A stretch of 54,400 bases of DNA, counting the filler, from Dirinaria sp. TL-2023a (Eukaryota), in NCBI GenBank assembly GCA_051941275.1. It is 4 parts of 4 records of this genome, joined end to end, with 100 filler letters (N's around TTAATTAATTAA, not from the genome) between each part and the next. Parts side by side here need not be neighbours in the genome. Positions count along the whole stretch, not along the records: positions 40,886 to 54,400 come from JAVEBF010000677.1; 3 more parts are not named here. One strand, 5' to 3'. The position numbers and the translations under genes were made by a program. Positions 1 to 54,400 of the stretch are shown in pieces (the stretch's first letter is position 1; the number at the start of each line of letters is the position of its first letter). The notes beneath the pieces are model-generated. The model did no database searches. It had not been told where the DNA came from and saw only the letters and a program-made list of their open reading frames with translations.

Positions 1-26
1 TCCTAACCTCTCCACCCCCCTCCCAG

Positions 27-428
27 CGACAACAACGCATCCCGCTCGCGGACTGGACGGCCGCCATAATCGCGACCTCGGAGGAAATCGCATCGACGAT
101 CCATGCGCAGGGACCGGGGGCGCAGCTGCCGCCGCAGGGACGGACGTTCGGGTCTCATTCTCCGGGCAGCAAGTCGTCGTCGCCGGTGGCGCTGCGCGCG
201 ACCCCCTGGTTCGGCGTCTACGGCCGCTTTTATTATCTCACGCTCAGCACAGCCGTCAGCGCCATTTGGCAGATTGTGCTCGAGTCCGAGTGCAGGACGT
301 GGAGTTTTGAGGTTATGATGGGTCAGGGCCGGGGCGTGAAGCAGGGCGCGCATGTGGGCAGTGTGGTGGTTGAGTATTATGGGCGTTCGAGGCGTTTGAG
401 TGGTGGTGGTGGGAGCGGTGTTCGATGA
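27..428 (+). CDS. Last exon of a hypothetical protein, 5'-truncated at the contig start
   Basis: Branch site CTAAC (3-7) and acceptor CAG (24-26) precede an open GC3-rich frame RQQRIPLADWTAAIIATSEEIA...RFYYLTLSTAVSAIWQIVLESECRTWSFEV...HVGSVVVEY ending in TGA at 428. Confidence 0.55.
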   Translation, partial: RQQRIPLADWTAAIIATSEEIASTIHAQGPGAQLPPQGRTFGSHSPGSKSSSPVALRATPWFGVYGRFYYLTLSTAVSAIWQIVLESECRTWSFEVMMGQGRGVKQGAHVGSVVVEYYGRSRRLSGGGGSGVR

Positions 429-625
429 CATGGTTTGCGTTGAGCGGTTCAGCGCTGGGTGACTTTTTTCTTTTGTTGAAAATAGGAGGAAATGGAAATG
501 CTGTGGTGACAACTGCATGATGAGAGCGTTGAGCATCAAATGGGGTTTTCATGAGACGGCGTTAAGACCTTGAAAATCCCTTACTCGGACATTGATACGG
601 ATATCATTATTGCAGTCCGGTGATA

Positions 626-2902
626 TTAGTCGACTCCTTCTCCACCATCGTGAACGCTCTTTTCTGCAAGGTCAATTTTCATTGGGTCGCGACCTAGTTG
701 TTCTCGACGCTCGACATCCCGATCGATCTTCCTGTAAGCCCACTCAAAAGTAGGATACAGAAAGGGTCTCAAATCGAAGCGCTGTCTCATAGTATTAGTC
801 TTATGTAACCCCCAAGAAACAAAGAAGGAAAGGATACATACATTATCATCGGGCGAGTACTGCTCCATGTGCAAACTCGGTGTCAGAACCGTCATCTTAT
901 GCCGATTGATCGCGTATTTGGTGAAGAAGAGTTTCGTCTTGTCTGCAATCTGTCGCGGACTGAGTCCTCGGCCTCCAGCTCCTCCTTCTCCTGCTTGAGG
1001 CTCCGGCTTGCCCCATGTGCTGAGCAGTTTGCAGTAGGCGCCCCACGGGCCAAGTTTGTCATTCTTCCGTGAACGGCCGAATTCGCTCAGCTCCGCGTAG
1101 GTGATGCCCATGTCTGCCTCGTCAGACTGGACATAGGAGGACGTGATAGGCTCCAGCTCTGCGGTCGGGGTAGCGGTAAGGAAGGACTCGAGAATCGGGA
1201 GGTCGAAGTTGCTCTGGGCCCATGCAATGTAGGCCTTGAGATCGGTCTTGGAGATGCCGCCGATGGGGTTGATGTCCGCGGAGCTGCAGTCGTATTTGGT
1301 GAGGTATCCTCTCAACGCTTCGTCGACGTTCGCGGAGCCGAGGACGAGCAGTGAACCTCCACCTTTCCGACGTCGGAAGGTTGGTAGTAGCTGAGCCCAT
1401 AGATATGCGAGTATCATCCGCGTTCGAGCTTGGATGTTTTGCAGTGCAAGGTTTTCGGCTACGCCTCCGCCAGAGGATTTGAATTTAGGCATCCAATTGC
1501 TCCAGCCGTAGAAGACTTTCACAATCGCTGTCGTTATGGTATCAATATCGATATTAACGTGGTAAGCGCCAATCGCTTGAGCTAGGTCCTTTGCTCGTTT
1601 CCTAGTATCGAAAGAGGAATTGCTCGATCCCATGTAAGCAGTACAGAAAATCGCACGTGCGAATTCTTCGGGTGCTCTAGGTATCCATTCCGGATCGTCA
1701 GCTTTGCCTACTACTTGCTTTGCATCATTAATAACTTGCTCGTTGCCGTCATGTATCGCTGCTACGACAAGCCGGCACATTGAGAACACTATGACCGACG
1801 TAGCACACGAATCAATTCCACCCGACAGAGGAATAAAAAAGCCCGCAGCATGAGATCTGCGTAGATAGTCCCAAAGCCAGCACGCACCACCCAGGGCGAT
1901 TTCTTCCTCAGGGGTATGATACTCAAGGTCGATAGGCTCAGAGGCGCCTTCTGTTTCGGATTCACGCTCCTCTGCACGCTTGGAAAGTCGGACGTCTAGT
2001 TCGATCCGTGGGTATTTGGGGGCTTGTTGTGATTGCATGCCTCTGCTAGGAGAGCTTCTGAACGTACGCACATCTTCAATATCTATCGTTGCAGTCACCA
2101 CTTCAACATCTGACAGTGAGAATTGGCTCCCGCAAGCCAGTATCTTGCCGTTGCAGATTATCATGCTGGAGCCGTCGTAGAAGAGCCTATCGCCGTCACA
2201 GCCTTTCTGGTTGCTATAGAGATATATGCCTCCTGACTTCTTCGTGGCTTCGATAATAAGATCCAGTCGTGTTTTTAATTTCCTCAGTTCGAAATGGCTG
2301 CCGCTCGAGTTGGTGAAGATTTCTACTCCGTCTAATCCCATCGGCCCATGCGGCGCAGCTGGAGTGAATAGCTCTTCGCAGGTCTCACAAGCAAAGCAGG
2401 TATCCTTGGTCGATATGATCCCATCGCCGAATGGTACCTTGCTCTGTCCCGTGATTGTACCTACGATGCTCTCAAGGTAGTAATCCTCGACGTGACCTTG
2501 CCTCATCCATGGAGTAAAATATCGCATCTCGCGGTAATTACCATCATTAGCCAGCCACATCTTAGGGCGTATGAGAACGATTTTGCGGTTGTAGCAGATC
2601 ACCCGGCAGTTGTATCGGACATTTTTGTGGCGAACTGGCATCCCCACATCCAGGACAATATCCTGGCAGTCAGGGTGGTCAATCACTTCCGCCAGTGATT
2701 CCCAGGAGTGGAGGAAGACATCTCCCTCGAGGAAGTGGTCGAGACATCCGTAGCCAGTCACTTCCAGTTCAGAGCCAACACGCAAAGAAGCACCGGCAGC
2801 TTTTGCTCTCTTGATGCTTTCGATAATCCGTTTTCTATTTCCAACGAAGTCTAGAGCCCACTGATTGAGCGAGCACGTCGCCAGGGTCACGAGATGCGCC
2901 AT
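626..2902 (-). CDS. QNS1: Glutamine-dependent NAD+ synthetase
   Basis: Nitrilase-like N-terminus (CSLNQWALDF, ELE/RPK/CEE catalytic triad) plus synthetase motifs SGGIDS, ENLALQNIQAR, GYLTKYDCSSADINPIG and PTAELEP. One intron at 782-841 (GTATGT..CTAAT..CAG) restores SPDDN|RFDLRPFL. Confidence 0.97.
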   Translation of the reverse strand: MAHLVTLATCSLNQWALDFVGNRKRIIESIKRAKAAGASLRVGSELEVTGYGCLDHFLEGDVFLHSWESLAEVIDHPDCQDIVLDVGMPVRHKNVRYNCRVICYNRKIVLIRPKMWLANDGNYREMRYFTPWMRQGHVEDYYLESIVGTITGQSKVPFGDGIISTKDTCFACETCEELFTPAAPHGPMGLDGVEIFTNSSGSHFELRKLKTRLDLIIEATKKSGGIYLYSNQKGCDGDRLFYDGSSMIICNGKILACGSQFSLSDVEVVTATIDIEDVRTFRSSPSRGMQSQQAPKYPRIELDVRLSKRAEERESETEGASEPIDLEYHTPEEEIALGGACWLWDYLRRSHAAGFFIPLSGGIDSCATSVIVFSMCRLVVAAIHDGNEQVINDAKQVVGKADDPEWIPRAPEEFARAIFCTAYMGSSNSSFDTRKRAKDLAQAIGAYHVNIDIDTITTAIVKVFYGWSNWMPKFKSSGGGVAENLALQNIQARTRMILAYLWAQLLPTFRRRKGGGSLLVLGSANVDEALRGYLTKYDCSSADINPIGGISKTDLKAYIAWAQSNFDLPILESFLTATPTAELEPITSSYVQSDEADMGITYAELSEFGRSRKNDKLGPWGAYCKLLSTWGKPEPQAGEGGAGGRGLSPRQIADKTKLFFTKYAINRHKMTVLTPSLHMEQYSPDDNVCILSFFVSWGLHKTNTMRQRFDLRPFLYPTFEWAYRKIDRDVERREQLGRDPMKIDLAEKSVHDGGEGVD

Positions 2903-3867
2903 TGGGGCACCGGATTAAAGCAAGGTAAAAACGGCAGCGGAAAAGGGAAGTAAAGGACGGAAGAAAACGATCCGATACCTTATACGGTACCAGACAAATC
3001 TAAGTGCAGAGAGTCCGAATGAGGGAATTAAGGCCCAAGGTACGCATCCGAGTTACGGAACCACAAAGAACATCCCTGAGACTTTCACTTGGGCACTTGG
3101 TTGCTTCATTATACAAGCTCTGCTTGATTGAATGATTCGAAGATGAATTGCGTCTGAAAAGGTAACCGGGATAAAAGCTCTGTGTACGAAATTATATCTT
3201 ATCCTCAATGCAGCAAACTGTCAAAGAATTATTGCGATAATCATAAGGTCTGATGCTGGTTTTCGGATCTCTATTACTCATCGAAGGATGAAGCACGAAT
3301 ATGGAGGATTTACTCGCTCGAATACCTTACCTATTCCTCTTGTGTATATCCTTAACCCTAAAATGGCCAAGAGGTGATAACCTACATCCGTTAGAAGATC
3401 CTTACCCATAGTAGTAGCTATTCTACAACCCGGGCCAAAAAAGGTGCTCTTTCCATAAGTGCGTCAATCAATTTCTCTCTCTCAGCATTGACCACGTGCC
3501 TGTTCGACGACGAGGGCGCTTCAAAGATAGACCAGTTCCACTGTCATATCGTGAACACGGGTTTGTCATGAATTACGAGCAGGCTTGAAATGAGCATCCA
3601 GCACGAGCACGAGCTATAATATGAGAAGTCAGTAAGGTGCCAGGCAAACCCAAGAAAGCAGAAACAATGTCACAAGGTCACTCGACTCAATTCCCAAAAT
3701 AGATAACCTGAATGGATGTATTAGACTTTTGTTGTATATGTACGCCGTTATTAATTCTAGTAGTGATTGAGCCTCTCGTATGCTCAATTATGTTCTAAAA
3801 ACCCTCTATGTCTATGTCCCGTCTAACCAAGTCCAAACTCCGTGATCAAGCAATCGTCGTCCTCCAT

Positions 3868-4355
3868 TCACAAGAAGTACGCGGTCAGAGCAGCCAAGAA
3901 AGTCCCAAGCGCGGAAGAGGTGGAGAAGATGGAGGCCGCGCCGTTCTCGAGACCGTTGCGACTCATACTGCCGGTAGCAACGGGCGGAAGTTCGTTGGAG
4001 CTCGCAGAAACCTCGCTGGTGTCCGTGGGGACCGACGCGGACCCATCCCCTGTCGCGGTCGGGGCGCTGTAGTAGTCACCCGCCGATTTCGGATCGTCAT
4101 TAGAAGCCTCTTTCAGCGCACCGACGAATCTGGGATGAATGTAAGCCTTGGGGGTTCAGCTGGTGTCGCAGGAGTGACGGACGCATCGAGCGAAGCGTTC
4201 TGACCCTGCCCAGGACTGGCTTGAGGCACTGTTGTGGGCAGATCGCGAGGAGTGTAAACGACGCCGTTGGTAACTGACGTGCCGTTGTCCGGTATAGGCG
4301 CGAGGCCGAGCACGGTGCCAGTTGCTGCCAGAATGAGAAGGTTTTGGATCTGCAT
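3868..4355 (-). CDS. Small Ser/Thr/Pro-rich secreted protein, probably GPI-anchored
   Basis: Signal peptide MQIQNLLILAATGTVLG. One ~59-nt intron (GTCGGT..CTACAG) joins exon 1 to APTATGDG...NGAASIFSTSSALGTFLAALTAYFL*, a GPI-signal-like hydrophobic tail. Confidence 0.7.
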
Positions 4356-5131
4356 GTTTGCCTTGAGAGAAATGGACCGAGGAGACTTTGAGTGCAAAGA
4401 TGGAAGAGAGCTGCAAAGAAGGCCTCACGAGATATACGATGTCCGGAGAATTAGGAGGAAAGAATTAGGAGGAAAGAGGTCTTGTTGCTATTGCAGAGTG
4501 GTCCAAGAGTAGCCTGGGGTAGCTATAATATTTGTTTGAATAAGGCAAAAGCCAAGACGCCTCTGTTGAATAGAAAATAGGCTTGTTGGACAGGATGCCC
4601 ATATCCTGGTGGAGAACGTTGCCATAGCCATTCCGAAGCCCTTTGCTCAAGGGTGGTTTATTGGGCGGAAATGATGTTATAGCCTGGCAATTAAGCCCAA
4701 AAAGGTACTACTTGCCACTCAATTGCGACTGTTCAGTATGTCTCTGCCGCGTAAGCCTTCAGATAAAGCTTGTGATACACCTATCAGTATGTTGGGAAAC
4801 TCTTCTTCCCGCCCGCCGCCCCTTCCATGTTTTGGCGCGAGGGACCCGTGGGAACAGTGGACCGGGAAGACGACGGCTTCCCTGAGCTTCCTTTGCTCAA
4901 CAAACCCTTGAATCATAAGCTCCAGTAACCCTTATAGTTATCAGGGAAAGAGTAATATATTGCTGAACCTGAATATCCAATTGGGGATGGGCTGTATGAT
5001 TTGTGGCGTTTCCGGGATAATGCTTTACTGGCTGGAGAGAGAGACCGTCAAGGGCGCACTCAGCGACAGAGAAACTATTCTGCATGTCCGACATTGCCGT
5101 TGTAGGGTGGGAGCAGTGGCCGTCGATATTC

Positions 5132-6096
5132 TTACGCGTCCTTGTAAAGCCTCTTGACTTCGGCCACTAAGTCTTTAGGTTCGGTCCCGCCATCACAGCC
5201 CTTCCACGCCGCCCCGTCACGAACGCACCACTTTTTCCCTGCTACTCTGACTGTACAACTTCGCTTCACATCGGCATCTTCGCTGCGCTCCACACTTGCG
5301 CGAAGTAAATCCAAACCCTTGCCCTCCTCGCTCACACAGCTGTTCAGGGCTTCGAATGCAATGCCGTGCTCCAAAGCACAATTCTCGACAAGATCGCGCT
5401 CTGGTATACGGGAGTAGGAGAGTACGAGACACGTAGTAAAGCCAAGGGAAACCACCGTGTTGTTTGGGAAAAGGTCCTTGGCGCACAATGAGAGCATGTT
5501 CCCTAAGCATTCCGTAGGTCCGTGTTTGCAGCCAATTGTATCGTCTGGCTCAATTCTGTATTTGTGACGTACATTAGCAACCAGGAATATTCTGTTCGGA
5601 GTTCTTTACGTCTACAAAACGCTCCGGTGAGAATCGGGATAACCGCAAAGCGCATTGCAGTGCGCTGCCCGACCCAATTACCATCGGCCACTTACTTCCC
5701 AATAAATGAAAGATTGAAGGCCACCATGTCAACAACCTGCTCCATTGCAGGCACCACAAGATCTCTGAGGCAGTCCCGTGCGTCAGGACACTTGGACATT
5801 ATGTGAGCTTCAAGTGGGACGAGTCCGGAGCTATTCGATGTTGACGATATTGCCTTCTGCGCCTGATCAACTAAATGATATGGTTGATGCTTGATGACTG
5901 AAGCTCTTGCAAGAGTTCGTTTGTCGTATGTCATATGGGTGAAGAGGAGCCATATTACGAGAAGCGTTGGAAAGGCGACAAGAGAGAGGCGGCGTGTCCG
6001 AGAGAGTCTGGATCCTGACATTTTGCTTTGATGTTCCCAATGTTGTGAATACTGCTCGTCGGCTGCCCAGAGCTCTTGCTTCTCGTTCCTTGACAT
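5132..6096 (-). CDS. GILT-family (gamma-interferon-inducible lysosomal thiol reductase-like) protein with an N-terminal membrane anchor
   Basis: Motifs VPLEAHIMSKCPDARDC and CKHGPTECLGN, plus SCTVRV..WCVRDG..W. Intron at 5556-5695. Confidence 0.88.
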
Positions 6097-6470
6097 GTGT
6101 ATGGTTGCTACTCCGTACAGTCCGTGGTCACATTGAACGCAGCGAAGTGTGGCTAAAGTAAGGTAGATTCGGTAAGGTGTGTACCCTGACACAACCCTAC
6201 TCTAATCGTCGAGCGTCCAATAAGTCCGATTATATCCGTCTTAACTCCGTTTATCATATTCGTCTCTAAGAGGAAGGATTGATCGACTGTGGATTAATAA
6301 TCGCTGATGTTCTTCCAGTGACAGCGGAATCAAGGCCGATAGGCGCAATTATCATTCTACGTATAAGTATATGAGCATTTGCTCTAATCATATATGAAGC
6401 CTCAATTGGTTAAACCTTTTCAGTCACAGAAGTCACGGACAAGAAATACAAAGACAGAGACAAGGCAAAG

Positions 6471-7439
6471 ATGCAGGACCACGCACTGATAGGGAAAGCC
6501 AAGGACATACCAACCACCGTACCTACTTCTGTTGTCTCGATCGGTCCAGTGGTATTATCTGTTCCAGGACGAGTCGTTGATTTGCACCTACGAGTTTCCG
6601 CCCCGACAAGTGGGCGCGATCTACCCATAATTCTTCTCTCGCATGGCCAGGGATTCTCAAACCATCTGTCTTCCATGAATGGCTACGCGCCTCTTGTCGA
6701 TTTCTGGGCCTCTCACGGCTTCGTCGTAATCCAGCCAACCCATTTGAGTTCAAAGTCGCTAAGCCTCGATCCGAAGACTCCCGGAGCGCCTGTGTTCTGG
6801 AGGTCGCGCGTGGAGGACATGAAGCAGATCCTCGATCAGCTCGACCGGATTGAAGCTTATCTCCCAGAGATCCAAGGCCGCCTCGACCGAAGCCGGATCA
6901 CTGTAGCGGGACACTCCATGGGTGGACATACGGCAAGTATGTTATTAGGCATGCGCCTTACCGACCCCGAAGACGGGACAATAGTAGACCTGGCCGAACC
7001 TCGCATAAAAGCCGGGGTACTGTTCGGAGCACCCGGTAGTGGTGGTGCCGATCTCAGCGCTTTCACGACAGAGAACTACCCCTTTTTCCGGCATCCCAGC
7101 TTTGCAGAGATGACGACGCCAGCCCTTGTAGTCGCGGGCGACAGCGACGTGAATCCACGTCTGACCGTTCGAGGGGCGGACTGGCATGTAACTCCCTATT
7201 CTCTCAGCCCCGGCCCCAAATCTTTGCTCACTTTGGTCGGCGGAAAACACGGGCTCGGCGGTATTTCTGGATATGATGTGGCTGAGACGACAGACGAGAG
7301 CCCCGAACGAGTGGCTGTCGTCCAGCGGCTTACCTGGGCTTACCTCCGCAGTATCCTCGATCATAAAGACTCCGCTTGGTCTGCAGCATGTAGGGCATTC
7401 GAAGGTCTCGGTGAAATTGGACGCGTGGAAAACAAATGA
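6471..7439 (+). CDS. Alpha/beta hydrolase, chlorophyllase/PAF-acetylhydrolase-like
   Basis: Intronless 322-aa ORF with SHG oxyanion segment, GHSMGG nucleophile, GDSD acid and HGLGG histidine motif. Confidence 0.88.
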   Translation: MQDHALIGKAKDIPTTVPTSVVSIGPVVLSVPGRVVDLHLRVSAPTSGRDLPIILLSHGQGFSNHLSSMNGYAPLVDFWASHGFVVIQPTHLSSKSLSLDPKTPGAPVFWRSRVEDMKQILDQLDRIEAYLPEIQGRLDRSRITVAGHSMGGHTASMLLGMRLTDPEDGTIVDLAEPRIKAGVLFGAPGSGGADLSAFTTENYPFFRHPSFAEMTTPALVVAGDSDVNPRLTVRGADWHVTPYSLSPGPKSLLTLVGGKHGLGGISGYDVAETTDESPERVAVVQRLTWAYLRSILDHKDSAWSAACRAFEGLGEIGRVENK

Positions 7440-8045
7440 AATATAAGCTGGCAGGCCTTTGGAGGGAAGCTGGCTCGTCTAGACAATAACACGAATGCCT
7501 CCCAAACCAAAAGGAGAACAGTAGATTGAGTCCTACCGTACCAATGCGGTGTCAGGCTTTGGGGAGTGACAAATAATCCCGCGACAGGATAGCTGTTCTG
7601 ATACATTGTCTTGCATCACATGTAGACCGTGAACAAATACGCTGATGAGCTGCTGATGACCCTCTGGCCACACGCACTGTTGCATGCTGGAGTGGAGATG
7701 GTCTCGATGGTCTCTCGAGACCCGCAAATCTTATCGACGGTTCTCGGTAGAATAGGCCGGGCCGGGTGCCGCTCCGACCTGGAAAAGCAGCCAAAGGGAT
7801 ACTCTTCACTTTTAGTTATCAAGTATTGGACTCAAGTGAACACCCATTGTCAGAGATTATTTACTAAACAGTAGGGACTATCTGGCCAAGTTTTTATCTA
7901 CAGCAGGATCGCACTTGGTATATACAGAGAATATCGATAGAAATTAAAGTTTTGCCTCCTTTTTGACCCCCCCTTTTTTTAAAACCCCCCTGCTATGCGA
8001 GCATTTTCATACTCTCCCATGTCATCATATCAAATGGTTCCTTCA

Positions 8046-11000
8046 TCAAGCTTCCTCATCGCTCTCATTCTCCGCTACATCGTCATGAAAAGTCTTGCCT
8101 TCCGTAGTCGGTTTGATCATGCCGCAGCGGATCGTGAAGTCGCCAAAATGTTCGCCTTCCTTCCTCTCCAAAGCATATCGCTTGATTAAGGGTTTCATGA
8201 TACCCAATATCTCCTCTTCGCCGATGGAACTGCGGTACAGTTTATTGAGGCGCTGGCCGTGGTAGCCACCTCCCAGATACATGTTGTACGCCTGGTAAGC
8301 TTTGCCGACGAAGGCGACTTCGGCCAGCCATGGCCTCGCGCAGCCGTTCGGGCAGCCCGTCATCCGCATCACGATGCTGTCGTGCTTCAAGCCATTCTCC
8401 TCGAGGCAATCTTCGAGCTTGGTGATCAGCTCGGGCAGATACCGTTCCGATTCCGCCATTGCGAGACCGCAGGTGGGGAACGCCACACAGGCGGACGAGC
8501 TTAAGCGCAGGCCGGAGAACTGCACGTTGTCAAGCTTGTACTTCTTCATCATACCCTTGATGTCATCTAGATCATCGTCATGGACACTTGACAAGCAAAG
8601 ATGCTGGTTCGGCGTCAATCGGAACTCTCCTTTGTGCACCTTGGCGATCTCGCGTAGACCTGTCTTCATTGGGAACTCGGCCGTGTCTTCCACTCGACCG
8701 TTCTCGATGAAGAAGGTGAAGTGATTCATCCCATTTTCATCTTTCTGCCAGCCAAATGTATCTATGTTTGACTTGAATTGGAACGGTCTTGGCTCCTCGA
8801 AGTTGTAGCCCAGGAGTTCCTCAACTTTCCCTCTGAAGACATCAACGCCCATGTCGTCGATAGTGTATTTTAGACGAGCATGCTTGCGGTCCTTGCGGTC
8901 ACCATTATCGCGCTGAACCAGCATGATCTTCTCACATACAATGTGGATCCGGTCGGCGGAAGCGTAGCCCATCATGCTTCCTGTGCGAGGGTAGGTCTTT
9001 TTATTGTTGTGAGTGGCACCCATGCCGCCCCCAACCAATACATTGAAGCCTTGCAGGCGGTTGTTGGCGCCCTTGATGGCGATCAGACCTATATCATGTG
9101 CATATACATCTGTGTCATTGTGAGGTGGAACAGCAATAGTGATCTTGAACTTCCTCGGAAGATATGTCGGTCCATAGAGAGGTTCTTGATCAACTACAGC
9201 GTTACCGGCGACCTGCGTCTGCTTCTCGTTTTCATCCTTCAGCCATATCTCGTGGTAGGCCGTCGTAGAAGGCAGAAGATGATCGCTAATCTTAGCTGAG
9301 ATTTGGTGCACGTCACGGTGGAAGGCCGATTGTGTCGGTAGAACACTGCACATGATGTTGCGATTAACATCACCGCAAGCAGCAATAGTTGTCATAAGGG
9401 CTTTGTTGATACCCCTCATCGCGGACTTCAGCTTCGTCTTTACCACACCATGGAACTGGAAGGTCTGGCGAGTGGTCATTTTCATCGTACCGTTGCCATA
9501 GGAGCTGCTGATTGAGTCCATTTGTAACCACTGAGACGGAGTCGCCACACCACCGTTGAGTCTGCATCGAATCATGAAAATGTACGCAGGCTCCAAACCC
9601 TGGGCCTTGCGCTCATCTCGAAGATCCCGGTCGTCTTGCTGATACGTACCATGAAATTTCGTGAGCTGCTGATCAGAGGCGGCAATTGCTCCGGTCGTTG
9701 TATCTTGAAGCCCCTCAGCAATGGTACCTCGCAGAAAGTTTGACTGGATTTTGATGTCCTCATTCGTAATCGGTGCTGGCTCTTCCGGAAGCCCTTCAAC
9801 TTTGTCAACGCCAAGCGCTTGCCACAAGTTCGGCTCCCACTCGTTATAGCCTGTATGATAATTGTCTGGATCCTGATCGTCGCCAAGACCAATTTCGGTC
9901 AATCGCTTACCTCCCAAGAAAGCCACTCTTGAGTCTAAGTCTTTTCCCGGCTTGTTGTAATAGATCTTGTCTTCCTTCCGTGGCCAGTAGTGGCTATCAC
10001 CAAGCGCAAATACGGCGAATTTGATCTGCGAAAGGTCTATCTCCGCATTCGACTTGATCGCCTCCCAAAACCCGCGTCCATTCTGAGGGATTTCCCCCTG
10101 CCCAGCAGTACTGGTGATCAGCACGACATTCTCCTCCGTCGCAAGGTCCTCCATTGGGTAGTCATCCATTGCCATAACCATAGTCTTGAGCCCCCTAGCT
10201 TTACCTCTTCGCCCTAACCTCTGAGCAAGACTTTCCGCATTACCATTATCTGAAGCAAACAAGATTGTCAACGGAGCTCCGTAGAGACTCTCGAGCATTT
10301 TCTCGTATGCGTTCTTAGCTTTCCGCTTCTGCAGAGCGCGCACTTCAGTGCCAAACGACCCTGATAGATTCGCCGAGAGGTCGGGATGTCTGTTCATTAG
10401 CTGGGTCAACAGGTTGTCACGTTTTAGAAAATCCTCAAGCTCGTGCTTGATACGCTCCGAGTCCAGGGAGAAGTTTGGCTGGCCCTTGTCCTCGTTAAAC
10501 GGATTCCATCGGTATAAAGGCCAATACCCTAGATCCACTGCCTTCTTAGTTTCCTGCAACACCGTTAAAGGCGAATCGTCTTCTTGATTGTACGGGAGAT
10601 ACGCCACGACCACCGATGGTCCTTGGAACCGGTCGGCTTCGATCATAGCCTCCAGTACCTGCGTGTACGAACTATAGACAGCCACTGATGCCACATAGGC
10701 ATTACCAAAATTCATAGCGTAAAGTCCGATGTCCTTCTTCCTCCTTGTAGCGTCAGCCGCCGCTCGTTCTGAGTATGGCTGAGAATCGATGATCAGCATG
10801 TTGATATTGGCACCTGAAGCCAAAACATGGTGAACGCCTGAGTTGCCTAGATCGTATGCCCAAGCGTCCGAGCCTATCAACCATTGAGATTCATGATAGA
10901 AAAGCCCTCTAGTTGATAGAAGCTGTGAAGATAGAGGCGAGCCATCAGCACTCAGCCGTGCAATTACTTCGGGAGCAAGATTGTTTGCCTTGCTTGGATC

Positions 11001-12738
11001 TTCCGCGTTCAAGGCCCACTTCGAAAGCCAACTTTGGGGGACATCTGTTACAAAGTTCCGAGTTTTCGCGGCGTCTTGTACTTCGCTCACAAAACGTTTA
11101 CGATGCTCTATCCTTGCCAGAAGCGACCCAAACCCAAACTCCGGATTCGCAGCCAAGGATGATGAGATACCTGCGTTGGCCGCATCAAGTTGATTTGCGA
11201 GATATAGCCGCTGACCAAATACTTGATCGAGTATCTTCATATATGCATTCTCTACTTTGGGTTGCTCTAGCCTATACTGATCTTTGGATGTGTCGGGTGG
11301 TACTTGGTTGCCAACCTCGAGGTTCTGAATCGGGGATGGAGACTTTAGATTCTGAAAAATCCCGCGAAGAGCTTGCCGAGCAGTTGCTGGTTCTATATAT
11401 CCGAGCTGGTGGCCAACAATCGCAGGCGCATCTCGTTGAGATGGTGCAGTCCTCAGACTTGTCAAGATGTCCAGAAGTACAGGTCCCCACTTGGTCGTCT
11501 TCCTACGGACTTGCTCCAGTACAGCAATCTTTTTGATCGAAGGAGGGATGACCTCAGCGAGTCTGGCACTTAGCCACGGTCTGTAGAGGCGAGCAGTGAC
11601 AATGCCGCATTTGGCAAATTCGTCAGAGGGGTTAGCTTCTAATATTTCATCCACAAATACACCTGTAGATCCAAATACAAACAGGGCACATTCAGCATCG
11701 GTTGGACCTGAATACTCAAACGCTTGATATTTTCGGCCAGTAGCTGCTGCTATATCGTTCCATATCCCAACAACAAAATCGTAGATATCCTCGGAAGTGA
11801 TGGCGCGTGTAGTGGTGGAGTTTACAGAAGTGGCGGAAGAGAGCGATGGTCTGCTGTCAGAGCTGCCGCTGTCCTCGCGGGCTGACGAAGAATTGGACGA
11901 TTCATCCCCAGTTGCACGCTGTGAAGGCACTGGGCTGGGATAGGAGCGTTTGCCAGTGTTCGGATCTTGTTCGTGTCCCAAGCCATTTATGCCAGTTTCT
12001 GTAACCGTTGGGTGGTTTCTTTCGTCGACATATATCGAACCATCCTCTTGACTCGCATGCGACCGCGCAGCTGGAGCATTCAAGATGCCTCTGACAAATT
12101 CTTTGTCTTCGCCCTGAATCGGGTCATCGTCGACCGAATTCGCTGGATCAAAGAAGTGGATGATGCCTTTTCCAGATCTTATGGCCAATGCATGTGCTGA
12201 AAGCGCTATATCCTGCGCTTCTTGCAATGTCTCGGATTGCAGGAAGACGAAGCCTGACTGCCGTATGGCGGTTATTTCGGAGTAATCTGGATGGTGTGGT
12301 GGATGTAGAGCGACATGCAAGACGATCGGATACTGGGCTAATTTGTATAAGTGAGGTATAGATGTAAGCAGGATTGAAGAATATGTGGTAACAGAGACGA
12401 ATTGGCCGGACCGCAAAGGTTGGAAGGCAGATAATAGGGGGTCTGCATTGTGCTTCAGAGCTTGCACCTTCCAAGACCGGTCAGCCGGTCCCGAGTACAT
12501 GTAGAGCGACGCTTACTTCAGGTTCTTTGGTAACCAATCCGGGGGATTTCCGTGCAGCGAGTGCTCGCAGCTGTTTCGAAAATATCGAGTCTACGCCCAG
12601 CGCAGGCTGTACAGATAGAACAAGATCACTGGAGAGGTATGCGACTCTTGCCACTATTAACGTCGTTAGCACTATGAGCTCGCCACGAAAGTCTGCGAAA
12701 GACATACCTGCATCTGCAGCGCTCAGAATGGTGGACAT
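8046..12738 (-). CDS. MET5: Sulfite reductase (NADPH) beta/hemoprotein subunit
   Basis: PFOR-like region (GSDAWAYDLG), flavodoxin (FASDNGNAE, TSTAGQGE, ALGDSHY), KFHGTYQQDDRD, LPRKFK and siroheme/4Fe-4S motifs CVAFPTC and GCPNGC. Introns at 12654-12707 and 12468-12516; ATG at 12738. Confidence 0.96.
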
Positions 12739-13190
12739 TGTCGTATTCCTCAAATCAATGAAGAATATCTGGTCGAGCAGAGAAGGCTTTTTGAGGGAAT
12801 CTCAATGGCAAGCCATCTTACAAAGCGTCTGACAACATAAAAAACATAAAAATCAGTATCCAATAATTGACAAGCGGGCAAATGATTTTGTCATGAGAGC
12901 ATTTGCGCCTTGATGATTGGCCATTGGCGGCGCCGAGGCCGGCGTTGAGCACGCAATGCGCACCCAGCAAACTTAGGGTTTCTGTTTATCGATAAGCTTG
13001 CATTACCGAGATGCGAACACTAGGGCTTTTCAAAACCTAACAAAGTAGAGAACGAGTATAGGATGCGGGCGCTGAGTAAAAGATACACTGGCGATGGCAT
13101 TGCAGTTACCACAAGCTAGTGTACTTCTCCCTTTTTAACTTCCACCGTGCAAAAGGTATTCGGGACCAAGAGCCAGCTCAACCTCTCAAT

Positions 13191-13543
13191 ATGGCATCAA
13201 CCAAGCAAAAGATGCCGAGAGGCTCCAAGCCATCGAAAGACATTCAATATGACCGTATAAGTAGGTATATCTGGAAAGCGCAAAGCTTGACGATAAATCC
13301 ACCTGATCTCTAGTACGCCCGAAAGCACTGACGAAGATTCCTAGCCGACCCACGCTTCACCAACATACAAACCGATCCTCGCTTTCGCCTCCCTTCTCGC
13401 AGAAATACCCATGTTCGCCTCGATTCGCGCTTCGCGCACATGCTGCGCAGCGATGACTTCTCTAGCAAAGCGAAGGTAGACCGTTATGGTAGAAAGTTGC
13501 CCAAGGACGCCGGGAGGAAAGAGCTGGAGAGGTATTACAGGAT
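13191..13543 (+). CDS. ESF1: Pre-rRNA processing protein ESF1, N-terminal part, truncated by the contig end
   Basis: After an intron at 13261-13344 the frame reads TDPRFTNIQTDPRFRLP...DSRFAHML..DDF..KAKVDRYGRK, which matches the ESF1 N-terminus. Confidence 0.85.
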
Positions 13544-13643
13544 NNNNNNNNNNNNNNNNNNNNNNNNNNNNNNNNNNNNNNNNNNNNTTAATTAATTAAN
13601 NNNNNNNNNNNNNNNNNNNNNNNNNNNNNNNNNNNNNNNNNNN
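13544..13643. other. Artificial contig spacer
   Basis: 44 N + TTAATTAATTAA (stop codons in all six frames) + 44 N. Confidence 0.99.
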
Positions 13644-13692
13644 AGTAGGAGGGTGGCGCTTCGTCGGGGATGGTGGAGGTGGGGGGAGACAT
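13644..13692 (-). CDS. Probable 5' end of a gene cut by the contig edge (MSPPTSTIPDEAPPSY...)
   Basis: ATG in ACAATG context after a CT-rich leader, with a PPSY motif. Only 16 codons are visible. Confidence 0.4.
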
Positions 13693-14321
13693 TGTTCCTT
13701 TGAGGGTTGGAGATGGAAGATTAGGATTAGGGGCTGGAGTAAAGAATGTGTGAGCTGCAAAGGATAGAGCGGGTAGGAATCGACAGGCTATATCTGGTCG
13801 CCATTTTTTGAAGCTTGGATGTGAACGAGGGAAGTCACGTCAAGTCTGATGTGATGTCATTGATCGTAAAGATTACCTTATTTGATGCTGGGCCAGGGTT
13901 GGACACAACCCTAAGGTATGATAAGGCTGATGGATAAAGTAAGGTGGTGAGTGAGCCTGCTGACTCACTCACTCAAGATGCCATTTTTTTCGTAAATCTC
14001 GAGGCGAAGGTACTTTCAGTCTTACTTTACTTTATGCTGTTCCATTGAACCAGTACGTACGTGCAAGACCTCTTAAGAGCAGCACATGTAGGTATCTACG
14101 CCATATCTACAGTATCGGTATCGTGTGGATACTGTTCCGATACGATCAACAAGAACCAACGAGGTTTGCAATCTCGTCCAACTCTCAGCTTGATAAATGG
14201 ATATGAGGGAAAAGTCATTATCTTTTTCAATCCCGTAACAAAATCAAGAAAACTATACTGTCAGTACTGAGAGCTCAGCATTTGCTCTTTTAAATCTCTT
14301 ATGCGTCGTGCATCGTCATAT

Positions 14322-15350
14322 TATTTCCTATTCCCTTCGCTTAGGAAGGTTTCCCAATTCTGTCGCTTGCGTTCTAGTTGTCCTGCTTGTCTTGAATTCA
14401 AAGTCATCGGAAGTTGACCGTGCCCCGTCAGATACAGAATCTCGGGCACCCATTCCGCTAATTCTTTGATTTTAGAGGCTGACTGCAGCTTTTAATTACC
14501 TAGCATAAACTTGCAGTGTTGCAATTGAGACGTACGTACATGCGGATGAGTGGACTGATACTCCGGCGGCTGCTCCTAGCCCGTTGTAGCGTATCTTCGC
14601 TTTTTCCAAAGGTCGAATTTGTCTACAAAGACATGGCCGCGCTTGGGTCAGATTCAATTTCTGAGGCAGGGATAATGCTGATGGAGTCCGCCTCACTTTC
14701 TCCTCTCCTACATAATGCTGCCAGTGCCAGGAATGCTATGCATGCTAGCGGCAGAATGACAATAGAGAAAAAGACTCTCCTCAATCACCTATGAGAGTAA
14801 CAACGGAGGTGCGTAAGGTATGAGTAAAATGGCGCCTAGTATTAGACCGCTGATTCTCTCGTACTCATGCTAAGCAATGGAATGTGCAATCTCGTGGCCT
14901 AGCAGGAGGATAGCTTCCCCATCGACTTCAGCGACTTCAAAAAATCCTGTGAAAATAAACATATATTAGCGACACGAATCCAAGCAGGCATTCGCAATCT
15001 CTGTTTTGAGTAAGCTAGATGTCCTACGCCATGGATGTCGCCCTTGATCAACAGCATCTCTGGTGAGTATCACCTGGAACATCGCCCACGTGCGATCTCC
15101 ACTCCAAATGGCTGAGACCGCTTGTTTCGAGGACTTGGTCTAGCAATGCCCGGAGCCGAGTCACCATCGGATGGTTCTTCGGTAGAGTTACTTTATCCGG
15201 CTTTTTCTTGACTTTCTGCTGATACGCCGCTGGCCGTGGCCCATTTCTTGACCCTTTTCCAATGGCCCATCTGGTGACACAATGTGGAACTGGCGTCTCC
15301 CAGTAACGGGAACTGGATCACGGCAAACCTACCAAAGCAAAAAGATCCAG
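14322..15350 (-). pseudogene. OMA1-like peptidase M48 pseudogene
   Basis: Collinear motifs PVPVTGRRQF (15287-15316), LPKNHPMVTRL..LEWRSHV, NA..MFIFTG, LGHEIAH (HExxH at 14882-14896), ESEAD..DPSAA, PPEYQSTHP and KIKELAEWVP. Introns at 15001-15073 and 14483-14539. At least six in-frame stops and about three frameshifts. Boundaries are approximate. Confidence 0.85.
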
Positions 15351-15699
15351 TTATAGAGACCTAACAACGCATTAGTTGGCCATCGAATCTAACTTGCTTT
15401 ACTCCACCAGGAAGCTCAACAGACATCCTCAGACACTTCTTCCAAAATTTCACACGAATCGATTCGAACTCTCCCATGCCAAGTGTTCTACGAGGTTGCG
15501 CGGCTGCGTGGGCACTCTATGGCCAAGACCGTTTAAGCTGGTAATCTGCAGCATTCTTAGCGGCTAGGTTGGTACGGTCTACCTTGCTAAATTTCGCCCC
15601 CCTTTTAACCCGCACCCTTTAGTGATGAGGCTTTTGTGCTAAAATTATTAGACAGTACAGAAACTCTTGGTTTTAAACAAGGCGTAGCTCGAACAAGTG

Positions 15700-16965
15700 G
15701 TGTGGCGGGTATCCTGATACTGTCTCTGCTGATTTTAGAGCAAGATCCAGGATTTGAACGTGTCGAGCAATGCGGCACACGTTATAACGATCGACTCGTC
15801 CATTCATAAGAAAATTTCCCACAGGTCGTATTCTATGATGCCTTGCAAGGCAATGGGGAAGTGTCTAGATGCCTGCGATCTATGAAGGTCACTATCATCT
15901 GATAGAGGCAATCGATGCCAGCGATGTCACGCCATGAAGATCACCGATGCCCTCTCAAGCGCGCATTTGATAGACATGTGGTCGCTTCTATATGCAAAAA
16001 TCTGACCTAGGAGCATATAACCATAGCATTTTCAGATGCGATTGATAGCATGAGAGAGTCTGTCTGATGTGGTTAGCGACATTGACGATGAGTTTTGACA
16101 ACATACATAACAGTCCTCTTGACAGAGTATCTGAAGGAGCATATAATGCCTCATCGGCATCTTCTTTGACTTTCACTTTTGCTTCATCGTCTGCTCACTA
16201 TCGCACACGATATCGCATTGCGAAAGCGCTTTCTCACACACTCATTTCAGATATCGGCCGCAGAGATAGATCAAGCTGTTGACGCTTCAGACAGTGTGAT
16301 CTGAGGCAGCTTTTGCTTCCTATGTGGACGCCTTTGACGCCGGCGAGGCCCAAAACCTAGTACAATGACTTTGCAACACAAGCTCATGAGGCATCGAAAG
16401 CATTTCCATGCAAGGAATTCAGGGAAGAACGCACACATCGCCGAGCCAGGCTAGTATGGACTAACACTTCATCCAAAAGTAGCACATCCTCGAAACTGTG
16501 CCGCAAGTATTGTCTCGATTTATCTACGTTCCGCTATCGGTGCTGAATAGCCTACGTCTGTGGTAAGTCTCTTCGCCTTCTTGAAATGGTGAATGCGAAT
16601 GACATCCACGCCTGCCTTGTGGTCTAAGTAGTGGTGGGTCGGATATCTCGAGCTATTATTGGATCCTGCTCAGCGCTCATTTAGAACTGTTTGACCAGCA
16701 AGGTCGATTTGATATGCTATCACCCACGACATATATCGGAAAACGTTCTTCGAGCATTTCATACTCTTCCATAAACAGGTAAGCAAAAAGATATATGTCT
16801 GTCTTTCCAAAATATTCTAAAGTTAACAGGAATAAGTTCTATGGGTTCCGTGAGTCCACAAAGCAAAAGATACTCATTGGAGGCTCAAGAAGATAGAACA
16901 GGGACGGCGACCACGACCACGATACTTAAAGTGTCTCTCATCGCTAGCTTCGTGTATTTGCGCCA
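15700..16965 (-). pseudogene. Heavily decayed gene relic of unassigned family
   Basis: An intact-looking intron (GTATGT..GCTAAC..CAG, ~16065-16107) and short coding-like fragments broken by stops. No long ORF. Confidence 0.3.
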
Positions 16966-16998
16966 TTGAAATCTAGACGCATTTGCATCATGGTGCTA

Positions 16999-18267
16999 TT
17001 ATATACTGCTCAGCACCTCCTTAGCAATTTCACTCCCAGCGCCATCAGATTTTTCGCCAAAGTTGCATTCTTGAAACCCAACATCAGCAAATACAGATTC
17101 AGCCTGATTTAGTTCGCCGATGAGCTCATGTATCTCTCGGCCTTGCGCAGCACCAGCGGTCTCTTCAACCGTCGAAACCTCGTGGATTTGGGTATATCCT
17201 AGCTCACGTAAGCTAGCAGCCGCATTTAAGCTCGTGTCTTCCTCGCTCTTCAGTCTCCAGTTCACCTTTCGCCTCGAGATAAGGTTGACAGCTCGTTTTC
17301 ATACTGCTACCTAACCTACTGGCTTTCCTGTTCCCTGTTTGGCTCAATTTGACCCATGATAGCAATACGAGAAAGACTGATGTCGCCGCTATTGGGAAAG
17401 CTATAACGATGGTAACATGGACTTGTTTGTCAGTACGTGGGAATGATGGTGATGGATGAGGCGTTGAGCTTTGAGGTGATCGAGCTGCTGCTGTGAGCAT
17501 GGTGTCAGAAGCCAAGGACACTGACGAAATGATCATCGTCGCTGAATTGCTCGGTGAAAAAGCCACACCTGCATGAGTTAAGTCGTCGACGAAACCATTC
17601 TTTGCGATGTCGTCATCGGGCTGCCCGTCCCAATGCCGCCCAAAAAGTCAATTTTGATATCCGGGTTATCACCAAGAGAGCCTTCAATCCCGCCGGAGCA
17701 GGCTTGACTCGTTGCGAGAGCGATACATGCAGATGGTGGCACCAAAGAACCAATTGAGGACAGAGTGTACCACAGATTAAGGTGTATTTCTGGGCCTGCA
17801 GTGGAAATATAATTGTCGCTCGACATATATTGAGTCCAAGTCGAGTATGCTGTGCATATCGGAAAATCTTGATTGTTGGGTTCCCATTTTATTGCAGGCA
17901 CAATGATGCATCGATCGTACGGAGATCCTGCAACGGCCGCTGTAACGTCATACATCAGCTATGCAGCTGTCTCCATTTGCTTCAGCGAACATTGATTGAC
18001 CGACACTTATCGATCGAAGAAGATAGGCTCAGCACTATTTGTCACAGGCATGGAAGTACTTCGTACAAGCTGAATATTACCTTTTGTTATACTGACCAAA
18101 GCCTCTGTTGTAGTTACGGTAGTGACTACAGTTGGTTTTCTTTTCAGGTAAGGACTGTCAGAAAACATTTTGCTATCATGACATGTTTCACAGGAACACA
18201 AAAAATTCCGGCTTACAACGGTTGGGATCAGGATTGAGAATAGTCGATAACGGCGACGCGTAATCAA
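16999..18267 (-). pseudogene. Disrupted single-pass membrane protein gene (Ser/Thr-rich ectodomain, TM helix, GELE-type tail)
   Basis: ORFs 18007-18267 and 17578-17955 are in the same frame, separated by TAA (18007) and TAG (17959). Frameshifts lead into the TM segment (VTIVIAFPIAATSVFLVLLSW) with QPYLEAKGELETEERGRHEL and then into the final segment. Confidence 0.55.
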
Positions 18268-19282
18268 TCGAGTGGATGAGCCGTGCTTCTTTTATCGGTG
18301 AAGCAATGACACGGCATGAAATTGCCTTCTAAGCCTTGAAACAAGATCCCGTACACATCGCGTGGGATGATCAAACTTTGCATGTCAAAAAAATGGAAAA
18401 CCAGAAGTAACTTGTCAAATATCCATTCGAAGGGCATAGTCGTAGAAGGCGCAAGCTATAATACATGATCATAGATCCTACCAAGATTGCCTCTGGAGAC
18501 AACTTTCTCCGAATTCCGATTCCAATGATGCATATAGCAACCAGCGCACAACATTTGAGGGCCATTGAAACGACTGAGGGAAGCATGAACGATCGCTAGC
18601 CCTCGAGGCAGCTCGAAAACTCTTTGCCTCTCATTACTTGCCGTTTCATGGGAGATAATTCCTGGAAAGTTGGTCGACGGTGTTCCTGCCTCTTGATGAC
18701 AGATGTTTTATATGCTGTACTCGTATAGTCTCAAGCTCGGAGATTTGACTCTATCTTTAGCATTCAACTTTGTTCCCTGATTCTCAACAAATAAGAAATA
18801 TCTTTAGATGTGAAATTACTGGGAGCAGCATGGAAGAGAACAACTCTAGAAGCAGTGGTCTTTAAAAATGCAAAGGATTCAATCGCGGCGAAATATTATT
18901 AGCTTAGTCCGTAGGTTTCAACTCTTAGGGCTCCAAGAGGGTTACTAATGAGCCAGGCTTCAATTTGGTCTTCTAGGCTGGCGCGATCCCGCTATGTTTT
19001 CTCCGAACTTCCCAATATATGACATTCGTGTTATTAATTGCAGAATATATAAATTATGAATGGATGTTTCTATGTTCCGCCATGCCGGAACTATCGCCTC
19101 AAAAGACGAGACGCAGAGTGTTTCGGTTCCTGAGAAAGTGGTTCGTGCGGTTTAGTAAGGCAAGCGTGCCAAAGAGATTGCTTGATATCTTGCGTCACAG
19201 CGTCTAGGATCGTTCTAATAGTTTCTCTAGTTAGACTGATGTACCTCACCTAATCTTTCAGGAAGAAGCCGCCCAATCTAGG

Positions 19283-21223
19283 TCATATTTCCCTTTTCAC
19301 CAGTGCCACCGGCGGTACATATACGTGCCTCGCATACGCGACATAGTAAAAAGTTGCGAAGATGATAATCCCACCAAAAATGACAATACTCCAGTTCATC
19401 GTGCTTGCCTCCGTTGGTGTTGCCAGTGGAAAGAAGGCGAAAACGAAAATCGGCATCAGGAACATCAGTGCGCCGGCATTGATTGGAAGTCCAAGACGTC
19501 CGAGGGACCACCGTCGTGCGGGAAGGGGCTCCTTCCGGAGCCGTTTGAGAAGAACGCAGCTGATGGTGATCATATAGGATGAGACGAGTGAGGAGATAGT
19601 CAGAGAGATGATGGCATTCAAAGCAACCGTCGACCCGATATTGATAAGAGAAAGCAGTATGGTCACGACCAAAGATACCATGACTGCGTTCAGTGGAATG
19701 TTCCATCCAGGCGTGACCTGACGGCAATGTTAGCTGGCTTGCTGCAAGATTTTCTCCACCCAAACTCACATATGAGAGGGTGGCGGAGAAGGGCAAGCCA
19801 TTGTCGCGAGCGAAGGACCACAGTTGCCGCGATGCAGTGGCCACTTCACTGATTGCGCTGGAGGTAAGTGTGACAATGAGGATGGTAACCATGACATCGG
19901 TCGCGCCATAGCTTTTGGTGGTATTGTAGAAGATTTGTATAAATGGAAAGAGGGTATCAGTCTCCATGATGGCGTTGACATCTCCTAAGCAGAAACACAA
20001 CGTGAGGACCATGATGAAGCCCAAAATCGCATTCAAAACTACAGCCCACGTGATAGCTCTGGGCAGCGTATCCGAAGCATCTTTAATCTCTTCGGCTATC
20101 GGAACCATATGATCAGCATTGCATGAGAAATATGCACCACTGTGCCTCACTTACACATATGCACGCCGCAATCAAAGCCCAGCATGGAAACAATGGATGT
20201 GGACAAGCCGACCATTACGGAGGTACCTTTGGAGCTCCATCCTCCACCGTTGGTGAATTCGGTAAAGACGACTTTTGCGGTGTTCCGTGGAGCGAGGACC
20301 CACAGAGGAATAACAATAGCAAAGAGGCCGACAATGTGGATTATTAAGATTAGTCCTTCTACCATCGGTAACTTCTTGGCTAGGAAGGTATTGAACAGGA
20401 TCGCGAAAGAAGTGATGGCAATCACAAGCATTGTGCCATGCCAGCGTTCAAAAACGTACGTGGGGTCATTTAGGATTATGAGTCCCTGAATGATAGTTCC
20501 GGCCAAGAACGATATCGAAACAATTGCGCACTGCCAGCCTGTCGCGCAAAGCCAGCCTATAGAATCCTATTAGTGGACGACCAACGAGTTTGAATTAGGT
20601 TTCTGGGTACCAGTGATAAAACTCAGGAACTTTTGGCCGCTCTGAGGCGCAAATTCCGATACCCAGTGATATTGGCCTCCAGAGGTAGGTGCCCTTTTCG
20701 CTGCCCATTAGCAATTGTCAAAATAGAAATATAGGATAAGAGCTTGATTTACATCGAGGCCATCTCGGCTAAACTCATATAGACGAGCATGAAACCAATG
20801 ACAATCGCCACATAGCCCCACACCAGGCCCGCTGTTCCTCCATCCGTGAGTACGAAGCTGAGAAGCCTGCATGAAGAGTCAGCTCGATTTAACTTCCTGG
20901 CGAAGTTCTGCAAGATCCTTACGTCAAGATAACTTCCCATGTGCTAATAAGGGTGCACCCGAAGCCTACGATTGAGATAAAGCGGAAGTTTCGCTGCTCA
21001 TAGTCAACGAAGAAGTTCCGAAATGGACCTTTTGAGAACTTACTCGGAGCACTTGATCTCTGCCTAACACGCTCATGTCGCGTTGGTCCGCTGCCGTGCC
21101 CGCGTACTTGGCCGACACGTGGTGCGCCTGGCCCAGATATTCCTCGTCTCCCACATAGGTCGTCCGGACATCGCCATTGCTTCTGCCTTTGAAGCTACCT
21201 AACTGGATGTTTTTTGACTCCAT
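19283..21223 (-). CDS. APC-superfamily amino acid/choline/GABA permease (Hnm1/Uga4-like), multi-exon
   Basis: Motifs RNFRFISIVGF, DGGTAG, SLAEMASM-APTSGGQYHWVSEFAP, GFDCGVHM-EEIKDAS and ASRQLWSFARDNGLPFS, with many TM helices. Confidence 0.93.
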
Positions 21224-22236
21224 TGGTGATGGCAAGGAAGGAAGAAGATGCACACAAAAGAGTGATTGGGGAAGTCTTGCAGCTCCCCCGGATGCGGAGT
21301 CAAACTCGCCATTTGCCGCTGGGGCCGCGAGGGGCAGCCCGCAGACAACGCTCCAACCTTCTTCAATTATTCATGCAATCAAAAATGTCCCAGATTAATT
21401 GTTGACGCCGCTCGGCTAATTTACCAGCCATTCTTTGGAGGCTGTTGGAAGCAGGATATCCGAGCATGGGTTGGGAATCAGACCTCCCAAGTCTTTGGAG
21501 CTCCCAGACATGGCGCCATGCAGTAGCGTGGGGAAGTAGCGGAGCCGCTTGGCGATGTTGAGCAAAGCTCGAAGACTCTTACACTCGGACGGTCGCAGCG
21601 GGGAAGGTTTTCGCGCGGTCCGACATCGACCTTCTTGTCATTCGACCTACCAAAAGACTGACTGGCATGATCACAAATGAGCGGTCTCGACGCTGTTTGA
21701 ACGGCATCGGAGTGCAGCCACGGCCCGCGGAAGCGGATTCATCCTTGCAAACTCTATCGCCGCCCATTAGTATTACTCCAATCGATTCCACGATCATTAC
21801 TGGCCGAACAACTCACACTTTTTCGCGAGTTGAATGGACCGAGCGGAGAGGGTTTCTTCTTATCTCCAGCCACTGTGCCCAGACGATTGTTTCGCACACC
21901 ACCACTCGTGCTTTTCTCGCTAGCAATTATTGGGATCTGACGCCCACTACTCCAAAGGGAAGTACTGGACCCGATCAATCGGTACTGGCTTTTTTAGCCT
22001 GCAGCTTGGAGTTGGAGCAGGGGTGTGCCCTCCCTTCTGAAGGTTGGATCCATGGTTCCATCCGGCCGATGGCTACCTCGCACATCGTCATGCATGACGG
22101 TTAGGGCGCACTGCTCTGCACTGCGCACGAGTCACGCAGGGATCATTCCTTCTCGCAATGTAAAAAAACCAAAAAATATTCCCTCAAGTCTCTTGTGCCT
22201 CTTCGTTGCAGCTCTGGATGGCCCTTGGTGACCATA

Positions 22237-23723
22237 ATGTCAACGACGTTGATAGCGAGCTCGACAGCTCTACCAAGCCTTGGGACCGTACCATCCGGAC
22301 AATCCGCTCCTCTTGAGGTCATTGACGCGCAACATCATGGTGCCTGGGTCACTATCACGACTGCTATAGGCCTTACTCTAGGGCTTGTTTGTCTATTTAT
22401 CCGCACGTACGTGAGGGTGATGATCAGTCCTCCTTTTTTGCGAGATGATATCATCCAGGCTGCTTCTACGGTTCTTCTGCCAACAGTCTATCAGTACACT
22501 CATTCTTAATTAACGTCCTCTAGGCGTTCGCGATCATCCAATCCGCTGTTGTCTTTTTCGAAGTTTCAAAAGGGTTTGGAACTTCAGATGAGTTGGTGAA
22601 TGCTAGGGATTTGCATACCGTGCAACAAGTGGGTGTGCATTTAGTCATGCAAACAAGCACAGAACTTACGTCGAGATAATAGGCTTGGGCCGCTAGTGAT
22701 ATACTGTATCTGGTCGGGATATATCTATCGAAATGCAGCATGGCCTTCCTTTTCCTCCGCTTGACGCCGAGCAAAGCACATAATAAGATTGCATGGGGAA
22801 CAGTCGCATTGTGTACGGTTTGGGTGATTGTCTCGATCTTCCTGGTAATTATAAACTGCGAGTTGGAACATCCATGGGCCGACATTGCGGGTCAATGCTC
22901 GAACATGGTACGTGCTTCGCTGCGGGACATCAATTTTTCGCTAATAATCCACAAGTTTGCGCGCTGGCAGTTCATTACGGCTGTTGATATTATGGTTGAG
23001 ATTACGTTGGTCGGACTAGCAATTTTCCTCGTCCATGACCTCAGGATGTCGGTTGGGAGGAAAGGTGTCGTTGTCATAGCCTTCTTATTCCGCTTGCCGT
23101 ATTCCTAACCCTTTGGCACATGCTCAATGCTTACGTGTGCTGACGATATTCGCAGACTTATCGCATTTGCAGCTCTCCACCTACATCTCCTCGCGCACGG
23201 AATTAGCTCCCTCAACCCCAGCCTCGATCTGGTGGGACCGGTTATATGGGCACAGATCGAGCTCCACTACAGCAACATTGCGGCGACAGTGCCCTGTCTG
23301 AAACCATTCATGGCAGCTGTCAGCACCAATTATGGCGCGACCGAGCCTGGTGCAATGAGCCAGGGTGGTAGTCGAGGTTATGGATCGTCAAGCGCCAAAC
23401 GTAAGGGAAGCAGCTACGTGCTTAGCTCAATGAGTAAAGATAGGAACTCCTCCAACCTCGATTCTAAAGGAGGCATCTTCCGGGCCGCTAAACGCGGGGC
23501 CTACAAGATGAATTCCGAGAGCTTTGGGGCATCACAGTCTACTAATGGGCACGTGGTCGTGCAGCAAGGAAAAGCAAAGCAGGACTCTAACAGTATCGGG
23601 AGCAACGACAGCCGAAAGATGATCATAAAGAAAGAGGTGAACATTAGGGTCGAGAGGGATGGCGGGAGTCAGCCAGACGAGGAGCTGGGCATTGAACCGG
23701 TGGGCGCTGGACGTGCCATCTAG
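22237..23723 (+). CDS. PTH11-like integral membrane protein (fungal rhodopsin domain, no CFEM)
   Basis: About seven TM segments over five exons, motifs SKCSMAFLFLRLTP, FLFRLP and WAQIELHYSNIAATVPCLKPFM, and a C-tail SIGSNDSRKMIIKK. Confidence 0.88.
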
Positions 23724-24227
23724 AATTATCTGATTCGATGCCACCGGTGTGTTCACAACCCCTCGTACATCTATAGACTTTGTTACGTAAAGTAGACATT
23801 GGAAAGCAACATGGGTAAGCGAAGTCAGTACTCGTACGTAGACTGAAGCTTAGAGCAAAGGGATTGGCAACGATCAGGAGCAGCGCTAAAAGCAGCAAAA
23901 GCAGCAGCTTAACACAGGCTCATATGCAATCGCCGACCTCTCGCACGTCACGTGAGTTCAGTTGCTCAGCTACTGCAGAGCCTGCAGTAGCAAACCGCGA
24001 CCCTGCAGACGCCGTGATCACTGTGCCGCGCTGATCCGGGGACTCGATATCATTGGCTTCTCTTGCTTCACGCGTCGATTTAGATAATCAGCTTCAATCT
24101 CTATGGCTCGCTTTGGTATGCACACTGACGGAAGGGTCAGGAAGGCAGGATGCGTTCTCTGCGATGATGATAAGAGGTATTTGCACCTCCATGCTGGACT
24201 CGGTCACATTCCACCTGCCATACAATC

Positions 24228-25820
24228 ATGCTGTCTTTGACACTCATTACGGGTCTCATACTACTGTTGCTGCTGCTCTACAGATATGTGCTAAGCCCTG
24301 CAGTGCTATCTCCTCTAGCCAAAATACCAAATGCGCATTTCTCTGCCCCAATAATTCCCTTCTGGTATTGGTCCATCAAAAGACATGGTAGAGCAGGCAC
24401 ACGTGCAATCTACGCTGTTCATCAGAGTAAAGGCCCCGTCGTGAGACTCGCGCCCGATCATATCAGCGCTTGTACTCCCGGTGCTCTGCGGACAATCTAC
24501 ATTGGTGGTTATGAGAAGCCTACATGGTATCAGGATGCCTTCGTCAACTATGGCAAGACAAACCTGGTCAGCATGCTGGATCGTAGCTCGCATTCGATTC
24601 AAAAACGCATGATCTCCGGTGTGTACTCGAAATCTTATGTACAAAACTCTCCGGACCTGCAGCACGCCGCTACGCATTTGATCTTCCACCGGTTCTTGCC
24701 CATCTTGAACGAGGTGGCCGAAAAAGGATTCGAGATGGATGTTCTAAACTTCTTGCAGGCGGTAGGTATGGACTTTATGACCGCGTATCTCTTCGGTTTG
24801 GACTGTGGTACGGACTTTATGAGAGACGTCAACTACCGCAACTGCTTCCTGCAGGAGTACCAAAAGACCAAATTTCAGTATCCCGAGGAACGTGCTGGTG
24901 GGGTCGTCGAAAAGCTTGCACTGTCAAGGTGCGAGGCAGCTGATGAGTTCATCCAACAGCAGAAAGATAAAATGGAAAAAGCGGCGTCTCAGCCTGTAGT
25001 TTATGGCCGCTTGTCCCAAAGTCTGCGAGAGTCTTCGCATGTAAAATTGAATCCACGGGAGATCATGCTCGCCGCAGCCTCGGAAATGTTGGACCAGATG
25101 ATTGCAGGTCATGAGACGTCAGGAATAACGCTGTCATACCTGATGTACGAGCTTTCAAAGCGACCTCTGCTCCAGGCTCAACTACACACGGAGCTGCTAA
25201 GCCTGGATCCTCCACTTTCCGTGTCGGAGCTCTCAGATTCCAATCCGGACAGCGATAAGAGTCTCCCATCTCCACGCTCCATAGACGCTCTGCCTCTCCT
25301 TGACAGCATTCTCGAAGAGACCCTGCGCCTCTACGCCGCTGCACCAGCCCAACAGGCGCGTGTGACACCGTTCACGCCCGATGGAGTTACCATCGAGGGC
25401 TACAGCCACATTCCAGGCGGCGTCAAGGTCAGCGCCAACGCCTACACGCTCCACAGGAACACTGCGGTGTTCCCGGATCCGGAGGAATGGATCCCAAGGA
25501 GGTGGATAGACGCTACGCCAGGTCACATAGAGGAAATGAAGCGATGGTTTTGGACGTTTTCAAACGGCGGCCGTATGTGTCTAGGGAGCCACTTCGCGAC
25601 TCAAGGTATGTTTTGCTGGCCCGTAGTCGTCAAGGGGCTGTAACTCAGGTTATCATGTTACTGAACACGTGAACGTAATGCAGGGATGAAACTCGTAGCC
25701 GCAACGATATACTCGAATTTCACCACCGAGATCGTGGATGATGAAGGGATGGAACAGACAGATGAGTTCATCTCCGGTCCTGTGGGTGAGAAGCTAGTGC
25801 TCAGATTTAAACGAGTGTAG
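24228..25820 (+). CDS. Cytochrome P450 monooxygenase
   Basis: N-terminal TM anchor, AGHETS I-helix, EETLR, PEEWIPRRW and heme motif FSNGGRMCLG. Intron at 25606-25683. Confidence 0.96.
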
Positions 25821-27123
25821 AGGGTTATACTTTCGACTTTTCTTATTCTTTGTGACCAGGCTGACAAACTATCAATTCCACTCGGATTTTTTTGACTTCT
25901 AGAACCCACAGATATGGCTACAAAGACTTCGAATGACAAGACGTCTACACCGATCTCTATAGTCTGAGAGGTTTGCATTTAGCAGAATGATTAGCACTTA
26001 GCAGAATATGATCAAAATTTTTGAACATCACGGCTGAGTAGTAAGGCTTGAGGGAGTATCATTTCCCTACAAAGAAAACATGTTTCATGTTTGTATTCGT
26101 CGTCCTCCTCCAACAGCTCTTTTCTTAGGTCTCTCACACAGATTCCTGCTTTCTGAATTGCGTTGCATAGAGAGACACAGAAGCGACGACGACACAGCAT
26201 CTGAAAGAGGAAATGAGAATGCAGTCCCTTGAAGGCCATTCGGCTCTGTCTGCACCGTTTCATCCATATCCTATGTTTGTTTCAACCAAACCATATCACA
26301 CCACACTACATTTTAAAAAACCTAGCCTCCAGTCGCTCATAGTAGAGATGTGTGTGCAAGAATCTATGCGGCAGATAGCTCGCGGTGATACCTCCTGAAA
26401 AAACAACAGAATTGCATCGCAAAAATCAAACCCGGCAACTATTTAGAAGTGCACAGCGAGGGACGATGGACAAGGGCTCTTAGCGCTACGAATGAGATAA
26501 AAGATCAAGAATTCGGTTTGGGGTCTCCTCGAGTAAATCGATATTGAGTGTCTGATTGGTGCTGGGAACGGTATCTAGAGAGCTCGCTCGTTAATACTCC
26601 GTGCATAAAACCTCACCAAAGCTGCCCGTTCGATCTAAGGCAAAGCAAAATCTTCAATCATACCTTGCCATCGCGTCCAGCTGTCCCCTTTCTTGAAGTA
26701 TAGCATCAATGCATATCGAGATTTGAGCTATTCACCCATATGATTCGCTTCTCTGATCTGAGCCGGAGATGGGATCAGATTGCTAGGGGGGAAGGCGTTG
26801 AAGGATAACACAAGGGCATGGGGTTAGGGGTATATGATATGATGGCTTGTCGAGAGAAAAAGGTGGAGGTTTGAGAGGGTGAAGCGCGACTAGGGAGAAG
26901 TATTGAAGCACTATTTTGATAAAATTGGCAACTGGGTTGGAAACTATGGAGGTGTGGGTGGTTTAAATACAAACGAGGCTTGGCAGGGCTCTGAGTGTTA
27001 TATGCGCGCCAACAAGAAGAGTAGTGGATGTCACATTCTCAAATCCGGATGTGGAGGGAAAAAGGTGGGAATAAATTCGGCAACGGGAATTGCTAGAGAG
27101 GGGAAAAAGAGAAGACGCGGCAA

Positions 27124-27124
<1 letters not shown>

Positions 27125-27157
<33 letters not shown>
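27125..27157 (+). repeat. Poly(A) tract of about 33 nt at the contig end
   Basis: Homopolymer visible directly in the sequence. Confidence 0.9.
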
Positions 27158-27160
<3 letters not shown>

Positions 27161-27167
27161 AGGAGAA

Positions 27168-27267
27168 NNNNNNNNNNNNNNNNNNNNNNNNNNNNNNNNN
27201 NNNNNNNNNNNTTAATTAATTAANNNNNNNNNNNNNNNNNNNNNNNNNNNNNNNNNNNNNNNNNNNN
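27168..27267. other. Artificial contig spacer
   Basis: 44 N + TTAATTAATTAA + 44 N. Confidence 0.99.
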
Positions 27268-27313
27268 CCCCTCCCCCCCACATCTCCCCCAAAATTTCTT
27301 TATTAAATAAAAT

Positions 27314-30130
27314 CTACAACCCAACCTCCAGCACCGTGATCGAAAACGGCGGAACCCCCCACTCAAAAACATTGCCAGTCTGTTTCGTCTCCGACTGAGA
27401 AAAAACAACCGGCACCGGCACGACGGCGGTGGCGTTGGAACGGTAATTGAAGACGTTGACATCCGGGTTGGTCTAGCGTGTTGGGGGGCTCGGGATTAGT
27501 ATATTTGGAAGCGGAAAACCGGGAAAGGAAAGGAAGGAAGGAAAGGAAAGGAAAGGAAAGGAAAGGAAAGGAAAGGAAAGGAAAGGAAAGGAAAGGAAAG
27601 GAAAGGAAAGGAAAGGAAAGGAAAGGAAAGGAAAGGAAAGGGAAGCGTACCAGGATCGTGACATTGACGGATTTATACTCGGTGTCGAACTCCAAAGTTA
27701 ATGGCACGGTGGCATTGCCGGCGTTGACGACCTGAGTTAAGGAAGGGGAGGATTTAGTAAGGCTGAGATTAGGCGGGCCCGGTTGAAAGGGGAAAAAAAA
27801 GGGGCGTTACCTTGAAATAAACAACATTCGTCCCCTCATCGAGAGTCGCGACCCAGTACAACGGATTGAATCCCCCCCGCACATTCTCCGTCGGCAGCGT
27901 CTGCGAGCCCCGATACCGCGCCAGCAGACTCTGCGCGTACCAGCTGAGCGTCAGCACCGTTTCCCTCGGATCCGCCGTGAAGCCCAGCAGGTCCGGCGTC
28001 CAGTTGAACCAATTGAAGTTCTGGAAGCTGGGCGCGTAGGACGACATCTTGACCACGTTGGGGTTGCGCTCCGCGCCGATCAGGTAGACGGCTTCCGCGA
28101 CGGCGGAGAGGAGTTGCGGATACGCGATGTGCGCCGGGTAAGTGTCCGTGAAGTTGACGATCCCCGAAGGGGTGTCCCGCTGGATGACGGAGTATTCCCC
28201 GATGAAGACGGTGACGTTTTCATTGCCCGTGCTCTCCTGCCAGTTGTCGAAGAAATTGAAATTCTCGAGGAAGAAGGTGGGTTCTTCGTAGTGATGCAGG
28301 TCCCAGGTGTTGCCCGCGGGGATGCTGATGTTGTAGTCCTCGTTCTCGTTGTAGGCGGTCGAAATATAGGTGATGTTCGGGTACTTGGCTTTGAGTCCGT
28401 TGTACATGTACGGGAACCGGTAATTGTATGTACTCGAGAAGAAATCCTCGTTACCGATCTCGACGTAGTGGATCGGGAAAGGCTCTGGGTGACCATGCGC
28501 GGCTCTCAGTGCCCCGTACGTGGTGTTCAAGTCTCCCATGCAGTACTCCAGCTCGTCCAGCGCTGACTGTAAGACTTCGCCCATGTCTTCTTCAGGATAC
28601 GAAACGCCTTCAGCACCGTTGATGGCAAGGCTGTAGCCTGCGTAGACAGCTAGTACGCGTTCAATCTCCATGTCTTCAGTCCACTCAAGGTATTCCAAAA
28701 GCCCAAGGCCGTCGGTATTATAGTACTCCCAGGTCCCTGGTCGGCCAGGTCGTTCAGTTAAGGGCCCAATCGTTTCGTTCCATTTCCATCTCTCCGCAAT
28801 AGAATAACCTTCGAGGTTGTTGCCTCCCTAATATTAGGCTCAGCCTTGATCGATCCTTCGGAATATCCATGCAATCTTCTGCAATAACTCACCGGGAATC
28901 GAAGGAATGCCGGGTTGAGATCTTTGATGTGCTGGGCTAGGTCTGCTCTAAGCCCATTGGTACGGTTCTAAATAACTATCAACCGCGACTCTTTCGAGAT
29001 AGTCGGGCAAGGTAGATACGCAGGCACCACCCACCTTATAAGTGGCGCCAAATAGACTAATCAAATCGAAGTAGAAAGTCGTGCCCGCAACCTCAGACGC
29101 ATTCATCGTAACAGCAAATGTGTTATTGCTATTCGGCGCACTGACAGAAGGTATTAACCGGGCCTGAGGTTTTCAATCAGCCGGATCTAAATGCAAGAGA
29201 CTCCAATTGAGATTTACAGAGAGCTGTGTGTAGTCAAAAGCGAACAAATTCTGCACAGGGATCCTCGCAGAGGCCCAAACATCAGAAGTCAGGTTAGAAC
29301 GCAGTGACACGTTGAAGCCAGTGAGATTCATTGATTCTGCAGGGCTGTTGGAGAGAACATAGAAGGCTTCGCTGATCAGCCACACTCTCCTTTGGCAGAC
29401 GTCTAGCTTCCCCCTTTGGCTTACAGGAATTGTAGGCAACCCCGGCTTCCACATTCATTCCCCACCATCCTTCGTTCAAGAACCCGACCTCGCCAGTAGC
29501 GTTCTCTAGAATATCGATTTGCATAACGGTGGGCAGCGCATCAGAAAGTGGATGTAGTCGATCGAGCGATACTCTCACATCGCCAATGGGTCGGTATCCT
29601 GTCAACACAGGGCCAAAGGGTTCTACTGGGTTCTCAGACGAAATAATGGTGTTTTGAGGAATCCCATCCAATGAGCCGATCGTGACAGCAGAGCCTGGTG
29701 TGATCAGCGCGGGCCATTTTGAAGACACCGGAAAACTCACCCTGAAAGGCGCGGTTCACTAGTAGTTCACCATAAAGACCACCGTCCCCACTATGCTTGA
29801 AGATTGTCAGCGTGCTTACAGGGTTCCGCTTCATGAACCATACGTTGATGTCCTCGAACATCCAGCCATACAGCAAAGGAGCTTAGCTCTATCAGCCGAT
29901 AACCCTCTCCACTTGGATACAGAAAACGCACCGGTGCTATTCCGCCCGTCACCCTGCGTCGAGATCTTCAGGGAGACAGGGTCTGAAGTGTTCTGACCAG
30001 ATCCATTGTAGAACTTCTGCTGAGGATCTGGGAACTGTCGAGGTTGGAGGAGTGGGAGGTTTCGCGACTGGGCGCCCCAGAACAAGGCACTGGAGCATGC
30101 CAAAATCACTGGATAAGAGGTCAACATCAT
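27314..30130 (-). CDS. abfA: Secreted alpha-L-arabinofuranosidase (GH51), multi-exon
   Basis: Signal peptide, [44 protein letters not shown] (acid/base), YVEIGNEDF, FIGEY (nucleophile) and GAERNP..SSYAP. The last exon reads TNPDVNVFNY...PPFSITVLEVGL*. Confidence 0.92.
27522..27640. repeat. (GGAAA)n pentanucleotide microsatellite, about 23 units, in the last GH51 intron (27473-27650)
   Basis: Tandem repeat visible directly in the sequence. Confidence 0.97.
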
Positions 30131-30746
30131 AGCAAACCAAGGCAGAGTGATACTGACCAGTAGAAACTGCGCGCTCCTCTTGTTTATATAGCTCTCACTC
30201 TACGCCTCTCTCGTCCAGCGAGCAAGATTTTGTAGACGCTTCCTGATGCGGTCTCCGTTCACTCTGCCTAATATGAGCTTCTAGCGTGTCGAGCACCTGC
30301 CCAAATTGGCCTGGCTCCCGCTTAGCCTTCTGTCAGGGCCAAAGTCGGCCTGGCTAAATCGCCTCATGATGTGCTTCCACTGCACATCAGGGCGGGGAAT
30401 GATGCAAGCGGAGTCTTGAAAATCAATGCGGGGAAAAGAGGAGGGGGATGAGAGATCGAATCTCGGCATTTGAGCTCCAGTCTTGCTAAATCTTCCGGCA
30501 CCCTAGAAACCAGACATTATTTTATGCATAAATTTGCAAAAAGGTGGAGATACTGCCTTCGCAGATGGGAAGCAGAATGTAAGCACGGGAGGAAAGAGAG
30601 ACACAAGAAATGCACCGCTAGCCCAGAAATGCGATATGCAAGCAACAATTTCGAACTGTAGCACCATTGGAGAGCTCAAACACAATTCTGAGAGGATGAG
30701 AAGGAAGAGCGGAGTGGATGGTTATCACTTCGTCCAGCCTACCACT

Positions 30747-32516
30747 TTATGGCTCCTCCACCCAACCTACCGCTTCGCCGTATCTAATTTTTTGACCCTT
30801 CTCCACACCCCACTGCCATCCACCTTTTCTGGCTCCTCCTTCCCAGCCTTCGTCAAAACTTTTGCGATCACCTTTAGGCGCTTCGAAGACCATGACGATA
30901 GAGCTGCCTAACTGGAAACCTCCCATTTCTTCGCCTCTTCGCAAAGCGTGCCCGCCAAGTAGCTTGCTGGCCTCCGCATAAGTAGCCTCAGAGAAACCGG
31001 AGTATGGCTCGCCTCGATCGGCGGCTTCCTCGGCGGCACGGTCAGCTGCAGTATCCGTGGTGAGACTGTTTGTGCGCAGCTCGCGATCGAAGTTGATCTT
31101 GATGGAGCCCACATTTGTCGCCCCAACCGGCGTAAAGCTGAAGAAACCCCAGCGCCACCGGCCGAGTAGCACCACTCGCTCGTTCAGGGTGAAAAGTCCG
31201 GGTAGAGTCCTTTGTAGATATGGCGACACGCTGTATAGTTCCCCTGCGAAATGGCGACGCTTTTCAGCAACCCAGGATGTTGGAGAATGGAAACGGTGGT
31301 AATCGCCAGGGGCCAGATACACCACAATATAGTAGAGAGCTGTCGGGCTTTTTTCTGTAGGCAAACTGAACCATGGCCGGCTCTTGCCTTCGCTCAACGC
31401 TAGGTCAGCACGTACTTCGGCTTCAGACAAGGCTTTCGGTGTTGTAGATGCATCCATTGCCGGGGAGCCTTCCTGGTTTTTTGGCCCAGAAAACAAATTT
31501 GGTAAGGTATATGAAATGCCGTTCAATGAAGCAAATTCTTCATCTGCCCTGATATTTTCCTCTTCACCTATACTCGGAGCACTACGCTTCACTGTCCCTT
31601 TTTCATCCGTGGCAGGGCCGTTGTCAGGGGCACTATCATGAGATTGGCCTGTTTTTTCACTCCCCAAGAGTGCTTCAAGTGTATATGTCATGCCTTTGAC
31701 CTGTTCCACCTCACCATGCTCGATCATGCCCATCTGAAGCACGCGACCGTCCGCTGGCGACAATAATGCTGTAGCGCGAGGATCGATAGGACGTATACCA
31801 GGTTTAAGCGTGCGGTAAAAGAAGGACGCCAGATTAGGATATGTATGGAGATCGGGCTCGGACACTTCAGAGAGGCTGGAAACATATTAGCTAGCGAAGC
31901 TTTCTCCATTTGCAGAGACTTACTTTACCCCAAATACCCAAGAATATAATTTGAAGCCCGGCACTCGTAAAAAATACGGAATCTCTAGCTCGTTGAAGCG
32001 GCCCCATATCCGCGACACGCCTTTCAAAGGCAGGGTTGACATGACCTGAACCTGCCTGTAAAATTTGTTAGGTCGTTGTCTACCGGAATGGTCTCGGAGA
32101 GTCTACCATGGACCACTGGGCCGTATGCGTTTCCTCTTTTTGGGTTTGCCCTTCGAGTCTCCGTCTTTGTCGTGCTCTTCTGCAAGCCTCGTTTCTTCCT
32201 CTTCTTCTAATCTTTTCTTCTCTCGCCGCTGGACCCTGTAGAACTGTACACCACCCAGAAACCCAATGCCTAGTGCCACCGGTATCGGTCTCCATTCGAT
32301 TCGAGTCTTCTTTAATGCAGTACGCAAACGCGTCCTGAAAGGGCCGCTATTTGGAGTGTCCTGATTCTGCCGTGCAGAAGCCGCAAATCTGCGCGCCGAG
32401 GTTCGAGTGAACTGACAAAAAATGCACCTGTTAGTCGGGTTATTCAACAGCATGCTGTCCTGCGGCAAATGGACTCTCCGCGCCCAAAGAGCGCCCGCAG
32501 ACTTCAAGGTTGCCAT
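30747..32516 (-). CDS. PSD1: Mitochondrial phosphatidylserine decarboxylase 1
   Basis: Presequence plus TM (WRPIPVALGIG), STLPLK, SPADG, YLAPGDYHRFHSP, VGATNVGSI and the autocleavage motif FQLGSS. Two introns near 31876-31923 and 32057-32105. Confidence 0.95.
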
Positions 32517-32819
32517 GATGTCCTGTCAGAGGGCAAAGTTGCCGAATAATGATAGGCTAAGGTAAGGTAGATGAAGTTGGATTTTGCCAGGGTTAAGCGC
32601 TACGCTGGTCTCTAAGAGTGTGATATCACATGTAGTGCAACAAAAAGGCAAAATCTACGGCTTCCACGGTTGGGCGAATTGGTGGCTACGTATAAATTCG
32701 AATGCTCCTCATTCGATGGTAACCAATTACTATTTAAATTTCTTATTGTGAGCTGAGTTTTCCTCGGTAAAACCACGACAGTGACCCAAGGCTTTTGCTA
32801 TGCAGTCTATAATTCTTCT

Positions 32820-33662
32820 TCATGCTTCACCATCACGGCAATCCACGCCTTCGCTCACTACCCTCTCAATTGCCACCTCTACAGCTTCATCCCCTTCTAA
32901 GCAATCCACCCATCCGCCCTTCCCTTCGCTAGCTAGCAGCGCGACCGCCAACTCCGCAACCTTGCCTCTTCCAATCTTACCTCTAGCTTCAATCTTCCCA
33001 ACTTTCACTCCTCCCGCATTCTCGTCGCTCAATGATCCCGGTCTAAGGCACCATCCAACCCAAGCCTCCCCTCTTTCCTTGGCTACAGCCGCGAGTGCTT
33101 CGTCGGCAGCGAGTTTTGCGATGTGGTAGTCTTTCAGAGCGCCATTATTGATTTCCTGTGTAGACGCCCAGTCTTGGTCCGTCCACCATGGAGCGCGAGA
33201 ACGGCGGGAGCCGATGTAGGAAACTAGAAGAAATTTTGTGACGCTAGGGGTGGAAGCAGCTGCGTTTATAAAATGGATGCACGCGTCGCGGTCGATGGTG
33301 TAGGTGCGGGATTTGGGAGGTTTACCACCGGCGCCTGGCAGGATTGAAATCAGCTGTTTAGTGGCTGATTTGACAGCAGTGTAATAGTGTCAGAGCAGGG
33401 GTGTACCAGCAGAGAAGACAACGTAATCGGGCTTTGTCTCATCGATGACTGCTTGCGCGTCGGTCTGGGAGTTAACCTTTTCGAGATCATGGATCTTGAT
33501 GCTAAGGTCTGAAGCGCGAGAACCAGCTGCGGACAAGAGATCGGGTGTGTGTGCTGCGGAACGGATGGTAGACGTTACGGTCCAGGATTTTTGGAGCAGC
33601 AGAGGAGTGAGATGAAGAGAAACCTTGCCATGGCCGCCGAGAAGCAGCACGTGCGGGGCCAT
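32820..33662 (-). CDS. NAD(P)H-binding atypical SDR/epimerase-like protein (YMR090W-like)
   Basis: VLLLGGHGKV Rossmann motif, VVFSAG|AGGK across an intron at 33335-33406, then YHIAKLAADE and LRPGSL. Confidence 0.88.
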
Positions 33663-34091
33663 TGTCGGACGGAACTTTGCACTGAAGTAAGCTAATGGGG
33701 GATTGGGGCTAGTTGTGCAATGCAAAGTAGATGGAGAGTCGAGAAAAGAAAAGCATTGGAGTGCTAGGAAAAATGAAGCCTTCCCATACCCCGCGTACCT
33801 TACCCTCGGTATGACGTGCTTCTGAGTAAAGGTCGATTCGACAGTTAAAAAAAAAAAAAAAAAGTAGTCGAAGATACAGAACCGCCCAGCGCTGTTAGAT
33901 AAGTTGGCGGTATACCTAAGCGAGTGGTTGCGCTCAGTATTTAACGTCATCCAACGAGCACGAAGCGATACTGGCCTTCTGTGATATACCTCCATCGGTG
34001 TTTTAGTATCCATCTCAGAAGAGCCCACGATGCAATTTGCAATCTGGAGCGTTCATTTCTTACTTACAAGATTATACTGTACTACCGCGAA

Positions 34092-35224
34092 TTAGACAGC
34101 ACTGTACCCTCCTCTGGATCCACCGCCTTGCACCGTACTCACTACTCTACGCATCCAATCTTTGAAGATGTAGGGAATGTCGCGTAGCGTTTCTGAGTGC
34201 GGGACAAGATCCCAGCCCCGAGCCGAGTATCGGTTGTAGTTCAGCCATGAGCCGAAGACAAGGTAGGCGGCTATGGCGAGGAAGATGCTGCGACTCGTCA
34301 GTACGCCTTCAATCCGGAATGCCACACTCTAGGATCTTCTGAATGCATCCCCACAGCGAACTTACATGATGATGAACCATGTGAAAAACCCCCAATGACC
34401 CCCTGCTTTTCCGCCGTCGCCCTTCGCATTTTCGCACGCGTACTTCGTCTGCCACTCCAGACTCAGTACTTTGTTCTCACCCACATATCCGTAGTCCAGG
34501 AATCTCAATTTTCCCCCTTCCCCATCATCTGTCTCCTGTGCCGCTTTATTCCTTTCGTCCCCCTCGTCTTCCTTATCTATTCCCGACGCTAATCTCCGTT
34601 TTTCCTCGGTGGCCTCGTTGCACAAGAATTCTATTACTGCTTTTTGGGGCCACACCTTCCCATCGTCTTCCGTATATTTCCCGCCACCCATCTCAAGTCG
34701 TAGACCCTCCTTCCCGCGGTCGTCGGGGGCGGAAGAGGTCTTTAGCCTTGTCCATTTGGGATCAAGTGAGCCACCGATGGTATGATAATACTCTCCAGCT
34801 ATTGGTATTACACCTTCTGTTATGTTGCCTTCGTCTGGGCTAATTAGCTTCTCGATACCGCAGACTATCATGCATCATGCGTGATTAGCTTCTCTTCGAG
34901 ACGGCGGTAACCTGTTCACATCCGGGATGGTCTACCAGAGACAGCAGATCACAACGTACCCTTAGAACCGCCCGGGCAATCCTCATCTTTTGGTCCTACT
35001 TTCTTCAGAGTGTTGCAGAGATCTAAGGTGAATGTAGTCTCAATATATGCTGGGGGGTGATCTCGGGTCCAGATCACAGATTTCGGGCCACCCAAGGGCG
35101 TAAGGTCCCATGACTGGTGGTCTACACGTACATGGTCGCAATTAATTGTTATTGCTGCCGAGAGAGATGGGAGAAGTAGAATGGGACAGGATAAAGAAAG
35201 CCGAGGATGCCATGATAATCGCAT
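34092..35224 (-). CDS. ATG27: Autophagy-related protein 27
   Basis: Signal peptide, MRH-like domain, WQTKYACE, GHWGFFTWFIIIIFL TM, RYSARGWDLVPH and C-terminal SRGGYSAV. Two introns. Confidence 0.94.
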
Positions 35225-35723
35225 GGTGAAGGTAGTGTAAGAGGTAGGGAGGGAGAAATGGTAGGTAGCTTTCCAATAAAAAGAGATTCCGAAGCGACAA
35301 CGCTTATGTGGGGTTCAAGGAGCAAGAAAGGATGGTCATGGAGCTGGGTGTTGATTGTAGTTACAAGCTTGCTGGCCGCTACTCTAAGGGACAAGAAGTT
35401 GTTCTTTTCCAGCCTGCTGACATAAGCGGCTTGGCATCGGCCTCACGATCCATTGGAGCAGAGAGGAGCATTCATCATCCAAGTAAAGAACAGGAGCCCA
35501 CTTAGGACTCTCAAAAATTTGCAAGCAATGATGAGATAGAGTTGTGGCAGATCAGTAAGGTAGCTTTCTTCTGGTTCAGAACCAGAGTATTATGTTGAAT
35601 AAAACACTACCTGGCCCAGGGATGTTGAATCCTCAAAGCCATGACAACTTCTGTTGCTTTGCGGCGAGACTTAATGCAGAATCGAATATAGCAATACCTC
35701 CAAAGAATAGGAGGCGTCGGCGC

Positions 35724-37297
35724 TTAGACTTTCAGTGCGAATTGCTTCAGGTACTCGTAATCCTCTATACTTGCATTGACCGTGGCCCTTATGACTTTAG
35801 CCCCCTCCTCCCCATATTTCTCGGTCCATTCTCGGTCTTCATCCTCGACGCTCTTTATCGTTTTCCCCTTACAATTACATGTGTTAGCCACCCGAAAACG
35901 ACCGTCCAAAACACTTCATCCCTAGAAACTTACATGCAACCTTGGTTTGAGACCCGAGCTCTCTATTGCGTCCTCATGGAAGCCCTTCCATTTCTCAAAG
36001 GCCTCTTTGGCTCGCTTGTGGTCTTCTTCGCTGTCCCACACAAGCATCTTCTCGTCGTACTCCAGACCCACACTTTGACAAAAGACTTCCATAACACCCG
36101 CGGGATTGTCAAGTAGGTCGTCCGCATCAACGACGCATATGTCTACCCTGCTCTCGTTCTTGTGAGGCACAACGTTGTCGTTCGTTGCACGAGCGTGGAT
36201 TTGAGGATCATATAAGTCTTGGCCACTCACTTTCGGCCCGATTTGCCCAGTTGTGCGGAGGTAATCGAAGACTCGGCGCAGCTCATCGTAGCCAGCTTCC
36301 GATGGCCTGAAATCGTAGAAACCGGTAACTGCGTCTAGAGGGGGGACAGTACAGCGGTAGTAGGACGGAACACTTAAGCGCGGATGACGGATTAGGAATG
36401 TAAAATGAAACCGCTTTAGTATTTCCTCGGGGATGACGGTTGGGTTGTTGACCTCAGCCGCTGTGTGGTACGGGTATGGCGTCTCGTGGACACCATTCGC
36501 ACCATACTTGGAAGGCTTTGAGGTCCCTATTCCCCGTTCAATCCTGGCCAAACTCGGAGCAATAGATGCAGGCTTTCCATCCGGAGGCAGGAGATAATGG
36601 GCCATGTCCTTGATGAATAGGCGCTTGCCCTGCTGGAGGGTAAGTAGTCTGGAAACGGAACGACTAGCAAATATTTGAAGATTGAAGAAGGCTCTGTGCA
36701 TCTAGAATGCCATATCGAAATGGATGTGAGCCAAGTGTTGTGTGGCCACGCACAAATCGTCAGTGGATTCTCAGCCATAGCAGATGCATGTGAGGCAAAA
36801 GAAGATCAACACTTTTGAGAATTGCAAGCCTTGTACGGAAAGAGTACCTGGACATACAACTTCAACTTGTCTCGTAAGCAGATGCGGGGAAGGCGATGGT
36901 CCACTCAAGACTGAGGTTATGATATAGGAAGTGGGTGTGCAGCTATGAATTGAGAACTCGGGAAAAGGAACGTCTTTGCAAGGCTAGCACTGGGAGGGAT
37001 GATTCGGACCTCTGCGCTTTCTTTCTCAAACCTCTCGATAGTCGTCTGAAACGTGGATTCGCTAAAGCCGCTGTCAATACGAATCTGTTCGTCGTTCTCG
37101 AATCTCGAGCCAAGTCGCTCAGGACCGTAATAGAATGCATCGCCGAAGGGTTCATGGATGCATCGAAGGCGGGTCATAAACGCCTGTGGAAGCCCATTAG
37201 CTTAGCACCAAAGAACGGGACCTGGCTGGCTTGCCCTTTCGAATGCAGTAGAGCAAGATCGTGGGTGGGTGGCGACGAAAATCGGTTTATTGGACAT
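35724..37297 (-). CDS. Sulfotransferase-like P-loop protein (HPRxCSTAFER family)
   Basis: MSNKPIFVATHPRSCSTAFER|AFMT..HEPFGDAFY, FIKDMAHY, FTFLIRHP, VVDADDLLDNP and WKGFHEDAI. Introns at 37184-37234 (GC-AG), 36630-37009 and 35868-35933. Confidence 0.85.
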
Positions 37298-38443
37298 CTT
37301 CCTCTTGTGACTGAGGATGATGAGTGGTAGCAGTTACACGTCCTAGACCTAGACGGACCAGTTGGTAGAAGGGTATCACAAATTATAGATATATAATTCA
37401 CAGCTGTTTCTATGATTTCAGAGCACGCAATTTGGAAGCGGAGTTGCTCGTAATTCGACCTGGGAGCGAAAGGCTCCTTCTTATATGATTCTGATGCTAA
37501 TACCAGATTTCAACGAGTCGACCGCAGATAGGGAACATGGGAGACAGACGCGGTTGCCGATTGGATTTTTGTTCCGGGCGGCGCTCGCCATTGTAAAAAA
37601 AATGACGTTGCGGAATGGATCTGTTGAAGCGATCACCAAATTGAGGCATGGTACCCCAGCCAGTACAAGCTCTTGTGACTGCCGGCCGCGAACGTCAAAA
37701 TGTACTTGCAGGGAGTGAACGACGATCCTTGCGCCACTTAAAGGGCTGAGTATGGGTGGCGAAGGGAGAGCAATAAGATTTTTTTATTGACCTCGACCTT
37801 TTTGATGGGCCTCTTGAGGGCAACACTGGAAGTCCTGCATATCATATTGCTTGCAAAATCGCTCTACTGAAAGCTCACCCAGTTCTAACCAAGTGTGCAA
37901 AGGCTGATTGGATGCTATACACAATTTACTCAACCTTCCGGAGTCACTACTGTCACACGTACGTCTAGCAAATTCATGGCTCCAAGGCATTCATTGATAG
38001 GTCTCCAAGTGTCGTCGATGGGATGCTCTGCTTTATCTGCGGCGAAATCCCTTCGACAAAGCCGATCTCAAGCCATAAATCAGTAGCACACGAACATACT
38101 TCAGGGGAGGGTAGCAGCGATGAGCGTACTTTAGCCATCTAATCTGATAGCGATACGACATTCTCTTACTGCCTAATAGCCGAGTACTCCAGTGGTCACT
38201 ATGTCAACTGATAGAGAAGAGCAGAGCCAATGCCGCTGATCTGTCCAAAGAAGTTCTCGAGGTTATCTATCAGCCAGAAGTGCGATTGTTGCAGTCAGTG
38301 TAGGAAGTCGTAAGGTAGAGAGAATATACATCCCTAGCGCTATGGCGGAGACTTGGAGTTAAAGCATTTATGTTACACAGAGCATTATCAAGCTAATACC
38401 AGCATGGTAGAACGTGATGTCGGCAGCGACAAGCAAGTGGTGC

Positions 38444-38532
38444 TAAGGTAAAGTGCCTTGCCTACGGGCCTACCTACAGGTAGGTAAGGTAAGGTACATA
38501 AGGTACCTTACGGAGTACCTACCTAAGGTAGG
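38444..38532. promoter_or_regulatory. Dense cluster of TAAGGTA/TAGGTA motifs in a divergent promoter
   Basis: TAAGGTA at 38444, 38485, 38490, 38499 and 38524, plus the palindrome TAAGGTACCTTA at 38499-38510. Function is inferred. Confidence 0.45.
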
Positions 38533-38688
38533 ACGACATATATTTAGGTTTCATGTAGGGCTTGATCTAGCGTGGTTGCTAGGTAGGATGGACAAGCACG
38601 TAAACATTGTCTCAGTTTGCTCGCTCTAAACAGCACAATGAGCTACTTTCTTCGTCAATAGTCGCGCGATCATGATATATCTGCACAT

Positions 38689-40499
38689 ATGATAGACGGA
38701 CTCGTGATGGAACCAGTCTTCAAAGTTCCTGCCTCTCCAGGCACACCACTCTTCCCTGTGTCACCAGAACGCGCAAACAGACAGCCTATACCACAGTCTC
38801 CTTCGCTACCTTCAAACCTCGAGGACCCTTTCATCAGTAATCACACTAGGGTGCCATCAGATGTTCAAGGCAAAGTCGCTCAATTTAACAATCTGAGCAA
38901 AGAAACCGCACAGCGCCGACGCGACAATGAGGCTGCCCTCAAGCGAGCCGTTCTCGGACGGGAGGAAGCAGAAGGTGAGACGCGAAGATTGAAAGAGGAG
39001 CACCGAGTCCTGAGAAAGGAGATCGAAGAGGGCCGTGGAAGAGAACGGAGGGTGGGTGAGAGGCTTGAGGCATTGATGGTGAGTTTGGCGGGTTCACTGT
39101 ACTATTGCATGCCTAAGCACGATTGTAGGAAGAGCTGCAGCGGACGAAAGAAACCCATGCGCATTCTCAAACACTGTATGAGAAGGAAGTCCGAAGAGCT
39201 AGGAAAGAAGCATTCAAGTCGTCAAGCGCGCTTGTCAAGCTGCAAGAAGAGTTGAAAACGGCGAGGAACAAGTTTACTCTCATGAGAGAAGAAGCCGAAG
39301 CTCAACGTAGGAAGGTGGAAACCCGGGAGCAGGAGACTTTCGCTGCCCAGTATCAGAGCGCTGGCCTCCAGGAAGAGCTTGAGATCATCAAACGACAGCT
39401 GAAGACGACCGAAGATGAACGAGACGCGGCCAAGAATGGTTGGAAAGAAGAAGAGGCTGCTCGAATCGCCGCAGAGGGAAGGATTCCTCTGCCTGCCTCT
39501 CCAGAGAAAGACGGTCTCTCCTCCCCCAAGAAGATCAGTGTGCGAAAATCTCGAGAAAGCCTCAAAGAGAATCTCGACCCTCTGGATCTTATGGATCTGA
39601 TGGAACCAGAAGAAACCGAAGAAGACGAGCTTCGGGCAGACTTGGCGTGGGAAAGGAAACTGAGGCGGCGATTAGAAGGCCAGGTCCACTTCATGCTTAT
39701 GGAATGTCAATTCAAGCGCTGTTCGTGCCGGATCGCGGAAGAGAAGGGGGTGGACTTCGTGCACGACGGCCGCTTCAATGAAGCGATCGCTGCCAAAAAG
39801 GCAGCCCTTGAAGCTTCTAAAGCGAAGCGTGCACTGGAACACAATACTGTCGACACCGAGAATATGGATCCTGAAGCACCACAGATCGACTCGCCAACGT
39901 CGAAACCAGAGACCATACAAGCCTCGCCTGCTCAGTCGCCTCCTTCGCCCAGGCAGAGTGTCCCAACGGACAACGATCCGCCGGCACAAGCTGATCCTGA
40001 TCCCGAACCAGAGCAGCCATCAGATACTCTAGTCCGATTCTCGCCCACATCCGGCACATTCTCGACGGTGCAAGCACCTATCCCGCCGTCTCCGTCCGTA
40101 GAAGCCTCACCGAACAATCTAATTCCCCAAACACCAACGGCGCTGCTCCGCTTTTCTCCACAATTACCTCTCGTCGTCCCTCTGAATAACGAACATCAAA
40201 CTTCTTCCTCGGAAGAATCTTCCCACGACCCGACAACCCCGCGGCCACTACTACCCGTCCCGCCCACAATGAACTCCACGTTCATGAGCCGGACTACTAC
40301 GACTACAGTGCCACTGGCAGCGATCCCCCCGAGCCCGTTCACGCCCAACCCAACCATGTCCCGCGAAGAAGCGTTGGAGCAGATCCGGCAGCGGAGAGGC
40401 AGGGCCAGGAGTATTGCCGCGGGTCATGGGACGCCGAGGAAGCAGATGATCGATCTGAGTAGCTTGCGAAGGGATATCAGTGCGCCGGCCGGTCGGTAG
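38689..40499 (+). CDS. Conserved hypothetical coiled-coil protein with a Pro-rich C-terminus
   Basis: An intron at 39079-39128 joins the two ORFs. Features are a long coiled coil, MECQFKRCSCR and MSREEALEQIRQRRGRARS. The start could be 38707. Confidence 0.8.
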
Positions 40500-40785
40500 G
40501 TAGGAGTATTGTATAGAAGGAATCACTCAAGCTTGAAACTTGGGTTGCATACCTTAGGCTCGGAAAGTTGTGTTGTTATTGTTAATTCGCAGCCTAAGAA
40601 TCGAATCCTTTTTTTGGGGGTGTGTATCAAAAAAGAGATTCATCTCTTATTGCAGTGGCATTATTATAGCTCCACCATTTATGCAAATTCAGCCTGCTTT
40701 TAACAATTATATATAAACACCCCCCAAAAGAATTTAGAAATCCCAATATACGGTTTCTATTCCCTACATATGAACAGGTTGGGAG

Positions 40786-40885
40786 NNNNNNNNNNNNNNN
40801 NNNNNNNNNNNNNNNNNNNNNNNNNNNNNTTAATTAATTAANNNNNNNNNNNNNNNNNNNNNNNNNNNNNNNNNNNNNNNNNNNN
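40786..40885. other. Artificial contig spacer
   Basis: 44 N + TTAATTAATTAA + 44 N. Confidence 0.99.
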
Positions 40886-42126
40886 CCTCCGCCGCCATCC
40901 CAAACCCGTCACATCCTTCAAATCCCCGCACCGCGCTCCGGGGGTCTGGGTACCCATTGACTTTCACCGGCCGGCCGCGGCGCCGTATCCAGACTGGGAC
41001 ATCGAGACGACGGAGCCGATCCCCTACCGCCCCTTCCGGCACGGGCCGTACTACATCACGATGGGCCTGCGCAGCATGGAGTGGGACGAGTGGATCGAGC
41101 TGGACAACCGGTTCATGGAGTTCCACGCGATCAAGAAGGCGCGGATCGAGGAGCGCGGGGAGCTGTGCTGCCGCACGGCGCCCGAGGCGTATGAGGCTGC
41201 GGTGGAGCTTTTGGAGGAGTTGTATGATTATTTTCCCCCCCTTTCTCTTGGGCTATCGCGTAGAGGCTTCCGGTCTTCTTCTTCGTTTTAAGACATCGCA
41301 GCTGATATTTGGATGGTTGATATACAGAGCGGATTACCTCCCCCAACGCTACCCGACGCTCTATACCCGCACCGCGACCCACCTGACGAATCTCCACACC
41401 AAGGAAACCTTCACACTCACCGCCCCTCTTCCTGAAGATCCCATGCGCACCATTGGTCTCCTCGTGCAGGATGACATCGCCATCATGCTCGAGCGCCCAG
41501 ATGGCCAGTACTATCTCCTTGCTGGGTCGATTCTGCTGGCCGGGTTCTGGCGGCTCAGGGACAAGTTCGGCATGCCGCTGTCCGAGATCCATACCTCGGG
41601 CGACGTCCCGGGCTTCAAGGAGAAGCTGGAAAAAGGAATGATGAATTTCTTCCGGAGGATCCAGCCCGCTCAGCCGGTGTTGCGGAACAATTACTTCCTC
41701 CAGGTCGACGATGAGCTTGCGTGGAGTAACTCCATCGGGTCGGAAGATTTCGATGCGAAGGATGTCGGTGGGCAGAAGCAGGTCGAGGGATGGAGCTCGG
41801 CGGAAAAGAATAAAGCGATCGAGCACCATTTCTTCCGATCCGAGAGACAGTCGTTGAGGCGATTGCCGAAGAGTGGTGGCGTGGTGTTTACGATTCGGAC
41901 GTATTTCGAACCGGTGACGAAGATTGCAAAGGAGAAAGGTGTGCCGGGGAGGCTAGCGAATGGAGTCAGGAGCTGGGGAGAGGATACTGCGCGGTACAAG
42001 GGCAGGGATCGGTACGAGGCCGTGTTGCTAGAGTATCTCGATCGGTGCCATAGGGAGCAGGTTGAGAGAGGAGAAGTCAGTGAGGAGGTCTGGGTGGAAG
42101 AGCAGAGTGGAAAGTATCCATTTTGA
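40886..42126 (+). CDS. HRQ/DUF3445 family protein (heme-dependent oxidative N-demethylase alpha subunit-like), 5'-truncated
   Basis: PIPYRPFRHG..ITMGLR..WIELD, LVQDDIAIM, GFWRLRDKFG..IH, RNNY, FRSERQSLRRLP and FTIRTY. Intron at 41222-41327. Confidence 0.88.
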
Positions 42127-42411
42127 TACCTGACTCCTGCTTATTACCGTGGGTCGCTGCAAAGCTGGAATAGTTGCATAGGATCCCTTGTTGTGGTGAT
42201 AGCAACGTCTCTGCTGCTGTAAGTGCTCAAGTCAACTCGCCAAACGAACGGCATTGCTTGCACGAAATCTAGTGCTAGCGTTGTTAATTGAATTGCTCGG
42301 CCGCGAAAGATCTGAACACATACACATTTCGAAAGGAAACCGTTTCCCTGAATTTACAGCATTTGCCTGCTTTTCCGCCACGCTGGTCTGCGGATTAAGA
42401 AAAGTAAAACA

Positions 42412-43777
42412 TCAGGCGCTAGCGGTGTTGAACCACGGGTGCTGCAGCACCGCAACTGCCGCAAGCCTGGAAGCAGACTCGAATCGTACGAGCTGGCTCA
42501 CCAGGTCTCTAGCCTCGTCAGAAGCGTCCGGTAGAAGCTGTGCCCACGGCTTGGCGTCATACTGCTTGAATCCGAATTTGCCCCAGGCGTCGTAATTGCG
42601 AGCCTCCTATAGTTCCTAGTTAGCAAGACTTTTTATGAGTTGCAATTTACTCACGGGCCATGTCTCATTGTTAGGTGTCCCAAGCGTGGTAAAATGACTG
42701 TGGATCAATGCTAGCTCACTGCCCATATCTCCACAGTTGAACAGCTCCCCCGTGCCTAGCACCTCCGCAACCACACAGCCAGCGGCCCACAGATCTAAGG
42801 CGCAGCCATAAGCTTTGTAGCCGAACAGTAATTCTGGCGGACGGTAGCAAGTCGTACCCACATCGGTAATCTTCTCGTTGGGTGGTTCGGATGCTGGATC
42901 ACCAGCCATCCAGGAGATACCAAAGTCAGCTAGATAGGCTGGACCAGCTGGTGATGCTAGAAGAATATTCGATGGCTTGATGTCGCGATGAATAATGCCT
43001 TGAGCATGGACATGGGCCAGAGCGGAGAAAAGCGACTTCAAATGAGAGCGCGCCTGGTTCTTGAAGATAACGTTCTTCCTGACGGAAAGTGGAGCGCTAT
43101 CGAGCAGGGTACCGAGGTCATGAGATAGAAAAGGGAAGACGAGGACAAAATGCGCGCCCGGAAGTGAGAATGTTGATATCAGACGCACCACCGATACGTG
43201 GGTTCCCGCAGCCAGAATTCGAGCTTCACGACGAGGGTCATGCGGTGGCTGAGCTTGGGAAGGTTTGGTGAGCTTCAAAGCGATGACTGAGTTTGTACTT
43301 GGATCATGAGCTTTGTAGACAGTCGAGAAGATACCCGAGGCGTGGTACGTTGCCTGATACACGCCAATCTGCTCGGTTGGATGAGAGGAATAACCTTGAG
43401 TATGTGGCAGATAGGCTTCGGGCGGAACATTTGGGGTCACAGGAATGATGGCTCCTAGTTTTGCTTCTAGCTCTTGGTCGTAATCTTCCTGGAACGTATT
43501 CAGCTAGAATTAAAGGAAGTGAATTGTTTGAAGCTGAAAGGATCTACCTCTGAGTTGGCATTGTTGTAGACTTGGAGCTCGAAGCGTAGAGCTTCGGCTC
43601 GGGCCTTAGCTAGATCCCCAACTTGATAGGTATTGTTAAGAAGCTCAGTGCTGAAACATATGAGTAACTTCAATTTCCTTGAACAAAGCCGGGGCTGGTG
43701 GATGCTTGCATTTGATTGATTCTATCAACGCGGTCTGCGAAGCTTATCTGCCCTCTCCAAGAGGCTCCGTCAGACAT
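42412..43777 (-). CDS. CAK1: CDK-activating kinase (Cak1/Csk1-like) with an N-terminal KIX-like extension
   Basis: Degenerate Gly loop (HASGIFSTVYK), PPHD..RE, HRDIKPSNILL, DFG and DVGTTCYRPPELLFG. Introns at 43651-43709 (GC-AG), 43489-43547 and 42607-42654. Confidence 0.8.
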
Positions 43778-44324
43778 TTAACGATCGAGAATAAAGGTAC
43801 TATATATGGTATGACGGGTCCGATCACTGTAAGGATAAATTGATTTGGAAAGAGACTGAGAGAGTCAATGCATGCTATTTGATGTCAACGCTTTGAACTT
43901 AAGATATTATGAAATGCTTGATGAATTAGGAGGGAAAAATTCTGTGAATCTCATATTATCATGTTTGGACAAGGCTGAATATCAGTTCATAGTATATAGT
44001 ATGGTACTAACACTAAGACACTACGATAGCTCTATTATACAAGTACGTTTTGTCTTGAGACTATCAGGATGCAAAACATGCGAGTTCACCCATGGCTCAC
44101 CAGAAGATGTGGCATCAGGGATTCTATCCGAGATTCAGCCATGGATGATGGATGCATCTAAACTCCATGGGGCAACGCTTCAACCCACCTTTTACGCCTC
44201 TCTAATCCATGCAAGCTTCCTGCACGATGGAGATGGTGATGTCTATAGGTGGCCTGAGCATGATGTGTAGTCACGATATATTCTTAGCTTCACCGCTTGC
44301 TGTTTGCGACTGTATATAATCAAA

Positions 44325-47237
44325 ATGGATCTCTCACGGCAGGAGTATCCGGCACTGCTTGTGAGTTACTTGACCAATCTAGCGATACTTTGCTGACCTT
44401 GCCGAAAGCGTGAGCTCCAACCTTCTCAGGCTGTCGCAGTCCTCGAAGACCGTGTCAAATTGATTGGCAAGGTCAACAATGACATTGCCGACTTTCTCAC
44501 CGTATTGCCAGACCTATATTGCACACATGGAAAGTGACTGACGAGTGTCGCAGGAGCGGCGGAAAGTGGAAGAAGCCTATGCGACTGGACTGAGAAAGCT
44601 TGCGGGCAGGAATCCTCTTCAAGGATCTTCCGAGCTTGGGTATGAAATTCAAAGCTGCTTTTCGGCGGGAGAGGCTGATGATTAGCAAAAGCATTTTCCA
44701 AACACCATGGCAGAGCATCATAAGTTCCACAGAAGCAGTCTCACAATCGCATCAAATACTCGCGCAGAAGATCGAAACAGACGTGGAGCGACCACTGCGG
44801 GAATACCACACGAAGAATAGAGAAATGCAGGCCATCAGTACCATACAGGGCAATCTGGCCGCAATAGCGCGCGATGTGGATTCAGCTCGGAAGAAGGCTG
44901 ATAGAGCCCAAGGCGGGAAAACTTCTGCTAACAAATCCGCCAACGCTGCTTCTGACGTGGAACATGCGAATCAGCAATGGGACTCGCAGGCGCCTTATGT
45001 CTTCGAGCAGTTACAGGCGCTTGACGAAAGCCGAGTCGACCACCTGCGTAACGTACTCACTCAATTCCAGACCCACGAGGCCGAACTGGTGAGTCGCAAC
45101 CAGGTGTCTACGGAGAGCTGTCTCAATGCCATACTGAATGTCAACACCGCCGATGAGATATCGACGTTTGTTGCACGGAGGGCAGCGGGCGCGCCAACGA
45201 TGCTCCCTCGGCCAAAGAGCCGCAGTGCGTCAGGCCAACCTCCCCCCGCCCAATCTACGCCGCCAATACCCCGGCGAGGAGGTTCTTCCAACGAGCGCAG
45301 TTCTGCTACAGATGCCTCGGGAAGCGCTGCTAGGGCGAGGTCAAGTTCCGGTCCTGGAACTGAAGCTCCACTGCCAGAGACGCCACGACGTCCGAGCGGA
45401 TTTGCTGGGTTAAAGCGTTTGGGGACCGTGATAGGGCGCAGGAAAGATAAGAAGGGCGAGCGCCCACCGTCCCCAGAAAAACGAACAAGGTCAAATCTGA
45501 ATCCATTAAGAAGAGGACAGAGCTCGAAAGACATGCAAGCGATACCATCTCCAGATACATCTACACTGAATCTTCCCTCTGTATCACCGCGCCAAGAACC
45601 TCCAATGCCACAAACCACTGCAGTGTCAACATCTCAGGAACCCCCTCGCTCGCCTACTGAACAACGTCGCATGAACGACCAGTTGAATGGCGATACCATC
45701 TCTCCTGCTCCTAGGCGGACCTCAAGTCTACCTCGTACCAACGGGGTACCGAACAACCGAGAACTATCTGAATCGGACGAAATACCACCCGTTCCTTCGC
45801 TTCCAAAACCAGCAGAGGTTAGTGCGGGTTTACAGTCGGATAGTTTTAATTCTGACGTAAACAGGAGAAACGCGATAGCGACGGGTTTAACGTTCAGCCA
45901 TCAGCTACCGATCCCATCACCCGTGCCCAGCAAGAGGCTACTACCATCAGGTACGTAATTCAACGTGGAACGGCTTGTATTCATGGCCTGAGTTAACCTA
46001 TTATGCCAGTGACAACGACGCCCCCCAATTTAAGCTTGACATACGAGACGAGCCTATACGGGAGGAAGGTGATGCGTTATCTGCTATGTCTAATGTCGCA
46101 AATACCCTCAGAGCAGTAAGTACCACTTTGTATTTATACCTGAACCCCCATGATAACACTTAGCAGCAAGGAGTTACGCCGCGTAAAGTAAGTGGAAATC
46201 GAGGTCGACGAGATGTCCGAAACACCATCTTCGTCCCCACACCTCAAGCTTCTGAAGCTGGAGGGGGAGGAGAATCCTCAATTTCCATACCTTCGCCCTT
46301 TGCACCCAGATCGGGACCTCTATCTACAGAGGCTCCTCACTCGTCAGATGCGCACTCGATTCGATCGGCTCATTCTCTCAGTAGCCTGATGCCTGTGGGA
46401 ATGAAACACCCCGAGATGAGTCAGCTCGGTCTCAATGCATCCATTGTCGAGACTGTTAGTGCTTGGTTTTCAGACGGCCAAGTAACAAAAGCGGTCGTCA
46501 TCGGTGAGCTGGCTTTAGTGTATAATGTCGGCGAAACTGCACCAGCGACAGAATCAGAGAGCATCAGACTTGAAAATTTTCCTGTCCTCGAAAAGGTTGC
46601 TCCAAATCCCAGTTTCGTTAACCAGGCGCCTTCGAGATCTGGCGAGTACAGCATCAATTTATCCCAGATACCTCGGACTTCAGTGGCGTTCAAATATCAA
46701 GTACACCTAGAGGAGGCGACATTGAACAGCCATGCCCCGGTCACACTCTCTCCGGGCTGGAAAGTCGAGCCAACGCAGACCTCGGTGATACTCAATTACA
46801 GCTTCAACCCGTCATTCGCGTCAGCTTCTGGAAGAAGTGTCTCATTGAAGAACGTCGTGATATTGATCAACGTGGAGGATACCAAGGCACAGAGCTGCAT
46901 GTCGAAGCCACGGGGTGCCTTTTACAAAGAGAAATCCATGATTGTTTGGAGAGTGGGCGACATCACCCTGGATGGCTACGCAGCAGGCCCACAGAAACTG
47001 ATTGCCCGCTTCAGCACCGACTCCGAGGCCAAACCTGGCACCGTTGAGATGCGGTGGGAAATCGACGGCGACGCTGCGTCGGGACTGGGAAGTGGTCTTG
47101 GTCTGAGCCAGAACGCCAGAGAAGAAGGTGGCTCCGACCCTTTTGCGGACGAGGGCAATGCCTTGTCAGCGACCATGTCATGGAAAGAAGTGCCAGTGAC
47201 GAGGAAGATCACCAGTGGAAAGTACATAGCCGTCTAA
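44325..47237 (+). CDS. SYP1: Muniscin endocytic adaptor (FCH/F-BAR plus mu-homology domain), multi-exon
   Basis: MDLSRQEYPALL, ERRKVEEAY..GLRKL, WDSQAPYVFEQLQALDE, and a C-terminal MHD (GLNASIVETVSAWF, LENFPVLEKVAPN) ending SGKY. Confidence 0.88.
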
Positions 47238-48205
47238 GGGTGGCCCTTTGGTCGCCTGCGAGAGTCTCCAATTTTCAATGTACTGTATTTACCTATGGCA
47301 GCGCGACACAGCAAGCGTCAGAGTGTGAACTGCCGATCATCTCTGAATTTGTTGGAGCACGCGCTCATGCTATCTCGCCCTCAGACAATGCCGTGCCGGA
47401 GCCGGCTACAATTGCCTGAATCTCCATGCCAAGCCGCCACAGCATCGTGAAACCCTTTTTTCTCTCATTTGGCAACAGCATTTGGTGCATTCTGCGGTCT
47501 CATGTGCGTCGATGGGAAGTGGTTCTGCATTCCTGCTGCATAATGTTGTTTTGCCTATTGCCAAGATCGCAAGGATGGTGAGAGACTGTTAATATACGGA
47601 GTACTGGGATATTGTCCCCATGCTCTCTCTTATCAAAGCGCATGGTCAACACTACCGAGTACTAAGGTACCGGTAGTTTCAGATAATTAGTAGAAGTACT
47701 TGGCTCCTAATTTCCAGCATTCCACCTCCTTTTTCTGATTGGTGTTGATAGCCGACTCGAACTGCGGCCGGCGTGAAATAGGAGGCTCGGCTTAATTTCG
47801 GCGCAAGAGTAGGCTAAACTAAAGGCGCAGGGTTTTTTGACCCGCGGGTCGCCCTGCCAGAGAGAAACCCCCTTCAATCAGTTCAATTCAATCTCTTCCT
47901 TTTCCACCTTCAACCACGACGTCCGCCTGAGCTGCCCGCACCTGTCACTCCTTAGAGCATTCATTTTGCATCTTACCACAATTTGCTGCTCGTCGCCCTT
48001 CTTTTACCGGCGATCAGCAATTGTGTTCATTCATTTACTACGCACTAATATTCCGTCTTGTTTACTCTACATTCCTACCCAGTGAACTCGCCAGCAACAA
48101 AAATCACCCACGGAAGGCAGGCTTCGACACCTCCATGAATAGGTGCCTGTTTGCCTAATCATTTTCTCTCAATCCCGCGATCATTCCTGGAGAGATCGCC
48201 CAGCG

Positions 48206-50303
48206 ATGGCTCACCATGCCCACGCCCACCATCAACACCTTCGAGATGGTCGCCGCGTCCGGAACGCGCAACAGGAAGTTAGAAGGCAGGTGACCGAGTA
48301 CAGTGTCGTCTATGTGACCGCTTCGAAGACCTTCAATGGCCCAGTTGGTGGATACAAAACAATGGATGGCTCTGATGAAGAACATACTCCCCCGAAGCAG
48401 AGCGCCGCACCTGCAAAAGCCGCTTTATCTCCAGCAGAGGCAGCACCGCCGGTGATAATACAGTCAACTCCGAAGGCTGTCCCATTGCCTTCCCCAGAAA
48501 CGCAACCTGCCCCTGCTCCTGCTCCTGTTGCGCAGCCCCAAACCACACAGCAGCAACAACAGCCACAACCAGTCGAAACCAGGGCAAGCCCCACACTCGC
48601 CAAAGCTTCCAAAGCTCGTGCGACTTCCCAAATCCCTGCGCCAGTTGCGTCTGCAAGTCATAGTCATAGGAAAGCAGACAGCTCTGCACACAAGACTCTT
48701 AGCAAGACACTTAGCGAGACACTTGTCCCAGCCCACCCTGCAAAGTCATCATCACCTACTAGCCTGCACGAGCCGACGGCCGTATCTTCAGTCAATGCAC
48801 AACCTGCGGGAGCTTCATCAGCAGCGAGCTCAACCCCTTCCAAATCGTCTTCGCCAGGTGGTATGTCTGGCGGAGCGAAAGCGGGTTTGGCCATTGGAAT
48901 ACTTCTTGCCATTGCCGCTGTAGCAGGCCTGATATTCTTCTGCTTCCGTCGTAGACGAGACTATCGCAATGAAGCGTATAGCAAGACTGCTGACGAGAAA
49001 GCCGGCTTCGCCTCTGAAGGTGCTGCAGGTGGTCTCGCCCGCTCAGCAAGTGTCCAGACCTCAACCACCTCGGCGACCGCACCTCGTCTAAGTCTTCGGC
49101 CTGTCACACAATTTCTTCCGGACCTTGCTGCGCAGAGGAAGAGTGGAAATCTTCTCAATGCGCCGGCCAGCCAGCCTCGAGCGAACCCACCGACTTCGAA
49201 TGGCGCCATGACTGGGAAAGACGCTCCCGAGAGTTACTCCAAAGAATCTGTGAATCCATTTGGTAATGACGCAGAAATGTCCGAGAAACTTCCCATCCAG
49301 AGCAACACTGAGGACCCTGCAAATCCTTTCGGCATTGCTGCAGAGACCTCCCGTCAACTCACTAGCGGCAGCGCAGAACCCGATGTTGTTCCTCCTGCCC
49401 CTTTGCGGATCCGGACACCAACTCCAGATGGGAAGAGCGTAGCGGCTGGCTTTGGTACTGGGATTGCCACTGCAGGTGTTGCGTCAGCTGTTGCAAATGA
49501 AAACCGTCATGCTCCCAAGCCGCTCAACCTCTCCCCCAGCCGATCTGCTTCTCCCGCTATGCAAGACCGTGATATGCCCAGTCCGGCGGGCACTGAGTTC
49601 AGTATGACGCCTGTGTCCCCCGGGAGCTTCACCAATGGCCCACCACCGAGCAACGTGCACCGGATCCAACTGGACTTCAAGCCATCCATGGATGACGAAT
49701 TGGAACTTCGCGCTGGCCAGCTCGTTCGACTTTTGCACGAGTACGATGACGGATGGGTAAGTCACGTGAACAGAGTGCTAGCGATACTGTATGCTAATCT
49801 AAATGTAGGCACTATGTATCCGTCTGGACCGCTCTCAGCAGGGTGTTGCCCCACGTACTTGCCTCTCAGCTAGGCCCGTAAAGCCACGTCCTCCACCAGG
49901 CGCGCGGGGCCCGGCTCCACGAGGACCTCCACCTCCAGGTATGTTCCCTGGTCAACAACGACCAGCATCACCAGCGAACGGCCGTGGCTCCCCCAGCCCT
50001 TTTCCTCAGGCACTGAGGCCGGGCCCACCCAATCCTGCGCCTTACCAGCGATCAATGTCACCAGGCCCGTACGGCGGTGGACCTCAGCGGCCTACTATCC
50101 CACCACCGGGAGGCAAGGCACGAAGCAACTCTGCTAGCGCAGTACGCGACCGGAGAAATAGCCCCCCCGGACCAAGTCCTATGAATCCCAATGTGCAGCG
50201 TGTGCCAATGCATCTTCAAGCCGTCACTGCTCCTGGTCAAGTGCTATCACAATCGCCGCCACAAAGTGTCGCCAGGAAACCTGTTCCAGGTCAGGCAATG
50301 TAA
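48206..50303 (+). CDS. Single-pass membrane protein with a Ser/Pro-rich ectodomain and cytoplasmic SH3 domain (Fus1-like architecture)
   Basis: TM GGAKAGLAIGILLAIAAVAGLIFFCFRRR and SH3 VHRIQLDFKPSMDDELEL...HEYDDGW|ALCIRLDRSQQGVAPRTCLS. Intron at 49757-49808. Confidence 0.87.
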
Positions 50304-50823
50304 CCGGATTGACGATTTACTACCTCTGGAGTACATACAGGTGGATGATGTCCAGGGCGTTCTACTCCATTTCGGAAGCGAAAATACCATTGATCCAAAG
50401 CTAGGATCTTAGCATGCAACTTTCTATTAATGTGCTTTCGATTTGCTCACGAGCCTCAACTTCTAATTCAATAGCCATCATAGCCGATAGCGGCCTTGAA
50501 CTTCTTTTCTTCTCTATCTCACTATCCCATCTGGATTTTGAGACTTTAGATACCATTTGGTGTGATGGCCCAGGCTGTGGGAGCGTGAGGCAAAGAGCCT
50601 TGCGGATCCGTGTATGATAGCAGAATCAAGCAGTTGAGCACAGGCTGCTCGGTGACTCTATGATCTTTTATGCGATGTAAAAAGTGCAGCCTGCGCTCAA
50701 GGGCTCAATTCAGAATCAGTATGTAAGTTGGACCTGAGGTTGGCAAACGCGATCACGTGACATTCGAGCATCGGTATTCGGTACGCGACATTGCCTTGAT
50801 CCCGAAACGACGCGTTGCTTCCC

Positions 50824-53232
50824 ATGTCACAGCAGCATACCATGAGCTCTCCGATGCGTCAAGCGCAGAGGCGCAGTCAGCTGTCGGGAGAGCATTTGCC
50901 TCAATCCTCTCGAGCAAGTCCAAGTGTTTCGCGACCGAGGATGCCGCTGGATACATCAAGAGTATGGGAGAATAACCGCAACACAAATCCCAATTGCTGA
51001 CCATTCTTAGTTCGCTGCGAGTCGAATGGCTAATACTCAACCTACTTACGATTTCCTTACGGGGACCCCAAATCCTCCGCCAGCGCAGCCTCTGCAGCAA
51101 AGTCTACGATATTCACAAGCACGGGTAGCAGATGCAGGTAGGTCGCATGTGCTGTCTTTCACAGCCTCATACTCACCTTGCGCAGACATTGGAAACGAAG
51201 ATCTCCGCGCACAGGTCAAGACTCTGCAGTACGAATTGGATTCTTTGAAACAGGAGCGAGAGGTTACCAATTTACGCCATGGGAAAGAACTCCGTGAGGC
51301 ACAAGTCAAGGCGGAGTCAGAGTACAAAAGGGCACAGGTAACCAGACCTATGCGTGCAATGGGCGAGATTTCTTACAGGCTCATCGATTGTAGGCTTCTG
51401 AGTCAAACCAACACGTCAGCAGCAGGAAGTACGAAGCCTTGAGCAAGGAGCTGAAAGAGGCTCAGGACAAGGCCATAAATATCCAACAAGATTTTGAGAA
51501 GAAGCTACGTACGACTCAAGAGGAGAATAGATCGCTCAAGGAAGATGTTGAGGATGCGCAAACCGAACTTTCAACGCTCGATCGGCAGTACAAGCACCAA
51601 TTACAAGACATTGACACCAAACATTCTACCTTGCAAAAGACTGTGAACGACCTGCGAGCAGACTTAGAGAATAAGTCTACTGTGTTACTTACGACGCAGG
51701 AGAGGCTTTCACAGGCAGATTCGAAAGTTGGCAGTCTAGAAAGCGAGATCCTGAGACTGAAGGCACAGGCTGGCGATGTGGACACGCTTGCGGTGATAAA
51801 GCGAGAGCTTTCTGATCAGGTTTCCCACATACGGAAACTCGAATCAACGAATAGAGAGCAGAACTCTGAGCTCAAGCACTTCCGCCGAGCCCACAAAGCA
51901 GTGGAGGTCGTCGAAGAAGAGAAACGGGTGCTGCAGAATAAAATCACTTTAATGGAAGGTCTCGAACAAGAAGTCCGAGAAGCTCAACTCCAGCGTCAAA
52001 TCCTTGAGGATGAGCGTAAATCTTGGACCTCGTATTTACAAAGCCAAAGTGAGACGGACAGTGTAGAATTCGAATCGCCTGAAGACCTTGCCAGGGCTCT
52101 CGTTCGGGAGCGTCTCGGAGGTGCATCACTTGCCCACGATATAGGCGTTTTAAGATCAGAGCTCCTAGAAAAGGATGGCATCATCACTGCAGTTCAAGAG
52201 GAGCGTGGGAGACAACGTGTCGAGATCGAGAAGGTCAAAGCCAGCGGTGGCGGGAGCGACAGTCGCACAAAAGCCCGGCTCGAACGTCAAAAAGCGTTAG
52301 CGGTGAAAGAAGTTGAATATCTGCGAGAACAATTGAGAACGTTCGATAGTGAAGAAATCACATATCATTCCGAAAACCACTTCGACGAACAAAAGCAGAA
52401 ACGGATCCAAGATCTCGAGTCTTTGGTCGACCAGTACAGAAACGAGCTCCAGACTCTGAATGATGACATTTCATTGCAAGAGGACAATCAGACCAAATCC
52501 AATCCCCTGAAACGACCTCGGGAATCAGAAGACGACGCTCAGATCGGCGAGCTATTGCGTAAGAACCGAAAGCTTCAGGACGATTTTTCGAAACTTGAGA
52601 AAAATTATACCATTCTCCAATCCGACCACCAAGCCGCGGCTTTGCAACTCGCTGCACTTCAACAGTCAGCAAAGACCCGAATCCTTGCACTTCGCTCAAA
52701 TCCTACTGCGGACGCAGAAGCTATCAAGTTCAGCATTCTGGCCTCTCTGCGAGAAGAGAACCGAGCTTTATTAGCGCAGTTGGAATCACCCAGCCACCAG
52801 GCTACCACCGAGGCCGTCCCAATCTCTACACTGGAAAACGCCCGCGCCGAGCTCAAAGACTTGGAGCAAGTCGTCGCCGACAAAGAGAAGCGCATGATGC
52901 GTCTCAAGCAGATCTGGTCCCTCAAGTCTCTAGAGCTGAGAGAAGCCGTGGCTTCGTTGCTGGGTTACAAGATGGATTTCGTCGCGAACGGCAAGTTCCG
53001 ACTCACGAGCATCTTCCACCCGGGAGAAGAGGGAGGCGAAGCCAATGCCCTCATCTTCGACGGCGAGACCGGCACCATGAAGATTTCCGGTGGGAATGAT
53101 AGTCAATTTGCCAAGGAGATCCGGCCCCTGATCAAATTCTGGGTCGAGGAGCGTGGCGAGATTCCGGCGCTTATGGCGGCGTTCACGCTTGAAGCGTATG
53201 AGAAGAGCACGAGAGCTGCGCGGATCACATGA
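50824..53232 (+). CDS. MAD1: Spindle assembly checkpoint protein Mad1
   Basis: Long coiled coil, RLERQK.LA.KEVEYLR.QL, RILALRSNP, KEKRMMRLK..W and SLLGY..., with an RWD-like end (FWVEERGEIP..MAAFTLE). Introns at about 50962-51010, 51138-51185 and 51338-51393. The start codon is uncertain. Confidence 0.92.
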
Positions 53233-53547
53233 ACTCTTGGAGATTTGCTACGCTATGCATACGTCTGACTGCTGATTTTGTTTGATCAGGTCGAAGTCTT
53301 CCCCATTACAAAATCTAATGAAAAGGGCGATGGATGTCTACCAAGCCCCAATCGTTGAGATTTGCAATAGGGTTTGTATTGAGCTGAGTATCACCTTGAA
53401 CCTTTATGGCCCTGCACGCGTTGTGCTTGGATGCGCATGTGCGAACAGCGTAAACATGTCCTTGACCGATCTTCAGACATGCGGAAATCCCGTGTTATAG
53501 GCAGATACGACGGAAGTATATACAGATAAGGAACAAGACCTGGATCT

Positions 53548-54400
53548 TCAACTTCCCGAATCTTTCAAATGTTCTTCCTGCTTTCCGTTCCTCGTCTCTA
53601 TTTCCCTTTTCTCCACAGCGATCCTCATCGCCTCATCAAGCCCACTCACGGCCCTCAAAAGCCTCTGGATACCGACCGGCAAAACCCCCATCCACGCAAT
53701 CATGTTCGCATACGCAGGCATCCTCACCTCGCCCGCTTCGCCCCGGTCAATCATGTCCACAATCTTCACCGCCAACTCCCGCACCTCGACGCGCGGGCCC
53801 CAGAAATTCCGCACCGCGTTCTGCCTCACGCCCGCGAACAGCGGCGTATCGAGCTGTCCCGGCGCGACGAGGATGGTCCTGATATTGTTGGGGGGATAGG
53901 CGGAGGAGCGGAGTTCGGCGGTCAGGGAGGCGTGGAAGGTGGATAGGGCGGCTTTGGTGGCGGTGTAGGCGGTCAGGTGGGATGCGCCGAGCGAGGCGAG
54001 CACCGAGGAGCAGGTTATGATCGTGCCTCCTGCGGCGCGGGAGAGGAGTGGTGGGAGGAAGAGGGAGGTGAGGTGCATGTGTGCGATGAGATTGGTGCGG
54101 ACGATCCTGTTAGCCTCGGTTGTCAGCGATGCAGATACGCCCTTTCTTCCTATACGATGGCAGCGAAGATGTATATGAAACGCCTATGTGCGCAAATGAA
54201 AGAGGGGAGGGAAGAGAGAAACGCTATACCGCTCCACTTCCTCCATATCCAAATCCAAAAACCGTTCCGCGCCCACCGTCGCCGCGCAATTGACCAGCAC
54301 AGTCGGCGTGCCCACCTCCTGCTCCACTCGCCTCCACACCCTCTCCAATCCCTCCCTGTCCGCAACATCACACCTATAACACCTCGCCACCCCTTCCCCC
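53548..54400 (-). CDS. Short-chain dehydrogenase/reductase (retinol dehydrogenase/Tda5-like), 5'-truncated
   Basis: CDVAD, LVNCAA, catalytic Ser and YTATK, and PGQLDTPLF. One intron near 54107-54228. Confidence 0.88.

Follow-up and report, generated by a model that had tools for sequence, protein, structure and literature searches.

The monomeric CDK-activating kinases (CAKs) of fungi, represented by Cak1 of S. cerevisiae, Csk1 of S. pombe, An-Cak1 of A. nidulans (AN0699) and FgCak1 of F. graminearum (FGSG_04947), are CDK-like kinases that have neither a glycine-rich loop nor a PSTAIRE motif. Cak1 and Csk1 are not known to have a GxGxxG motif, PSTAIRE, a phospho-site equivalent to T160 or an N-terminal domain. 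To our knowledge, monomeric CAKs have been treated as bare, unregulated kinases. Yeast Cak1 is described as a monomeric kinase (PMC8819839), An-Cak1 is listed together with S. pombe csk1 (PMC3591445), and further CAK literature is available (PMC11297931; PMC12691695). Deletion of the orthologue impairs growth in A. nidulans (PMC3591445), a species for which both tagged and deleted strains are available (PMC3944740; PMC3591445), and in F. graminearum (PMC4470668).

The KIX domain of Med15/Gal11 (PF16987; PDB 2k0n and 4d7x) is the closest described counterpart of the N-terminal domain that we report here on a monomeric CAK, with which it has in common its sequence profile, its three-helix fold and both of its intron positions. 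The KIX domains of CBP/p300 (PF02172) and RECQL5 have the same fold with a weaker sequence match, RECQL5 providing a precedent for a KIX domain on an enzyme. The Med15 protein of M. oryzae keeps its KIX (PMC11633134). The passages shown from a review of KIX domains mention no kinase as a host (PMC3936767), and a phrase in the Discussion of the KIXBASE paper mentions MED15-related KIX domains accompanied by protein kinase or kinase-like domains, naming no organism, kinase family or function, although the supplements may list KIX-Cak1 proteins (PMC5668377). The word KIX occurs zero times in the searched passages of the An-Cak1 and FgCak1 papers (PMC3944740; PMC3591445; PMC4470668), and a literature search, with most subscription journals outside its reach, returned no paper on a KIX domain in Cak1.

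Results

We analysed a stretch of 54,400 nucleotides from Dirinaria sp. (the window), which is made up of contigs joined by runs of N; positions 1-13543 are contig C674 of the genome and the kinase gene, hereafter CAK1, lies on contig C677, and genes on either side of a run of N are not neighbours. Dirinaria CAK1 is on the minus strand and has four exons and three introns, the whole protein being 399 residues long. Exon 1 (43710..43777, 68 nt) contains the start codon, the conserved tryptophan and most of KIX helix 1, and is followed by intron 1 (43651..43709, 59 nt, phase 2), which has a non-canonical GC donor (GC-AG). Exon 2 (43548..43650, 103 nt) encodes the end of helix 1 and helix 2, and is separated by intron 2 (43489..43547, 59 nt, GT-AG, phase 0) from exon 3 (42655..43488), which encodes helix 3 (to approximately 43444), followed by about 25 residues of variable linker and, from approximately 43368, the kinase domain. 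Intron 3 (42607..42654, 48 nt, GT-AG) precedes exon 4 (42412..42606), which holds the end of the kinase C-lobe and the stop codon. The whole KIX domain (43444..43777, approximately residues 7-71), comprising a short N-terminal helix and a three-helix bundle, is therefore spread over three exons, with helix 3 in exon 3, and the Cak1/Csk1-type CDK-like kinase domain covers 42430..43368. Since the kinase reading frame (43503-42616) has no ATG ahead of the catalytic core, position 43440 being a GTG, the upstream exons are needed. A preliminary description of this DNA had placed two upstream exons in frame with the kinase, and splicing them yields its 71 residues letter for letter.

Transcript evidence was drawn from three RNA runs, all from one sample of one study and mostly 95-99% alike to the window. 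Contig X1 covers 43547-43607 of exon 2 and skips the 59 nt of intron 2 at 43487/43547, with CT..AC ends and 61 letters on the shorter side. Intron 3 is joined in contigs X2 and X3 at 42606/42656, and this junction is also present in the public gene model P0001. The splice junctions that the preliminary description wished to see confirmed are thus borne out by RNA for intron 2, and exon 1 and intron 1 have no covering contig among the three runs, which tells nothing either way. Extra RNA joints were observed inside exon 3, at 43272-43335, 42794-42858 and 42669-42736, with only 27-30 letters on one side; those of 62 and 63 nt have CT..AC ends (GT-AG on the strand of the gene) and that of 66 nt has other ends. 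These joints may be cryptic splicing, introns of a relative or artefacts.

For intron 1 we turned to comparison with orthologues. When scored with a profile built from eight orthologues, the window being left out, the splice model of the preliminary description ranked best of 10 enumerated, at 37.0 versus 27.3 bits. Of the 80 loci from a metagenome scan, we took 19 to be CAK1; five without upstream DNA were left out and 14 were kept. In all 14 related loci (approximately eight distinct sequences), the best model, chosen for each among several hundred to 2,400 splice models, places intron 1 behind the same AT, in phase 2, and intron 2 in phase 0. The intron 1 donor is GC in 12 of these loci and GT in the other two, and exon 2 is 103 nt long in 13. 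The profile for the 14-locus comparison includes part of the window's protein, so that the 10-model ranking is the non-circular test for the window. The two loci with a GT donor fix the position of the GC donor, and comparison with related loci supports the view that intron 1 of Dirinaria CAK1 is real. Loci L003, L007-L010 and L012-L015 have one extra intron, absent from Dirinaria CAK1, in the linker that connects KIX helix 3 to the kinase.

The unusual donor has consequences for public annotation. Gene model P0001 (Dirinaria sp., 99% identical) represents the same gene, with other residues instead of exon 1 and without helix 1, and we rejected its start, which is unlike the N-termini of the orthologues. 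By eye, the first 12 residues of P0001 seem to be drawn from two tiny exons, 44115-44101 and 44031-44012 on the minus strand, the real exon 1 being skipped. A complete KIX is found in only one of 35 chosen named models from lichen fungi and a piece of it in 21, and in nine public proteins the GC donor is read through as K/Q/N-M-Q. Because the donor is a conserved GC, many CAK1 gene models of lichen fungi are truncated or broken. The domain, which the preliminary description called hidden, is so in these lichen models but not in Eurotiomycetes, where Pfam already marks KIX_2; automatic annotation places PF16987 on 57 of 120 proteins in one orthologue listing (counted by eye) and on three of 120 in another. 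The KIX-Cak1 pairing is therefore already partly in automatic annotation, and the new elements are the predicted docking and the introns in common with Med15. The RNA joints, the related loci and the separate Med15 gene described below led us to reject two alternatives, a chimeric gene model and a Med15 start that has been displaced.

The product of Dirinaria CAK1 is a monomeric CDK-activating kinase of the Cak1/Csk1 type, the only one in this fungus, and bears a KIX domain at its N-terminus. Its kinase has no GxGxxG loop, no PSTAIRE and no threonine at the CDK2 T160 register, and its VALK-type lysine, HRD and DFG motifs are intact, as read from a table of eight family members and an alignment to a CDK2-like kinase. 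The gene is single-copy in the genome, the next paralogue being 37% identical, and on the basis of motifs we take separate kinases of this genome to be Cdk7, Cdk8, Cdk9, Ctk1, Pho85 and Cdk11. A Cdk7/Kin28 identity was rejected, since the kinase is without a glycine-rich loop and a gene with GEGTYA, presumably Cdk7-like from its motifs, is located on contig C410 (locus L085). Med15 identity was likewise rejected: what comes after the KIX is a short linker and then a kinase, and the Med15 orthologue is separate, on contig C170. In contrast to the stand-alone kinase domain of the yeast enzymes, the proteins of Dirinaria and A. nidulans have a variant architecture, An-Cak1 (AN0699) carrying the same N-terminal KIX, and orthology is unaffected by this. 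In keeping with the Cak1-type kinase of the preliminary description, Dirinaria CAK1 is 47% identical to A. nidulans AN0699 (cak1) over 390 columns (E 1e-121), and the last residues of the stored AN0699 sequence agree with the published C-terminus of An-Cak1 (PMC3944740). The Cak1/Csk1 assignment is based on orthology with AN0699 and on motifs.

That the N-terminal region is a KIX domain, as first proposed from a residue pattern, was examined by profile searches and structure prediction, and KIX proteins come top in both sequence and fold searches. All nine PDB matches (E up to 10) of a profile of 26 orthologous N-termini are KIX proteins, led by Med15 of C. glabrata (E 1.6e-8) and including yeast Gal11 (E 0.0019) and plant Med15a, with weaker matches to CBP (E 0.009-0.06) and p300 (E 0.81); RECQL5 is absent from these matches. 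Pfam KIX_2 (PF16987) matches 23 of the 26 aligned N-termini at E<=0.1 (best 2.9e-8). Its cut-off of 25.6 bits is reached in at least two of 50 whole proteins scanned, P0051 (30.5) and P0084 (25.6), and is not reached by the window's model lacking exon 1 (21.0); unspliced exon pieces give a weak KIX_2 hint (E 0.076). An AlphaFold2 model of the P0051 N-terminus (pLDDT 85.8) has helices at residues 13-30, 36-53 and 57-74, and among 48,161 chains (VIA) is closest to the Gal11 KIX (2k0n), with Z 10.8 and an rmsd of 1.6 A over 72 aligned residues, although Z values under approximately 13 are common for helical bundles and fold scores alone are weak. The KIX domains of CBP and RECQL5 follow Gal11 in this search, RECQL5 in Pol II complexes ranking third and fourth (Z 9.3 and 8.7). 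With the same KIX model as query, every one of the first 20 rows in Foldseek is a KIX protein, and none has E<=0.001. Sequence and predicted fold agree on KIX identity.

Conservation within the domain centres on the shared core motif, W3, R12, A39, E43, S52 and Y56 (An-Cak1 numbering), plus F9, with R12 and E43 invariant in the alignment rows covering them. The KIX is less conserved than the kinase (0.55 versus 0.64-0.73), and the mean top-residue frequency in the linker is 0.29. Several searches were uninformative: the KIX region alone (P0051 residues 1-82) as a homologue query recovered only itself among 59 candidates, the method being too insensitive here; PF16987 returned no candidates from the Dirinaria genome and missed this gene itself; and in the cluster atlas the whole protein led to kinase clusters only and the KIX part to nothing usable. 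A search of 50% clusters gave 37 matches, comprising seven KIX-kinases, Med15-like and multi-KIX proteins, short fragments and a few unrelated proteins. Three or four tandem KIX domains are present in P0234, P0236, P0237, P0241, P0242, P0246, P0249, P0252 and P0259, with a C-terminal SOCS box in addition in P0242. Overall, we regard the KIX domain and its fusion to the Cak1 kinase as virtually certain to be real.

The preliminary description related the domain to MED15/Gal11 by residue pattern, and gene structure makes this link stronger. A full-length Med15 query located the separate Med15 gene of Dirinaria on contig C170, a match to a short Med15 fragment having been rejected as spurious. 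The Med15 KIX is predicted to be interrupted by GT-AG introns at distances of 50 and 153 nt of spliced sequence from the W codon, in phases 2 and 0, with a 103-nt exon between them, and the offsets and phases of introns 1 and 2 of Dirinaria CAK1 are identical to these, its exon 2 having the length of the Med15 middle exon. The Med15 splice model, which was predicted from sequence in one genome and is without RNA support, was the best of 1176 at 53.3 versus 46.2 bits, with a profile built from five other Med15-like proteins only. A gap-free alignment of the two KIX domains extends over 66 residues, 17 of them identical (26%). Because two introns match to the base, a copy of Med15 exons at the DNA level is the best explanation, and the KIX of CAK1 very probably arose in this way; the direction from Med15 to CAK1 follows from taking the Med15 KIX to be the older and more widespread form.

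Orthologues carrying the same N-terminal extension, for which the preliminary description had proposed a survey, are spread through filamentous ascomycetes from Tuber to Aspergillus and Dothideomycetes. Named carriers are found in Aspergillus, Penicillium, Onygenales, Geoglossum, lichen fungi, Trichodelitschia, Westerdykella and Tuber. A second homologue search found a complete KIX in 104 of 113 new proteins and a partial KIX in the other nine. There is no sordariomycete or leotiomycete name among the orthologues listed, which does not show absence, and yeasts were outside the reach of the survey. This distribution suggests that the KIX-Cak1 fusion originated early in Pezizomycotina.

The full-length AlphaFold2 model of An-Cak1 has a pLDDT of 81-98 in the KIX and of approximately 57-61 in the linker, with a pTM of 0.91. 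We computed that misplacing a 70-residue domain by 10-30 A would limit pTM to 0.86-0.81 even with a perfect kinase. Because 0.91 exceeds this ceiling, the model places the KIX on the kinase with confidence, and we consider it probable that the KIX is docked on its own kinase domain, judging from a single summary score of a single AlphaFold2 run, made with the orthologue from A. nidulans, in which the contact surface is not visible. Covariation between KIX and kinase was noise (60 rows kept of the 80 passing a strict motif filter; effective number 34). The fold search with the full-length model aligned the kinase only (residues 88-395) and does not show KIX placement; Foldseek with this model returned cyclin-bound CDK structures first, which we did not count as evidence.

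Several other genes in the window were noted. A Syp1/FCHo-type gene (BAR-like part and muHD; 44326-47237, plus strand) begins approximately 550 bp upstream of the kinase start, head-to-head with CAK1, and this divergent pair is present in 12 of the 19 related loci, the other seven having fewer than 900 bases upstream. The spacer may act as a bidirectional promoter that has been conserved. A gene for a haem-dependent N-demethylase-like protein (PF11927; 40834-42126, plus strand) converges on the 3′ end of CAK1 and is also the neighbour in locus L001. On the other side are a membrane protein gene (48143-50303, plus strand) with an SH3-like domain at its C-terminus that scores below the Pfam cut-off, presumably Fus1-like, a Mad1 spindle-checkpoint gene (PF05557; 51011-53232, plus strand), approximately 7 kb from CAK1, and a short-chain dehydrogenase gene (53548-54183, minus strand). 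The source of the kinase orthologue P0113 gives it the name 'mad1', which may stem from a model that is neighbouring or fused.

Discussion

The gene structures, sequence matches and models can be brought together in a scheme in which the Med15/Gal11 KIX exons would have been duplicated at the DNA level and fused to CAK1 early in Pezizomycotina. The encoded KIX is predicted to fold as a three-helix domain and to pack back on its own kinase domain, in which position it would be a built-in accessory module, steadying the cyclin-free kinase and/or forming a docking surface for target CDKs or a regulator. The kinase itself would, by orthology, phosphorylate CDK T-loops, for example that of Cdc2/NimX. 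In this setting the Cak1 KIX differs from its Med15 relative, since it resides on a kinase of about 400 residues with no glutamine-rich region or other Mediator domain and is predicted to pack on its host domain. We give a probability of about 0.5 to the reading that the main role of the docked KIX is to regulate or aim CAK rather than to recruit activators. A need in principle for a built-in activator is argued against by yeast Cak1 and S. pombe Csk1, which work as monomers and are not known to have a KIX.

Published locations and partners are in better agreement with a cell-cycle role than with one at promoters. An-Cak1 occurs throughout the cell, and no protein other than An-Cak1 itself was listed from its purification (PMC3944740). 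FgCak1, which may or may not carry a KIX, is cytoplasmic and interacts with Cdc2A/B in two-hybrid and co-IP experiments (PMC4470668). Against the docked role, An-Cak1 is not excluded from nuclei (PMC3944740).

The preliminary description had instead proposed that the KIX keeps a Med15-like task, binding the activation domains of transcription factors and so bringing CAK to promoters, where Cdk7, Cdk9 and Ctk1 would be its targets. Descent from the Med15 KIX, which binds Zn2Cys6 activators in fungi (PMC11633134; PMC3936767), speaks for this, as do cited titles reporting that Cak1 acts on Kin28 and Bur1 and Csk1 on Cdk9, and the access of An-Cak1 to nuclei, unlike yeast Cak1 (PMC3944740); a docked KIX can, moreover, still expose its groove. 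However, it has gained no support so far, given the An-Cak1 purification with itself as the only entry, the cytoplasmic FgCak1-GFP (with the same reservation over its KIX) and a model that docks the KIX on the kinase. The genome also has a separate KIX-bearing Med15, and KIX conservation is centred on the shared core motif plus F9, so that we find recruitment by activators improbable as the main role. Similar low odds attach to a flexibly tethered KIX that binds a cytoplasmic partner in trans, such as a cyclin helix, an inhibitor or a scaffold, the predicted packing then being an artefact. The variable and poorly predicted linker (0.29; pLDDT approximately 57-61) would suit such a tether, and known KIX domains are docking modules acting in trans (PMC3936767), but the pTM of 0.91 lies above the ceiling for a floating domain and no partner co-purified with An-Cak1 (PMC3944740).

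Two further readings are very unlikely. Binding of RNA polymerase II in the manner of the RECQL5 KIX, which would couple CAK to elongation, is suggested by the rank of RECQL5 in Pol II complexes in the fold search (in which TFIIS domain II has Z 7.1), but sequence and introns point to Med15 and not to RECQL5, the An-Cak1 purification listed no Pol II subunit (PMC3944740), and the cytoplasmic location of FgCak1, subject to the proviso above, is equally unfavourable (PMC4470668). That the KIX is carried along harmlessly, or merely aids solubility or stability as a tag, might be argued from the monomeric CAKs of yeasts, which are not known to have one, and from its conservation below that of the kinase. 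Against this, it has been retained in fungi as far apart as Tuber and Aspergillus and in lichen fungi and Dothideomycetes, it is present in full in 104 and in part in the other nine of the 113 new proteins, and R12 and E43 are invariant in the rows covering them.

An extension of the preferred reading, in which the KIX is docked and regulates or aims CAK, is more speculative and on balance doubtful: the Med15 exon block on CAK1 may now be a cyclin-like activator or substrate-docking subunit clamped on the kinase, with a remaining groove that may let activator-like helices switch CAK. If this were true, the KIX groove would link the state of transcription factors to CDK activation.

With this gene, a kinase would join the known KIX hosts, which are CBP/p300, Med15, RECQL5 and plant proteins, and the shared introns make the fusion a clear case in which exons of a Mediator gene have been shuffled into another gene. 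Since deleting the CAK1 orthologue impairs growth, a fungus-specific KIX could be an antifungal target. A folded, conserved domain on the CAK of filamentous fungi is a concrete handle for the regulation of this kinase, testable in A. nidulans.
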